Source of the DNA: Actinomycetota bacterium
Lineage (GTDB): Bacteria; Actinomycetota; Actinomycetes; S36-B12; UBA5976
Reading direction: 5' to 3'
Length of the DNA stretch: 64,000 nucleotides
Assembly (NCBI GenBank): GCA_009698575.1
Contig: WLPX01000001.1
Coordinates: forward strand, 64,924-128,923
Under the pieces are notes generated by a model. That model searched no databases, had not been told where the DNA came from, and saw nothing but the letters and a program-made list of their open reading frames with translations. The translations under genes were made by a program, and so were the position numbers. Shown one piece after another: positions 1-64,000 of the stretch. The stretch's first letter is position 1; each line of letters begins with the position of its first letter.

Positions 1-898
1 AAACGGTCTCGAATTCAGATTCAAAGTTTCGAATGCCAGATTCATCAGCACCTCGGAATCCGTAAATAGCTTGATCGACGTCGCCCACAATTACTAATGC
101 GCTATCTGCGTTTACCATCGCCTTTAAAAGTGCAACTTGTCCCGGATCGGTATCTTGATATTCGTCTACGTAAATTGCTTTGAAAGTTTTATGTAAATAT
201 TCCTGCACGTCAGGTCGGTGGCTTAAAAGCACTGCGCGATGAATTAGTTCTGAATAATCTAAAACACCTTCGGCATCCAAAACATCCAAGTACTCGTTCA
301 TGAATACCCCGATCGACGACCAGGTAGCTCGACCGGTACTCCGGCCTAACGTAATTAAATCTTCGGGATCCATGATGTGTGATCGAGTGCGCGACATAAC
401 TGCGCGAATCTCTTCAGCAAGTCCACGAGTTCCAACTGCAGGCATCAATTCTTCTGGCCAACTTAATCTTTGGTCGGAAATAGCGTCTGCGAAAAGTTGT
501 CGAGCTCTTACTTGTTGTTCTGGACCTGAGAGCAATCTGGTAGCAGAGACATAGGCTTCATCAGATTGGAACTGACGTACCAAGGAATAGCAAAACGAAT
601 GAAATGTGCTTACTAACGGAACTACGCCGCCGCCCACCGCAGCAGTTACTTGATCTCGCCAATCAATGGCCGCGCGTCTACCGAAAGTTAATCCCAATAC
701 TTGATCTGCTGATAACGCATCTGGTCCCATCAGGCGCGCTGCCATCGCAGCTACTAATGTCGTGGTTTTTCCAGTCCCAGGACCAGCAAGAACTCGCATG
801 GCGCCGTGCTTGTGATTCACAACGCGTATCTGGTCAGCATCAAGCGCGGGTGGCTGATATGGAGATGCCGGGGTTTGATCCAAGATTAAGCGAGTCAT
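1..898 (-). CDS. UvrD/Rep-family ATP-dependent DNA helicase, N-terminal part (gene runs off the window start)
   Basis: Own translation of the minus strand from ATG at 896-898: MTRLILDQ...VLAGPGTGKTTTLV (Walker A), VDEYQDTD (motif II), VGDVDQAIYGFRGA (motif III). Absent from the ORF track because it is open at the window edge. Confidence 0.85.
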   Translation of the reverse strand, partial: MTRLILDQTPASPYQPPALDADQIRVVNHKHGAMRVLAGPGTGKTTTLVAAMAARLMGPDALSADQVLGLTFGRRAAIDWRDQVTAAVGGGVVPLVSTFHSFCYSLVRQFQSDEAYVSATRLLSGPEQQVRARQLFADAISDQRLSWPEELMPAVGTRGLAEEIRAVMSRTRSHIMDPEDLITLGRSTGRATWSSIGVFMNEYLDVLDAEGVLDYSELIHRAVLLSHRPDVQEYLHKTFKAIYVDEYQDTDPGQVALLKAMVNADSALVIVGDVDQAIYGFRGADESGIRNFESEFETV

Positions 899-1012
899 TG
901 CTCCTTATTCCACCACGTACCAGTGACAAATCAGCCGTCGGCTTTCGCATTCCTGAAAAATTCAGGCAAGATTGGAAGGGTAGGCATCGTTAACTGAACT
1001 ATTGATTGGGGA

Positions 1013-3397
1013 ATGTCCGTGGTACCACAGGCAGCAACCTCGACGTTAGTTATCGAAGATGCGGTTTTGGACCGGCGACTTCGTCGACCGGCGGACTTGG
1101 CCCGCTTTGCTGTAACGATAATTGCAATCGCGACCGTTGGATTATTGGCATATGTAGCGCAAGGCACTACAACAGGTATCGAGCAAGATATTGCCCAAGG
1201 TGCCACTCGCCTGCCTGCGCCGCTAATTTTGATCACGAACCTTGTCAGTGGTTTTGGCGCTTTAATATTCCCCGCCGTAGTTGCGCTAGATCTTTTGATC
1301 CGCCGGCGCACGCGTCAATTAGTGGAATCGATCGGTGGCTTACTTGCCACAGTGCTAATTCTTTCCATCGCTTCCTGGACATTGATTCAATCGGATTCAG
1401 CTCGCTTGCTCTTGGCATTTGCCGGAACTATTGATCCCGCTACTGCTGTGCCATTCAATGTTGTTATCGGTGGCCTTGCTGCATTTACAACTGTCGCGCG
1501 AATTATGTCTCGACCACGTTGGAATGTTTTAGCCGGAATAGTTTTGGGATCAATAGCCCTAGCCGACATTCTCGGTGGTGGCGTAACTGCAGCTGGACTT
1601 GGCGTATCGCTTCTCGCAGGTTGGGCAACCGGGTTGCTGATTCGATACTTACTTGGAACTGATACCACTCGACCATCTGGAAACGAAATTGCAAAAGCAC
1701 TCGGTGCTTTGGGCCTGCCACTAACTTTGCTGCGCGCTGCTGAAGTTTTGGAATCTGGCCGTCGATATGACGCAAGCACCACAGACGGGCAACGCATTGA
1801 CTTAATTGTTTTAGATCGAGATCTCGAAGGTGCTGGATTAGCTCAAGCCATTTATCGATCAGTCCGGTTGCGCGATGACACAGGTGGCTCGGGAACTTCT
1901 ATGCGGCGCAGGCTAGAACGCATTGCCCTTAACAGCTGGGCAATTTCTACTGCAGGAATTTCAACCCAGCATTTAATTGCAGTGGCTGAAGTTGGACCAG
2001 ATGCGGCGGTACTTGCATTTGAGCATGTGCCAGGCAGAACTTTTGAAGCAACTGGACATCGCTTAGGTGATGCGGAGTTAGCCGGTGCGTGGGAAATCGT
2101 GAGAGATTTACAAGCTGCACAAATTGCCCACCGCGCACTCATTGCTACAAATTTCTTGCAGGCAAATGATGGTCGCGTTTATGTGCGCGGCTTGGAAGAT
2201 GGCACGGTTGCCGCATCCGATGTTTTGTTGCGCATTGACTTAGCCGAAGCCCTTGTCACGCTATCTCTAGCGGCGGATCCAGCACGCGCGATACAGGCTG
2301 GGCGCGTAGTGCTTGGAGATGTCGGTTTAGCTCGAGCGCTTCCAGCGTTGCAACCGGTTGCGCTGTCTCCTTACACACGTGGGCTATTAAAAGAAAACCG
2401 CGACTTGCTAACAACTTTGCGCGCCACAATTTTGAACAACTTACCGGAAACCGAAGTTGAGCAAATTGAAATTGAACGAGTTAAGCCACGCACTTTACTA
2501 ACAATCGTTGCTGGGTCTATCGCTGCATATTTATTACTAACGCAACTTGGAAAAGTTAATTTCATCGAGGTATTCCGTGCTGCGGATACAAAATGGTTAC
2601 TAATTGGACTCGGATTCTCTGCGGTAACTTATGTAGCAGCAACTTTGGCGCTCTCGGGTGTTGTACCAGAGCGCTTGTCATTTTGGAAAACTTTTCAAGC
2701 CCAGTGGGCAGCATCATTTGCCACATTGGTTGCGCCACCTACCTTAGGATCAGTCGCGATTAACATTCGTTATTTATCTAAGCAAGGTATGCACTCTGCG
2801 TTAGCTGGAGCTAGCGTTGCAGTTGCTCAGGCACTTGCATTTTTTAGCCACATTGCACTGCTATTTATCGCAGTTATTGTGGCTGGTACCTCAAGTGACT
2901 TCACATTTAGGCCACCTCGCACCGCCATCATTGGGTTCTTGGTAATAGCGCTTTCGGCTTCGGTATTACTAACCATTCCTAAAGTTAGGCTTTGGGCCAC
3001 AGAAAAAGTGCAACCAATTTTTTCCCAAGTTGTGCCACGGTTGTCTTCACTTGCTAATCAACCAGCGAAGTTAGCTACTGGCGTTTTTGGTGTGCTGTTG
3101 TTAAATGTTGCTTACTGTATGTGTTTGGTCGCATCAGTTCGAGCTTTCACACCAACTGGATCTGTGGCTGCCATTGCTTTGGTGTACCTAGCTGCATCGG
3201 TAGTTGGTCAAGCTGCGCCAACACCAGGTGGTTTGGGCGCTGTCGAGGCTGCCGTCGCCGCAGGTTTAACTGCAACTGGAATTGATCCAGGCGTAGCAAT
3301 TTCGGCCACCCTAGTTTTCCGACTTTGGACATTCTGGGTGCCAACTATTCCAGGCTGGCTTGCGTTCCAAAACTTACAACGAACTGGCGATCTTTAG
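1013..3397 (+). CDS. Large polytopic membrane protein: N-terminal TM bundle, central soluble kinase-like region, C-terminal MprF/UPF0104-type (flippase-like) membrane domain
   Basis: 794-aa ORF with hydrophobic segments at both ends. The C-terminal third resembles the UPF0104/lysyl-PG synthase TM domain (AAPTPGGLGAVEAAVAAGL). The central IAHRALIATNFL resembles a degenerate kinase catalytic loop. Confidence 0.6.
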   Translation: MSVVPQAATSTLVIEDAVLDRRLRRPADLARFAVTIIAIATVGLLAYVAQGTTTGIEQDIAQGATRLPAPLILITNLVSGFGALIFPAVVALDLLIRRRTRQLVESIGGLLATVLILSIASWTLIQSDSARLLLAFAGTIDPATAVPFNVVIGGLAAFTTVARIMSRPRWNVLAGIVLGSIALADILGGGVTAAGLGVSLLAGWATGLLIRYLLGTDTTRPSGNEIAKALGALGLPLTLLRAAEVLESGRRYDASTTDGQRIDLIVLDRDLEGAGLAQAIYRSVRLRDDTGGSGTSMRRRLERIALNSWAISTAGISTQHLIAVAEVGPDAAVLAFEHVPGRTFEATGHRLGDAELAGAWEIVRDLQAAQIAHRALIATNFLQANDGRVYVRGLEDGTVAASDVLLRIDLAEALVTLSLAADPARAIQAGRVVLGDVGLARALPALQPVALSPYTRGLLKENRDLLTTLRATILNNLPETEVEQIEIERVKPRTLLTIVAGSIAAYLLLTQLGKVNFIEVFRAADTKWLLIGLGFSAVTYVAATLALSGVVPERLSFWKTFQAQWAASFATLVAPPTLGSVAINIRYLSKQGMHSALAGASVAVAQALAFFSHIALLFIAVIVAGTSSDFTFRPPRTAIIGFLVIALSASVLLTIPKVRLWATEKVQPIFSQVVPRLSSLANQPAKLATGVFGVLLLNVAYCMCLVASVRAFTPTGSVAAIALVYLAASVVGQAAPTPGGLGAVEAAVAAGLTATGIDPGVAISATLVFRLWTFWVPTIPGWLAFQNLQRTGDL

Positions 3398-4584
3398 TAA
3401 GAAGGTTTATCCGGTTCGATTTGGCTTACCCAAGCTAATACCCCGCCGCCAACGTGAATTGCATCTTTGAAGCCAGCACCCTTAACGGCTGCTAAAACTT
3501 CTGCAGAACGACCACCAACTTTGCAATGTAAAACAATTTGCTTGTCGTTTGGCAACTTAGTTAATGCATCACCCATTAGGAATTCATTCTTTGGAATTAG
3601 CACTGCGCCGGGAATGCTCACGATGTCGTACTCATTTGGTTCCCGCACATCGATCAATATGAAATCTTTTTCACCGCGCTCGCGAGCCTTAAGCATTTCA
3701 TCTAATTGCTTAACGTTAATTGTTGAATCAACGATTGCTTCGGCTGCCTCAGTAGATACCGCGCCACAAAAAGCTTCGTAGTCAATCAATTCCGTCACAG
3801 TTGGATTCGTGCCACATACTGCGCAAGCTGGATCTTTGCGAACCTTGATTTTGCGATAAGTCATTTCAAGTGCGTCATAGACGATTAGTGAACCAACTAA
3901 TGGATCGCCAATACCGGTTAGCACTTTGATTGCTTCTGTTACTTGGATGGATCCAATCGAAGCGCAAAGCACTCCAAGCACTCCACCTTCAGAGCACGAA
4001 GGCACCATTCCCGGTGGTGGTGGCTCTGGATACAAGCAGCGATAGCAAGGGCCATGCTCTGACCAAAAGACACTTGCTTGTCCATCAAATCGATAAATAG
4101 AACCCCAGACATACGGCTTATTCAAAAGCACACAAGCATCGTTAACTAAATATCTAGTTGCGAAGTTGTCAGTACCGTCAACGATTAAGTCATACTGCGC
4201 GAACAGCTCCATGACATTAGTTGAATCTAGTCGCACTTCGTGTTTGATCACATTTACATATGGATTAATTCCTTTGACAGTGTCAGCGGCGCTATCAACT
4301 TTTGGACGATCAATATCACTTTGGCTATGAATGATTTGGCGTTGCAAGTTTGATTCATCAACAGTGTCAAATTCCACAATGCCTAAAGTGCCAACACCAG
4401 CAGCAGCTAAGTACATCAAAGCTGGACTGCCTAAGCCGCCTGCACCTACGCACAAAACTTTTGCATTCTTCAAGCGTTTCTGGCCAGCCATACCAACATC
4501 AGGAATGATCAAGTGTCGGCTATAGCGACGCACCTCGTCCACAGTTAACTCTGCAGCTGGCTCCACCAATGGGGGCAATGACAT
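3394..4584 (-). CDS. moeZ: MoeB/ThiF-type sulfur-carrier adenylyltransferase with C-terminal rhodanese domain (MoeZ-like)
   Basis: 396-aa ORF with GAGGLGSP nucleotide loop, CYRC and CAVC zinc motifs, and a C-terminal rhodanese loop HCKVGGRS. AAGGAG RBS lies 6 nt upstream of the ATG. Confidence 0.9.
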   Translation of the reverse strand: MSLPPLVEPAAELTVDEVRRYSRHLIIPDVGMAGQKRLKNAKVLCVGAGGLGSPALMYLAAAGVGTLGIVEFDTVDESNLQRQIIHSQSDIDRPKVDSAADTVKGINPYVNVIKHEVRLDSTNVMELFAQYDLIVDGTDNFATRYLVNDACVLLNKPYVWGSIYRFDGQASVFWSEHGPCYRCLYPEPPPPGMVPSCSEGGVLGVLCASIGSIQVTEAIKVLTGIGDPLVGSLIVYDALEMTYRKIKVRKDPACAVCGTNPTVTELIDYEAFCGAVSTEAAEAIVDSTINVKQLDEMLKARERGEKDFILIDVREPNEYDIVSIPGAVLIPKNEFLMGDALTKLPNDKQIVLHCKVGGRSAEVLAAVKGAGFKDAIHVGGGVLAWVSQIEPDKPSY

Positions 4585-4602
4585 CTGGACTCCTTAAAAC
4601 TC

Positions 4603-4610
4603 AACTAGTA
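4603..4610 (-). promoter_or_regulatory. TACTAGTT box 18 nt upstream of the moeZ ATG
   Basis: Plus strand reads aactagta. One of four similarly placed copies (see findings). Confidence 0.3.
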
Positions 4611-4756
4611 CTATCAAACCCTGTTTTTGCCACTCGCGTTTCCACGGGCTTGGAACTGGACAGTAATCGCAAGGACTTCGCAAAAGCCTTAAGCGTAAAA
4701 GGCAAATTCCAACATCCAAAAGGACAGGTAGATGCAAATCCTTTAGTCTTACAGGC

Positions 4757-5449
4757 ATGGAAGAAATCCCGTTTTTTAGCGACACTCTCGCGCGACCTGG
4801 CGCGGTTAGCAATACAACGGGCCATAAATTACAGGCCCGCCGCTCCAACATCATGACGGCTGGCCTTGAGATTTTTTCCGAAAAAGGTTTTCACGCAAGT
4901 TCCATGGATGATATCGCAGACCGAGCAGGCGTCAGTAAGCCTATTTTGTATCAACATTTTTCCTCAAAACAGGAACTTTACTTAGGTGTTCTCGATGAAC
5001 GCGTTGAAGTAATCGTGTCGCAAGTAACAAATGCAATCGAAGCAAGTACTGGAAATAAAGCACGCCTTGAAGCCGCGATCTCTTGTTATTTTAAATTAGT
5101 TGATGATGCCGATCATGGGTATCGATTAATTTTTGAATCAGATTTCACTACAAATCACGAAGTCCGGGCGCGAGTTGAAGATGTAATTTCGCAAGTTTCT
5201 CGGGTTATCGGTACCGAAGTAATGCGCCAGACCGGAATGTCTATGGGTGAGGCAAACATTCTTGCCGGTGGACTTTGTGGCATGGCGCAGGCTGCATCCT
5301 GGCGCTGGCTAAGACTTGGTCGCCCTATTCCAATAGATCAAGCCATAGCGCAGACTTTAGATTTGGCTTGGAATGGACTTGGCGCAGTAAACACGCAAGT
5401 TAGTTCGCCGCAAGCAGACATCCTGCACCTAGAAGATCGCATTGGTTAA
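4757..5449 (+). CDS. TetR-family transcriptional regulator
   Basis: HTH signature SMDDIADRAGVSKPILYQHFSSKQELY. The start is either ATG 4757 or ATG 4853; the former keeps helix 1 intact. Confidence 0.85.
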   Translation: MEEIPFFSDTLARPGAVSNTTGHKLQARRSNIMTAGLEIFSEKGFHASSMDDIADRAGVSKPILYQHFSSKQELYLGVLDERVEVIVSQVTNAIEASTGNKARLEAAISCYFKLVDDADHGYRLIFESDFTTNHEVRARVEDVISQVSRVIGTEVMRQTGMSMGEANILAGGLCGMAQAASWRWLRLGRPIPIDQAIAQTLDLAWNGLGAVNTQVSSPQADILHLEDRIG

Positions 5450-5486
5450 CGTAGACTTTCAGCATCAGCTATCAAGGAGTCAGTAA

Positions 5487-5714
5487 GTGGAAATTCGAAT
5501 CGGTATCCAGCACGCAAATCGCGAAGTTGTTTTAGAAAGTAACGACACAACTGCTTCGGTAAAGAAAGCAATCGACGCTGCAATGTCTGCCGGTTCAGTT
5601 TTGACTTTAACTGACGATAAGGGTCGCACTGTTATTGTTCCAGGCGACAAAATTTCTTTTGTAGAAATCGGTATCCAAGCAACCGGTCACGTAGGTTTCG
5701 CAACTACTTCTTAA
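5487..5714 (+). CDS. DUF3107-family small conserved actinobacterial protein (TB9.4-like)
   Basis: 75-aa ORF with GTG start preceded by AAGGAG. The sequence MEIRIGIQHANREVVLES...GRTVIVPGDKISFVEIG is typical of DUF3107. It follows the TetR gene, as in mycobacteria. Confidence 0.8.
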   Translation: MEIRIGIQHANREVVLESNDTTASVKKAIDAAMSAGSVLTLTDDKGRTVIVPGDKISFVEIGIQATGHVGFATTS

Positions 5715-5756
5715 TTTTGGGAAGTTTTTTGATGTGTTAGGACGCGAGTCCTTACT

Positions 5757-5892
5757 GGTTGCGCAGCAGCGCAACCAAAATAAACACAGTATCTATTGGG
5801 ATGTCTTAGGTTTAGCTAGCTGGACCTCAATGGTTGCGCTACTGCGCAACCAAAATAAACACAGTATCTATTTTGATGTCTTAGGTTTAGCT
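5757..5892. repeat. Tandem direct repeat: two 61-nt copies (5757-5817, 5832-5892), period 75 nt
   Basis: The copies differ at 5 positions, 3 of them in the 4-nt loop of an internal GGTTGCGC-NNNN-GCGCAACC hairpin (5757-5776, 5832-5851). Each copy ends in GATGTCTTAGGTTTAGC. Confidence 0.95.
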
Positions 5893-5910
5893 TGCTAAAC
5901 CTAAGACATC
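5875..5910 (+). terminator. Stem-loop overlapping the stop codon and last codons of the ferritin-like gene; likely terminator for the plus-strand DUF3107 gene
   Basis: 15-bp perfect stem gatgtcttaggttta / taaacctaagacatc with loop gcttgc, followed on the plus strand by cattcttttt. Confidence 0.55.
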
Positions 5911-6543
5911 CATTCTTTTTGCGTGGCCAACTGTCAATCGATTAACCATGGCAGTTAGTTCGGTAGCAGTCATATTTACTTCACCCTCAGGTGGCCGTAG
6001 AAATAATTCTTGTAATGCCGGTCGAGATGCTGCCACTAGCGTTGCCTGGCTAATCATTTCGCCCATCAGGCGTCGACCCCAAAGTGCCAACCTGCCGGAA
6101 ACTTTAGGGTCTTGCGTGATTGCATCTCGGATTCGTTCAATTGCAAAATCCGCATGACCCACATCTGACAAAACTTCAGAAACTAACGTAGCTGTCGCTG
6201 AATCCATGTGAGATGAAATTTCTCGATAGAAATCATTTGCAATTCCATCACCGACATAAGCCTTCAACAATCCTTCAAGCCAATCTCGCGGTGTCAGAGT
6301 GTTGTGAAATTGATCAAGCGCAGATACAAACGGTTGCATTGCAACTATCGGGTCAGAACCTAGCGAAGTTAAATGCGCAGATAGCTGCTCATAGTGCGCA
6401 AATTCAGCAGCTGCCATTTCGGCCAGGGCTGCCTTGTCAGCCAAAGTAGGCGCCAGGCTGGCATCAGCGGCAGTGCGCTCAAAAGCCACTAACTCGCCAT
6501 ATGCCAGGACGCCTAGAAGGTCAATTACTGCAGGACTACTCAC
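5887..6543 (-). CDS. Ferritin-like-fold protein of unknown function (conserved actinobacterial)
   Basis: 218-aa ORF, helical, with an E/H-rich pattern (AAEFAHYEQL, HADFAIERIRD). Located between DUF3107 and rhlE, as in mycobacterial synteny. Confidence 0.55.
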   Translation of the reverse strand: MSSPAVIDLLGVLAYGELVAFERTAADASLAPTLADKAALAEMAAAEFAHYEQLSAHLTSLGSDPIVAMQPFVSALDQFHNTLTPRDWLEGLLKAYVGDGIANDFYREISSHMDSATATLVSEVLSDVGHADFAIERIRDAITQDPKVSGRLALWGRRLMGEMISQATLVAASRPALQELFLRPPEGEVNMTATELTAMVNRLTVGHAKRMDVLGLAS

Positions 6544-6603
6544 AACGCTTAAGGGTAGGCGATATACGGGTACGATTGAAGTCGGCCACGAAAATGTGCG
6601 TGT

Positions 6604-8088
6604 TTGCCTATATCTACCAGGAGTTTTCTCATCGCTAGTTTTGCCGATCTCGGCGTTCCCCAGGACATCTGCTCGGCATTAGCCAGCAAGGGCATCATTG
6701 ATGCTTTCCCCATTCAAGAAATGACTTTGCCGCTGGCTATGGCTGGCCAAGACCTAATCGGACAAGCAAAAACTGGAACTGGTAAGACTTTGGGATTTGG
6801 TATCCCGTTGCTAACCCAGGTAATCACTCCTACAAATCCGCAGTGGGCTGAATTTAAAAATGCTGGCAAGCCACAGGGTTTAGTCATTGTTCCGACTCGT
6901 GAATTGGCAATCCAAGTCGCCGCAGACTTAGAAACTGCTGGCAAGAACATGGGTGCTCGCGTATTGAGTCTGTATGGCGGTAAGGCCTACGAACCGCAAG
7001 TAGAAGCTCTCAAGAATGGTGTGGAAGTTATCGCCGGTACACCAGGGCGATTAATCGACATGATCAAGCAAGGCCACTTAGATTTGAGCGCTATTAAAGT
7101 TTTGGTTTTGGACGAAGCCGATGAAATGCTCGACATGGGTTTTTTGCCAGACGTTGAAACTTTAGTTAGCAAGACGCCAGCAAGTCGCCAAACCATGTTG
7201 TTCTCGGCAACTATGCCAGGACAAATTGTCGCACTTGCTCGCCGATACATGACACAGCCAACTCACATTCGTGCGACTGACCCAACAAGTGATTCCTCTA
7301 TCGTTGATGCAATCGAACAACATGTTTGGCGCTGCCATCAAATGGATAAGCCAGAATTAGTTGCTCGTGTCTTGCAAGCTGAAGGCCGTGGCTTAACCAT
7401 GATTTTCTGTCGAACTAAGCGCGTGGCGGGAAACTTAGCGGAAGATTTAGCCAACCGTGGCTTTGCATCTGCCGCAGTTCACGGCGACTTGGGTCAAGGC
7501 GCGCGCGAACAAGCACTACGCGCTTTCCGCAGCGGCAAAGTTGATGTTTTGGTAGCAACAGATGTTGCCGCCCGAGGTATTGACGTAGCTGACGTGACTC
7601 ACGTAATTAACTACGAATGTCCAGATGACGAAAAAACTTATTTGCACCGTGTTGGCCGTACTGGTCGCGCCGGCGCATCCGGTGTCGCAATCACTTTGGT
7701 TGACTGGCAGGACATTAATCGTTGGCAAATGATCAATCGCATGCTTGGCATGGCATTTAATGATCCAATCGAAACTTATTCATCGAGTGATCACGTCTAC
7801 ATTGGTTTAGGTATCCCAGCCGGAACTACCGGGGAGCTACCAGGTTCGGCTCGCACGCGCGAAGGATTAGCTGGCGAAAAACTTGAAGACTTGGGCGAGA
7901 CTGGTGCAAATAAAGGTAGGCGCAGTAATTCAAGTAGGCCACAAACCAGCAAATCTAGTGCTGCCAAAAAGTCATCAAGTAGTTCCAAGCCGGTAGCTGC
8001 AAATTCAAGTTCAGCTCCAGCGGCAAAACCAAAAGAGCGCGCACCTCGACAACGCAATCGCACGCGCAGCAGTCAAAAAGACGCTTAA
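6604..8088 (+). CDS. rhlE: DEAD-box ATP-dependent RNA helicase
   Basis: Q motif (FADLG...FPIQ), AKTGTGKT, DEAD box (VLDEADEM), SAT, HRVGRTGRAG. Ser/Lys-rich C-terminal tail. The TTG start is uncertain. Confidence 0.9.
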   Translation: MPISTRSFLIASFADLGVPQDICSALASKGIIDAFPIQEMTLPLAMAGQDLIGQAKTGTGKTLGFGIPLLTQVITPTNPQWAEFKNAGKPQGLVIVPTRELAIQVAADLETAGKNMGARVLSLYGGKAYEPQVEALKNGVEVIAGTPGRLIDMIKQGHLDLSAIKVLVLDEADEMLDMGFLPDVETLVSKTPASRQTMLFSATMPGQIVALARRYMTQPTHIRATDPTSDSSIVDAIEQHVWRCHQMDKPELVARVLQAEGRGLTMIFCRTKRVAGNLAEDLANRGFASAAVHGDLGQGAREQALRAFRSGKVDVLVATDVAARGIDVADVTHVINYECPDDEKTYLHRVGRTGRAGASGVAITLVDWQDINRWQMINRMLGMAFNDPIETYSSSDHVYIGLGIPAGTTGELPGSARTREGLAGEKLEDLGETGANKGRRSNSSRPQTSKSSAAKKSSSSSKPVAANSSSAPAAKPKERAPRQRNRTRSSQKDA

Positions 8089-8780
8089 GCTAAAGCACTT
8101 ACTCTTTTCCACAGCGACATTAATTCGCGCTCTAGATAATCATTTAATTGATTGGCATCAAGTGCAGCAAGCGCGCTAGCTAGAACTGGTTCACCAATCA
8201 TTAAGTGAATTCTTGGGCGATGAAACACTTTGCTGAGCGCCTGCAAAATACTGCGCTCCACACTTCCGGATCCAAGTTTCCTAGTGTCATGATGCGCAAT
8301 TGGCACAATAGGCATGGCAACTGACTTGGCTAAGGCAGCTGCGCCCGGTCGCCAAGCGCGAGGCGACGCTTCCGCATTAATCTGCACATCACCTTCGGGA
8401 TACATCAGAACCACTTCATTATTTTTGAGTGCATTTCTAGCAGCGCGATATGCACTACGGCCATCATGTTGATCAGTTGCAATTATTCCACTGCCAGTAA
8501 CGATCTGCTTTGCCAAAGGAAAGTTCCACATATCAGAAGTTCCAACTGGACGTAAGTGTCGACGATGCGAACAAGCCGCTTTACATGGCCCATCAACTGT
8601 GAAGCCGAGTTTGTGCAAAGTTCCAACAACCACGACAACATCAACAACAGTGGTGTGATTCACCACGATCATGGCTGGTCCTGGCTGATCCAAAATTGCC
8701 AGATTTTCCTGGCCATGAATTTCAATTTTTGTTAGGCGACGAGCAAGCGCTGCAAGAAATGTTCCTGGCTGACCTCGCAT
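8085..8780 (-). CDS. Lysophospholipid (1-acyl-sn-glycerol-3-phosphate) acyltransferase family protein
   Basis: HX4D motif NHTTVVD and YPEGD motif of PlsC-type acyltransferases. Confidence 0.7.
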   Translation of the reverse strand: MRGQPGTFLAALARRLTKIEIHGQENLAILDQPGPAMIVVNHTTVVDVVVVVGTLHKLGFTVDGPCKAACSHRRHLRPVGTSDMWNFPLAKQIVTGSGIIATDQHDGRSAYRAARNALKNNEVVLMYPEGDVQINAEASPRAWRPGAAALAKSVAMPIVPIAHHDTRKLGSGSVERSILQALSKVFHRPRIHLMIGEPVLASALAALDANQLNDYLERELMSLWKRVSALA

Positions 8781-8814
8781 AACTTCACCTTACTTTAAAT
8801 AGTTACATCCGAAA

Positions 8815-9579
8815 CTAAGCAACAGGTTGTGCGCCAGTTATCTCGACCAGTGACCCACACATAAACGCAGCTTCTTCCGAAGCTAAGAATGCAACGAGCG
8901 CAGCAACTTCATCTGGTCGTCCGACGCGACCAAATGGAACTAGCGCATCCAAGTCCGCAATAGTGCGACCGGATCGCTTAGCGCCAGCTTCGAGCATTGG
9001 AGTATGAATTTCACCTGGGCATACTGCATTAACTCGCACGTTATGCGGAGCATAATCTCGGGCTAAGTTTTGCGAAAATGATGCAACTGCAGCTTTAGTT
9101 ACGTTGTAACCGATGCAATTGGGTGCTGGGTGCAAACCCCATTGTGATGCGGTATTAACTATTGCTCCCCCGCCACCTGCAATCATGTGCGGTAGTGCAG
9201 CTCGGCATAAGTGAAACATAGCGTTGATGTTTACGGCAAATAAGTCATTCCAGTCCTGAACACTTAGATCCAAAATATTCCCGCGTCGCATGATGCCTGC
9301 GTTGTTTACCAACACATCTATTTGGCCCCGCAGTTTAAATACTTGGGCAATCAAATCTATGCAGGCTGCTTCACTTGAAATGTCAGCTGGTAAAGCAATC
9401 GCAGCACCGCCACTTGCCGTGATATCAGCAGCTACCTTTGTCGCATTTTCAGCATTGGTGTCAGTAACAACTACAAATGCACCTTCGCTCGCTAGTCGTT
9501 GACAAATCGCAGTGCCAATTCCACCTGCGCCTCCGGTGACAATTGCAGTCTTTCCAGTGAATCGAATTGCTTGGCTCAT
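8815..9579 (-). CDS. Short-chain dehydrogenase/reductase (FabG-like)
   Basis: TGGAGGIG Rossmann motif, NNAG, catalytic YNVTK. Confidence 0.85.
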   Translation of the reverse strand: MSQAIRFTGKTAIVTGGAGGIGTAICQRLASEGAFVVVTDTNAENATKVAADITASGGAAIALPADISSEAACIDLIAQVFKLRGQIDVLVNNAGIMRRGNILDLSVQDWNDLFAVNINAMFHLCRAALPHMIAGGGGAIVNTASQWGLHPAPNCIGYNVTKAAVASFSQNLARDYAPHNVRVNAVCPGEIHTPMLEAGAKRSGRTIADLDALVPFGRVGRPDEVAALVAFLASEEAAFMCGSLVEITGAQPVA

Positions 9580-9598
9580 TGCATTTTCCTTTGCGTGT

Positions 9599-9606
9599 AA
9601 CTAGTA
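9599..9606 (-). promoter_or_regulatory. TACTAGTT box 19 nt upstream of the SDR gene ATG
   Basis: Plus strand reads aactagta. Confidence 0.3.
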
Positions 9607-9732
9607 GCCATAACTTACTAGGTCTGTAAATCTTGGCCTTGAGATGAATATCCCGTGAAATCATAAGGAATTCAAGGTTTTACCCTAACAATGGATTCTT
9701 TAGATATGGCCTAGAACGGGTAATCTCGACAG

Positions 9733-10983
9733 GTGAGCACAATCCAAACCCGCATCTACCTAGCCCGATTGGCTGGGACTGCTGTATTTGACTCCGTGGG
9801 AGATCAAGTAGGCAAGATTCGTGATGTCGTAGTGACGGCCCGAAGTAATGGCCGCGCACCATCTGTGTTGGGTTTTGTAGTTGAAGTAGCACCGCGGCGA
9901 CGAATTTTTGTCCCAATGGCTCGCATCACTTCAATCGAACCGGGCTCTGTGGTAACTAGCGGCGTGGTAAACCTACGCAGATTTGAACGACAGACCGAAG
10001 AAACTTTAGTAATTGCCGAATTACTTGATCGTCGAATCACACTTTTGGATTCTGCTGAGCAAGTTACTTTGCAAGACATCGGCATGTCACAAGAGCGCAC
10101 GCGGGACTGGACAATTTCTCGACTATTTATTCGTAAAGCTGCTACTAGCTTTGGTCGTCGTGGCGAAACTGTAACTGTTGAGTGGAGCGATGTCACTGGA
10201 CTATTTACCGAGTCTGCGCAGCAACCTGTTGATTCCCTGTTGGCATCAATTGAAGAGATGCGCCCAGCTGACCTGGCGAATTTGCTACAAGAATTGCCGC
10301 AGAAGCGTCGACTCGAACTTATTAGTGGGCTTGATGTTGAAAAGTTAGCTGACGTTTTTGAAGAGCTACCCGAAGATGATCGAGTTGAAATTATGTCCGA
10401 ACTTGGTTTAGAGCGAGCCCGCGATGTTCTGGAAGAAATGGATCCAGACGATGCCGCTGACTTGTTATCAGAATTACCGCCAGAGCAAGCAGAAGAATAT
10501 CTCGGTGCTATGGAGCCTGATGAAGCCGAAGATTTGCGTCGACTATTGACTTATGACGACTTCAGCGCTGGCGGCATGATGACAACTGAACCGGTTGTGC
10601 TATCCACCGATGCCACAGTCGCCGAAGCTTTGGCTCGAGTGCGCCAAGCTCAGCTATCTCCTGCCCTGGCTTCGCAAGTGTATGTAACGCGAGCACCACT
10701 GGAAACCCCAACTGGAAAGTACGTTGGCGTGGCCCACGTGCAACGATTGCTGCGGGAGCCGCCATCAAGTTTGGTATCTGGAGTATTGGACACAACCCTT
10801 ACGCCTATTGGCCCAGGCGCCCCACTGGGGCAAGTTGCCCGATATTTTGCAACTTACAACTTGGTCGCACTGCCTGTTGTAGACGAGAATGATCTTTTGT
10901 TAGGTGCCGTCACAATTGACGACGTAATCGACCATATGTTGCCGGAAGACTGGCGGGAAAACGAGATAGATGAGGAGGGCTGA
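9733..10983 (+). CDS. Soluble PRC-barrel / MgtE N-terminal domain / CBS-pair protein (no MgtE membrane domain)
   Basis: 416-aa ORF with GTG start. It has a PRC-barrel-like N-terminus, an acidic MgtE_N-type helical region (DLANLLQELP...) and two CBS repeats, with no hydrophobic segments. Confidence 0.75.
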   Translation: MSTIQTRIYLARLAGTAVFDSVGDQVGKIRDVVVTARSNGRAPSVLGFVVEVAPRRRIFVPMARITSIEPGSVVTSGVVNLRRFERQTEETLVIAELLDRRITLLDSAEQVTLQDIGMSQERTRDWTISRLFIRKAATSFGRRGETVTVEWSDVTGLFTESAQQPVDSLLASIEEMRPADLANLLQELPQKRRLELISGLDVEKLADVFEELPEDDRVEIMSELGLERARDVLEEMDPDDAADLLSELPPEQAEEYLGAMEPDEAEDLRRLLTYDDFSAGGMMTTEPVVLSTDATVAEALARVRQAQLSPALASQVYVTRAPLETPTGKYVGVAHVQRLLREPPSSLVSGVLDTTLTPIGPGAPLGQVARYFATYNLVALPVVDENDLLLGAVTIDDVIDHMLPEDWRENEIDEEG

Positions 10984-10985
10984 TC

Positions 10986-11501
10986 ATGGCACGCAACGAA
11001 CGACGAGGACCACGTTTGGATCAGCCGTTAGAGAGAGGCCGCTCCCTTCGTCCAACTGTTGATTCAGAAACCGCAGGCCGCGTAAGCGAGCGAGTTGCCC
11101 GATTCTTGGGCTCTTGGCGGTTCTTGGGCTACATGACATTTGTAGTTTTCAGCTGGCTACTTTGGAATATTTTTGCACCGAATGAATTTCGGGTTGATGC
11201 ATTTCCATTCCTATTTTTAACTTTGGCGTTATCGCTGCAGGCCTCTTATGCCGCTCCGCTAATTTTGCTGGCACAAAATCGTCAAGCCGATCGTGATCGT
11301 GTGCAATTCCAAGAAGACCGGGATCGCACCGAACGTTTACTTGCTGATTCTGATTACTTGACTCGAGAAATCGCGTCACTTCGATTAGCGCTTGGTGAAG
11401 TAGTCACGCGCGATTACCTGCGCGGCGAGATTCGAGACTTACTAGAAGAACTTAAAGATTTGCAAGCCACTGATAAAAAGGATGATCCAAAAACTTCATG
11501 A
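10986..11501 (+). CDS. DUF1003 membrane protein
   Basis: 171 aa with two TM helices followed by LAQNRQADRDRVQFQEDRDR, the DUF1003 signature. The start is 3 nt after the upstream stop. Confidence 0.8.
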   Translation: MARNERRGPRLDQPLERGRSLRPTVDSETAGRVSERVARFLGSWRFLGYMTFVVFSWLLWNIFAPNEFRVDAFPFLFLTLALSLQASYAAPLILLAQNRQADRDRVQFQEDRDRTERLLADSDYLTREIASLRLALGEVVTRDYLRGEIRDLLEELKDLQATDKKDDPKTS

Positions 11502-12628
11502 CTGTTAACCAAGAAGCCGTTCAAGCCGCACTAGCCACCGTAATTGACCCTGAAATCCGACGCCCAATTACTGAAATTGGGATGGTCAAAGATGTTTCAA
11601 TTTCTGGTGGCGAGGTAACGGTAGGTGTTTACTTAACAATCTCTGCATGTCCGATGCAAGACACCATTGTTAACAGCGTCAAAGATGCAGTTTCAAAAGT
11701 CAGAGATGTTACAAGTGTTGTGGTTGAACTTGATGTCATGAGTCCGGAACAGCGCACTGCACTACGCGAGAAGCTACAAGGACCAACAAAAGAAATTCGC
11801 TTTAATCAACCAGGTTCACTTACTCGGATTTATGCAATTGCATCCGGTAAAGGTGGAGTAGGTAAGTCATCAGTAACCACTAACTTGGCAGCAGCAATGG
11901 CGAGAAATGGTTTAGCTGTTGGCATTGTTGATGCAGATATTTATGGACATTCGATTCCCGACATGATGGGAATTACGCAAGCACCCCTCAAAGTGGAAAA
12001 CATGATCATGCCGCCGCAAGGTCATGATGTGCGAGTGATGTCGATGCTGCCGTTAAAGCCAAAAGGTCGACATGAGCCAGTTGCAATGCGCGGACCGATG
12101 TTACATCGTTACTTGGAATCATTCTTAAGTGAAGTTTGGTGGGGCGACCTAGACATTCTGTTACTTGATCTACCGCCAGGTACCGGTGACATTGCTATCA
12201 GTACTGCGCACCTACTGCCGCAGAGTGAATTAATAATCGTAACCACACCACAACCGGCAGCAGCTGATGTTGCAATTCGCGCCGGCATGCTAGCACCTCA
12301 AGTTAATCAGCGGGTCAGCGGCGTAATTGAGAACATGTCAGCGTTTGCCTGCCCACACTGTGGTGAACCAATCGACATGTTTGGCTCTGGTGGCGGAAAA
12401 ATGGTCGCCGAAACTTTATCTGCAAATGTTGGACAAGAGGTTCCGCTGCTTGGCCGAATTCCATTTGATCCAGGCTTACGTGAAGGTGGAGATGCTGGCA
12501 TGCCATTTGTGCTTTCCAATCCAACTGCGCCCGCATCAGTAGCCTTGATTGAAATTGCAGAAAAACTTGGGACGCGACCTAGAGGCCTAGTTGGTATGAA
12601 CTTGGGAGTTACTCCAAGCCGCGATTAA
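11498..12628 (+). CDS. mrp: Mrp/ApbC-family Fe-S cluster carrier ATPase
   Basis: DUF59-like N-terminus, deviant Walker A ASGKGGVGKSS, CPHCGE cluster-ligand motif. Overlaps the upstream gene by 4 nt. Confidence 0.9.
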   Translation: MTVNQEAVQAALATVIDPEIRRPITEIGMVKDVSISGGEVTVGVYLTISACPMQDTIVNSVKDAVSKVRDVTSVVVELDVMSPEQRTALREKLQGPTKEIRFNQPGSLTRIYAIASGKGGVGKSSVTTNLAAAMARNGLAVGIVDADIYGHSIPDMMGITQAPLKVENMIMPPQGHDVRVMSMLPLKPKGRHEPVAMRGPMLHRYLESFLSEVWWGDLDILLLDLPPGTGDIAISTAHLLPQSELIIVTTPQPAAADVAIRAGMLAPQVNQRVSGVIENMSAFACPHCGEPIDMFGSGGGKMVAETLSANVGQEVPLLGRIPFDPGLREGGDAGMPFVLSNPTAPASVALIEIAEKLGTRPRGLVGMNLGVTPSRD

Positions 12629-12933
12629 GTTGCGTCGGGATCAAATACTGCATTGACTTGCCGGCTTGGCGAACTTGTTGTTCGCTTCGTTGGGGCAGTC
12701 ATGGCGTTTGTCGCAATACCTCGTGGCGTCAAGCCGCGTAAATCTTTGGCTAAGTCAGTCACTACTTTGGAATCAACTGAATTAGTTAGCTCCGCAGTCG
12801 CAGTACTTGCTTTAGTTCGCAACATCTTTACGAATCGAGCAAATTGCGCGCTCATTTCAGGCAATCTTTCTGGTCCAAAGACAATCAGGCCAATCATGGC
12901 AATTACTAGAAATTCACCCCAACCAATATTCAT
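12625..12933 (-). CDS. tatB: Twin-arginine translocase subunit TatB
   Basis: N-terminal GWGEFLVIAMIGLIVFGPERLP, the TatB-type TM plus hinge motif. Confidence 0.8.
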   Translation of the reverse strand: MNIGWGEFLVIAMIGLIVFGPERLPEMSAQFARFVKMLRTKASTATAELTNSVDSKVVTDLAKDLRGLTPRGIATNAMTAPTKRTTSSPSRQVNAVFDPDAT

Positions 12934-12962
12934 AGTTTGAGTTTAACGCTTAATACTCTCGG

Positions 12963-14150
12963 CTAATTATGGTCCGAACCTAAAGTGACCTTAATAATTG
13001 AGCCATCTGAAAGTTCTAACTCGACCACGTCGCCCGGGTTTTTGGCGCGGATCCGCACCACAAGTTCAGTGCCATCACCAACTTTTACACCATCAATAGC
13101 AACGATAACATCGCCAGGTTTCAAAGTTGTTGTTGAAGCTGGGCCGCCAGGAACAATTTCTTGCACCAGCGCACCTGGTTTACTGTAATTAAGGTCAAGT
13201 TGAACGCCAATGATCGGATAGCTAGATTTTCCAGTTGCAATCAATTCTGTTGCAACTCGGCGTGCTTGATTAATTGGAATCGCAAAACCAAGTCCGATGC
13301 TGCCGCTTTGGCCAGATACTGAACCACCTGTAGTTGCGATTGCAGAATTGATTCCGATAACTTCCCCACGTGAATTAACTAACGGGCCGCCAGAGTTTCC
13401 AGGGTTAATTGCAGCATCCGTTTGAATTGCGCTGATGAATGACAAATCATTACTCTCGCCAGCAGTTACTGGTCGATTTAGCGCAGAAACGATTCCACTG
13501 GTAACTGTGCCGGTAAGTCCTAGTGGTGAACCAATTGCAATTGTGGCATCGCCAACTACTACGGAATCAGAATCCCCTAATGCAGCAACCGGCAAATTTC
13601 CACGATCGACTTTCAATACCGCTAAGTCATAAGACGCATCTGTACCAACTACGGTGGCGCTGGTTTGAGATTGATCTTGAAACGTAACCGTGATTTCCGC
13701 AGAGTCACCAGCACCTGTTGCCACATGGTTATTTGTCAGAATGAAAGATTCCTTGGCAGTACTTCTGATTACAAAACCTGAACCCGTGCCCGAGCTACTG
13801 GCAGATGTGACGTCAATTGAAACCACAACAGGAAGAACTGCTTGCGCAATTCCAGCGATCGAATCATCGGCACGGGGTGAAGTGTCGCCATTGCCAGCCG
13901 GAAGTGAAATCGGCGCCGAGGGGGCATTGCCGATCATTGAGGCACCCATGAAGCCAAGCATGCCTGCCAACAAGCCACTTATGACACCAGCAATGATTGC
14001 CTTCTTTACAGCTGGTGAAGCACTGGCTGGCAGGTCGCTAGAAACCTGGACAGGTGCTTGATATACCCAGGTTGGAGCTGGCGGTACCAAAGGTGCTGCA
14101 GGCACAATCTCGGTCGGCAGGTTCTGGGTGTCTTCAGGGGTCTGGGTCAT
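12963..14150 (-). CDS. htrA: HtrA/DegP-family membrane-anchored serine protease with PDZ domain
   Basis: Pro-rich N-terminus plus TM anchor, trypsin-like domain with GNSGGPL, C-terminal PDZ (GDVIVAIDG). Confidence 0.9.
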   Translation of the reverse strand: MTQTPEDTQNLPTEIVPAAPLVPPAPTWVYQAPVQVSSDLPASASPAVKKAIIAGVISGLLAGMLGFMGASMIGNAPSAPISLPAGNGDTSPRADDSIAGIAQAVLPVVVSIDVTSASSSGTGSGFVIRSTAKESFILTNNHVATGAGDSAEITVTFQDQSQTSATVVGTDASYDLAVLKVDRGNLPVAALGDSDSVVVGDATIAIGSPLGLTGTVTSGIVSALNRPVTAGESNDLSFISAIQTDAAINPGNSGGPLVNSRGEVIGINSAIATTGGSVSGQSGSIGLGFAIPINQARRVATELIATGKSSYPIIGVQLDLNYSKPGALVQEIVPGGPASTTTLKPGDVIVAIDGVKVGDGTELVVRIRAKNPGDVVELELSDGSIIKVTLGSDHN

Positions 14151-14275
14151 AACCTAACTTTCTTGCGCGTGGAACGAATTTTCGAACTACCCCTATTCTC
14201 ACCTATGAATCCGCGACCTTGCCAACTAAGCGACCATTCTTCACCAAATGCTTACAAGAGCCGTACGCTTGCTTT

Positions 14276-14929
14276 ATGGCACCAACTGACCCACGAATTC
14301 TGGCAATCCACAGAGCCTCAACTGACTATGCCGAAACATGGGCTGGCGAAGATGGCGTTCGAGCACATGCTCGCGCCAAAGCTGCCGAAATTGGCTGCGT
14401 GGCAATGGGACCTGGGGCAGGCAGCATAGTTAGAACTTTGGCAGCTGCAATTGATGCAAAAAATGTTGTTGAAATTGGAACTGGCGCTGGGGTTTCTGCG
14501 CTGTGGCTTTTGGAAGGCATGAATCCTGACGGTGTTTTAACTAGCGTTGATGTTGAAGCCGAGCACCAGTTAATTGCCAAAGATGCTATTTCTCAAGCAG
14601 GCATAGCCGCCAATCGAGTTCGACTAATTAATGGTCGTGCTGGTGAAGTACTTGATCGCTTAACCGAATCTGCTTATGACATTGTTTTGATCGCTGGAAA
14701 ACCAGTTGAATTAAGTGACCACATTGCACGTGCTTTAACTTTGTTGCGATCTGGTGGATTACTAATAATTGATCGCGCACTTTGGAATGACAAACTGGCT
14801 GACCCAGCTCAACGTGATCCAGATACCGTTGCAATGCGCGGTGCGATCGAAGGCTTAGCTAATAGCGAAGAATTTACTGGCTCGTTACTACCTGTTGGTG
14901 GCGGGCTGTTGGTGGCTGTTAAAAACTAG
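14276..14929 (+). CDS. Class I SAM-dependent O-methyltransferase (caffeoyl-CoA OMT-like)
   Basis: SAM motif VVEIGTGAGVS. The ORF track starts at 14219, but ATG 14276 (MAPTDPRIL...) fits the family length better. Confidence 0.8.
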   Translation: MAPTDPRILAIHRASTDYAETWAGEDGVRAHARAKAAEIGCVAMGPGAGSIVRTLAAAIDAKNVVEIGTGAGVSALWLLEGMNPDGVLTSVDVEAEHQLIAKDAISQAGIAANRVRLINGRAGEVLDRLTESAYDIVLIAGKPVELSDHIARALTLLRSGGLLIIDRALWNDKLADPAQRDPDTVAMRGAIEGLANSEEFTGSLLPVGGGLLVAVKN

Positions 14930-14948
14930 CCGGCGCTTGGGTAAAACT

Positions 14949-15074
14949 GGGCAGTGTTTATTGGGCAGTGTTTATTTATGCCAATACTTATTTATGCCTA
15001 AGAAATAGGCTTTGCCTATTTCTTAGTTGAATCCGTGAAACGGATTCAAACATAAGGCAGTGTTTATTTATGCC
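14949..15074. repeat. Dispersed/tandem copies of GGCAGTGTTTATT(TATGCC)
   Basis: Copies at 14949-14962, 14963-14982 and 15055-15074, plus a partial copy CTTATTTATGCC at 14987-14998. Confidence 0.9.
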
Positions 15075-15100
15075 GAAAAGTAGCTAGCTACTTTTTCGGC
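14998..15100. terminator. Array of three consecutive hairpins between convergent genes
   Basis: Hairpin 1: 14998-15010/15014-15026, 13 bp. Hairpin 2: 15027-15035/15041-15049, 9 bp. Hairpin 3: 15072-15083/15088-15100, 12 bp with one bulged T; its right arm includes the stop and last codons of the DUF3117 gene. Confidence 0.6.
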
Positions 15101-15270
15101 ATGGCACTTACTGTGTCTTTAAGAACAGCTCCCAGGTCTTTAACTTCCTGAGCATTAAGTTCAACTACTAAGCGTCCGCCACCTTCGAGTGGAACTCGAA
15201 GGACATATCCGCGACCTTCTTTAGGGCATTCCATTGGGCCGTCGCCAGTGCGTGGCTTCATAGCTGCCAT
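15088..15270 (-). CDS. DUF3117-family small conserved actinobacterial protein
   Basis: MAAMKPRTGDGPMECPKEGRGYVLRVPLEGGGRLVVELN is the DUF3117 signature. ATG 15270 has a GGAAGG RBS; the ORF-track start 15279 is a GTG with no spacing to that RBS. Confidence 0.8.
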   Translation of the reverse strand: MAAMKPRTGDGPMECPKEGRGYVLRVPLEGGGRLVVELNAQEVKDLGAVLKDTVSAMPKK

Positions 15271-15421
15271 TTTGGTCACCTTCCGATAAGTTTCGTGAAT
15301 TACGCTTTAGTTCCTCTATTATCCCTTAAAAACAGGCCGTAACGAAATCCGGACAATTCCTGTAAACCCTTGCAAATAATGAGGTTTTTGGGGCTAAAAC
15401 TGCCGCGAAATTAATAGCGCT

Positions 15422-15868
15422 TTAAAGCTTGCCTTGCTCAACAAGGTCGGCAAACTTTTCCAACGACTTACGCACGCCATAAACAAAACCAGGCTTAACT
15501 AATGTGAAGCCAATCTTGCCTAATAGGCCAAGTGGCAAGTCCAAGTCTTCACTCCAAATGAACTTAGAAGTCGATTCACTAGTTGCAATGACTTCAAAGG
15601 TGCCAGTTCCCCGAACTACTCGCCCGGTGTGCAGCACATCGCATTTAGTTGGTGGGTCCCAGGATGTGATTTCCATAGTGTCCAAGAACCCAATGCGCCA
15701 GATCCCCGTAAAGGCTTCAATCTGGCCACCAACGCCAGTGCCATCGCCATTAACAGGCCAAACTTTAGTTCCTAGCATCCAGTTACTTTGAGCCTGCCAA
15801 TTAGTGATCGCATTCCAGACATTGATTGCTGGTGCTTGCACTAAAACTTCTAATTCGATGTGCTCCAT
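15422..15868 (-). CDS. SRPBCC (polyketide cyclase/START-like) family protein
   Basis: 148-aa ORF with the W-rich beta-grip pattern typical of the SRPBCC superfamily. Its ATG overlaps the dapE stop by 1 nt. Confidence 0.6.
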   Translation of the reverse strand: MEHIELEVLVQAPAINVWNAITNWQAQSNWMLGTKVWPVNGDGTGVGGQIEAFTGIWRIGFLDTMEITSWDPPTKCDVLHTGRVVRGTGTFEVIATSESTSKFIWSEDLDLPLGLLGKIGFTLVKPGFVYGVRKSLEKFADLVEQGKL

Positions 15869-17010
15869 TAACCGCGCAACCAGCTAAAGACCGTTTCTTC
15901 ACATTTTTGTAATTGTGAAACCGGTACGAACTCATTGCGAGAGTGTGCCAAGCCAGGATCACCTGGTCCTAAATTAACGGCCGGCACTCCCATTGCAGAG
16001 AACCTCGCAACATCAGTCCAGCCAAACTTGGGGGCAACTTGCCCATTTACTCGAGAAACTAAATCTGCCAATGCAGGGCGATCCAGACCTGGCATCGCAC
16101 CAGGTGCATTGTCGCTGAATTCAACCGTGAAGTCTTTGAAGGTATCGCGAATATGTTGTTCCGCGTCGGCACCACTTTTGTTCGGTGCGTAACGATAATT
16201 AACTTCAACCAAAGCTTGATCTGGAATTATGTTTCCAGCGATACCACCTGAGATAGAAACTGCATTCAAACCCTCGCGGTATTCCAATCCATCTATGAGT
16301 ACTTTTGCTGGCTCGTAGGAATTCAGCGTTTCTAAAATCGCATTCAAATTATGGATTGCATTTTCGCCTAACCAAGATCTGGCACTATGGGCGCGCTTTC
16401 CGGAAGTCGAGATATTTGCGCGCAGCGTGCCTTGGCAACCTGCCTCAATGTTGGCGTTTGAAGGTTCCAGCAGCACTGCGATATCAGCCGTCAACCACTC
16501 GGGGTGCTCAGCCGCAATCAACGTTAGGCCGTTGCGGGAACTTTCGATTTCTTCACATTCGTAGAAGATATAAGTGACATCAAACTGCGGATTTTCGATT
16601 GTGGCAGCTGCACGGAATGCAACCGCTACCCCACCTTTCATGTCGCAGGATCCAATTCCAAACAACACGTCCTCGGAAACCGACGAGCCATCGCTGGGTA
16701 ACTTTCCATCCTTGCTAATCAAAACTGCTTGGGCATTGTCTGCCACCGGAACGGTATCGATGTGACCGGCAACGATTACTCGGGAGGGTTTGCCAAGATT
16801 GGTTCGCGCAATTACAGAATTTTTGAAGCGAATCACTTCCAGCCAACTACATTGGCTCAAGGCCTGAAAAATCGAGGTTGCAATAACGTTTTCATCGCCC
16901 GAGACACTTGGAATATTGACCAAATCCGTGGTTACCGTAACTATGTCGGCGTGCGGGTTTAACGCTGCAATGTCCACACGACTACGGTAGTCCTGTAAGG
17001 CTTTTTTCAC
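15868..17010 (-). CDS. dapE: Succinyl-diaminopimelate desuccinylase (M20 peptidase family)
   Basis: M20 motifs ([16 protein letters not shown]). Divergent from dapD, as in other actinobacteria. Confidence 0.85.
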
Positions 17011-17039
17011 TACTTAAGCCCCCTATTGTGAGGAACGAC

Positions 17040-17957
17040 ATGAGCAATCGAATTGCATCCGCAACTGGATTAGCCACCTATTCTGGCGATGCCCTCTTGG
17101 ATGCCTGGTACCCAGAACCAGCACTCGGAGCTAAGCCAGCTGCGGTAACTGGGCTGGAACGCGGTATCGATACTGACTCATTGCGTGGCGTGCGTGTTGA
17201 AGTAATTCACACCACTTCCAACCTTGATGAAGCTCCTGAAACTGCCGCAGATGCTTACCTACGACTACATCTACTCTCGCATCGCCTAGTTGTCCCGCGC
17301 ACGATAAATCTTGATGGCTTATTTGGCTTACTTACAAATGTTGCATGGACTTCCCTTGGCCCAGTCGCCATTGAAAATGTAACTCAGGTGGCAATTAACG
17401 CGCGAGCTAAAGGTGTCTACTTAAATGTTTTTGGGATCGATAAATTCCCTCGCATGCTCGACTACGTAGTGCCAAGTGGTGTCCGAGTAGCAGACGCAGA
17501 CCGAGTTCGCCTTGGCGCTCATTTAGCTGCCGGTACCACAGTTATGCACGAAGGCTTTGTGAACTTTAATGCTGGCACGCTCGGAGCCAGCATGGTTGAG
17601 GGTCGGATTTCCGCTGGCGTAGTTGTTGGTAATGGTTCTGACATTGGTGGCGGTGCCAGCATCATGGGCACACTTTCTGGTGGTGGCAAAGAAGTAATCA
17701 CAATTGGTGAAAATTGCTTAGTCGGCGCTAATGCTGGCGTTGGAATTTCGCTTGGTGATAGTTGCGTAGTTGAGGCCGGTTGCTACATCACTGGTGGTTC
17801 AAAAATTACATTGCCAGATGGCAAACTCATAAAAGCCAAGGAGCTATCTGGTGCGCACGGCCTACTTTTCCGCCGCAACTCAGTTTCTGGCGCGCTAGAA
17901 GCAGTAACGCGAGAAGGAACTTGGGGCGGATTAAATGACGCCCTGCACAAGAACTAA
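17040..17957 (+). CDS. dapD: 2,3,4,5-tetrahydropyridine-2,6-dicarboxylate N-succinyltransferase
   Basis: Hexapeptide-repeat (LbH) C-terminal half of actinobacterial DapD type. ATG 17040 follows a GAGGAA RBS; the ORF-track GTG 17028 is the alternative. Confidence 0.85.
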
Positions 17958-17970
17958 ATTTTTTGCTGAC

Positions 17971-19254
17971 TTAGCGCTTAGCTAAATCGACGTAGCCACG
18001 TTCGGCTTCGCCAATGTAAACCTGGCGCGGTCGACCAATCTTGGTATCCGGGTCAGTAATCATTTCCTGCCATTGCGCAATCCAACCAGGTACTCGGCCA
18101 ATTGCAAACAGCACTGTGAACATGCGAGTTGGGAAACCAATAGCTCGGTAAATCAAGCCAGTGTAGAAATCAACATTTGGATATAGTTTGCGCTCAATAA
18201 AGAATTCATCATTTAGCGCAGCGTCTTCGAGTTCGCGGGCGATATCAAACAGTGGATCTTGAACACCAAGCATGGTCAGGATGTCGTGAGCGTGCTTTCG
18301 CACAATTGCCGCGCGTGGGTCATAGCTCTTGTAAACGCGGTGACCAAAGCCCATTAGCTTTACGCCGTCTTCGCGATTCTTTACTCGCTGAATAAACTGC
18401 TGAACTGTGTCACCGGAATTTTGAATTTCTTCGAGCATTTCCAATACTGCTTGGTTGGCCCCACCGTGTAGCGGACCAAATAGCGCATTAATACCAGCTG
18501 AAACTGATGCGAACAAGTTTGCATGTGATGAACCCACCATGCGAACTGTTGAGGTTGAGCAATTCTGTTCGTGATCAGCGTGCAAAATGAAAAGCATGTC
18601 TAGGGCTTTAACAATTGCTGGGTTAACTTCATACGGTTCAGCTGGAACACCAAAAGTCATGTTCATGAAATTTGAAACATAATCTAATGAATTATCTGGA
18701 TAGCGTGATGGCTGCCCGATTGTCTTTTTGTAGGCGTACGCTGCCAAAGTTGGGATTTTTGCCATTAAGCGAATTGTGGAAATTTCTACTTGGCGCTCGT
18801 CGAACGGATCAAGTGAGTCTTGGTAAAAAGTGGAAAGCGCGCTAACTGCGCTACTCAATACTGGCATTGGGTGGGCATCGCGCGGGAAACCATCAAAGAA
18901 TCGGCGCAAGTCTTCGTGCACCATAGTGTGCATGCTGATGTCTTCAGTGAACTTAGCAAGTTCGGTAGCACTCGGTAAGTGGCCGTAAATTAATAAATAA
19001 GAAGTCTCTAGGAAAGTGCTTTTCTCGGCTAACTGTTCGATTGGGTAACCGCGGTATCGCAAAATTCCATTGTCGCCATCGATGTAAGTAATTGCAGATT
19101 CACAAGATGCAGTATTCATAAAGCCGTGATCAAGCGTGATGTGTCCAGTGTCTTTCAATAATGAAGAAACGTCATAGCCAGAAGCACCAACCGTGGCAGG
19201 AACTTCACTTAGTAATAGTTCGCCGTTTGGATGGACTAGTTTGGCTTGGGACAT
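17971..19254 (-). CDS. gltA: Citrate synthase (type II, hexameric-type)
   Basis: 427 aa with GPLHGGAN and GFGHRVYK active-site motifs. Confidence 0.95.
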   Translation of the reverse strand: MSQAKLVHPNGELLLSEVPATVGASGYDVSSLLKDTGHITLDHGFMNTASCESAITYIDGDNGILRYRGYPIEQLAEKSTFLETSYLLIYGHLPSATELAKFTEDISMHTMVHEDLRRFFDGFPRDAHPMPVLSSAVSALSTFYQDSLDPFDERQVEISTIRLMAKIPTLAAYAYKKTIGQPSRYPDNSLDYVSNFMNMTFGVPAEPYEVNPAIVKALDMLFILHADHEQNCSTSTVRMVGSSHANLFASVSAGINALFGPLHGGANQAVLEMLEEIQNSGDTVQQFIQRVKNREDGVKLMGFGHRVYKSYDPRAAIVRKHAHDILTMLGVQDPLFDIARELEDAALNDEFFIERKLYPNVDFYTGLIYRAIGFPTRMFTVLFAIGRVPGWIAQWQEMITDPDTKIGRPRQVYIGEAERGYVDLAKR

Positions 19255-19304
19255 AAGACAAACTTACTATTTATTGCCTTACTAGGACTAATCAGGTCAA
19301 CGGC

Positions 19305-20399
19305 CTAAGCCATCAGGCGGGCTGCTGCGCTGGCTATCCGCTCATCTGTGGCAGTTAGGGCTAGTCGGACATACTTGGAGCCAGCCGGTCCATAAAAATC
19401 ACCTGGAGCCACCAGAATTCCGTTTTCCGCAAACCAATTAACGGTCGTTAAACAGTCCGAGCCATTAGTGGCCCATAGGTACAGACCAGCCTGTGAGTGT
19501 TCAATATTGAACCCAGCTGCAAGGAGTGCAGCGTGAAGAATCTCACGTCGCTTGGCATAACGATCCCGTTGCACCTGTACGTGGGCATCATCACCCAACG
19601 CAGCCACAGTCGCTAATTGCACCGGAGTTGAAACCAACATGCCAGCATGTTTGCGCAGCGAAACAATGTCAGCAATTAACTTGGCATCGCCCAATACTGC
19701 GCCGGAACGATACCCAGCCAAATTTGATCGCTTGGAGAGTGAGTGCACAGCCAACACTCCCGTTAAGTCACCATTGCAAACTCTGGGATCCAAAATTGAA
19801 ACTGGCTCAACATCCCAACCCAGTTCGATGTAGCACTCATCACTTACAACGGGAGCAGAAATTTCGCGTCCTCGAGCAACAAGGGCTTGGAGTTGCGCAA
19901 CGCTTAACACTTCGCCAGTTGGATTACTTGGCGAATTAACCCAAATCAAGTCCGCATTAGCAGGAATCTGGGATGCATCTGTATAAGTTACAAATTTTGC
20001 ATGTGCCATTAAAGCACCGACTGCGTAAGTCGGATAAGCCAGCTCTGGAATTGCTACCAAACTATCTTTAGTTAATCCAAAAACTATCGGTAGCCAAGCA
20101 ACGATTTCTTTGGAGCCAATCGAAGGCACAATTTGATCAACTGTTAAATCGGAATGCAATATTCGTTTCGCCCAAGAGACCCAAGCTTGACGTAATTCCA
20201 ATAGGCCAGCTGCTGTGGGGTAGCCAGGTGCATTAGCCGCATCGCGCAAAGCAGTTGTAATTACTTCTGGAGTGTCATCAACTGGGGTACCGATTGATAA
20301 ATCGACTATGCCGTCGGGATGCTTGCGGGCTAACTCCCCTGCCGCCGCAATTCGATCCCACGGAAAATCCGGTAAACCGTTTGCAAGTGGTGAGATCAG
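19305..20399 (-). CDS. dapC: Succinyldiaminopimelate (DapC-type) aminotransferase; start codon non-canonical or unresolved
   Basis: PLP aminotransferase class I (SLSKRSNLAGYR lysine motif). The conserved N-terminus LPDFPWD...HPDGIVDLSIGTPVD is encoded upstream of the ORF-track TTG (20249), in frame back to the fdxA stop. Confidence 0.8.
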   Translation of the reverse strand: MISPLANGLPDFPWDRIAAAGELARKHPDGIVDLSIGTPVDDTPEVITTALRDAANAPGYPTAAGLLELRQAWVSWAKRILHSDLTVDQIVPSIGSKEIVAWLPIVFGLTKDSLVAIPELAYPTYAVGALMAHAKFVTYTDASQIPANADLIWVNSPSNPTGEVLSVAQLQALVARGREISAPVVSDECYIELGWDVEPVSILDPRVCNGDLTGVLAVHSLSKRSNLAGYRSGAVLGDAKLIADIVSLRKHAGMLVSTPVQLATVAALGDDAHVQVQRDRYAKRREILHAALLAAGFNIEHSQAGLYLWATNGSDCLTTVNWFAENGILVAPGDFYGPAGSKYVRLALTATDERIASAAARLMA

Positions 20400-20720
20400 T
20401 TAACTCACCTGTGGTGGCAAAGACTTAACTGCATCAGGATCATTGCTAGTCTTGCCAGTTTTGGCAGCGCCACCTGGGGATCCGATAGTTTCAAAGAAAG
20501 CAGTGTTAAGTCCTTTGAATTCATCCCATTTTTCTGGAACGTCATCTTCGTAATAAATCGCTTCAGTTGGGCACACTGGCTCACAAGCTCCACAGTCAAC
20601 GCATTCATCGGCCTGGATGTACATCATGCGATCGCCTTCGTAGATGCAATCTACTGGGCATTCTTCGATACAAGCCTTGTCTTTAACATCCACACAAGGC
20701 AGTGCGATCACATAAGTCAT
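20400..20720 (-). CDS. fdxA: 7Fe ferredoxin ([3Fe-4S][4Fe-4S])
   Basis: MTYVIALPCVDVKDKACIEECPVDCIY...CVDCGACEPVCP. ATG 20720 is preceded by a GGAGG RBS. Confidence 0.9.
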   Translation of the reverse strand: MTYVIALPCVDVKDKACIEECPVDCIYEGDRMMYIQADECVDCGACEPVCPTEAIYYEDDVPEKWDEFKGLNTAFFETIGSPGGAAKTGKTSNDPDAVKSLPPQVS

Positions 20721-20742
20721 TTCGACCTCCATACCGATACGT

Positions 20743-20750
20743 AACTAGTA
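20743..20750 (-). promoter_or_regulatory. TACTAGTT box 22 nt upstream of the fdxA ATG (20720)
   Basis: Plus strand reads aactagta. Confidence 0.3.
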
Positions 20751-20799
20751 GTACAAACCTACCTGCCCAATGGGATTCTTGTCGCATCAGGCTCGGTGA

Positions 20800-21186
20800 T
20801 TAGATCTCGATTGACTCAAAATTCTGACGCTGTGGCTGGCGCATCGGTGGAATCATTGCGGTGGCAGAGAGCAAAATGGCGCCGGCAATTATGTAAGTGG
20901 TTGAGTACCAGGTGACGGTAAAAACTAAGTCCCCATTACTGGATTCAATTGCCATCCGCAGTGTTACCAGTACCCAGGTGACTGCAAAAACTGTACCCGC
21001 AAGCCTGGTGCGAAATTGTCGATTCAGCCACAACATCGTGAGCACACAAATACTTAAGGCCAGTGGCAAGCCATACGGGATTAATACCCCCGCCAAAATT
21101 ATGCGATCGGCGTGCGCAAATCCTGCGATTGAGCTCACAAAAACGCCCGTTATCGCGCTGAACGTAACGATCTTTAACTTTGACAT
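20800..21186 (-). CDS. Small integral membrane protein (4 predicted TM helices), unknown function
   Basis: 128-aa hydrophobic ORF abutting the mshB stop (21187). Confidence 0.55.
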   Translation of the reverse strand: MSKLKIVTFSAITGVFVSSIAGFAHADRIILAGVLIPYGLPLALSICVLTMLWLNRQFRTRLAGTVFAVTWVLVTLRMAIESSNGDLVFTVTWYSTTYIIAGAILLSATAMIPPMRQPQRQNFESIEI

Positions 21187-22086
21187 TTAAGCACTTAGTT
21201 CTGATTCAGTAAGGCCATTGAATAAATCGGTTTCGCGACCGTACTCATCAAATGGACCGGCGGCAGTTCCTGCAACAAGTCGGTAGTACTCAGTTCCCAT
21301 AACTTCTGCACCCAAATTATTTGAAAGTGCAAAGAAGCCCTCTTCGGTGCTGATTTGGGTCGCATGTGCCCTTAGGGCTCGAAGTTTTTGCTCCGCAAAT
21401 TCCCCGCCATCAATCGCTGAAGTTACAAATTCATCTGGACAAGCAAATGGAATGTCATCTGGATCTTGCGCGGCAAAGCCGGTGTCTTCGCCAGCAGCTT
21501 GCAGCATTTCGATGCCTGCGCGCATCACACTTACTGGAAACGCAGTCCAGTAAACCTTGGTAATCAACCATGGTGAACCTAATTCGGGCGCAAAACTCGG
21601 TGCCGCTGCCAGGGTTCGAGCATAAGTAGCAACGCGATGCGCCTGAATGTGGTCTGGATGGCCGTAGCCACCAAAGTCGTCATATGTGATTAATACTTGT
21701 GGTCGAACTTCGCGAATCACAGCGACCAAATCTCGCGCTGCGGCTAATAGATCGGTTTTCCAAAAACAATCTGGGCGTTCATTCGACGGGGTTCCAACCA
21801 TGCCACTGTCTCGATAAGTGCCTGGACCCCCAAGCAATCTCCAGTCCGTTACACCGAGTTCGGCCATAGCATTTTCAAGTTCAGTGATGCGATGTTTACC
21901 TAGGGCATCTGATTTATCCGAGGCCAGATGAGCTAAATCTGGCAGCAGAATTTCGCCTTCTTCGCCAAGCGTGCAGGTAACAAGTGTGACTTTAGCGCCC
22001 GCTGCGACGTACTTGGCCATAGTTGCGCCGCTACCGATTGTTTCGTCGTCTGGGTGCGCGTGAACTAGGAGTAAGCGTTGTGCCAT
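21187..22086 (-). CDS. mshB: GlcNAc-inositol deacetylase (mycothiol biosynthesis), LmbE family
   Basis: [24 protein letters not shown] and GGYGHPDH motifs closely follow mycobacterial MshB. The likely start is ATG 22086 ([15 protein letters not shown]). Confidence 0.85.
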
Positions 22087-22135
22087 GGGACAACTGTACG
22101 AGACAACTACCGCCAAGACATGACAGGATCAGGGG

Positions 22136-24214
22136 GTGACTGAATCCTTTCCGCGCCAAAGTGCTGCCACGCGAAATTTCCAACTTGGCGCGCCACGTAG
22201 TTTCCACATCAACGAAGCTGGAGATCAGGTTTTATTCCTGCGCAGTGAAACCGGTAGAGACGCCGTCAATTCCTTATGGCTGTATGACGTTGCAGCGCGA
22301 CTTGAGCGCAAAGTGGCAGACCCGCGGTTACTTTTGGCAGATGACGGGGACATTCCCGCTGCCGAGCGAGCTCGCCGGGAGCGGATGCGCGAAACTACCG
22401 CTGGCATAACTAGTTACAGCACAGATTTCACTGGGAACCTGGTTGGCTTTGCCCTTTCTGGCCAATTGTTTACTGGTGAGGTTAAGTCTGGCGAATTCAA
22501 AATCTGCGAAGTCACCGGACCAGTTATTGATCCTAAAGTTTCGCCAAGTGGTGAGTACATCGCTTGGTCAAATGGCAAAGATTTGTATCTGTGTAATTTT
22601 GATGGCACAAGAGAGCTAAATCTCACGGCAGAAACTTCTGAAGATACATCTTGGGGTTTGGCTGACTTTATCGCTGCCGAAGAGTTCGGCAGAATGCATG
22701 GCTTCTGGTGGTCGCCAGATAGCACTTCGTTAATTGTCGAACACTTCAATGACTCGCAAGTACAAAGTTGGTGGATTTCAGATCCAGCTACTCCAAGTAA
22801 GCAGCCGCAAGAAGTGCATTACCCAGCAACTGGTACTGCCAACGCAACTGTTGGATTAGTCAAGATCACAGTTTCTGGCGAGAAGAAACCAATTATCTGG
22901 GATAACGATGCATTTGAGTATTTGATATCGGTTGTTTGGCAAAAGGATTGCGATGCCTTAATCACGGTTGCAGATCGAAGTCAGCAAAACTTTGTAACTT
23001 TTGCCGTGAGGGAAACTCGATTAGAAAATGTTCATGAAGTTACCGATCATGAATTTGTCGAAGTTATCCCTGGTCAGCCTCGTTGGCACGATTCACAAAT
23101 TGTCTCAGTCGTAGATAATCGAACAACCGACACTCGGGAGTTACAGATCGCTGGAAAAGCAATCTCCCCTGTCGGTTTACAAATTATGTCTATCTTGGAC
23201 ATAGCCGAAAATTACGTCGATGTTGTAGCCACCTCTGATGCAATTAATCGCGATGTGCTGCGGATTTCATTTGATGGCTCGATTACCGAGTTAGCGCAAG
23301 GTGGTGTTGCTACAGCCACTGCAACAACCGCTGGATTACAAGTACTAATTGAATCCCGCCTAGATACCAATACTCGCAGCTATCAATTGCTTCGCGGTGT
23401 TAAAACTGAGCACTACTTTGATTCCCTTGCCGAATCTCCAAGTTTTACTACGGAAGTTCAGGTAATTAAAACTGGACCACATGAAGTAAATACCGCAGTT
23501 CTATTTCCGCGCGACCATGTCCGCGGCAGCAAAAAACTTCCCGTAATGATGCGACCTTATGGCGGTCCTCACGGCCCGCAAGTGCTCAATGGCGCTTTGA
23601 CATATGCTGCGGATCAATGGTTTGCCGACCAAGGTTTTGTCGTAATCATTGCGGATAACCGTGGCACTGGCGGTCGTGGGCCAGCTTGGGATCATTCGAT
23701 TTATCAAAACTTTGTTGCCGCAGTTATCGAAGATCAAGTCGCGGCTGTGACTGCTGTGGCAGCACACTTTCCCGACGACGTTGATATAACTCGCGTTGGA
23801 GTAACTGGCTGGTCATTCGGTGGCTACTTATCTGCGCTGGCAGTACTTGAGCGTCCTGATGTATTTCATGCAGCAGTTGCTGGCGCTCCGGTGACTGAGT
23901 GGCTTTGGTACGACACGGCTTACACCGAGCGATATTTAGGGCATCCGGAAAAGTTCCCTGAGATTTACACTGACCACTCGCTAATTTCTAAAGCGAATCA
24001 ACTGGAGCGACCATTAATGCTGGTACATGGGCTAGCAGACGACAATGTCGTTGCAGCGCACTCGCTTGCATTTAGTGGCGCTTTACTTGCGAACAAAAAG
24101 CCACACACCGTACTGCCGCTATCTGGAGTCACGCATATGACGCCACAAGAAATTATTTCGGAAAACTTGATGCTGCTAACTGTTGAATTTTTTCAAACTA
24201 ATTTAAAAGGCTGA
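22136..24214 (+). CDS. S9-family dipeptidyl aminopeptidase/acylaminoacyl peptidase (DPP IV-like beta-propeller plus alpha/beta hydrolase)
   Basis: 692 aa. C-terminal catalytic domain with GWSFGGY nucleophile elbow, later D and H (GVTHM). No signal peptide. Confidence 0.85.
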   Translation: MTESFPRQSAATRNFQLGAPRSFHINEAGDQVLFLRSETGRDAVNSLWLYDVAARLERKVADPRLLLADDGDIPAAERARRERMRETTAGITSYSTDFTGNLVGFALSGQLFTGEVKSGEFKICEVTGPVIDPKVSPSGEYIAWSNGKDLYLCNFDGTRELNLTAETSEDTSWGLADFIAAEEFGRMHGFWWSPDSTSLIVEHFNDSQVQSWWISDPATPSKQPQEVHYPATGTANATVGLVKITVSGEKKPIIWDNDAFEYLISVVWQKDCDALITVADRSQQNFVTFAVRETRLENVHEVTDHEFVEVIPGQPRWHDSQIVSVVDNRTTDTRELQIAGKAISPVGLQIMSILDIAENYVDVVATSDAINRDVLRISFDGSITELAQGGVATATATTAGLQVLIESRLDTNTRSYQLLRGVKTEHYFDSLAESPSFTTEVQVIKTGPHEVNTAVLFPRDHVRGSKKLPVMMRPYGGPHGPQVLNGALTYAADQWFADQGFVVIIADNRGTGGRGPAWDHSIYQNFVAAVIEDQVAAVTAVAAHFPDDVDITRVGVTGWSFGGYLSALAVLERPDVFHAAVAGAPVTEWLWYDTAYTERYLGHPEKFPEIYTDHSLISKANQLERPLMLVHGLADDNVVAAHSLAFSGALLANKKPHTVLPLSGVTHMTPQEIISENLMLLTVEFFQTNLKG

Positions 24215-24234
24215 TTCAGATTTTCTAAAACCTG

Positions 24235-25254
24235 CTAGCCAATAAAGTCTGAACCAGTGGCCGATGCAGTGTTCGAATCCATTGGGAAATGACAAGCCAC
24301 TTTGTGACCACTTGCTAGTTCCCGCAACTCTGGAACTTCGGTTTCGCAACGAGATTGAGCCTTGAAGCAACGGGTGCGAAAAACACAACCACTCGGTGGA
24401 TTGCTTGGGCTAGGCAAGTCACCTGTGAGAATTATTCGCTCACGGGAACGTTCCAAGTCTGGATCAGCAATCGGGACCGCAGATAGCAAGGCATGTGTAT
24501 AAGGATGCAGTGGCGCTTGGTAAAGGTCGGCTTGCGTTGCAGATTCCATAATCTTGCCCAGGTACATAACTGCGACTCGGTCCGAAATATGGCGCACTAC
24601 CGATAAATCATGTGCCACAAATAAGTATGCTAAACCGAACTCTTGCTGAATATCATCTAGCAGATTCAAAACCTGCGCCTGAATTGATACGTCCAATGCA
24701 GAAACGGGTTCATCGCAAACAATTAATTTTGGCTTTAGCGCAATTGCTCGGGCAATACCAATACGTTGGCGTTGCCCGCCAGAAAATTCATTAGGATACC
24801 TGTTGTAATGCTCTGGATTTAAGCCAACTCGATCCATTAGTCCTTGCACTGCTTTAGCAATGCCACCTTCTGGCTTTACGCCTTGGACTTTGAATGGTGC
24901 GCCAATGATGTCACCAACAGTCTGTCGAGGATTAAGTGAGGAGAATGGATCTTGAAAAATCATCTGCATTTCGCGACGCAGGGGAACAAGATCCTTCTTC
25001 TTTAATTTGGTTAAGTCCTGACCATCAAATTCAACAGCGCCTGCAGTTGGTTCAATCAGGCGCAACATAGCCCGGCCAGCGGTTGACTTGCCACAGCCGC
25101 TTTCTCCAACAAGTCCTAAAGTTTCGCCCGGATTAACCTCAAGTGAGATGCCGTCTACTGCGCGCACATTTCCAACGACGCGGTTAAATAATCCGCCACC
25201 ATGAATTGGGAAGTACTTTTGTAAGTTAGTTACCTTCAAAATCGGAGTAGCCAT
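24235..25254 (-). CDS. Peptide ABC transporter ATP-binding protein (OppF/DppF-like)
   Basis: Walker [10 protein letters not shown], signature FSGGQRQR, Walker B LIVCDEP, C-terminal oligopeptide-type extension. Confidence 0.9.
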
Positions 25255-26285
25255 TAGTTCACCTTTCCGATCTTGCGTTCAGCCCGAATTGTGTTGCGTT
25301 GAGTTTCTGATAAATGACAGCGAGCTTCGTGGTCCGGAGACACTGCCAAGAGCTCTGGGAATGTGTTCGCGCAGGCATGATCTGCGACCTGGTCTTTGAA
25401 AGTGCAGCGCGGCGCAAACACACAACCCTTTGGCAAATTCAAAAGCGAAGGTGGGGACCCTGGAATTGGATCTAACTGTTCCTTCTTCGCCGAAATCTGC
25501 GGAATGGATGCCAGCAGACCCCAGGTGTAAGGCATTTGTGGGGAATAGAAAATTTCTCGCACCGGTGCATGCTCAACTGCGCTGCCGCCATACATAACCA
25601 ACACTTCATCAGCTAAGTCTGCGACTACCCCTAAATCGTGCGTGATCAAAACAATAGCGGTGCCGAATTCTTTTTGTAGTTCTCGGAGTAGATCCAGAAT
25701 TTGTGCCTGCACCGTGACATCAAGCGCAGTAGTTGGTTCATCTGCAATCAAAAGTTCTGGTCCGTTAATCAAGGCCATTGCAATCATTACGCGTTGGCGC
25801 ATACCGCCAGAAAGTTGATGTGGATAATCATCGATTCGCTGGTCAACATCAGGGATACCCACTTTTGCCAGCATTTCAGCTGCTCGTTCCAGAGCTTGCG
25901 TTTCAGATACGTCGTTATGAACTCGAACTGCTTCAGCTAGTTGGTCGCCGATTGTGTAATACGGATGCAGCGCACTTAATGGGTCTTGAAAAATCATTGC
26001 CATTTCATCGCCACGAAGCTTGCGAACTGCTTCGGGATCAGCAGCTATTAATTCATTTCCGTTGAAGTACACCTCACCAGATATTTTGGAATTGGCGCCG
26101 GTTAACAGCCCCATCACTGCCAGGCTCGAAACACTCTTACCCGAACCTGATTCACCTACAATTGCCAGAGTCTTGCCGCGTTCAACCGTGTAGGAAACAT
26201 CATTTACGGCATGGACGACACCATCATCAGTAGTAAATTCAACATTTAAATTCTTAACTTCTAAAATCACATTGGGATTTGTCAT
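25254..26285 (-). CDS. Peptide ABC transporter ATP-binding protein (OppD/DppD-like)
   Basis: [28 protein letters not shown]. Overlaps its neighbours by 1 and 4 nt. Confidence 0.9.
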
Positions 26286-27271
26286 GTCAGTCGCACCCGC
26301 GGATCTATCGCGGCATAAAGAATGTCCACAATTAGGTTTGCCACGATTACAAACACTGCGGCGATTAACACAGTTGCCGTAATTGTAGGCAGGTCATAGT
26401 CAGTTACTGCTCCAATAGCTAATCGCCCAAGGCCAGGCAAACTAAAGATGTATTCAGTAATTACTGCGCCGCCAAGTAAGCCAGCTAGATCTAGGCCGGC
26501 CGAAGTAACAATCGGAGTTAAGCCTGCGCGCAGTGCATGTTTGCGGAAAACTACGCGCTCGGACAAGCCTTTTGCGCGCGCAGTTCGAATGTAATCTTCG
26601 CCCATGGTTTCTAGCATTTGGGAACGAGTTAGTCGGGCATAGTAAGCGGCATAAAGGATCGCCAAAGTTAACCATGGCAGCAACATTGTCTGGAAGAACG
26701 CAACCGGATCTTCAAAGGGCGATGCGTAATCGGGGTAAGGCAATAGGTTCCAGCGCACGATTACGAAAACTAAAAATAACAATCCGAGAAAGAAAACTGG
26801 GAGTGAGTATCCAACTAAGGAGACACCCATAATTGCCCGATCTTGCCACTTGCCATGGTGTTTGGCAGCAATGATGCCAGAAGAAATACCGATCAACATC
26901 CAAAGCAAGAATGCGCCTACAGCTAAGTACATAGTCACGGGAACGGCATCCAAAATTAATACGGTAACTTCTTCGCCATTTCGGAATGAATATCCAAGGC
27001 ATGGCGTGGCGCAATCAAAAGTTGCTGATCCTGAACCATAAGTACGGCCGACAAATATTCCTCTGATCCAATCGATGTATTGGGTATAGAGAGGTTGATC
27101 TAGACCCAATCGGATGCGATTGGCAGCAACAATCTCTGGGGTACAAGTTTTGCCACAAGTTAATCGCGCCGGATCTGTTGGTACTGCATTAAAGAGTAAA
27201 AAAGTGACAATGCTCAGAATTGTCAGCATGAAAATCATGATGAAAATTCGTCTCACTATGTATGGAAACAT
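26282..27271 (-). CDS. Peptide ABC transporter permease (OppB/DppB-like)
   Basis: 329 aa, 6 TM, with EAA-like loop (EDYIRTARAKGLSE). Confidence 0.9.
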   Translation of the reverse strand: MFPYIVRRIFIMIFMLTILSIVTFLLFNAVPTDPARLTCGKTCTPEIVAANRIRLGLDQPLYTQYIDWIRGIFVGRTYGSGSATFDCATPCLGYSFRNGEEVTVLILDAVPVTMYLAVGAFLLWMLIGISSGIIAAKHHGKWQDRAIMGVSLVGYSLPVFFLGLLFLVFVIVRWNLLPYPDYASPFEDPVAFFQTMLLPWLTLAILYAAYYARLTRSQMLETMGEDYIRTARAKGLSERVVFRKHALRAGLTPIVTSAGLDLAGLLGGAVITEYIFSLPGLGRLAIGAVTDYDLPTITATVLIAAVFVIVANLIVDILYAAIDPRVRLT

Positions 27272-27315
27272 CTGTCACCTTTCGAACTTGAATTGGGCAT
27301 GAATTCGCGGTAACA

Positions 27316-27346
27316 CCTGTGAGTGGACAAAGCGCCCACTCACAGG
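27316..27346 (-). other. Intra-operon stem-loop downstream of the binding-protein gene
   Basis: 11-bp perfect stem cctgtgagtgg / ccactcacagg with a 9-nt loop, located between the SBP stop (27363) and the permease start (27271). Confidence 0.6.
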
Positions 27347-27362
27347 CATAACCGCTAGTTAA

Positions 27363-29054
27363 TTAATTAACTGATAGAGATGCGTATGGCCAAGAGCCGT
27401 ACGGTCCCCAAATGTAGGCACCGCCAACCTTTGAACCAACGATGCGCTGTTCCTTACCAAAGCGGGTAGGTAAAGCAAGAGCCAATTCCATCGACTTCTT
27501 GCTTAGTGCCTGCCAAGCCTTAGCTTGTTCTGCGCGATCGGTAATCACCTTGGCAGCATTTGACTCAGCCAAGAAGGCTTCGTCATCCCACTGCGAAAGG
27601 TTGAATCCACCGTTTGCAGCAAACAGTTCTGGAAGAACTGTAGATGCGTTTGACCAGTCTGGAGCCCAGCCGGAAGCAGACATAGAGCCCTGCTTCTCTG
27701 GATCTAGAACTACGCCGTAGTAGGACCCTGGCTCAATTGCATTAAGCGTGGCAACAATGCCAGCCTTTGCAAGCGAGGCAACAAGTGAAGCTGCAGCCTT
27801 ATCAGCTGTTTCACTCTGGCCGTAGTCAATTACGAATGGCTGTGGGAATGGTTCTCCCGAATCCGCAATTAACTTCTTGGCTAGTTCTGGATTACCTTCG
27901 GCAGGTACTACATCACCGAGTAAGCCATCCCATAGACCAGTTGGTGCATAATCTGCACCAATGTTTGGCTTTACGACACCATCTGCATAATCACCGGCGT
28001 ATTCGCCACCAGCAATTGTGCGCAATTCGTCACGGTTTACAGCGGCAAGGATTGCTTGACGATGCTTAACGTTTGGAACCTTCTTGGTGTTGATTGCGTA
28101 GTAACGAACGTAAGGATCTAGTTCATTGAAACGACGCTTTTCATACTTAGCATCAGAGAACACAACTGCAAGCTTTGCAGGATCGACGCTGTCTGGCGAA
28201 ATCGCCATCTGATCGTCGCCAGCATCAGCCATTAGGCGTTCGGTGATAACTGCAGCAGGAACTGCGAAGATATATTCGATGCGATCTGGGAAAGCGCCAC
28301 GGAAAGTATCCGTTGCAGGATCCCAGTTTTCGTTACGAACCAAAACTAGCTTGTCCTTCTTTACGTAGGATTCAATCTGGTATGGACCGTTTGAAAGTAC
28401 GCTGTCATCGTAAGCTTCGCCAGTGTCTGCATCTTCACGAACAGCAGCAAATGCGCTCAAAGTAACTGCGTAGTTGAAGTCAGATGCTGGATTTGCAAGA
28501 TGGAAAGTAATCTTGTTTCCTTCACAAACTACGGCTGCATCATAAGATGCCTGACCTGCTGCATCATCTACATAAGGTCCCTTGTAGTCAGTTACATCTA
28601 ACATTGACATTGCATAAGCAGGGCCATCAGTAATGATGTCAGTTGCGAAAGTACGAGAGATTCCGTACTTAAAATCTTCACAAGTTACATCTTTACCGTC
28701 TTGCCACTTCATGCCGTCCTTAAGAGTGAACTCCCAAGTCTTGCCACCGTCTGCTGTAGTACCAGTATCAGTAGCGGCGTCAGCAACAAGTTGACTTGCT
28801 TCAGTGTTGTCTTTACTTAGTGTGTACTGGGTAAGAGTACGGTTTAGGAAAGCGCTAGCAAAAGCTAGATCTTCACCTGTGTAATTGCGCTGTGGATCTA
28901 AATGCAGAATCTGTTCAGTTTCTGTAATGATGGTGAGAGTTCCACCCTTTGATCCTTCGCCAGACGCTGAGCTACTTCCGCCACCGCAAGCGGTTAGCAA
29001 AAGAGCTAGCGACGCTGCACCAACTCCGAAGCGGATGCCTGTCGACTTCATCAT
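27363..29054 (-). CDS. ABC transporter substrate-binding lipoprotein, family 5 (peptide/nickel)
   Basis: Lipobox LLLTAC after a signal peptide, family-5 SBP length. The likely start is ATG 29054 (MMKSTG) with a GGAGG RBS; the ORF track starts at 29084. Confidence 0.85.
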   Translation of the reverse strand: MMKSTGIRFGVGAASLALLLTACGGGSSSASGEGSKGGTLTIITETEQILHLDPQRNYTGEDLAFASAFLNRTLTQYTLSKDNTEASQLVADAATDTGTTADGGKTWEFTLKDGMKWQDGKDVTCEDFKYGISRTFATDIITDGPAYAMSMLDVTDYKGPYVDDAAGQASYDAAVVCEGNKITFHLANPASDFNYAVTLSAFAAVREDADTGEAYDDSVLSNGPYQIESYVKKDKLVLVRNENWDPATDTFRGAFPDRIEYIFAVPAAVITERLMADAGDDQMAISPDSVDPAKLAVVFSDAKYEKRRFNELDPYVRYYAINTKKVPNVKHRQAILAAVNRDELRTIAGGEYAGDYADGVVKPNIGADYAPTGLWDGLLGDVVPAEGNPELAKKLIADSGEPFPQPFVIDYGQSETADKAAASLVASLAKAGIVATLNAIEPGSYYGVVLDPEKQGSMSASGWAPDWSNASTVLPELFAANGGFNLSQWDDEAFLAESNAAKVITDRAEQAKAWQALSKKSMELALALPTRFGKEQRIVGSKVGGAYIWGPYGSWPYASLSVN

Positions 29055-29145
29055 ATTTCCTCCATTGGGATATGGGTTCGCCATATCTTAAGGTCGTGAT
29101 TCTGGTGAATCACTAGTTGTTCACTCCCCCGGATGAGTTCGTGAC

Positions 29146-29172
29146 TTTTTCAGTTCTCGAGAAACTGAAAAA
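29146..29172 (-). other. A/T-flanked stem-loop immediately after the permease stop (terminator/attenuator-like)
   Basis: tttttcagtt ctcgaga aactgaaaaa (10-bp stem), starting 2 nt from the stop at 29174. Confidence 0.5.
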
Positions 29173-29173
29173 C

Positions 29174-30220
29174 TTAGTTTCGTCCTGCCTTTGGATCTAA
29201 TGCATCTCGCAATGCATCACCCAACAGGTTGAACGATAAAACAGCCGCTAACAACATTGTCAGTGGCACACAAAAGTAAAATGGATCAACGGTGAAGTAG
29301 CCAACCGATTCTTCAAGCATCGAACCCCAAGTTGGTGTCGGTGGAATTACTGAAATACCAAGGAAGGCAAGCGCAGCTTCGGCACCAATTAATCCGGGCA
29401 TCGCGATCGTGGCATAAATCAAAATTGGCGCCCAAAGATTTGGCAATAGCTCGCGCCACAATATCCGACTATTACTTGAACCAATAGAAATTGCGGCTTC
29501 GACAAATTCGCGCTCCCGCAGTGAAAGCACTTGACCACGAATTAAGCGCGCCAAATATGGCCAACCAAAAATACTAAGCACCAAAATTAGAGTTGTGATT
29601 CGGGAAGGATTTCCCGCAGGCATTCCCCAAGCCTGTAAGCGCTGCTCCAAAACTGGGGACATTGCGATGATTACCAATAGCAGCGGGAACGCCAAAGTGA
29701 TATCCATAAAACGACTAAGTACTGCATCTGTCTTGCCGCGAGAGTTACCAGAAACGATTCCAACAACAGTGCCCATGACTACAGTGATGATCGTTGCAGA
29801 AACTGCAATGAAAAGTGAGATTCGCGAACCAAAAAGTAAGCGCGCCATGATGTCGCGACCAGTAAGTGGTTCAACACCAAGCGGGTGCTCAAGGGAGACT
29901 CCGCCAAATGGACCTAACGGCAAACTGCCAGCATCATTCAACAAATCGGTATTGAAGTCATATGGGTTGACGCCCAATAATTTTGAGATTAGCGGTCCAA
30001 AAATTGCAATAAACGTAATCAGCCCCAGCACATACATACTGACAACAGCAACGCGATCTTTGCGAAGGCGAGACCATGCGATCTGGCGAAGTGTCCGGCC
30101 AACAACCGCATCTTGGTTGACATCAGGGTCGAGCGAAGAAACGTCCAGAACTGTCATTTCCCAACCCTTCAAACCCAATGAGTCCCTGAAGTCTATTGGG
30201 GTTTGCTTGGCGTTTAACAA
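29174..30220 (-). CDS. Peptide ABC transporter permease (OppC/DppC-like)
   Basis: 348 aa with N-terminal extension typical of OppC plus a 6-TM core. EAA-like loop REREFVEAAISIGSS. Confidence 0.9.
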   Translation of the reverse strand: MLNAKQTPIDFRDSLGLKGWEMTVLDVSSLDPDVNQDAVVGRTLRQIAWSRLRKDRVAVVSMYVLGLITFIAIFGPLISKLLGVNPYDFNTDLLNDAGSLPLGPFGGVSLEHPLGVEPLTGRDIMARLLFGSRISLFIAVSATIITVVMGTVVGIVSGNSRGKTDAVLSRFMDITLAFPLLLVIIAMSPVLEQRLQAWGMPAGNPSRITTLILVLSIFGWPYLARLIRGQVLSLREREFVEAAISIGSSNSRILWRELLPNLWAPILIYATIAMPGLIGAEAALAFLGISVIPPTPTWGSMLEESVGYFTVDPFYFCVPLTMLLAAVLSFNLLGDALRDALDPKAGRN

Positions 30221-30262
30221 TCGTTTACTGGTTTGTGACTTTAATAAACTCGGAAAATCCCG

Positions 30263-32044
30263 CTATTTCAATGGGTTTTCGAGTTTTCCTACGTTCACAA
30301 TGTCATATTGGTTGCCCAAGGCAATTTGGACGTAAATATCGGTTAAATTCCTTGGTCGATAGAGCACCAGACGATCAACGCCATACGGAAGATAAACCGC
30401 CTCATTCATAACCAACTTTTCAATTGCTTTGCTCAAACGGGCAGCTTCAGCAGGTGTCGCTGCTGCATCGAGTTGATCCAGCAGAGAATTGATTTCATCA
30501 AGGTTTAGTTCTGCAAAATTTTGATTTGCAGCTGACTTAATCTTTCGGCCATCGACAAGTGGTGCCCAAAATGATAGAGCGGAAGAATAATCTGGCCCCC
30601 AGCCGGTTGCCGCAATTCCAATTTTTTGGGTACTCATGGTGTCTGGTGAGCCAATACCCGTCGTGAAGTATTCCGCAAAGTTTCCATACTCAACTGGGTC
30701 TACGACAATTCCGACACGTGCCAAACTCTTTTGTACCGATAAAAAGATATCTTTCCCAATTCCGATTGCAACATATGACATCTTCGTTTGAAATCCATCC
30801 GGATACCCACACTGTGCCAAACTCTCTCGAGCTTTCTTTATATTTCCTGATTCGTTACTGCCACTTGGATAAGGATTGTAAGAGTTGTCATAACCCAGAA
30901 TTGTTGGTGGGCTGATTGAATGGGCAATTGCTACGGATGCGCTGCCGCCTCGGACTGCTTGTAAATCCAATTTATCTAATGCATAAAAAATTGCATCCCG
31001 ACATGGGGCCCTATCTAGTGGTGGCACTTTTGGATTTACAAATAGAAAGTTTACAAAACCCATTTCAGGATTATCAATTAGTGCACGATTTTCTTTACTT
31101 ACCAGCGTCGCATCGCGGGCCAGTGGTGCCAATCCATAGTTCAGCTTGATATCAATTTCACCATTTATTAGTGCTCGATCAGTACTGTCACCATCTGGAA
31201 AAACTTTCCAAGACATAGCGTCAACTTTTGGAATTCGAATCCCATCTGATTCTTGTGTCCAAAATTGATTTTTGGTGAATGAATAAAGTGCATCGGACTG
31301 ATCAATGGCAAGTACGAATGGGCCATTAGACGCTGGGTTAGTTTTATATGTGGATCCGGCAGCCCGCAACTCGATATCGCGAGCCATTTGAATTGGGGCA
31401 AACTGAGGTGTAGCTAGGAGGCGAGAAAATTCCGAAAATGGTCTAGTTAAATTAAAGGTAACCGTACGTTCATCAGGTGTAATAATTGCGGGCAAATCTT
31501 CAGTAGGCGAAACATAAGGACCTTTGTAATCTGGCACACCTTTTGTGCATAGTGTGAATAAACAAAGTGTTTCTAATGAAATTGGACTCTGAAGTGAGTC
31601 ATCGTAAAGGCGCTGAATCGCATACTTAACATCATATGAAGTAACTGGCGTGCCATCGCTCCAAAAGACGTCGTCACGCAATGTGTATGTCCATACTGTC
31701 GAGTCTGTATTCACAACTGGCAGGTCAACTACTAAATCTGGTGTGACTGACAAACCTTTATCACCTGGCTTACCTGCAAACGACATCAGGTTTCTAGAAA
31801 ATATGCGTTGAACAACCAAGCACCATGAATCAAAAGTTTGTGCTGAATCTAGGGAATCACAAGTTGCTGAAGATCCGAGTCGAAGAAGTCCGCCCGAAGT
31901 ATCACCTTCACCTACCGCACGAGTTAGACCTGCATTAAATCCACCCGGTGAATTAGTAAGTACTGTTGAGCCTGTAACTGCAGGCACGAATGCAAGGACT
32001 ACAGCAGCCAGCAGGCCAAACTTTAATCCAGTGTTTGCCTTCAT
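30263..32044 (-). CDS. Second family-5 ABC substrate-binding protein (signal peptide without lipobox cysteine)
   Basis: 593 aa. N-terminus MKANTGLKFGLLAAVVLAFVPAVTGS has no Cys. Family-5 SBP-like length and pattern. The start is 9 nt after the typA stop. Confidence 0.75.
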   Translation of the reverse strand: MKANTGLKFGLLAAVVLAFVPAVTGSTVLTNSPGGFNAGLTRAVGEGDTSGGLLRLGSSATCDSLDSAQTFDSWCLVVQRIFSRNLMSFAGKPGDKGLSVTPDLVVDLPVVNTDSTVWTYTLRDDVFWSDGTPVTSYDVKYAIQRLYDDSLQSPISLETLCLFTLCTKGVPDYKGPYVSPTEDLPAIITPDERTVTFNLTRPFSEFSRLLATPQFAPIQMARDIELRAAGSTYKTNPASNGPFVLAIDQSDALYSFTKNQFWTQESDGIRIPKVDAMSWKVFPDGDSTDRALINGEIDIKLNYGLAPLARDATLVSKENRALIDNPEMGFVNFLFVNPKVPPLDRAPCRDAIFYALDKLDLQAVRGGSASVAIAHSISPPTILGYDNSYNPYPSGSNESGNIKKARESLAQCGYPDGFQTKMSYVAIGIGKDIFLSVQKSLARVGIVVDPVEYGNFAEYFTTGIGSPDTMSTQKIGIAATGWGPDYSSALSFWAPLVDGRKIKSAANQNFAELNLDEINSLLDQLDAAATPAEAARLSKAIEKLVMNEAVYLPYGVDRLVLYRPRNLTDIYVQIALGNQYDIVNVGKLENPLK

Positions 32045-32053
32045 GTTCTCGAC

Positions 32054-33925
32054 CTAGTTATTGCGGGCTTTCGAGCGATTTCGATCGCGATCTACTTTTG
32101 CCAGTTGGACTTTTCGAATCCGAACTGCGGTCGGGGTAACTTCGACACATTCATCTTCTCGACAGAACTCAAGCGCTTGCTCCAGACTCAATACTTTTGC
32201 TGGGATCAGGCGCTCTAATTCATCACCTGTTGCCTGGCGGACGTTTGTTAACTTCTTTTCCCTTACTACGTTGACATCCATGTCTTCGGCTCTAGCATTC
32301 TCACCGATTACCATGCCTTCATACACTTCAGTTGTCGGAGAAACGAATAATGTGCCACGTTCCTGTAGTCCAAAGCAGGCGTATGAAGTTACGGCTCCTC
32401 TGCGGTCCGATACTAATGAGCCAGATGGTCGCGTGCGCAATTCACCAAACCAAGATTCGTACTTTTCAAAGATGTGATGCATTAAGCCAGTTCCACGGGT
32501 TTCAGTCAAGAATTCAGTGCGGAAACCAATTAGGCCACGAGCTGGAACGATGTATTCCATTCGCACCCAGCCAGTGCCGTGGTTAACCATCTGCTCAAGG
32601 CGACCTTTTCGCAAACCTAAAAGCTGGGTTACTACCCCAACGTAATCTTCTGGGACGTCAATTGTTAGCCGCTCCATTGGTTCATGAACTTTGCCATCAA
32701 TTTCTTTAGTAACAACCTGTGGCTTGCCAACTGTCATTTCATATTTCTCGCGGCGCATAAGTTCAACTAGAACTGCAAGTTGTAATTCACCACGACCTTG
32801 GACTTCCCAAGTATCAGGTCGTTCCGTTTCTAAAACACGAATAGAAACGTTACCTACGATCTCGGCTTCAAGTCTGGTCTTTAACAGGCGAGCTGTGACT
32901 TTAGTTCCAGTTTCACCTGCAAGCGGCGAGCTGTTGATTCCAATTGTCATAGAAATTGATGGCTCATCAACAGTAAATAATGGCAGTGCTTTTGGATTTT
33001 CTGGATCAGCCAAAGTTTCGCCGATCGTGATCGTCTCGAAACCAGCAATCGCAATAATGTCACCAGGTCCAGCAGAGTCAACTGGAACTCGATCTAGGGC
33101 CTGCGTCATTAGCAATTCAACAACTTTGGCACGTTCAGATGTGCCATCGGACTTCATCCAAGCAACTTGTTGACCTTTATTGATAGTTCCATTGATAACG
33201 CGGCAAAGCGCAAGGCGACCAAGATAAGGAGATGAGTCAAGGTTGGTAACGTGTGCCTGCAATGGTGCATCTGGATCGTAAGTAGGTGCCGGGATATGAT
33301 TAATCAGCGTTTCGAAAAGTGGTTCTAAGTTTTCTTCATCTGGCATTCCGCCATCGACAGGTCGAGTTAGTGAAGCTCGACCAGCCTTCGCTGAGGCATA
33401 GACAATTGGAAATTGAATCTGCTCTTCATCCGCATCCAAATCGAAAAATAGTTCATAAGTTTCATCGACTACTTCCGCAATTCGAGCATCCGGCCGATCG
33501 ACTTTGTTGATAAGTAGAATTACGGGAAGGCGCTTCTGCAATGCTTTGCGAAGTACGAAACGGGTTTGTGGCAGCGGGCCCTCACTGGCATCAACTAGCA
33601 GCACTACGCCATCAACCATCTCTAGACCACGTTCAACTTCGCCACCGAAGTCCGCGTGCCCGGGCGTGTCAATAATATTTAGAGTTACGCCACCTTCTTG
33701 AGCAGCTGGTCCTAGGTACCTGACTGCGGTGTTCTTGGCCAGGATGGTAATTCCCTTTTCCCGCTCCAAATCCATGGAGTCCATGACGCGGTCGTTTACG
33801 TCTTGGTTCGCACGGAATGCACCAGATTGCCACAGCATGGCGTCAACTAGCGTGGTTTTTCCATGGTCAACGTGGGCAATAATTGCAACATTTCGAAGGT
33901 CGTTGCGAACGGCAGATTGGGTCAC
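32054..33925 (-). CDS. typA: Translational GTPase TypA/BipA
   Basis: [14 protein letters not shown] and NKVD G-motifs, with EF-G-like domains. Confidence 0.95.
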
Positions 33926-34007
33926 TGTCCTTATTCTAGTTGAGAATTACTAACCCAAAGAACCAAGGAAGCCCAGCCTTTGTTGCTAACGGCCCTAAGG
34001 TGTATCT

Positions 34008-35114
34008 GTGGTATTTAAACTGGAAAATTCACCCACTCTTGCGCCCGGTTCAATAAATTTTTGCTGGGGATTTGGAAAAACATATCCAAATGTGCAGCAG
34101 CAAATTTTTGATTTGATTGAAGCGCAATTGCCCCCAGGAGTAGTGACACATACTGTCGAAGATGCGGTTTCTGGTGCAGTCAATCTCTCCCTTTTTATTC
34201 GACAGGGTCGAGAGCAGGATGATTCACATAAGGTTGCCGCAGAAGTTATTTTGGCTCATGGCATTGCAGATAAGCGTTACTTCTTTACCCAAGATTCGAC
34301 GACCTCAATGCCCCTCGCAAATGAGTACGAATACCTATTAGTGCCAGGAAGCTGGCATGTAAATCGATTGATTGAGGGAACTTACCGACGTAACCCGCAC
34401 TACCAAATTACGGTTGAGCAGAAACAAATTAAGAAAGTTGGTTGGTTGCGGTTAGACCCACTAATTCATGAGTCAAAACATCGTGATCGGGAGCCGCATC
34501 ATCGGCTTCGCATACTTTGGGCACCGACACATAACGTAATCCCACGCAGTAATGAAAAAATAATTGACACTGTGGCGCCATCGAGTCTTCCTGGGTTTAA
34601 GACTCATGTAAAACAACTTGCCGAAAGATACATTTTTCGAGTGTCGCTTCACCCGCGGAACAGATCAGATCGAACCCCAACGGGAAATCAACTTGTTTGG
34701 TCCGACGTTGTGATTAGTGATTTCGGCACGATGGTTTACGAGGCCTGGGCGCTAGGTAAGCCAGTAATTTTCCCGCGCTGGGCGATCGATGTAGAGACTT
34801 TAATTACGCGCAATCCACTGAGTGCGGAATCGTATATCTATCGAAATCGAATTGGGCTACATCCTGAGTCTCTTGCGGAAATGCAAGAGATGCTGGATGA
34901 GATCCAGAGCCACTTAGTTGGAAACTACTTAATTCGGCTACTAAAGCGACTAACTCGCATAAAGACACCTCGAAAAAGTGCAGCCGACTATCGCGGCAAA
35001 GGAGTAGCTGAGTTTGTTGATCATTACATTGATCCGACTAATCGAGGCCAGGATGCGAAACGCACTGCAAATGTCTTGATAGAAATAGCTCAGACTCGAG
35101 AAAACTTAGTTTAA
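34008..35114 (+). CDS. TagB/TagF-like CDP-glycerol/ribitol phosphotransferase-family protein (tentative)
   Basis: Motifs resembling Glyphos_transf: ILAHGIADK (cf. WHG), ILWAPTHN (cf. YAPTWR), SLHPRN, SDVVISDFGTMVYEAWALGKPVIF (cf. LITDYSS...KPIIF). GTG start. Confidence 0.5.
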   Translation: MVFKLENSPTLAPGSINFCWGFGKTYPNVQQQIFDLIEAQLPPGVVTHTVEDAVSGAVNLSLFIRQGREQDDSHKVAAEVILAHGIADKRYFFTQDSTTSMPLANEYEYLLVPGSWHVNRLIEGTYRRNPHYQITVEQKQIKKVGWLRLDPLIHESKHRDREPHHRLRILWAPTHNVIPRSNEKIIDTVAPSSLPGFKTHVKQLAERYIFRVSLHPRNRSDRTPTGNQLVWSDVVISDFGTMVYEAWALGKPVIFPRWAIDVETLITRNPLSAESYIYRNRIGLHPESLAEMQEMLDEIQSHLVGNYLIRLLKRLTRIKTPRKSAADYRGKGVAEFVDHYIDPTNRGQDAKRTANVLIEIAQTRENLV

Positions 35115-35172
35115 GAAGTTTCTCAGACAGTTCTTGGCTAATTCTTAACTAATTGCCATCTAACATGAAAGT

Positions 35173-36057
35173 ATGCGCCTACGACTAGTTGCCCCAGTTC
35201 TTGCGGTCTTGATGTTTTCCACGTTGGTTGGCACGGCTCAAGCGGAATCAGGAGTGACAATAGTCGCAGTTGGTGATGTGGCTAGATCCGGAGGTGCGCA
35301 ATCCAAAACAGCCACACTTACTAAGAATATAAATCCGAAGAAAGTTCTGTTAATCGGAGATTTGGCTTACCAAAAAGGATCTGACTACGAATTTAGAAAG
35401 TACTTTTTGCCTAAATGGAAACAGTTTCTTGGTAAAACCTGGGCTGTACCTGGCAATCATGAATACAAAACGGAAAATGCTTCTGGGTATCGCAATGTCA
35501 TAGCCAAATATTCAATGCCAAGCACAAATGGCGACTTATGGTGGGTTAAGCGAACGGGTTACTGGTCAGTGATTGGGCTTGATAGTGAAGCTCTCACAGG
35601 AGCTAGCGGTACTAAGCAATTAGATTTCTTGCGTCAGGCTTTACTAGATAACGATGGAAGACCAACGATTGTCACGTGGCATCGTCCAACTTACTCGCGT
35701 GGATACCATGGAAATCAAACTGACACTATGCAAATTTGGAACATCGTTAGTGCGGATAAAGATGTGAAGTTAGTACTTTGGGGTCATGATCACAACTATG
35801 AGCAAGTGCAGCGAACCATTTCCCCCGGAAGTTCAAACGAACATAAAGTTAATACAATTTTAGTTGGAACAGGCGGCGCCGAGTTGCGAGCGTGTAGTAC
35901 TCCCAACATTCCAGGTGAATTGATTTGCGGTAAAAAAAATAATTACGGCGTATTAAAGTTGACACTAAAATCCAGTAGCTACTCTTGGACTTATCGAAAT
36001 GCAAATGGTAACAAGTTTGGAAAAATATTAGATAAGGGAACAGTTACATTCAACTAG
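35173..36057 (+). CDS. Secreted calcineurin-like metallophosphoesterase
   Basis: Signal peptide ending AQA-ES. Motifs GDVA, GDLAY, GNHEY, WHRP, GHDHNYE. Confidence 0.8.
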   Translation: MRLRLVAPVLAVLMFSTLVGTAQAESGVTIVAVGDVARSGGAQSKTATLTKNINPKKVLLIGDLAYQKGSDYEFRKYFLPKWKQFLGKTWAVPGNHEYKTENASGYRNVIAKYSMPSTNGDLWWVKRTGYWSVIGLDSEALTGASGTKQLDFLRQALLDNDGRPTIVTWHRPTYSRGYHGNQTDTMQIWNIVSADKDVKLVLWGHDHNYEQVQRTISPGSSNEHKVNTILVGTGGAELRACSTPNIPGELICGKKNNYGVLKLTLKSSSYSWTYRNANGNKFGKILDKGTVTFN

Positions 36058-36173
36058 ACGTTGCTTCCTATCAATTCAACTTTGCTTATTGGTTGAATTC
36101 CGGTTCAACTAGACGTTGCTTCCTATCAATTCAACTTTGCTTTTTGGTTGAATTCCGGTTCAACTAGACGTTG
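36049..36173. repeat. Tandem direct repeat, period 55 nt, about 2.3 copies
   Basis: Units at 36051-36105 and 36106-36160 differ by 1 mismatch, and a partial third copy spans 36161-36173. The first unit begins in the last codons (TTC AAC TAG) of the phosphoesterase gene. Confidence 0.95.
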
Positions 36174-36187
36174 AACCGGAATTCAAC
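36147..36187. terminator. 18-bp perfect stem-loop overlapping the ychF stop and last six codons
   Basis: gttgaattccggttcaac tagac gttgaaccggaattcaac. The left arm is also present in the upstream repeat copy (36092-36109). Confidence 0.55.
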
Positions 36188-37237
36188 AACATCCCCATCA
36201 GACATGACATACTCTTTGCCTTCCATCCGCACTTTGCCCTTTGCTTTGGCATCAGCTACCGATCCAGCTTCAGTTAGGTCAGAAAAAGCAACAATTTCAG
36301 CTTTGATGAAACCCTTTTGAAAATCAGTGTGGATGACTCCTGCTGCCTCTGGCGCAGTTGCGCCAACTGGGATCGTCCAGGCACGGGTTTCTTTTGGACC
36401 TGCGGTTAAGTAAGTTTGCAAACCCAAAGTCTTAAAACCAACCCGGGAAAGAATTGCAATTCCACTTTCGTTTTGCCCCACAGATTGCAATAGTTCCAAA
36501 GCTTCTTCGTCAGGCAATTCGCTAAGTTCCGATTCGAGCTTGGCATTCATGAACACTGCTTCTACTGGTGCAACTAGTGCGCTCAATTCTTGCTTAAGAG
36601 AATCATCAGTCAATTCTTCTTCGTCTAAATTGAAAACATAAAGAAATGGTTTTGCAGTTAACAAAAATAACTCGCGAATTGGCTGGTAATCCAAGCCTGA
36701 TTCAAAAATAGTTTTTCCGGAATTTAGGATTTCAACAGCTTTTTCTGCCGTAGCTAAAGCTTCGGCTTTAGATTTGTCAATCCGAGCTTCTTTTTGCAAA
36801 CGAGTCATTGCTTTTTCTAAAGTTTGCATATCAGCCAGAATTAATTCGGTATTAATGGTTTCGATGTCATCTTTTGGTGAAATCGCACCGTCAACGTGTA
36901 CGACATCGGGATCCTTAAAGGCCCGAATAACCTGGCAAATTGCCTCTGATTCTCGAATGTTTGCTAAAAACTTATTACCAAGACCTTCGCCTTCACTTGC
37001 ACCACGCACGATTCCAGCAATGTCCACAAAAGTTACGGTTGCCGGCAGAATTCGCTCTGATGAAAATATATTCGCCAGTACCGACAGTCGAGCATCTGGG
37101 ACTTCGACGACGCCGGTATTTGGCTCAATGGTGGCAAAAGGATAATTGGCAGCTAGCACATTATTTTTGGTCAGTGCATTAAACAATGTCGATTTTCCGA
37201 CGTTCGGTAATCCGACGATTCCAATAGTTAGGGCCAC
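36164..37237 (-). CDS. ychF: Redox-regulated ribosome-binding ATPase YchF
   Basis: GIVGLPNVGKSTLFNA P-loop, TGS-type C-terminus. Confidence 0.95.
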   Translation of the reverse strand: MALTIGIVGLPNVGKSTLFNALTKNNVLAANYPFATIEPNTGVVEVPDARLSVLANIFSSERILPATVTFVDIAGIVRGASEGEGLGNKFLANIRESEAICQVIRAFKDPDVVHVDGAISPKDDIETINTELILADMQTLEKAMTRLQKEARIDKSKAEALATAEKAVEILNSGKTIFESGLDYQPIRELFLLTAKPFLYVFNLDEEELTDDSLKQELSALVAPVEAVFMNAKLESELSELPDEEALELLQSVGQNESGIAILSRVGFKTLGLQTYLTAGPKETRAWTIPVGATAPEAAGVIHTDFQKGFIKAEIVAFSDLTEAGSVADAKAKGKVRMEGKEYVMSDGDVVEFRFNV

Positions 37238-37304
37238 GGCACATAAGCGTATCTGTTAAATAAGCCCCCTGGAGACCAGCCCAAGAACCCGATACCGTTA
37301 GGTC

Positions 37305-37715
37305 ATGACAATAACCAACATAGAGGCTACCGAAGTCACGCCCGCGAGCCTTGGGTGGACGTATCCAGGGGTCATTATTCTGACAAGCGCGGCCATGATG
37401 GTTGTGATGGCACTTGACGTTATCTTTACCGGAGACATTGGGTTAGTTTCAAACATCGGTCTGGTTGTTGTGTGCCTGATTTCTGCTCTGAAAGTCCGTA
37501 CTGCGGACTACCAAGCTGCCATCTGGGTCGCCCCAATTGCCTGGTTGGTGTCATTGCTAACAGTTGGGCAATTGGCACCAATGCGCGGTGGCTCGTTTCT
37601 GCGGGAACAGGTTTTGCATCTTGCTTACGGACTTGCAATGCATGCTTGGTGGATTCTTGGGGCAACCGCTCTAAGCGCTGGCGTTTCAATCTTTAGGCGC
37701 GGTCGGCGGCCTTAA
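37305..37715 (+). CDS. Conserved integral membrane protein (4 TM) between ychF and ispH
   Basis: 136-aa hydrophobic ORF, positional equivalent of the mycobacterial membrane protein between ychF and lytB. Its 3' end overlaps ispH by 23 nt. Confidence 0.55.
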
Positions 37716-38655
37716 TATCTCGGCGAAGCTCAGGTGGCAACGCAAAAATCAAGTGCTCTTCAATAGTTTCAACTTCTTGCACGTCGGTATAGCCGCGCTC
37801 AGCTAACCAAACCAAAACACTATCTACTAAGATCTCGGGCACTGATGCACCACTTGTTAACCCAACGGTGTTAGCACCAGAGATCCACTCTTCGTTAATT
37901 TCGCCAGCAAAGTCAACGCGGTAGGCAGCTCCAGCACCAGCTTCTAATGCAACGTCGACCAAGCGCACGGTGTTCGAGGAATTCGCAGAACCAACAACTA
38001 GCATCACGTCGCACGCTTGTGATATTTCTTTAACTGCCTTTTGCCGATTTTGTGTCGCGTAGCAAATATCATCACTTGGCGGATCAATTAAGTTTGGGTA
38101 TTTAGCGCGAAGTAAATCTACGGTTTCTAATGTTTCATCGACTGACAATGTTGTTTGAGACAACCAAGCAACTGGCCGTGTCGGATCAACTTCGATTTCT
38201 TGTACATGTGCCGGACCATCAACCAATGTCATGTTGGCAGGAGCTTCGCCCATTGTGCCTTCGACTTCTTCATGGCCTTCGTGGCCGATGAAAAGAATTT
38301 GATAATCATCACTGGCAAATCGACGCGCCTCAGAATGAACCTTTGTGACCAATGGGCACGTAGCATCGATTGTCTTTAAGTTTCGTTGGGCCGCTTCCTC
38401 GTGGACCGCAGGCGACACTCCATGAGCGCTGAAAACTACCGTTGCGCCTTCGGGCACTTCATCAGTTTCACTAACAAAAATGGCACCTTTAGCCTCAAGT
38501 TCAGTAACCACATATTTGTTATGGACAATTTCCTTACGAACATATATGGGTGCGCCGTGTACGGCAAGCGACTTTTCAACAGTCTCTACTGCTCGATCAA
38601 CACCAGCACAATAACCCCGTGGTTTGGCAAGCAGGACTTTTTTGGTTGTACTCAC
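37693..38655 (-). CDS. ispH: 4-hydroxy-3-methylbut-2-enyl diphosphate reductase
   Basis: 320 aa. [22 protein letters not shown] and three conserved Cys regions of IspH/LytB. Confidence 0.95.
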
Positions 38656-38714
38656 TCTCCTATCGTAAGCCAGTACCCTGTGCCGTGCTTTGCAGCATTA
38701 GGCACAATAGAGCC

Positions 38715-39932
38715 ATGGACCAGACTGAAGTAGCCAAGCCCGGACAAGCTCCTGAGGCGCCACTGGCAGTGCACTCAGTTAGCACCTTAATTGGTGAGTA
38801 CATAGGCCGCCTCGGCACCATTTGGGTAGAAGGTCAGCTCGCCGAAGTTAACCCCCGAAAGGGATTAACCTACCTTTCGCTACGCGATACCGATAAAGAC
38901 GTTTCGCTTTCTCTATATGTTGCCTCTGGCGTTATGGACTCTTTAGCAGCAACCATCGAACAGGGCACTCGAGTTCTCGTGCAAGTTAAGGCTGATTGGT
39001 GGGCTAAGCGGGGTTCATTGCAATTTAAAGTTCTGCAGATGCGCGCAGTCGGTATCGGCGAACTTATGGCTCGGCTTGAAGCCTTGCGTAACCTCTTAGC
39101 TGCCGAAGGATTATTTAACGAAGATAGAAAGTTACCGTTGCCGTTCCTGCCTCGGCGAATTGGCTTGATCTGTGGGCAAGCAAGTGATGCGATGCATGAC
39201 GTGATTGAAAATGCCAAGCGTCGTTGGCCTGATGCGCAATTTGAAGTTCGGGAAGTTGCAGTACAAGGCGTAAATTGTGTAAAGCAAGTCAGTGCTGCAC
39301 TAACTGAACTAGATGCGATTTCTGATGTTGATGTCATCGTCATAGCTCGAGGTGGTGGCGCATTCGAAGACTTACTACCATTCAGTGACGAATCTTTGAT
39401 CCGCGTTGTCGCAGGTATCAGCACCCCAGTTGTTGCAGCAATTGGGCACGAAGAAGATCGCCCATTGATTGATTATGTAGCCGACTATCGGGCGTCGACT
39501 CCAACTGATGCTGCACGAAAAATTGTGCCAGATGTACTACAAGAGCTTTCTGACTTGAGAAATACTCGCGCCAGATTACAGACGCTGATTACGGGATTTG
39601 TCTCGCGACTTGAGCAAGAGTTGCTAGTTACCAAAAATAGGCCAGCGTTAGCCTCGCCAGCCACCTTGATTGATCAAAGGCTTCGCGACAATTCCGGAAT
39701 TCGAAGTTCCATAACTTTGCACTTGACTAACTACTTGAAATTAGAAACGGCTTATGTGCAAGGTTCTGTTAAGGCTTTGCGAGCACTCTCACCGCAAGGT
39801 ACCCTCGAGCGTGGTTTCTCGATTGTGCGAAATGATCTCGGTGGAATAGTTAAAAGTGCGGCAAATGTTGCTGTGGCCGATGAAGTTAGTATTCGCTTCG
39901 CAGATGGTGAACGAACTGCAAAAATTCTCTAG
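38715..39932 (+). CDS. xseA: Exodeoxyribonuclease VII large subunit
   Basis: OB-fold N-terminus (VWVEGQLAEV), catalytic core (IARGGGAFEDLLPF), coiled-coil C-terminus. ATG 38715 is chosen because the ORF-track start 38550 would overlap ispH. Confidence 0.9.
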   Translation: MDQTEVAKPGQAPEAPLAVHSVSTLIGEYIGRLGTIWVEGQLAEVNPRKGLTYLSLRDTDKDVSLSLYVASGVMDSLAATIEQGTRVLVQVKADWWAKRGSLQFKVLQMRAVGIGELMARLEALRNLLAAEGLFNEDRKLPLPFLPRRIGLICGQASDAMHDVIENAKRRWPDAQFEVREVAVQGVNCVKQVSAALTELDAISDVDVIVIARGGGAFEDLLPFSDESLIRVVAGISTPVVAAIGHEEDRPLIDYVADYRASTPTDAARKIVPDVLQELSDLRNTRARLQTLITGFVSRLEQELLVTKNRPALASPATLIDQRLRDNSGIRSSITLHLTNYLKLETAYVQGSVKALRALSPQGTLERGFSIVRNDLGGIVKSAANVAVADEVSIRFADGERTAKIL

Positions 39933-39949
39933 GAAGATTTCTTGGAGAT

Positions 39950-40174
39950 TTATTCCGAATCAGATTCGGAATTTGAACCTGGCCGCAAAGCTTCCAATCT
40001 GGCTTTAGCCCCAGCAAGTTTTTCTTCACATACCGCGGCCAATCGTTCACCTTGTTCCCAAAGTGTCACCATGTCATCAAGCGGTAAGTCTTTATCCTCT
40101 AACCGAAGGACAACTTCATCCAGCTGAGCTTTTGCAGCTTCATAGGTTAAATCAGAAATCGGATCTTTAGCCAT
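39950..40174 (-). CDS. xseB: Exodeoxyribonuclease VII small subunit
   Basis: 74 aa. TYEAAKAQLDEVVLRLEDKDLPLDDMVTLWEQGERLAAVCEEKL aligns with the XseB consensus (E. coli [27 protein letters not shown]...). Confidence 0.9.
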   Translation of the reverse strand: MAKDPISDLTYEAAKAQLDEVVLRLEDKDLPLDDMVTLWEQGERLAAVCEEKLAGAKARLEALRPGSNSESDSE

Positions 40175-40183
40175 GGCTTAATC

Positions 40184-40729
40184 CTACGGTTTTGCTGGTT
40201 CGAGTGACTGGGCAAAGCGACTTAATTCTTCCCATTGCACAGTGCCGGAAACAACAGTTGTGACATCGCCCTGCGTTTTAACAAATGCTCGAGTTAAGGG
40301 CTTTGCAATTTCGCATTTTTGCCACGTGGTACCAGAAATAACTTCACTGGAATCACAGGGCGCACTGTTTGTAGCGGCGGCAACAACTGTTTTAGTTGGT
40401 CCATCACTTTGCCAAAGCGATACATATTCTCCAGATTCAGTTTGAAAACCTACAAACCAACGCACATCTCCAGAGTCACCATAAGTCTCTGGTTCAAATC
40501 TGGCGCTCGTCGCGCGATACCCACTTGGGATTTCACTTGGCACCGAAATCGGCCAAGGTTGTGAAATTAGAGCACTAGAAACTGCGGCTGGGTAATCAAC
40601 CGATTGGCTGACTTCTTGCTGGGGACGCCAGGCAATCAACATAATCACCACAACCGTTGCGCCTACGGCTGCCATCGAAAGCACCATATCCCAAACGGTT
40701 TCTCGGCCACGAGGTTTGCGATTTGCCAT
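40184..40729 (-). CDS. DUF4245-family membrane-anchored protein
   Basis: N-terminal basic segment plus a single TM, then a conserved periplasmic-type domain (WPISVPSEIPSGYRATSARF...). Lies 9 nt upstream of xseB. Confidence 0.65.
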   Translation of the reverse strand: MANRKPRGRETVWDMVLSMAAVGATVVVIMLIAWRPQQEVSQSVDYPAAVSSALISQPWPISVPSEIPSGYRATSARFEPETYGDSGDVRWFVGFQTESGEYVSLWQSDGPTKTVVAAATNSAPCDSSEVISGTTWQKCEIAKPLTRAFVKTQGDVTTVVSGTVQWEELSRFAQSLEPAKP

Positions 40730-40812
40730 TTTTCTATTTTGCCTTGTTTCAGGCAGCTTCGCGCACTCACGGCTACGCGTCCACTTGGTTGGTAAAGGAT
40801 TAGGCTACCTAT

Positions 40813-42477
40813 ATGAATTCGTTTAACTACACCGAAATTCTTCCAATTGCCGATCATGAGCCAAAATACCGGCTCGTGACTACTGAGGGTATCTCCACTA
40901 CAAAAATCGGCGAACGGACTTTCTTAAACATCGAACCAAGTGTTTTAGAAAAAGTTGCCTATGAAGCGATTCATGACATTTCGCACTATCTACGCACTAG
41001 CCATCTCGAGCAGCTTCGCAAAATCATCGATGATCCTGATGCTTCACCCAATGATCGGTTTGTTGCAACAGACTTAATGAAGAATGCAAATATTGCAGCC
41101 GGCGGCGTCCTGCCAATGTGCCAAGACACCGGAACTGCAATTGTTTCAGCAAAACGCGGCTCGCAAGTATTAACGGCTGGCCCAGACGAGGAAGCGCTGA
41201 GTCGTGGAATTTATGACGCTTACCAAAAACTAAATCTTCGCTATTCCCAGCTTTCACCGATGAATATGTGGGACGAGAAAAATACCGGCGACAACTTACC
41301 CGCTCAAATTGAAATCTATTCAGATACTAAACCGGGCCATGAAAACACTTACGAGATGCTATTCATTGCAAAAGGCGGCGGCAGCGCAAATAAAAGCTAC
41401 TTGTATCAGGAAACTAAAGCAGTTCTCAATCACGATAGTTTCTTGCAATTCATGGACGAAAAATTACGCTTAATCGGAACTTCAGCTTGCCCGCCATATC
41501 ACTTAGCCGTAGTGGTCGGTGGCACAAGCGCAGAATATGCGCTTAAAGTTTCAAAGCTAGCCAGTACTAAATATCTAGATGAACTTCCAACTCATGGCGG
41601 CCCTGATGGTAACGGCTACCGAGATCTTGAAATGGAAGCCGAAATCTTGAAACTTACTCAAGGCTTTGGCATTGGTGCTCAGTTTGGTGGCAAGTACTTC
41701 TGCCACGATGTTCGTGTGATTCGGTTGCCTCGTCACGGAGCTTCGTGTCCAATTGCAATTGCAGTTTCCTGTTCAGCGGATCGCCAAGCCTTAGTAAAGA
41801 TTGATGCCACTGGCGCTTACATCGAAGCCCTCGAGACCGATCCCGCACGTTTCTTACCTGAAGTAACTGATGAGAATCTAGACGAAAGCGTTGTAAAAAT
41901 TGATTTGAATCAACCAATGGATCAAATCCGAAAAACACTTTCTGGCCTGACCGTAAAAACTCGAGTTTCATTAACAGGATCACTTATCGTCGCTCGTGAC
42001 TTAGCCCATGCAAAAGTTCTCGAGATGTTAAATCGTGGTGAAGAAATACCGCAGTACTTCAAAGATCATGCGGTCTACTATGCCGGACCAGCAAAGACTC
42101 CTGAAGGTTACGCCTCAGGTTCATTTGGCCCGACTACCGCCGGTCGTATGGATGCCTATGTTGATAGATTCCAAAAAGCTGGCGGTTCGTTTGTCATGCT
42201 GGCAAAAGGTAATCGCAGCAATCTAGTTACCCAAGCTTGCAAAGATAATGGTGGTTTCTACTTAGGTTCCATTGGTGGCCCAGCAGCTCGGTTAGCAAAA
42301 GACAACATCACAAAAGTTGAAGTACTAGATTTTCCAGAAATGGGTATGGAAGCAGTTTGGAAAATTGAAGTCAAAGATTTCCCAGCGTTTGTTGTAGTGG
42401 ATGACAAAGGAAATGATTTCTTTGCGGAAACTTTGCGACCAGTAGCCCTAAACATTCCAGTAGGGCCACCGACATAA
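40813..42477 (+). CDS. Class I (Fe-S dependent) fumarate hydratase, fused alpha-beta form
   Basis: 554 aa. MCQDTGTA cluster-ligand region, GGGSANKS and C-terminal beta-domain motifs of FumA/TtdAB-type hydrolyases. Confidence 0.9.
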
Positions 42478-42487
42478 AGGTAAGCCG

Positions 42488-42916
42488 TTAAGGCTTGAAT
42501 TTCTTAGCTGGTGGCCACGGACTCCAGCCTCGATCTAGCCAGCCTCGATAAGCCACACGATCTTGCTGCAGACAAGAAGCCTTTGAGGCCTTAGGGGCGT
42601 ATTTTGTACCACCATATTTTTGCCAAAATCCCTTTGTTACTTGCCAAGTTCCTTGGTACTTACCTTTGCCGCCCGTTGACTTGCAATTATTTCTAGATTC
42701 GGCATGTTTCAAAAACTTTGCAGTGGGTGAATTTACCCACACCTTAAATGAAATTTTTTTGCGATCTTCCTTGGACAGGTCTCGTGTGGGATCGTCAGCG
42801 GTAGCAACAACAGCCGCAGACGCTGGACTTAGAAATCCTTGTTGACTTATTACGACAGATAGCCCAAAAATTACCTGAACAGCTGACTGTTTCCAAATAT
42901 TCATTATGTTAAACAA
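42488..42916 (-). CDS. Small secreted transglycosylase-like (Rpf-type lysozyme-fold) domain protein
   Basis: Signal peptide (…SPASA-AV). AESRNNCKSTGGKGKYQGTWQVTKGFWQKYGG...WSPWP parallels the Rpf/transglycosylase-like domain (ECESGGN..GYYGGLQF..TW..YGG...PWP). Confidence 0.55.
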   Translation of the reverse strand: MFNIMNIWKQSAVQVIFGLSVVISQQGFLSPASAAVVATADDPTRDLSKEDRKKISFKVWVNSPTAKFLKHAESRNNCKSTGGKGKYQGTWQVTKGFWQKYGGTKYAPKASKASCLQQDRVAYRGWLDRGWSPWPPAKKFKP

Positions 42917-42937
42917 TTTAACAGATTCAAGCTTGAA

Positions 42938-44245
42938 CTATGCAGGTAGGTCTTCCAGCATTTCTGTTACAAGGGCAGCGATTGGAGATCGTTCAGATCT
43001 AGTTAAAGTCACGTGTCCAAACAGCGGATGCCCTTTTAATTTTTCTACAACTGCAACTACGCCATCGTGACGTCCAACTCGTAGGTTGTCACGCTGTGCC
43101 ACGTCATGAGTTAGCACGACTCGACTGTCTTTTCCAATGCGGGAAAGTACAGTTAGCAGAACGTTTCGCTCCAAAGACTGGGCCTCATCAACAATGACAA
43201 ACGTGTCATGCAGTGATCGTCCTCGAATATGAGTCAGCGGCAAAACTTCTAACATTCCGCGCTCCAAAATTTCATCGATCACGTCAGCTGAGGTAACGGC
43301 TGACAAGGTGTCAAAGACGGCTTGTGCCCACGGCGACATTTTTTCGTTTTCACTACCTGGGAGGTACCCCAGCTCCTGACCGCCAACTGCGTAAAGTGGC
43401 CGAAAAATTACTACTTTGCGATGTTGTTGTCGTTCCATCACAGCTTCTAGTCCAGCACATAGTGCTAATGCACTCTTTCCAGTGCCAGCTCGTCCACCCA
43501 ATGAAACGATGCCGATATCAGGATCAAGCAATAGGTCAAGGGCAATACGCTGTTCGGCGCTGCGACCATGGAGTCCAAAGGCTTCTCGATCACCCCGAAC
43601 CAATTGCAATCGTTTGTCGGCAGTTACTCGCGCTAATGCACTTCCCCGCTCGCTAGATAGCACGACACCGGTATGACATGGGTGCTCGCGCGCACTTTCA
43701 TGATCGATTATCTCGTCGCTATAAAGATCATCGATTTCACTTGAGCTCACTGAAACTTCAGTCATCCCAGTCCATCCGCTGGATGGCACAATCTCGGCTC
43801 GATACTCTTGCGCCTCGAGCCCAACTGCCGATGCTTTCACGCGAAGTGGCAGATCCTTACTGACCAAAACGACATCGCAACCTTCTTCGGCAAGGTTGCG
43901 AGCAACAGACAAAATTCTCGTATCGTTATCGCCAAGGCGGAATCCAGCAGGCAAAATTTCCGAATTCGTATGGTTTAACTCCACACGTAATACGCCACCC
44001 TTATCGCCAATTGGCAGCGGGGCATCTAAGCGACCGTGTTTGATGCGCAAGTCATCCAGGCTACGCAGTGCTGATCGCGCAAAATATCCAAGTTCTGGAT
44101 GAGTGCGCTTAGATTCAAGTTCAGTTATTACGACGACTGGGATGACCACCTCGTGTTCATCGAATCGAAACAATGCACTCGGGTCAGATAACAAAACGCT
44201 GGTATCTAAAACATAAGTTCGCTTTTGAGTGTTCGATTCGGTCAC
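42938..44245 (-). CDS. phoH2: PhoH2: PIN-domain RNase fused to PhoH-like ATPase
   Basis: N-terminal PIN (YVLDTSVLL...), C-terminal PhoH ATPase with GRAGTGKS Walker A and VIVDEAQ. GTG start. Confidence 0.9.
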
Positions 44246-44430
44246 GCGATCACCCCAGATTTTCAGATTTATCCGTGGGAAGGATCGGTATGGTCCGATA
44301 CCAATGACCGTAATCCTGTGTGACTTTGGATAAGGACAGACACGCCGCAGTAATACCTTTCAGATGGGTAAACTCCTGAACAACAACACGCCTGTGGCCA
44401 ATCGGTACCTCACCTACTAATCTGGGGCGC

Positions 44431-45207
44431 ATGGGAAGATTGCGCACGCTCGTTGGTGACATTGCCTACGATCTATACGGGCATCGACTCACCTCAGCGT
44501 TACCCCACGATCAATTACCTGCACATGTAGGTGTCATTCTTGACGGCAATCGGCGCTGGGCAGCTGAACTGGGATCTTCTAGTGCCTACGGACATCGCGC
44601 TGGCGGTGAAAAAATTACTGAATTCTTGGGTTGGTGCGAAGACTTAGGCGTTGAAGTTGTCACTCTCTGGTTACTTTCAACGGACAATCTTTCGCGAGAC
44701 CCCGCCGAGCTTGATGCCCTGCTGGAAATAATCGAAGAAACAGTCACGTCACTGGCAGAATCTAACCGCTGGCAAATTCATCCAGTGGGTGCCCTCGAGT
44801 TACTTCCACCTAGAACTACAGCGGTATTGAATCAGGCTAAGGAATCAACTGCCACAGTGAGTGGCTTGCTGGTGAACGTTGCAGTTGGCTATGGCGGCAG
44901 ACAAGAAGTTGTAGACGCCGTGCGCTCACTGCTGCAAGAACAGTCTGCTGCAGGAGTAACACTCGATGAATTGGCTAAGACTATCGACATCGAACATATT
45001 GCAGCTCATCTTTATACCAAGGGGCAACCTGATCCAGATTTAGTTATCCGCACTTCTGGCGAACAGCGCTTGAGTGGATTTTTATTGTGGCAAAGTGCGC
45101 ACTCAGAATTTTATTTTTGTGAAGCTTACTGGCCAAATTTTCGAAGAATTGATTTCTTGCGTGCAGTTCGCTCTTATGCGGCTCGAAATCGTAGGTTTGG
45201 AATTTAA
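44431..45207 (+). CDS. uppS: Cis-(Z)-isoprenyl diphosphate synthase (UppS family)
   Basis: [29 protein letters not shown] and EFYF motifs. Confidence 0.9.
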
Positions 45208-47267
45208 GGTCTAGCGGCAATCGTTTTTTGTAATACTGATAAATCAGTTGTTGGTGCATCGCACACAAATCCTCGACATACATACGCGGTATCGTCCGAT
45301 TTAACTTGGATTCGATTCTGCATTAACGGCTGATCTTCTCCCCAGGCATAAACCATTCCTGGGGCATTGCCCATCCCAACCAAGTTATGCATCGGTGAAT
45401 TTGGTTTTGCCGTGACCGCAACTTCACGAGGTCCATCTAGCCACATCGCAAACACTGCGCTACTCCAGCCCGCAAATCTGGTGTGGGCACTAACCAATGG
45501 CACGAGTGCAGGCATGAAAGACTCCGCCCAATTCTTTATATCTAAGTCACCCGAGAGTGCTGAGTACGTCAAAGCTGCATCTACCGTTGCCGCCCAGCCT
45601 GATGGAGTTACATTGTCAGTTGGATCGACTTGTCGAGCCGTGACATCTTTTGCAACGGGTGGTACGTCATTTGCAGTATCTGCCAGTCCAGAATTTTGCT
45701 GAAAATGTTCCTGTATGTCAGCAAGTAAAACTCCGGCAAGTTCTCGCCAGGAATCATCACCGTGAACCTGAGAAAGCGACAGGAACGCACTTGCAGTTAA
45801 TGCTTGATCTTCCAGCACGCCCATCGCGTGTAAGCCAGGTTTGCCATCGCGCGACACTCGTACCAATCGATTTGGGTAATCTGAATTTGCGCCTAAGTGA
45901 ACGCTAACCAATAAATCGCCTGCGCGAGTGGCTGCTTCAATCCAATCGGGCCGGTCGCATACCGTTCCAGCATCGACTAGGGCACGAATGGCAAGTGCGT
46001 TCCAACTAGCTACAACTTTGTCATCGCGTCCAGGTCGCGGTCGTTGCTCTCGAGCTACAAACAACTTTGTTCGTAACTGATGCCACTTGTCCCAATCATC
46101 GGGATCTTTGTGCAAAGTTAAAACAGACTTACCATCTTCGAAAGTTCCATCCGTTGTTACGTTGCATAATTCACTTACCCACTGCGCATCCGGAGCCCCA
46201 AGCACTTGGATGAGTTCTGCCGGTGTCCAAGCATAAAACGCTCCTTCATGCGAATGCTGCGTTACCGGATCAATGCTGTCGGCATCAAGGGCTGCTGCGA
46301 ACCCGCCTTCGGGAGTAAGTAATTCCCGAGTTATAAATTCTGCGGTTTCGGTAGTGATTCGAAATGCCAACGTACTACCCGTTAAGCGATACCAATGTGC
46401 ATAAATCGAAAGTAACTGAGCATTGTCGTAAAGCATTTTTTCAAAATGCGGCACGGTCCACGTTTCATCGACACTGTACCTAGCGAATCCGCCACCAAGT
46501 TGGTCATACATGCCACCTCTCGCCATGGCCTCACAAGTATGTTCAAGAATTTGCAATGCTCTTTCATCAACTGGAATAGATTCAAGAATCTGTAACGCCT
46601 GGCACCTATTTAGAAATTCCAGAGCTAATGCCGGCGGAAATTTTGGAGCAGTGCCAAAGCCGCCGTTGATTGGATCGTATGCAGCAGTCAGGGAATCGAT
46701 TCCACTAGTAACTGCAGCCAAGATTTCAGCTCTTGTGAAATCAGGTTTTGCATTCACAATCAAGTCGTTACGGGATCCGATGTGTTCCATAATTCGAGTT
46801 GCAGAATCTGAGACTCGTTCACGTTCTTTAGTCCAGGTGTCATTTAAGGCGAGTAGGACTTGGGTAAACGATGGCATTCCATGCGAAGGACGTGATGGAA
46901 AATATGTACCGGCGTACCAAGGCTTTCGATCGTGATCTAACCAAACTGACATTGGCCAGCCGCCGTGCCCTGTCATCGCCTGAGTAGCTTCCATGTAAAG
47001 CGAATCGACTGCCGGTAGTTCCTCCCGATCAACTTTTATGTTTACAAAATATTCATTCATTAAAGCTGCGACGGATGGGCTTTCAAAGCTCTCGTGTGCC
47101 ATGACATGACACCAATGACAGGCGCTGTATCCAACACTTAGAAAAATCGGCACATCTCTAGTTCGAGCTAATTCAAATGCTTCCTCGCCCCAGGGATACC
47201 AATCAACTGGATTGTCTGCATGCTGCAATAGATATGGGGATGTTGAATCTGCGAGGCGATTAGTCAC
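45204..47267 (-). CDS. Thioredoxin-domain protein of the YyaL/DUF255 family (thioredoxin fold plus alpha/alpha-barrel)
   Basis: 687 aa. N-terminal [11 protein letters not shown]...[13 protein letters not shown] is typical of DUF255. Confidence 0.85.
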
Positions 47268-47320
47268 ACTTCATTCTTGCACCTCGCGAAGCATGCACAG
47301 AATACGCAGACTCTTACCTT

Positions 47321-48535
47321 CTAGTTTTTTGTTGAACCGCTAATAATTCCTGGGCGTGAAATTACGATTCCAGACAGCATCTGAATGATCAGTGCTACTC
47401 CCAACGCAATAAACGATGCGCCCCAAGTGTGTGTTAAGTCTTTTAATAGGCCCAAAGTCAATGGCCCTAGTGCTGAAATGATGTAGCCACCACCCTGCAT
47501 AAACGACCCCAGATCTCGCGCCGTTTCGTGGCTATCGGAGCGAAGTAAAACCAGAGTCAGAGCCAGTGGAAATGATGAACCTAATCCGATGCCAAGGAGT
47601 GAAACCCATAGCCAAGTTCCGTTTTCCCACCAACCCGTAGTTGCGAAAACATAAATTCCAACTAAACCAACTGCGAAAATTGCTACGAAGATTAAGCAAA
47701 GCGTTACCTGAGATTTGAATTTCGCAGCTAGTGGCGGAACAAAAAGACCGGCTGGAAATCCGAGTAGCACTAAGAGAGCGAGTTGATTGCCGGCAATTGT
47801 TGGATCGATACCAGAATCTCGCAGGATAGATGGCAGCCAGGCATTCATGGAATGGTAATTCATGGACTGGAAACCAAAGTAAAGAACTAATGCCCAAGCT
47901 AACTTGTTATGGAACAGGCCACGCATGTCGCGAGGAGATGTCAAAGTTTCATCAACTGTTTCCTCATGACGATAAAAACGCCAAACTGCCCAAGCAACTA
48001 ATGGCAGAACGGCCCATACTTCTAAAGCTCCACGCCATGAACCAAAGGCTTCAGTAAGCGGATACGTGATTAGCGCAGCCACCGCTGCCGAAATTGATAT
48101 AGCTCCCGCAATCATTCCCATTACTCCGCCGATATTTTTTGGGAAATCTCTGCGCGTAATTATTGAAGGGACTACGTTTCCTACTGCAACACCGAGTCCA
48201 ATAATGATTGTTCCAAGATAGAGAACTACTACGGAAGGGACAAGGCGCAGGGTTCCACCGATCGCGAGAGCAATCAACGCAACTGAAACTGCTTTGTTTG
48301 GAGTTACTCGGTGTAGCAATCTAGGGACCAGCATTGCTCCAAGTCCAAACATGAGAATTGGCAAAGTACTCAACAAAGATGCTGCTGTCGCACTTAGCCC
48401 AAATTCGGCGCGAATTTCAGGAAGTACCGGACCAACGGAAGTGGTTAGTGGACGTAAGGTCATGCCGACAAAGAACAGGGGCATGGCTTTTAAAATAAAT
48501 TTTTGCTGGGACTTCACGGCAGAATCTGACACCAA
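47321..48535 (-). CDS. MFS transporter, CynX/YeaN-like
   Basis: 12 TM. N-terminal GMTLRPLTTSVGPVLPEIRAEFGLS matches the CynX-family signature. The start is TTG 48535 or, better spaced from a GGGAG RBS, GTG 48532. Confidence 0.8.
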   Translation of the reverse strand: MVSDSAVKSQQKFILKAMPLFFVGMTLRPLTTSVGPVLPEIRAEFGLSATAASLLSTLPILMFGLGAMLVPRLLHRVTPNKAVSVALIALAIGGTLRLVPSVVVLYLGTIIIGLGVAVGNVVPSIITRRDFPKNIGGVMGMIAGAISISAAVAALITYPLTEAFGSWRGALEVWAVLPLVAWAVWRFYRHEETVDETLTSPRDMRGLFHNKLAWALVLYFGFQSMNYHSMNAWLPSILRDSGIDPTIAGNQLALLVLLGFPAGLFVPPLAAKFKSQVTLCLIFVAIFAVGLVGIYVFATTGWWENGTWLWVSLLGIGLGSSFPLALTLVLLRSDSHETARDLGSFMQGGGYIISALGPLTLGLLKDLTHTWGASFIALGVALIIQMLSGIVISRPGIISGSTKN

Positions 48536-48602
48536 AACTCCCTTAGTTGATGTGCCAAGCCTACTGGGTGAAATTACTTCGCTTAATTTTGGTAGTTAAG
48601 AA

Positions 48603-48864
48603 GACACCCACCCGTCCGACCTGATTTTCGACCCCACATTCGCCTGCTGGAACTTTCGCAGCGTCAATCGCCACTACTAATCCTCACTGCAGATTTTGAC
48701 CATCTGGATCAAAGTGCAGGCAGGACTTACATCTAAACCGCACCGTGCTCAACGACCAAAAGTCGTCTTACGTGGACCGCTTTGCCTGCGGCTGGCATCG
48801 GCTTATAGCAAACCAACTTCGAAGAACTGCTTTGCTATGCAATCACGGACCCGGGTGGGTGCCT
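48603..48864 (-). ncRNA. Candidate structured ncRNA (raiA-motif-like by position; class unverified)
   Basis: Closing helix 48605-48618/48846-48861 plus nested hairpins. G-U wobbles favour the minus strand. It lies 12 nt downstream of comFC in the largest non-coding gap of the window. Confidence 0.5.
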
Positions 48865-48875
48865 TAGACGCAAGA

Positions 48876-49496
48876 TTATCGGCTTTTAGGCGAACCACAT
48901 AAAGCAATCCCAAAAACTCTTTGAGCGCCCGCGATTCGAAGAATGCCAGCCGCGCTACTCATCGTGGCACCCGTGGTTATTACATCGTCAATTAATACAA
49001 CATCTCCGGACAGCTGGCAGCGCGCGCCGAATGCTCGCGCCATATTCTTCTTGCGTTCATGCGCAGACAATCCGACTTGATCTCGCACGCAAGACTTGAG
49101 AAACAGTGCAGCTGTTAATTTCGGGCCTGAAGCTAAGTTCCTACTAACTTCAGCTCCCAAAGTTGCAATGGAATCAAATCCGCGGTCTGCGATTTTTTCT
49201 GGCGAGCTTGGAATTGGCACTAACGTTATTGGATTTGCAAAATCTGAGATCTGAAATACCGTCATTAAAGCTGATGCCAATGCAGGAGCATTTCGTTGTC
49301 GGCCATTCTTGTACTCAATTAGCTTGTCTCGCACCCAGCCTTCATACGGACTTGAGCAATAAGTTTGGGCCACATTTGTAATTGGCTTTCCAGCGAATGG
49401 ACTAATTTTCGATGAACAAGCACTACATAGGTTGTTTCCGAGCGACCCACAACTTAAACATGTTGGAGTAAAAATAAGTTCTTTGATAATCGACAC
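48876..49496 (-). CDS. comFC: ComF-family phosphoribosyltransferase-fold protein
   Basis: N-terminal 4-Cys zinc-finger (CLSCGS...CSAC) and C-terminal PRTase motif VVLIDDVITTGAT. Confidence 0.85.
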   Translation of the reverse strand: MSIIKELIFTPTCLSCGSLGNNLCSACSSKISPFAGKPITNVAQTYCSSPYEGWVRDKLIEYKNGRQRNAPALASALMTVFQISDFANPITLVPIPSSPEKIADRGFDSIATLGAEVSRNLASGPKLTAALFLKSCVRDQVGLSAHERKKNMARAFGARCQLSGDVVLIDDVITTGATMSSAAGILRIAGAQRVFGIALCGSPKSR

Positions 49497-49584
49497 TTGA
49501 AAACTGTGTCAAAAATTGTGCTATCAGATTTGTAACGTCACGTTGGTGTGAATAACTCTTAGGTGTGGTCGCATAATTCGCTAT

Positions 49585-51282
49585 CTACCTAGTAAAGAAA
49601 CCGCCAACGCCAGTTGTTAACTCAGACCAGGAACCGAAAGTCTGGCGATACAACAGCTGTTTTGAACCATCAACTACAGAAATGTAGATAATCCCACTAC
49701 CGTCAATTGCTAGTGCCTGAGTGCCCGGCGGGGTACTCGATAACTTTGTTTTCCCATCTAGCAATGACGTGTCAAACAACATCTCACCACCAGATCCGTC
49801 CGCTGCGATGGCCGCCAAACTATTTGGGCTACTCCATGCGATGTCTCGTACCTGCGAAATATTTCGCTCAATTCGATGCAAGCCCACAATCCGGGTTTCC
49901 GTATCAGTTCTAAATAAGGCACCAACTGCAATAACGTCTTGGATGCCATCTGATAGCACGACAGCAACTCTTACCCCATCTTGGGCAACCACTACTTGCT
50001 TGACCTGGTCGGTAGTTCCCAGATTAGAGACATCAACGGGGATAGCACGTGTTGTGCCATCCTTAGTTACCTCTAGTACTCCTTGACCAAAATCGGCAAC
50101 ATAGATATTTCCATCTTGATCCCACGTAGGTCTGGAAAGGACTTCACCTTGAGCGGCTACCTCAAACTCACCGGTAACTACGTTAGTAACAAGTAGCGTC
50201 TTCAAGTCATTTGTTATCGCAGCAATCTGGGAACTATCTCGATTGGCAATTGCTCCAATTAGATTTGCGGGTGCAATTAGTTTTTCAGTGGAAACATCAC
50301 TTACAACTGAATATATCTTGTCGGCTCGAATGACATTTAGAACGTTGAAGGTGGAATCAAGCAGTGGGGAGATCTCCTGCCAATCTGAGACAGTTTGTGT
50401 TACTCCAATGTCAGTTAGCGCAAGCGGTTGACCGGAGACCGTGATTCTCACACCAGAGACGTTGGGTAAAGCACTTAGTGTCCAAACAAGTTGTGCAGAT
50501 AGGGCTCGTCGAGTCAGTTCATCTGCTCCCAAGATTTCTTGAGACAGATCAACTTGGGCAATCCCGTTTACAACTGGGACTGAACCATAAGTCAATGCGG
50601 TACCAACTGGAAATGCAGTTGTAGCTACTGGACCCAGGTACGGTGTGGGGCCATCGAGTAAGGATCTTACGAGAGAAGTTGCAGCACCTGAGCTATTTAC
50701 CGGCACGATAACCGAATCTGAAACTAAAGAAGTCAGTGACGAATTCAGGAAGTAAATCGGAAAACTGCGAAACGACCTGTCCACGTCTCCAGTAGATAGC
50801 AATATGCCATCACTTAAATCTGTGATGCGCCATTGATTACTTGCGTCTTGGGAAACTTTAAATGTCCTGGAAAGTTGAGCTCCAGGATCTGCCGTTTGAA
50901 ATCTGCCTAAATCAGATATTGCACCTTGTTTCGTTGCGGCTACGACCAAACTTGGCTGTTGACCCGAAACTTCAATTGAATTTGCCTCATATACTTCGAT
51001 GCCGGCTGCTGGATTCCATGTTGTAGCTGAATCTGCTGTTAAGTACTGTCGCGCAATCGCATAGTCACCTGATGGGTCAGCGCATGCTTCAAGGAAGCCA
51101 CGAACGATTGCTTCTGGCTCCATGTCGGCAGTAGGCGGCCGCGCAATAACGCGAACAAACTGAGTGGAACTATCTTCGGAAATCACTTCACCAAAATAAA
51201 CGTCACTCGAAGTAGGGATTCCACCACAACCTGATAGCAACAAGATCGTTGTTAGAGCAGTCCCAAATTTGTTTAGTTTCAT
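49585..51282 (-). CDS. lpqB: Lipoprotein LpqB (MtrAB accessory protein)
   Basis: Lipobox LLLSGC, GerMN-type domains, 4-nt overlap with mtrB. Confidence 0.9.
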   Translation of the reverse strand: MKLNKFGTALTTILLLSGCGGIPTSSDVYFGEVISEDSSTQFVRVIARPPTADMEPEAIVRGFLEACADPSGDYAIARQYLTADSATTWNPAAGIEVYEANSIEVSGQQPSLVVAATKQGAISDLGRFQTADPGAQLSRTFKVSQDASNQWRITDLSDGILLSTGDVDRSFRSFPIYFLNSSLTSLVSDSVIVPVNSSGAATSLVRSLLDGPTPYLGPVATTAFPVGTALTYGSVPVVNGIAQVDLSQEILGADELTRRALSAQLVWTLSALPNVSGVRITVSGQPLALTDIGVTQTVSDWQEISPLLDSTFNVLNVIRADKIYSVVSDVSTEKLIAPANLIGAIANRDSSQIAAITNDLKTLLVTNVVTGEFEVAAQGEVLSRPTWDQDGNIYVADFGQGVLEVTKDGTTRAIPVDVSNLGTTDQVKQVVVAQDGVRVAVVLSDGIQDVIAVGALFRTDTETRIVGLHRIERNISQVRDIAWSSPNSLAAIAADGSGGEMLFDTSLLDGKTKLSSTPPGTQALAIDGSGIIYISVVDGSKQLLYRQTFGSWSELTTGVGGFFTR

Positions 51283-52832
51283 GGGGCGCCTGCCGCAATT
51301 GCTACTTGCAAAATCTGGCCATGCTCAGTTCTAGGCAAAGTCAAAACAAACTGTGCTCCGATGCCTGGCGCACCCCAAACATCTATCAAGCCACCGTGAA
51401 GTGCGGCATCTTCGGCAGAAATGGAAAGTCCTAACCCGGTGCCACCCAAAGTTCGTTGGCGCGCAGGGTCAGCACGCCAAAATCTGTCAAAAACTCGAGC
51501 TAAATCTTCAGTCGCAATTCCTTGCCCATAATCCCTTACCGAAATTGAAACGCAGGATTCATTTCCGGCAATATCTATTTCGATTGCAGACCCATCACAG
51601 TGCCCTATTGCATTTACAACTAGATTTCTAACAATTCGGGAAATACGTCGCTGGTCTGCGGTAACAATAGCGTCTCCAACTGTCGAGAAATTGAATTCAG
51701 TGTTGTGATCTAAGGCAATCTGCACATTCTCACTTAAGATCACTTCGGTTAACTTGCCCAGATTCACCTTAGATAATTCCAGTGGTGCCGCACCGGCATC
51801 AATCTTGCTCATTTCGAGTAGGTCACTTAGTAGAACATCAAATCGATCTACCTGATTTCGAAGAAGCTCTGCTGAACGTGCCATGTCAGGATCAAAATCT
51901 GCTCGAGCGCCATAGATCATCTCGCTTGCCATGCGAACTGTGGTTAGAGGTGTTCGCAACTCATGCGAGACATCAGAAACGAATTGTTGCTGGACCTGTG
52001 ACAAGGACTCCAGGCGAATAATCTGGCTTTGCAGACTGGACGCCATTTCGTTTAGTGATCCTGCTAGCCGAGCAATGTCATCTTCACCATGTACTTGCAT
52101 TCGCCGATCCAGATCACCAGATGCAATTTGCACTGCAATTTCAGCAGCCTCACGAACTGGATCGGTGACCCGCGAAGTAACAAACCAGGCAAGAATCAAT
52201 AAGCTAATCAACAAAAATACACCTGTAATTGCAACGCCTTGTCTTACCAAGTCAATGGACTTTTGCTCCTTGTCAAGGGGAAATAGTAAATACAGTTCAT
52301 AAGCGCCAATGCGAGGAATTGAAACTGGAGCTCCCACAACTAAACCCTGAGCCGTGGCTCCGCCCTCATAAATTAAAGTTGAATAAGCCCATGCCTGACG
52401 ATCGCGCTCGCGGATTGCGGCGCGCAGGTCAGTTGGTATTGATTGTTCGGAAATAAGTTTTGTGCCGCGCTCTGGTACTCCCGCTAAGTCTGGGTCACTT
52501 AGAAATATCGCGTCGTAAAGTCCAGGAGAACCAGCTCGAACAGCTAATGCAGTAATTACTGAATCAACAATTCTGGTGCTGTTAGGTGCAACTAATCCAG
52601 CATCAGCAGCATCTAATAGGCGCTGGACTTCCAATCGAGCGGCAGTAGCTTCTGTTAATGCACTTTGCTGTTTAGCCTCAAGTAAGCCAGCGGAAACTTG
52701 ATTTACGAGCAAAATTCCAACCGCACTCAGAATTGAAATTGAAACTAGTGCCGTAATTATTACAAGTCTCAGTTGCAGATTGCGACGCCACATCTGCACA
52801 AAAGTTGGTTTGTTTGGAGCTGAATTGCTCAC
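51279..52832 (-). CDS. mtrB: Sensor histidine kinase MtrB
   Basis: Two TM helices flanking an extracytoplasmic domain, HAMP, H-box SHELRTPLT, and N/G boxes (GGTGLGLSI). Confidence 0.9.
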   Translation of the reverse strand: MSNSAPNKPTFVQMWRRNLQLRLVIITALVSISILSAVGILLVNQVSAGLLEAKQQSALTEATAARLEVQRLLDAADAGLVAPNSTRIVDSVITALAVRAGSPGLYDAIFLSDPDLAGVPERGTKLISEQSIPTDLRAAIRERDRQAWAYSTLIYEGGATAQGLVVGAPVSIPRIGAYELYLLFPLDKEQKSIDLVRQGVAITGVFLLISLLILAWFVTSRVTDPVREAAEIAVQIASGDLDRRMQVHGEDDIARLAGSLNEMASSLQSQIIRLESLSQVQQQFVSDVSHELRTPLTTVRMASEMIYGARADFDPDMARSAELLRNQVDRFDVLLSDLLEMSKIDAGAAPLELSKVNLGKLTEVILSENVQIALDHNTEFNFSTVGDAIVTADQRRISRIVRNLVVNAIGHCDGSAIEIDIAGNESCVSISVRDYGQGIATEDLARVFDRFWRADPARQRTLGGTGLGLSISAEDAALHGGLIDVWGAPGIGAQFVLTLPRTEHGQILQVAIAAGAP

Positions 52833-52835
52833 GAT

Positions 52836-53513
52836 TTAAGATTGCCCTGCTTTGTAACCAACGCCACGTACTGTGACCACGATTTCCGGATGGTCAGGAT
52901 CAATTTCAATTTTGGCTCGTAGGCGCTGGACGTGCACATTAACCAGCCTGGTGTCCGCAGCATGTTGGTATTCCCAAACTTCTTCGAGCAATAATTCTCG
53001 AGAAAACACCTGCCACGGACGCTTTGCTAACGTCAATAACAATTTGAACTCAAGAACCGTCAATGAAATTTCTTTGGATCCGCGTTTAACAGAGTGTCCA
53101 GCAATATCAATTACTAAGTCACCGATTTGAATTTCATTCAAAATCGGGGTTTCGATCGAACGCAATCGAGCACGAATTCTGGCAAGTAGCTCTTCGTTCT
53201 TTATTGGCTTAACTATGTAGTCGTCAGCCCCGGATTCTAATCCTGTGACAACGTCGGCTGAATCGCTTCTTGCGGTTAGCATCACAATTGGTACACCGCT
53301 CGATTCTCGAATTGCCCGGCAAACATCGATGCCATCTCGACCTGGCAGCATTAAGTCCAGTAGAACTAGATCCGGCGCTACTGCCTTAAAAGCGGTTATT
53401 GCCTGTAAACCATCTGCACAATATGAAACTTCAAATCCTTCGCCACGAAGCAGGATGCCCACAATCTCAGCAATGGATTGGTCATCCTCAATAACCAAAA
53501 TGCGATGGCCCAC
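52836..53513 (-). CDS. mtrA: OmpR-family response regulator MtrA
   Basis: Receiver domain (ILVIEDD...LDLMLPG) plus winged-helix C-terminus (VTVRGVGYK). Lies upstream of mtrB-lpqB. Confidence 0.9.
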   Translation of the reverse strand: MGHRILVIEDDQSIAEIVGILLRGEGFEVSYCADGLQAITAFKAVAPDLVLLDLMLPGRDGIDVCRAIRESSGVPIVMLTARSDSADVVTGLESGADDYIVKPIKNEELLARIRARLRSIETPILNEIQIGDLVIDIAGHSVKRGSKEISLTVLEFKLLLTLAKRPWQVFSRELLLEEVWEYQHAADTRLVNVHVQRLRAKIEIDPDHPEIVVTVRGVGYKAGQS

Positions 53514-53618
53514 AGTGGCGCTCCCCTTCTACGTACTTGGAAGGCAAATTTACCTCAATAAGCGCCAGCGCAGGGACCTATGGCTTAATTCCCTTTAATC
53601 GTTGACTAATCTAGGAAG

Positions 53619-54080
53619 ATGCCCTTATCAAATTTGTTCGCCAGTCTGCGCAAAGAACTGGGTAAATTTGGTCTAGTTGGCTTAGTCGCATATCTTATCG
53701 ACCTAACTATTTTTAACCTTTTGCGTTACGCAGGTGGCGAAGGTCCCTTATACGACAAACCACTTACGGCAAAAGTTTTTAGCGTTTTAGCTGCTACAAC
53801 TTTTGCCTATTTTGGAAATCGTCACTGGACCTTTAAAGATCGGGCTCGATCAACTTTTCGTAGAGAGTACACATTATTTTTTGTTTTTAACGCTGTTGGT
53901 ATGGTGATTTCACTTTCCTGTCTTTGGATCAGTCATTACATTCTCGGATTCGACAGCGCGCTGGCCGATAACGTCAGCGCCAACGTAATTGGTTTGGTAC
54001 TCGGAACAATTTTTAGGTTTTGGGGTTACCACAATTGGGTTTTCCCAAATGACGTTTCAAGCGTGGAGCAAAACTTCTAA
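53619..54080 (+). CDS. GtrA-family membrane protein
   Basis: 153 aa, 4 TM. KFGLVGLVAYLIDLTIFNLL and FRFWGYHNWVF are GtrA-like motifs. Confidence 0.8.
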   Translation: MPLSNLFASLRKELGKFGLVGLVAYLIDLTIFNLLRYAGGEGPLYDKPLTAKVFSVLAATTFAYFGNRHWTFKDRARSTFRREYTLFFVFNAVGMVISLSCLWISHYILGFDSALADNVSANVIGLVLGTIFRFWGYHNWVFPNDVSSVEQNF

Positions 54081-54090
54081 TCGCTTATTA

Positions 54091-55089
54091 CTACCTATTA
54101 GCCGCAATTAGAAAAATACCAAAAGCAGCAGGCTTTAAATTTCGCAACTCTAACCGGCCTCCGTCAATAGAAATTTGTGTTCTGGCCCAAGCCAATCCCA
54201 GCCCGGTACCACCCGTTGTATTTCCTTTTACCATTAACGAAACTTCAGCATCCCCTTTAATACCATCGCCCTGGTCACTTACTTCGATCAAAATCCAGGA
54301 TTGGTATTCCCTAGCCGAAATTCGAATCGTGCCCGCACCATGTTGTAATGAATTCTCAATTAGCACAGAAAGTGCTAGCTCTTGAATTTCTGGGGTACCT
54401 AGGGCAATCAAATTAGGTGTGCTAGCTATTTCAATATTACGAGATACTGTCGCTAGGCGATCACGCCATCGAGCACTTGCTTTTGCCAATAACTCGGAAA
54501 CGTTTATTTCTGTAAGTTCCCGTTCTGATGTGGAACGCCAAGTGGTTAACAACCCTTCAACCAATCGCACTAACCGATCCACTTGTCCTAGTGCGGCATT
54601 GGCTTCAGCTTGGACGTTAGTGCCCTCGGATTCTTGGGCGATCTGCTCGAGTCGTAGGGATAGCGCGGTTAGTGGTGAGCGTAATTGGTGAGAAACATCT
54701 GCAGCGAGTGTTCGTTCCGAACTTAATCGTTGCTGCGCATCCGATGCCGATTGAAACAAATTTTGCAAAGTTACATCAATTTCATGAATACCAGTTAGCC
54801 GAGGTTCATGAATTTCTTGCCTAATAGTGACGTTATTGACCTCAGTTAACATCATTTTAACTGGGGCAATTGATAATTTTGCAAGTAACTTTGCGGCAAT
54901 TACTACCAAGGTTGCCGTAAGCGTAATCATTGCTTGAACACCAAACGTAATTAGTGTGGAATTTGTCCACGCTAATGCTAAGTTTCCAATCATTTCAGAT
55001 CTGCGCAGCAAAGTAATGGCGAATAATCCAAGTAAAAGTACAAACGGGATAATCGAAATTGCAAAAAATCTAAAGAGCCGCTGTTCCAT
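54091..55089 (-). CDS. Sensor histidine kinase with minimal (intramembrane-type) sensing region
   Basis: H-box SHQLRSPLT, and N/G boxes (NSLQHG, GGTGLGLA). Two TM helices are separated by about 15 aa. ATG 55089 lies 2 nt after the regulator stop; the ORF-track start 55224 would overlap the regulator. Confidence 0.85.
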   Translation of the reverse strand: MEQRLFRFFAISIIPFVLLLGLFAITLLRRSEMIGNLALAWTNSTLITFGVQAMITLTATLVVIAAKLLAKLSIAPVKMMLTEVNNVTIRQEIHEPRLTGIHEIDVTLQNLFQSASDAQQRLSSERTLAADVSHQLRSPLTALSLRLEQIAQESEGTNVQAEANAALGQVDRLVRLVEGLLTTWRSTSERELTEINVSELLAKASARWRDRLATVSRNIEIASTPNLIALGTPEIQELALSVLIENSLQHGAGTIRISAREYQSWILIEVSDQGDGIKGDAEVSLMVKGNTTGGTGLGLAWARTQISIDGGRLELRNLKPAAFGIFLIAANR

Positions 55090-55091
55090 TA

Positions 55092-55760
55092 TTAGTTCCG
55101 ATCGAATCGAAACCCAAGACCACGCACTGTTGAAACATGCTCGCCTTCTGCGCCAAGTTTTCGACGCAAAGCTGATACATGCATGTCCAGATTCTTCGTA
55201 GTCCCTGACCAATTTGTATTCCAAACATCACGCAAAATTTGCTGGCGGCTAATTACTCGCCCAGAATTACGCATTAACAGTTCTAATAGGCTGAATTCGG
55301 TGGAAGTTAAGAGAACTTCTGTTTCGCCTATGTAGCAAGTGCGCGCTTCGGAATTCAAGGTAATCCCATTTCCAATTAATTCAGTTACGTCATGGCCATC
55401 TACGCGACGAATCAAGGCACGCAGTCTGGCTAAAAGTTCAGGAGACTTAAATGGTTTAATGATGTAGTCATCGGCACCAGCATCCAATCCGACAACTAAG
55501 TCCAGCTCCGAGGACCTCGCAGTAAGAATCAGAATGGGCATATCGTATTTTTGAGCGCGTAAAGTACGACATATCTCGAGGCCGTCCATATTTGGAAGTC
55601 CCAAATCAAGAACGATCATGTCAGGTTTGGTAGTTCTGGCTTTTTCAAGTGCAGCAACGCCATCACCTACAAGTGCTACTGAATAACCTGCAGCCTGAAG
55701 AGAGCGCACTAGTGGAACGGCGATCTCAAGATCATCCTCCACTAACAAAATTCTGGTCAC
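55092..55760 (-). CDS. OmpR-family response regulator
   Basis: Receiver (ILLVEDD...DLGLPNMDG) plus winged helix (VSTVRGLGFRF). Confidence 0.9.
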   Translation of the reverse strand: MTRILLVEDDLEIAVPLVRSLQAAGYSVALVGDGVAALEKARTTKPDMIVLDLGLPNMDGLEICRTLRAQKYDMPILILTARSSELDLVVGLDAGADDYIIKPFKSPELLARLRALIRRVDGHDVTELIGNGITLNSEARTCYIGETEVLLTSTEFSLLELLMRNSGRVISRQQILRDVWNTNWSGTTKNLDMHVSALRRKLGAEGEHVSTVRGLGFRFDRN

Positions 55761-55778
55761 AATTCGAAGTTTAGTGTC

Positions 55779-56588
55779 CTATGTCAATTGCGACCGAACT
55801 TGCACCACATCTCCCGAGGTGATTTCTATTTGTCCTTGTGGGGTATCAAGAACCAAAGCCCCGCTAATCAAAACATTTGATGCAAAACCGGAAATTGTGC
55901 GATCAGCTGGAAGAGTGACCAAGACTTCGCTTTGTAAAGTGCAGCTAGCTGCTCGATAGGCTGTCAACCATTCCGGATCAGGGTTATTGAGGATTTGCTC
56001 AAGTGCGTTAAGAAGGCTTGCAATGAGCGCTTCGCGCCGAATTGAAATTCCTGCTAAAGCCAAAGATGTGGCAAATTCGGTAGGCAACTCAACATCTGTT
56101 AAGTCCGTATTGATACCGATACCAATTACTGCGTGCCTGCCTTGAAGTTGAACTAAAATGCCTCCAACCTTCTTTAACTGTTTATTCGAGGAAATCAGCA
56201 TTAAATCATTTGGCCACTTTAGGCGAATTAGGTCAGAGTGTTGAGCTAAGCAGTTACGGGCCACCAGTCCAACCAATAGCGGAATTGCGGACACTGGACA
56301 TGGAAAAGCTGACGTTGGAATTGCAATACTTAAGGCAATTCCCGCACCGAACGGACTTTGCCACACTCGTTGCAAACGACCTCTGCCCTGAATCTGTTCA
56401 TCTGCAGTAACCACGAGCACGGCATCAGGATTGGCGCTGGCCAGTCGTGCAATGACTAGGTCATTTGTTGAACTAACTTGCTCAAAGACCTCAATATCGC
56501 GCCACGTGGAGGAAGTTTTGGCTAACTCACTTAATATAAGAGCAGGGTCAAGCGCTGCACGTTCGCGTTTCACATCTTTTATACCCAC
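55779..56588 (-). CDS. birA: Biotin-[acetyl-CoA-carboxylase] ligase (group I, no DNA-binding domain)
   Basis: GRGRLQRVWQSP biotin-binding loop, 269 aa, GTG start. Divergent from accD5, as in mycobacteria. Confidence 0.85.
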   Translation of the reverse strand: MGIKDVKRERAALDPALILSELAKTSSTWRDIEVFEQVSSTNDLVIARLASANPDAVLVVTADEQIQGRGRLQRVWQSPFGAGIALSIAIPTSAFPCPVSAIPLLVGLVARNCLAQHSDLIRLKWPNDLMLISSNKQLKKVGGILVQLQGRHAVIGIGINTDLTDVELPTEFATSLALAGISIRREALIASLLNALEQILNNPDPEWLTAYRAASCTLQSEVLVTLPADRTISGFASNVLISGALVLDTPQGQIEITSGDVVQVRSQLT

Positions 56589-56607
56589 ATCGCTAGGGTA
56601 GGCGAAG

Positions 56608-56615
56608 GACTAGTA
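56608..56615 (-). promoter_or_regulatory. TACTAGTC box 19 nt upstream of the birA GTG, also about 12 nt upstream of the accD5 GTG on the other strand
   Basis: Plus strand reads gactagta. The palindromic core is ACTAGT. Confidence 0.3.
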
Positions 56616-56626
56616 CGGAGGAACCA

Positions 56627-58216
56627 GTGAGCGCCGAAAAGGGTCAGAAAGCCGTTGACATCCATACAACTGCGGGAAAGATTGCAGATTTGGAACAGCG
56701 CCGGAACGATGCCGCCAGCCGACGCTCTGAGGCCGTCGATAAGCAGCATGCTCGCGGCAAGCTCACTGCGATGGAGCGTATCGAACGTCTTTTGGATGAA
56801 GGTTCATTCCAACAAATTGATGGCCTTGCCCGACATCGTTCCCATAACTTTGGCATGGAAAAATCTCGACCTTATGGCGATGGCGTGATTACTGGATACG
56901 GAACTATTGATGGCCGACAGGTTTGTGTGTTCGCCCAAGACTTCACAGTTTTCGGTGGCTCTCTCGGCGAAGTATTCGGTGAAAAAATTTGCAAAGTAAT
57001 GGATCTTGCGCTGAAGACTGGCGTGCCAATGATCGGTATCAACGATTCCGGCGGAGCTCGAATTCAAGAAGGTGTAGTTTCCCTTGGCTTATACGGCGAG
57101 ATCTTTAAGCGCAATGCACATGCCTCTGGCGTGATTCCACAAATTTCTTTAGTACTTGGGCCATGTGCCGGCGGCGCGGTTTACTCCCCTGCATTAACTG
57201 ACTTCATAGTTATGGTGGATCAAACTTCGCACATGTTTATTACTGGACCAGAAGTCATTAAGACCGTCACTGGTGAAGAAGTTGCATTCGAAGACCTAGG
57301 CGGTGCTCGTACTCACAATACAAAATCCGGTGTAGCGCATTACATGGCATCCGATGAAGATGACGCTTTGGAATATGTAAAGAATTTGCTTTCATTTTTA
57401 CCGAGCAACAATATGGACGAAGTGCCATTTCTTGATGTTGAAGCTGACATGGAAATTTCTGATGCCGATCGTATGCTCGACACAATCATTCCGGATTCAC
57501 CAAACCAGCCTTATGACATGCATAAAGTTATCGAGACCATTGTTGATGATGGCGAATTTCTTGAAACGCAATCACTATTTGCCCCAAATATAATTTGTGG
57601 TTACGGTCGTGTCGAAGGTCGCCCAGTAGGTGTGGTTGCCAGCCAACCAATGCAATTTGCTGGCACTTTAGATATTGACGCCAGTGAAAAGGCTGCTCGA
57701 TTTGTTCGTACCTGTGATGCATTCAATGTTCCAGTACTTACTTTGGTTGACGTTCCAGGTTTCTTGCCGGGAACTGATCAAGAATGGCAGGGCATTATCC
57801 GCCGTGGCGCAAAGTTGCTTTATGCATATGCCGAAGCCACGGTTCCATTAGTAACCATAATTACTCGCAAGGCTTATGGCGGCGCCTATGACGTAATGGG
57901 ATCCAAGCATCTTGGCGCGGACATTAACTTAGCTTGGCCAAGTGCCCAGATCGCAGTTATGGGAGCGCAAGGCGCTGTTAACGTGCTTTACCGCAAAGAA
58001 TTAGCGGATGCGAATGATCCAGATGCCGAACGCGCAAAATTGTTGCAGGAATACGATGACAAGTTTGCTAACCCATATATCGCTGCCGAACGTGGTTACA
58101 TCGATCGCGTAATTGTGCCAAGTGAAACCCGCGTAATGGTGGTTCGCGCGTTACGTTCATTGCGCGGCAAACGGCAAATTCTGCCGCCGAAGAAGCATGG
58201 AAATATTCCGCTGTGA
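56627..58216 (+). CDS. accD5: Acyl-CoA (propionyl-CoA) carboxylase carboxyltransferase beta subunit
   Basis: 529 aa with carboxyltransferase N and C domains ([14 protein letters not shown]). GTG start after a GGAGG RBS. Confidence 0.9.
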
Positions 58217-58431
58217 GTCAAGACTTTCAAGTCGTACGTGGCGCTCCTGATGCTGCGGAATTGGCCGCTGTCATTATGGTGATCACTGCTCAAGCTGCGC
58301 TCACAGCACAAGCTCGCAATAAACGAGAGCAGCTACGCAATGAATGGAATGCACCACACCGTAGTGTCCGAAAATCATTTGAACATGGTGCTGGAACTTG
58401 GCGCAGATCTGCACTTCCCCATCCTTACTAA
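58213..58431 (+). CDS. accE5: Acyl-CoA carboxylase epsilon subunit
   Basis: 72 aa. [18 protein letters not shown] is typical of AccE. Its GTG overlaps the accD5 TGA (GTGA). Confidence 0.8.
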
Positions 58432-58448
58432 ATTAAAAGTAGTCATTA

Positions 58449-59069
58449 ATGTCACGCACAGTTTTACTCGCTTCGGCTTCAATCTCTCGCTTTTCACTTT
58501 TGCAGTCCGCAGGCATCACACCTTTAGTACAAGTTAGTTACGTCGATGAGGATGCCATCGCAGCTAAATTAGCCCCGATTAACACAGCAGACCTGTGCCT
58601 TGCTTTGGCAGCTGCCAAAGGTGAAGCAGTTGTAGCCAACATAACGGTTACCCAAGAGTCTGGGTTACTCGTAATAGCGGCTGACTCCATGCTGGAATTC
58701 GAAGGTCAATCACTTGGAAAACCAGGTACTCCTGAAATTGCTATCGAGCGCTGGAAACAGATGCGTGGCAAGTCTGGCTACCTGCACACTGGGCACTGGA
58801 TGAAGGACTTGGTTACTGGCCAAGTGCGAAGTGGAGTGGCTGGTGCGGAAATTGAATTCGCCAATGTTTCGGATTCTGAGATAGTTGCCTACGTTGCAAG
58901 CGGCGAACCACTTTCCGTAGCTGGAGGATTTACGCACGAAGGTAAGAGCGCTGCGTTTATAAACCGGATGACTGGAGACAGTCCCGCAGTAGGCGGAATT
59001 TCCCTAGCCCTGTTGCGCAAATTTGCATTAGATATGAGCATTGAATGGACCCAACTTTGGGACTTATAG
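58449..59069 (+). CDS. maf: Maf-like nucleoside triphosphate pyrophosphatase
   Basis: LLASASISRFSLLQSAG N-terminus plus Maf-fold length. Located between accE5 and accA3, as in mycobacteria. Confidence 0.85.
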   Translation: MSRTVLLASASISRFSLLQSAGITPLVQVSYVDEDAIAAKLAPINTADLCLALAAAKGEAVVANITVTQESGLLVIAADSMLEFEGQSLGKPGTPEIAIERWKQMRGKSGYLHTGHWMKDLVTGQVRSGVAGAEIEFANVSDSEIVAYVASGEPLSVAGGFTHEGKSAAFINRMTGDSPAVGGISLALLRKFALDMSIEWTQLWDL

Positions 59070-59098
59070 ACTTAGGTAAACCAAGCCAAGGAGTTTAA

Positions 59099-60865
59099 GT
59101 GGCCAGCACTCGCAAGATCAATAAGGTTCTAATTGCCAATCGCGGCGAAATTGCAATTCGCGTTGCTAGAGCTTGTGCAGATTCTGGAATCAAAAGTGTG
59201 GCAGTTTACGCGGATCCTGATAGAGATGCCCAACATGTCAAAGTTGCCGATGAGGCCTTTGCTCTTGGCGGAAGTACTGCAGCTGAAAGTTACTTAGTTA
59301 TTGAAAAACTGATTGCTGCTGCAACAAAATCCGGTGCTAACGCAGTGCACCCAGGCTATGGATTTTTGTCAGAAAATGCTGAATTTGCCCAAGCCGTAAT
59401 TGATGCAGGTTTGATTTGGATTGGTCCACCGCCACAAGCAATTCGGGACTTGGGTGACAAAGTTTCTGCGCGCCACATCGCTTCTCGCGCCGGTGCACCG
59501 CAAGTGCAAGGAACGCCAGATCCAGTTAAAGACAGCAAAGAAGTTGTTAAGTTTGCAAAAGAGCACGGTCTGCCAATTGCCATTAAAGCTGCGTTCGGTG
59601 GTGGCGGTCGAGGGCTCAAGGTCGCGCGTAACTTAGAGGAAATTCCAGAGCTTTTTGAATCTGCAGTACGTGAGGCCATTGCGGCTTTTGGTCGAGGCGA
59701 ATGTTTTGTTGAGCGTTACTTGGACAATCCCCGACATGTTGAAACTCAGTGTTTAGCTGACGAACATGGCAACGTAGTTATCGTTTCAACTCGCGATTGC
59801 TCGTTGCAGCGCCGCCACCAAAAATTAGTCGAAGAGGCTCCAGCGCCATTCCTGACTCAAGGCCAAATCGACGAACTTTACGCCTCGAGTAAAGCCATCA
59901 TGAAGGAAGCTAATTACGTTGGCGCTGGTACTTGCGAATTCTTGATTGGTGTGGATGGCACAATTTCATTCCTGGAAGTTAATACTCGACTACAAGTTGA
60001 GCACCCAGTATCTGAAGAAGTCGCTGGCATAGATTTAGTGCGCGAACAATTCCGGATTGCCCAAGGTGAGGCACTTGGCTACGGTGACCCAGTATTGCGT
60101 GGACACTCCATTGAGTTCCGGATTAACGGTGAAGATCCTGGTCGCGGGTTCTTACCAGCCCCCGGCGCCTTAACAGTTTGGAATCCACCAAGTGGTCCAG
60201 GCGTTCGACTAGATGCAGGCTTTGCAAAAGGTGATGTAATCGGCGGAAACTTTGATTCATTACTTGCAAAACTTATCGTCACCGGTCGAGATCGCCAGGA
60301 AGCCCTTGAGCGCTCGCGCCGTGCCCTAGCTGAATTTGAAATTGACGGCATTGCAACTGCGCTTACGTTCCATCGTGCCGTTGTAAGTGATCCAGCATTC
60401 GCACCAGCTGATCCAGCTACGCCATTTTCAGTACATACTCGCTGGATCGAGACCGAATTTAACAACACCATCCCAGCGTTCTCTGGAACTGCGGGCGATC
60501 TTTCCGAAGAATCCGCGCGTACGCCAATTACCGTCGAAGTCGATGGCCGCAGGATTGAAGTAATTTTGCCATCCGATATGTCAATTGGTTCAGCTGGTGG
60601 TGGCAAGAAAGCTGCTCGCAAGATTGGTAAGAAATCTGGAGCTGCTGGCAGTGGTGATGCCGTAGTGGCGCCAATGCAGGGAACTATCGTAAAAATTGCC
60701 GTTACTGAAGGTCAAGAAGTAGCCCAAGGTGATTTAGTTGTGGTTCTAGAAGCTATGAAGATGGAACAGCCACTAACCGCACACAAGGCGGGCATCATTA
60801 CCGGCCTAACTGCTGAAGTTGGAACTACTGTCCCAACTGGAACTGAACTTATGGAGATTAAGTAG
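59099..60865 (+). CDS. accA3: Acetyl/propionyl-CoA carboxylase alpha subunit (biotin carboxylase plus BCCP)
   Basis: ATP-grasp biotin carboxylase motifs ([17 protein letters not shown]) and C-terminal biotinyl domain EAMKME. GTG start. Confidence 0.95.
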
Positions 60866-60878
60866 TTCTAGACCTGGC

Positions 60879-62255
60879 TCAAAGAGCTGCGAAAACTTCT
60901 TTCACCATCTCGATTGTTGTTCCTGGGTGCACAAATGCAAATCTGCCCACAGTTTCACCTTGCCACGATGTTGGTGTCACAAAAGCTGTCTGATTAGTAA
61001 TCAATCGATCTTGCAGGTCGCGGTAATCTTTAGCTTCCCAGCCAATTTTGCGCCAGAGAACAACTGACAAGCTTGGTTCGATTACCAGTTCCAATTCTGG
61101 ATGGGTGCGTATAAGTTCGGCCACTTCACGAGTTAATTGAACCGAGGCTTCAACCGCATCGCTATATGCCTTGGTGCCATTTACTGCAACTGAAAACCAA
61201 AGTGGCAAACCACGGGCGCGTCGCGTTAAATGATAAGCCAAGTCGGTTGGATTGATAACGTCATCATCTTCATGCAACACATCTAAATATGAAGCGTCTT
61301 GGGTGTGAACTGCGGCAGCCAACCTAGGTTCTCGATACAAAATTGCTGCTACATCAAAGGGTGCGAACCACCACTTATGCGGATCCATAGTTATCGAATC
61401 GGCAAGTTCGATGCCAACAAAAAGTGACTTTGTTGATGGCGCAAGTAAGCCGGCGCCACCATAAGCTGCGTCGACGTGGAACCAAAGTTTATTTTCCCGA
61501 GCAAATTTTCCTATGCCCGATAGGTCGTCCAAAATACCGGCGTTTGTCGTTCCCGCAGTTACAACAACTCCCACTACTGGCGGTTCATTTGGATCACACT
61601 TTGCCAAGGCAATTGTTAAGTCGTTTACTGTCATTGCAAACCCAGCTGTTTCGACAATCAGCGGCTCCACATCCAGAATTGCCAATGAATTTCCAATTGA
61701 GGAATGTGCTTGCTTACTCAACGCAATTCGAACTGGTGCTCGATTTTTTAAACCGCGGTTTTCGCGGCCAGTCTCTCGCGCAACAGTAAGCGCCGCTAAA
61801 TTAGCTGCCGAGCCACCCGAGACAAACGTGCCACCAGCGCTTTGCGGTAGCCCAGCCACGTCAGCCATCCATCGCAATACTTGATTCTCGGCAGTAATGG
61901 AACCAGCAGCTTCTAGCCAAGAAATTCCTTGAATAGACGCACAAGAAACGATCATGTCAAAAAGCAGTGCAGCTTTAGTTGGCGCCGTTGGAATGAACGC
62001 CATGAACCTTGGACTATCCCCCGAGACAACCGCACGTGAGACTACTTTGTCATAGAGCTTAAGTACGTCAGCAGCGGGATTACCTTCTGGTTTGATTAAC
62101 CCGGCTAAGGCCGCTGCTAAAACCTGTTTGTCGCCTGGGAAATCCAATGGCACTTCCGGCATCGCCAGTCGATCGCGCATATAGTCAAAGACTAAATCGG
62201 TTAACTCTGGGTTGTATTTGTGCATTCTGGTAACTGCGGAATTTGAATCAGACAT
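60879..62255 (-). CDS. Group II PLP-dependent amino-acid decarboxylase (substrate unknown)
   Basis: SITMDPHKWWFAP PLP-lysine motif and GGSAANL. The likely start is ATG 62255 (MSDSNS); the ORF-track TTG 62267 is the alternative. Confidence 0.8.
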   Translation of the reverse strand: MSDSNSAVTRMHKYNPELTDLVFDYMRDRLAMPEVPLDFPGDKQVLAAALAGLIKPEGNPAADVLKLYDKVVSRAVVSGDSPRFMAFIPTAPTKAALLFDMIVSCASIQGISWLEAAGSITAENQVLRWMADVAGLPQSAGGTFVSGGSAANLAALTVARETGRENRGLKNRAPVRIALSKQAHSSIGNSLAILDVEPLIVETAGFAMTVNDLTIALAKCDPNEPPVVGVVVTAGTTNAGILDDLSGIGKFARENKLWFHVDAAYGGAGLLAPSTKSLFVGIELADSITMDPHKWWFAPFDVAAILYREPRLAAAVHTQDASYLDVLHEDDDVINPTDLAYHLTRRARGLPLWFSVAVNGTKAYSDAVEASVQLTREVAELIRTHPELELVIEPSLSVVLWRKIGWEAKDYRDLQDRLITNQTAFVTPTSWQGETVGRFAFVHPGTTIEMVKEVFAAL

Positions 62256-62345
62256 TGAAACCACCAATGACTAGGTATGTGAACCGCCGAACTCAAATTA
62301 GCCAGCAGGGTTTTCACAACCAACTCAATGTTATCGGGCTGGTGG

Positions 62346-63923
62346 CTAGAAAATCTCAGGTGGGTTGTAACGACCCCAAACCTCGCGTAGGGCATCGGCT
62401 ACTTCGCCGCCACTGGCTTGAGCGGCAAGTGCAGCTTTCATTGGATACATAACATTTTCGGTAGATTCTGCAGCTCGCTTAAGTGCATCTAGGCCGCGAG
62501 TCACCTCAGCATTGTTGCGACTGGCTCGAATTGCCTGGAGCCGAGCGGTTTGTTGTTCGCCAATCGCTGGGTCAACTCGAAGCGGCTCGTATTTTTCTTC
62601 GACATCTATTGCAAACTTATTTACACCAACTACGGTTCGCTCACCCTTATCGATTTGCAGGGCATAGTCGTAGGCGCTGGTTTCTATTTCATTCTTTTGG
62701 AATCCAACTTCAATTGCCTTGGCTGCGCCACCAAATTCTTCAACCTTGTCCATCAAGCGCAAAATCTCAGTTTCCAGCTCATCAGTCATGGCTTCCACTA
62801 CGTAAGATCCCGCAAATGGGTCAACCGTTGCAGTGACATCGGTTTCATAAGCCAAAACCTGCTGAGTTCGCAATGCCAAGCGCGCAGCTTTTTCCGTTGG
62901 CAAGGCAATTGCTTCGTCAAATGAATTGGTGTGCAAAGACTGGGTTCCACCAAAAACTGCCGCTAAGCCTTGGATGGCTACTCGAACCAAATTTACTTCT
63001 GGCTGTTGGGCAGTTAACTGCACGCCTGCAGTCTGGGTATGGAAGCGAAGCATTTGGCTTTTTGGGTTTGTTGCTTTGAATTCATCTTTCATAATGCGCG
63101 CCCAAATTCGACGAGCTGCCCGGAACTTGGCGACTTCTTCCAAGATAGTTGTCCGCGATACAAAGAAGAAAGCAAGTCGCGGTGCAAAATCATCGACATC
63201 CATGCCGGCTGCGATTGCTGCCCGTACATACTCAATACCGTTAGAAAGTGTGAATGCAATTTCTTGCGCGGGCGTAGCGCCTGCTTCACCCATGTGATAT
63301 CCAGAAATTGAAATGGTGTTCCAGCGTGGAATTTCTTTAGCGCAGTATTCAAAAATATCTGTTGTCAGTCGTAGCGATGCTGCGGGCGGATAGATGTAAG
63401 TACCGCGCGAAATATATTCTTTTAGGACGTCATTCTGGATAGTTCCATTGAGTACAGACCCAGTTATACCTTCACCTTCAGCAACTAATTGATACATCAA
63501 TAACAAAGTTGCAGCCGGTGAATTGATAGTCATTGAAGTTGAAACTTGGTCGAGCGGGATGCGATCAAACAAAATCTTCATGTCATCGACGGTGTCTATT
63601 GCCACGCCAACTTTTCCGACTTCGCCTTGCGCTAATTGATGATCTGAGTCATAACCCATTTGGGTGGGTAGATCGAAGGCGACACTTAGCCCGGTAGTAC
63701 CTGCTGCAAGCAGTTGGTGATAGCGCTCATTGGATTCGGCAGCCGTACCAAATCCGGCGTATTGACGCATAGTCCACGGCCGACCGGTGTACATGCTCGG
63801 ATAGACGCCGCGAGTGAATGGAAACTCTCCTGGGACACCTAACTCGACAGCTGGATCCCAGCCATCGCGTGATTCCGGTCCATAAACCGGATCAATTGGT
63901 AGCCCTGACTGTGTAATCCCCAT
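62346..63923 (-). CDS. Methylmalonyl-CoA mutase catalytic (large, N-terminal) domain protein without a B12-binding domain
   Basis: 525 aa. [23 protein letters not shown] and [21 protein letters not shown] carry the Tyr and Arg that distinguish MCM from isobutyryl-CoA mutase. The protein ends in the linker region. Confidence 0.85.
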
Positions 63924-63932
63924 AAGTAGAGG

Positions 63933-64000
63933 TTAGTCCGCTTTACGGCGACCGATTGTACGTCCTAGCCAAACCAGTGGATCATATTTTTCGTCAACTA
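63933..64000 (-). CDS. 3' end of an unidentified CDS running off the window end
   Basis: Own translation of the minus strand: ...VDEKYDPLVWLGRTIGRRKAD*, with the stop at 63933-63935. It ends 9 nt upstream of the mutase start. No family assignment is possible. Confidence 0.35.
   Translation of the reverse strand, partial: VDEKYDPLVWLGRTIGRRKAD

Follow-up and report, generated by a model that had tools for sequence, protein, structure and literature searches.

The window, by which we mean the whole 64-kb stretch of DNA analysed here, carries on its minus strand the genes mtrA (52836-53513), mtrB (51279-52832) and lpqB (49585-51282), followed by a gene for a ComF-family protein of 206 aa (48876..49496; stop codon at 48876-48878) and, after a gap of 340 nt, by a gene for a CynX/NimT-like MFS transporter (47321..48532). 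Profile matches support what had been read from the letters in an earlier note on this DNA, namely that the mtrA-mtrB-lpqB-comF block is intact, is co-oriented with an RNA in the gap and has a CynX-like MFS gene as its next neighbour. The ComF-family protein matches Pribosyltran and DZR_2, both weakly, and aligns over its full length with TIGR00201 (E 1e-20, a match below the curated cut-off); its four N-terminal cysteines are invariant among 22 full-length homologues. The transporter matches MFS_1 and the CynX profile TIGR00896 (293 bits), and its most likely start is the GTG at 48532, which aligns with the ATG of relatives. Past the MFS gene lie a DUF255/thioredoxin-like gene, uppS (plus strand), a PIN-PhoH gene, an Rpf-like transglycosylase gene, a fumarase gene, xseB/xseA, ispH and ychF; secA, khpA and khpB are absent from the 64 kb. 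According to the public gene calls for the organism, no intergenic stretch in the window is longer than the gap between comF and the MFS gene, as had been claimed. Crude tiling of open reading frames gave two larger gaps, and both turned out to be filled by called genes, a response regulator (55092-55742) and ispH (37693-38655).

When the whole window was scanned on both strands against Rfam 15 at gathering thresholds, one family alone was returned. This was RF03072, the raiA RNA, which matched the minus strand, and only that strand, at 48859..48607 with 153.3 bits (gathering score 101.3; E 3e-38), the alignment covering model positions 1-209 of 209 with no truncation. The match gives the RNA a length of 253 nt and places its start 16 nt past the comF stop, in keeping with the proposal that it begins just beyond that codon. 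The MFS gene is the downstream neighbour and lies outside the RNA, from which it is separated by a 74-nt spacer. We conclude, with a probability of roughly 90%, that the element in the gap is an orthologue of the raiA motif RNA (ModT), a highly structured trans-acting ncRNA of about 200-260 nt found in Bacillota and Actinomycetota. The earlier note had guessed at this class, and the full-length match bears the guess out; for 6S, cobalamin and all other families, no match attained the gathering score. An annotation that draws on Rfam would give the locus the same label.

The RNA is closed by a long helix, P1, in which 48607-48618 pairs with 48848-48859 according to the Rfam alignment. Two further base pairs outside the Rfam match, C48861-G48605 and A48860-U48606, extend this helix to 48605-48618 with 48846-48861, and 48605..48861 (minus strand) is probably the full structured unit; the CA...TG that these pairs represent flanks P1 in all seven aligned clade sequences and in most of the other actinobacterial sequences examined (L155, L205, L023, L048). 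P1 consists of three segments in the Rfam alignment, with CCCACCCGG-GU-CCGUGAUU on the 5' side and AAUCA-GGU-CGGACGGGUGGG on the 3' side. The GU and GGU bulges that divide the helix are family-defining (PMC12968392), and across 87 aligned raiA sequences there is little or no variation at the bulge positions G10 and U11 or in the CAGGUC block. Within P1 lie a hairpin at the P2 position (48805..48838; stem 48805-48812/48831-48838), which is a 34-nt insert relative to the Rfam consensus, a conserved hairpin seen both in the fold and in the Rfam alignment (48752-48756/48762-48766), the invariant P6 stem, and a multi-stem domain of the P6-P8 type. The last of these includes an extended hairpin at the P7 position (48687..48719), again an insert in the model alignment and found by folding, with an outer stem CUGCA/UGCAG (48687-48691/48715-48719) and an inner stem UUUGAUC/GGUCAAA (48695-48701/48707-48713). 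P2 occurs in 42% of family members (PMC12968392). Since the optional P2, P7 and P8 stems are all present, the window RNA is of the full-complexity, eight-stem subtype. Before P6 lies the single-stranded linker UUAGAUGUAA (48727..48736, minus strand), for which the family consensus is UUAGA(C/A)GUAA; clade relatives have UUAGAAGUAA, the known variable position being the only one to differ, and the TTAGAnGTAAG block is near-invariant in the 87 sequences.

Support for this structure from sequence change is extensive. The alignment of the 87 distinct raiA sequences was made with MAFFT, a structure-blind method, and the pairs were taken from the Rfam consensus and carried over by way of the window row, so that the structure tested is independent of the sequences used to test it. 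Standard pairs were found in 88.8% of cells, as against 33-48% when the 3' partner was slid by 1-3 columns, and 29 of 55 pairs had changed on both sides. The covariation score was 0.391, compared with at most 0.106 for the slid controls, and none of 500 shuffles reached it. Compensatory changes fell in 10 of the 12 pairs of P1 (P1a/P1b). Helices that the Rfam model leaves unpaired were also recovered de novo: P3a and P3b (RNA positions 59-61/81-83 and 64-66/74-76) are defined by the covarying pairs 59-83, 61-81 and 65-75. The loop of P3b, AGCCGCA (67-73), pairs with 118-124, which corresponds to Rfam helix 4 and to the published pseudoknot PK1; this helix is paired in 98% of cases and has three pairs changed on both sides. 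A strong long-range covarying pair, 115-231 (CG/UA, MI 0.86), is a single pair and lies in the region expected for PK2. For the peripheral hairpins outside the Rfam consensus, eight clade sequences gave 96.9% pairing, a figure biased by the structure having been taken from the window sequence, and 12 double-changed pairs, to which that bias does not apply. Within the clade the P2-position hairpin was 98.2% paired with three pairs changed on both sides, and the two stems of the P7-position hairpin together had six such pairs. Thus compensatory substitution in relatives, which had been proposed as a check on the structure, is seen both family-wide and within the clade, and every helix that the earlier note had listed is present in the fold, the Rfam alignment or the covariation.

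With regard to strand, the minus strand folds with an MFE of -99.4 kcal/mol (z = -3.6, 200 shuffles) and the plus strand with -81 kcal/mol (z = -3.5). Because both z-scores lie near -3.5, folding energy is uninformative on this point, and the assignment rests on the covariance model and on two wobble positions. C48700/A48708 and A48751/C48767 are A-C oppositions on the plus strand and G-U pairs on the minus strand, exactly as the earlier note had observed, and the minus strand to which they point is the one matched by RF03072.

Homologues of this comF come almost entirely from metagenomes, and four relatives could be traced to contigs. Three of them (L087, L088 and L092/L093; comF 46-55% identical at the protein level) share the order comF, a gap of about 330-370 nt, MFS, DUF255, uppS, PhoH; in the most divergent (L090/L091; comF protein 39%) an AlkZ-like gene on the opposite strand lies past the gap. 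In these four relatives, six loci have a full-length raiA match of 145-153 bits at the corresponding place, starting 14 nt past the comF stop as opposed to 16 nt in the window. The RNA is 94-95% identical to that of the window in L087, L088 and L092 and 83.5% identical in L090, while identity over the same comparisons was 66-74% for mtrA, 59-71% for mtrB, 56-64% for lpqB, 56-59% for comF and 66-67% for the MFS gene. No other feature of the locus comes close to the RNA in constraint, and the RNA's identity of 94-95%, set beside about 73% for the adjacent essential gene mtrA, underlines the strength of selection on it. A scan of metagenomes with two family-invariant segments returned 119 further loci, a sample that is pattern-selected and redundant. 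Among them were further members of the clade (L121, L193 and L157) and a cousin lineage (L155/L205; 240-nt RNA, 72% identical, ~58% GC) in which the order mtrA-mtrB-lpqB-comF-RNA-secA is that of mycobacteria minus hpf.

No hpf was found in the 64 kb, either by tblastn with three actinobacterial HPFs or by an unfiltered six-frame profile search, the best E being about 2, and none lies beside the RNA in the clade relatives examined. The earlier statement that no hpf/raiA gene adjoins the RNA therefore holds for the entire window, while the weight placed on it was too great. In a survey of 887 genomes the raiA gene followed the RNA in 66% and comFC preceded it in 74% (PMC10861870), so that the 34% of family members without a raiA gene downstream include the present context in their range; trans action, which retention without the namesake gene had been thought to suggest, was already published. 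Both neighbours are typical of the family and neither is defining: comFC is upstream and co-oriented in the window, and raiA/hpf does not follow. Similar loci are known from clostridia, where comFC is upstream and the RNA is followed by gntR in C. acetobutylicum (PMC10861870) and by a PTS antiterminator in C. difficile (PMC11706538). These contexts show that a locus lacking hpf is compatible with a functional trans-acting RNA, and the two clostridial RNAs differ from ours in having no P2.

The relationship between the RNA and hpf can also be examined from the other side. The canonical order comF-RNA-hpf is found in the high-GC actinomycete reference MAGs L020, L023 and L048 and in L122. In the metagenomic sample, which is biased and was annotated with HMMs of limited sensitivity, hpf lay past the RNA in 18 of 97 loci with enough flank and comF before it in 57 of 102. 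Among the matches listed for reference comF loci, comF was followed by hpf in 21 of 80, and the RNA was present in 6 of those 21. The loci sampled from Mycobacterium, Mycolicibacter, Rhodococcus and Corynebacterium have comF and hpf without a raiA RNA, and for this reason the mycobacterial locus, which had been used as the reference for an RNA between these genes, is not a suitable one: the genes are there and the RNA is not. The RNA without hpf and hpf without the RNA both occur, and the two are thus separable in both directions. Taken together, the series comF-RNA-hpf, comF-RNA-secA and comF-RNA-MFS and the reciprocal comF-hpf loci indicate that the RNA tracks comF and not hpf. A plausible history is that hpf was lost or relocated in the freshwater clade, that a rearrangement just 3' of the RNA followed, and that the RNA would have stayed linked to comF throughout. 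A more far-reaching version, to which we give a minor share of belief, is that the freshwater clade and the comF-RNA-secA cousin have lost hpf genome-wide while the raiA RNA has hardly changed. When 11 HPFs were used for a profile search, at least 8000 candidates came up, the best 120 of which come mainly from high-GC actinomycetes, with none attributable to the source MAG. Were genome-wide loss true, it would amount to a natural separation-of-function in which the RNA has a role independent of the long-form hibernation factor, and streamlined planktonic actinobacteria would offer a minimal background for finding its real partner.

Sequence comparison suggests that the RNA is transcribed from its own housekeeping-type promoter. 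A candidate -10 hexamer of the TANNNT type, TAATCT, lies at 48873..48878 on the minus strand, 13 nt upstream of P1, and was recognised by comparison only. In 14 of 15 aligned actinobacterial sequences a TANNNT begins 17-19 nt before P1, leaving 11-13 nt between hexamer and helix; the exception, L193, has TAACCG in its place and also lacks the U-rich tract described below. Closer clade members have TAACCT or TAGCCT and L090 has TAGCGT, a variant shared with three genomes of 70-76% GC (L020, L023, L048), and TATCGT, TATACT, TAGAAT and TAAGTT occur elsewhere. Among 99 unique loci, 55 have a TANNNT starting at -20 to -16, compared with a background of 8.9 on average when the start is sought in other intervals of 5 nt. 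The distance from hexamer to P1 is constant whatever the distance to comF, which is 16 nt in the window, 49 nt in L155, 71 nt in L122 and 332 nt in L023, and it is this fixed spacing of a conserved hexamer that points to a promoter belonging to the RNA. Transcription would be predicted to start near 48864-48866, and the recurrence of the hexamer at a fixed distance across Actinomycetota makes this a testable start site. By analogy, the pattern fits that of C. difficile, in which transcription of ModT begins at one SigA-driven site immediately before the RNA; the promoters of clostridia are conserved (PMC11706538). The first three bases of TAATCT are the comF stop codon TAA (48876-48878), an overlap that looks like the compaction typical of a small genome, and the shared bases could couple comF translation and termination to transcription of the RNA. 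The -35 region is weak and falls within constrained comF coding sequence, and a simple sigma-70 promoter scan and a terminator scan of the minus strand over 47200-49700 returned neither a promoter nor a canonical intrinsic terminator.

At the other end, a U-rich tract, UGUCUUCUUAAC (48595..48606, minus strand), directly follows P1, and 5-8 T are found in the first 12 nt past P1 in six of seven clade members. Together with P1 this tract is weakly indicated as a possible 3'-end or termination signal, in which case the RNA would end at or shortly past P1. Given a U-rich tract and no canonical terminator, we place the 3' end tentatively. C. difficile also makes a long isoform, which extends to an intrinsic terminator further downstream; no such terminator was seen at the window locus. 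The spacer beyond carries a second TANNNT, TAGGCT (48558..48563, minus strand), some 25 nt before the MFS gene begins, and TAGGTT, TAAGTT or TAGGCT is kept at this place in six clade members in a spacer that is otherwise divergent. A Shine-Dalgarno sequence, GGGAG (48538-48542), stands 5 nt before the GTG at 48532. The presence in the spacer of a -10-like hexamer and a Shine-Dalgarno sequence of its own suggests that the MFS gene has a separate promoter.

This last point bears on the alternative that had been offered for the locus, namely that the RNA acts in cis, as a 5' leader or riboswitch, on the CynX-like MFS gene, which begins 74 nt further on and runs in the same direction. The shared orientation and a spacer of 66-98 nt in the window and three relatives are what one would expect of a leader, as is the lack of a canonical terminator between the RNA and the gene; Rfam moreover gives RF03072 the type label 'Cis-reg; riboswitch', and transporter (PBP) genes follow some members of the family (Weinberg 2017). 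Nevertheless, a near-identical RNA in L090/L091 precedes the AlkZ-like gene on the opposite strand, and in cousins and more distant relatives the next gene is secA (L155) or hpf (L020, L023, L048). As the downstream gene varies and can even lie on the other strand, the RNA is not the leader of whatever follows it, and with no consistent co-oriented gene downstream the alternative of the earlier note is unsupported. The MFS gene has its own conserved signals in the spacer, and published work argues against a riboswitch, with complementation in trans and no ligand binding found in vitro (PMC10861870, Weinberg 2017, PMC12968392). We consider a leader for the MFS gene highly improbable. Still less credence is due to the idea that the region encodes a small protein and that its RNA-like structure is incidental. 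Mechanical open reading frames do exist at the locus, among them a 68-aa frame on the plus strand (48696-48902) and a small one on the minus strand, and in L092 one set of public gene calls has a 63-aa gene that overlaps the 3' end of the RNA. That called frame has no Pfam match on record, however, none of the clade members has an open frame running across the element, and the lengths of the frames vary among relatives. Substitutions are compensatory in stems rather than codon-periodic, and the covariance-model E is 3e-38; we therefore reject this reading.

A somewhat stronger case can be made for an RNA that lacks a promoter and is instead the 3' UTR of the mtrA-mtrB-lpqB-comF mRNA, from which it would be released by processing, the tight spacing to comF reflecting co-transcription. 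The gap from comF stop to P1 is 14-16 nt in the five clade lineages examined, the association with comFC is 74% family-wide and usually on the same strand (PMC10861870, Weinberg 2017), the candidate -35 is weak and the promoter scan was null at the locus. Against this, the hexamer keeps its distance to P1 and not to comF when the end of comF is 49, 71 or 332 nt upstream, it is present in genomes of 70-76% GC, where it would be rare by chance, and in C. difficile the single SigA-driven start site is found immediately before the RNA, with conserved promoters among clostridia (PMC11706538). We regard an origin solely by processing as improbable. The two routes are not mutually exclusive, and it is possible that transcription from the operon adds to that from the RNA's own promoter.

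We therefore favor a raiA/ModT RNA that is made independently and acts in trans. Compared with the published family (RF03072; Weinberg 2017, Soares 2024, Lence 2024), the window RNA has the same helices, bulges, pseudoknot and linker, a co-oriented comF upstream, a GC content above that of the genome and a candidate housekeeping-type promoter directly upstream; it differs in that its host belongs to an uncultured low-GC freshwater actinomycete clade and in that no hpf/raiA gene follows. A close described counterpart is Ns-raiA of Nocardioides sp. Iso805N, an actinobacterial RNA likewise of 253 nt whose structure was solved by cryo-EM (PMC12968392). Compared by described features, both RNAs have all the optional stems (the P2-position hairpin and the P6/P7/P8-type domain), both have the GU and GGU bulges in P1 and both have the UUAGAnGUAA linker, with U in the window RNA and C in Ns-raiA at the variable position (PMC12968392). 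The locus thus adds one more member to a family already well described, and its surroundings are an ordinary variation on those usual for the family; the class, the linkage to comFC, the frequent split from raiA/hpf and the action in trans have all been published already. What it does extend is the reach of the family, to an abundant uncultured clade of low-GC freshwater actinomycetes. There is a broad likeness to 6S RNA and other housekeeping ncRNAs, which are abundant, stable, linked to growth phase, trans-acting and bound to a protein partner. The likeness to 6S stops there, as the fold differs and the partner proposed for raiA is KhpA-KhpB, not RNA polymerase.

With regard to function, raiA/ModT RNAs are constitutively made, very abundant and stable. 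In C. acetobutylicum the RNA is an independent, abundant transcript, its deletion impairs sporulation and aggregation, and the knock-out is complemented in trans (PMC10861870). Loss of ModT in C. difficile disturbs the growth-phase transition, c-di-GMP levels, sporulation and toxin production, and the defect is complemented in trans, even by distant orthologues (PMC11706538). The functional data on raiA/ModT all come from clostridia. Cryo-EM has revealed a compact core that is conserved and from which the P1 arm protrudes, and the KH-domain heterodimer KhpA-KhpB binds four raiA RNAs in vitro with a Kd of about 2 uM, the exposed UUAGA(C/A)GUAA linker being the probable site (PMC12968392). By analogy, we propose that the window linker is a putative KhpA-KhpB binding site. 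Extrapolating from clostridia, the window RNA would act in trans as an RNA-protein particle affecting growth-phase physiology; for a planktonic and presumably non-sporulating host, the expected output would be a switch between growth and stationary phase or dormancy. The host genome has a GC content of ~47% and has turned up repeatedly in metagenomes and MAGs from lakes; the locus is present in GCA_009700835.1, GCA_964678005.1 and GCA_943323885.1 and on a 542-kb contig. The host is not Planktophila-like, as its MtrA is 54% identical to that of Planktophila, compared with 67-68% to other actinomycete MAGs, and the best reference-genome relative of its comF, among the matches listed, is 34% identical.

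Adjacency of comF and hpf is more widespread than the raiA RNA, since comF is followed directly by hpf in reference-genome loci L034, L061, L039, L041, L029, L082 and L008 (Mycolicibacter, Mycobacterium, Rhodococcus, Corynebacterium, Tetrasphaera, Homoserinibacter and others), where no raiA RNA was found at the Rfam gathering level or by nhmmer. Nor is an RNA at the comF locus universal in low-GC freshwater actinobacteria, given that the comF loci of Candidatus Planktophila (acI lineage; L012 and L015) have mtrA/mtrB upstream of comF and neither raiA RNA nor hpf downstream of it. In a cousin freshwater lineage (metagenomic loci L155:1893-5704 and L205; about 58% GC) we observed the gene order mtrA-mtrB-lpqB-comF-[raiA RNA]-secA, with an RNA of 240 nt. 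This arrangement is like that of mycobacteria, except that hpf is cleanly absent from the RNA-secA junction.

Downstream of the raiA RNA, the window carries uppS, PIN-PhoH, an Rpf-like gene, fumarase, xseB/xseA, ispH and ychF (38900-48535), which we take to be a conserved actinobacterial block that is located elsewhere in mycobacteria. Relative to the M. tuberculosis gene order, a synteny breakpoint would then fall immediately 3' of the RNA, leaving the RNA still attached to comF.

The genes on either side of the RNA probably both start further upstream than annotated. Public gene calls shorten the ComF-family gene (48876-49496, minus strand) to 129 or 165 aa (P0004, P0127). The 206-aa ORF that begins at GTG 49496 is probably the correct form because it aligns over its full length with 22 homologues and carries four cysteines (C13, C16, C24 and C27) in a zinc-ribbon-like motif near its N-terminus. 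For the MFS gene (start region 48463-48535, minus strand), a public assembly calls a 380-aa protein from ATG 48463; in relatives the length is 400-401 aa, and the start that emerges from the alignment is GTG 48532, 5 nt downstream of GGGAG, so that the public start is probably mis-called. About 25 nt upstream of the MFS start is a conserved TANNNT hexamer, TAGGCT (48558-48563, minus strand), a candidate promoter for the transporter gene; relatives have TAGGTT or TAAGTT in an RNA-MFS spacer that is otherwise divergent.

With regard to classification, the Rfam 15 record for RF03072 types the family as 'Cis-reg; riboswitch', which is at odds with the experimental demonstration that the raiA RNA acts in trans (PMC10861870, PMC11706538).

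We also noted a variant RNA in a member of the window's clade (L157:821-1073), where the 3' end diverges abruptly, with ATCTCGCGAAGGTAGTGG in place of ATCAGGTCGGACGGGTGG, and the 5' strand of the closing helix P1 is different as well (CGAGCCCGGG). This may reflect either an assembly chimera or a genuine P1 variant. On a JGI metagenome contig, a 63-aa gene has been called over the 3' end of the RNA and the spacer (L092:7605-7796); it has no Pfam hit on record, and the call, which lies over an RNA gene, is almost certainly spurious. A similar mechanical antisense ORF is present in the window at 48696-48902 (plus strand).
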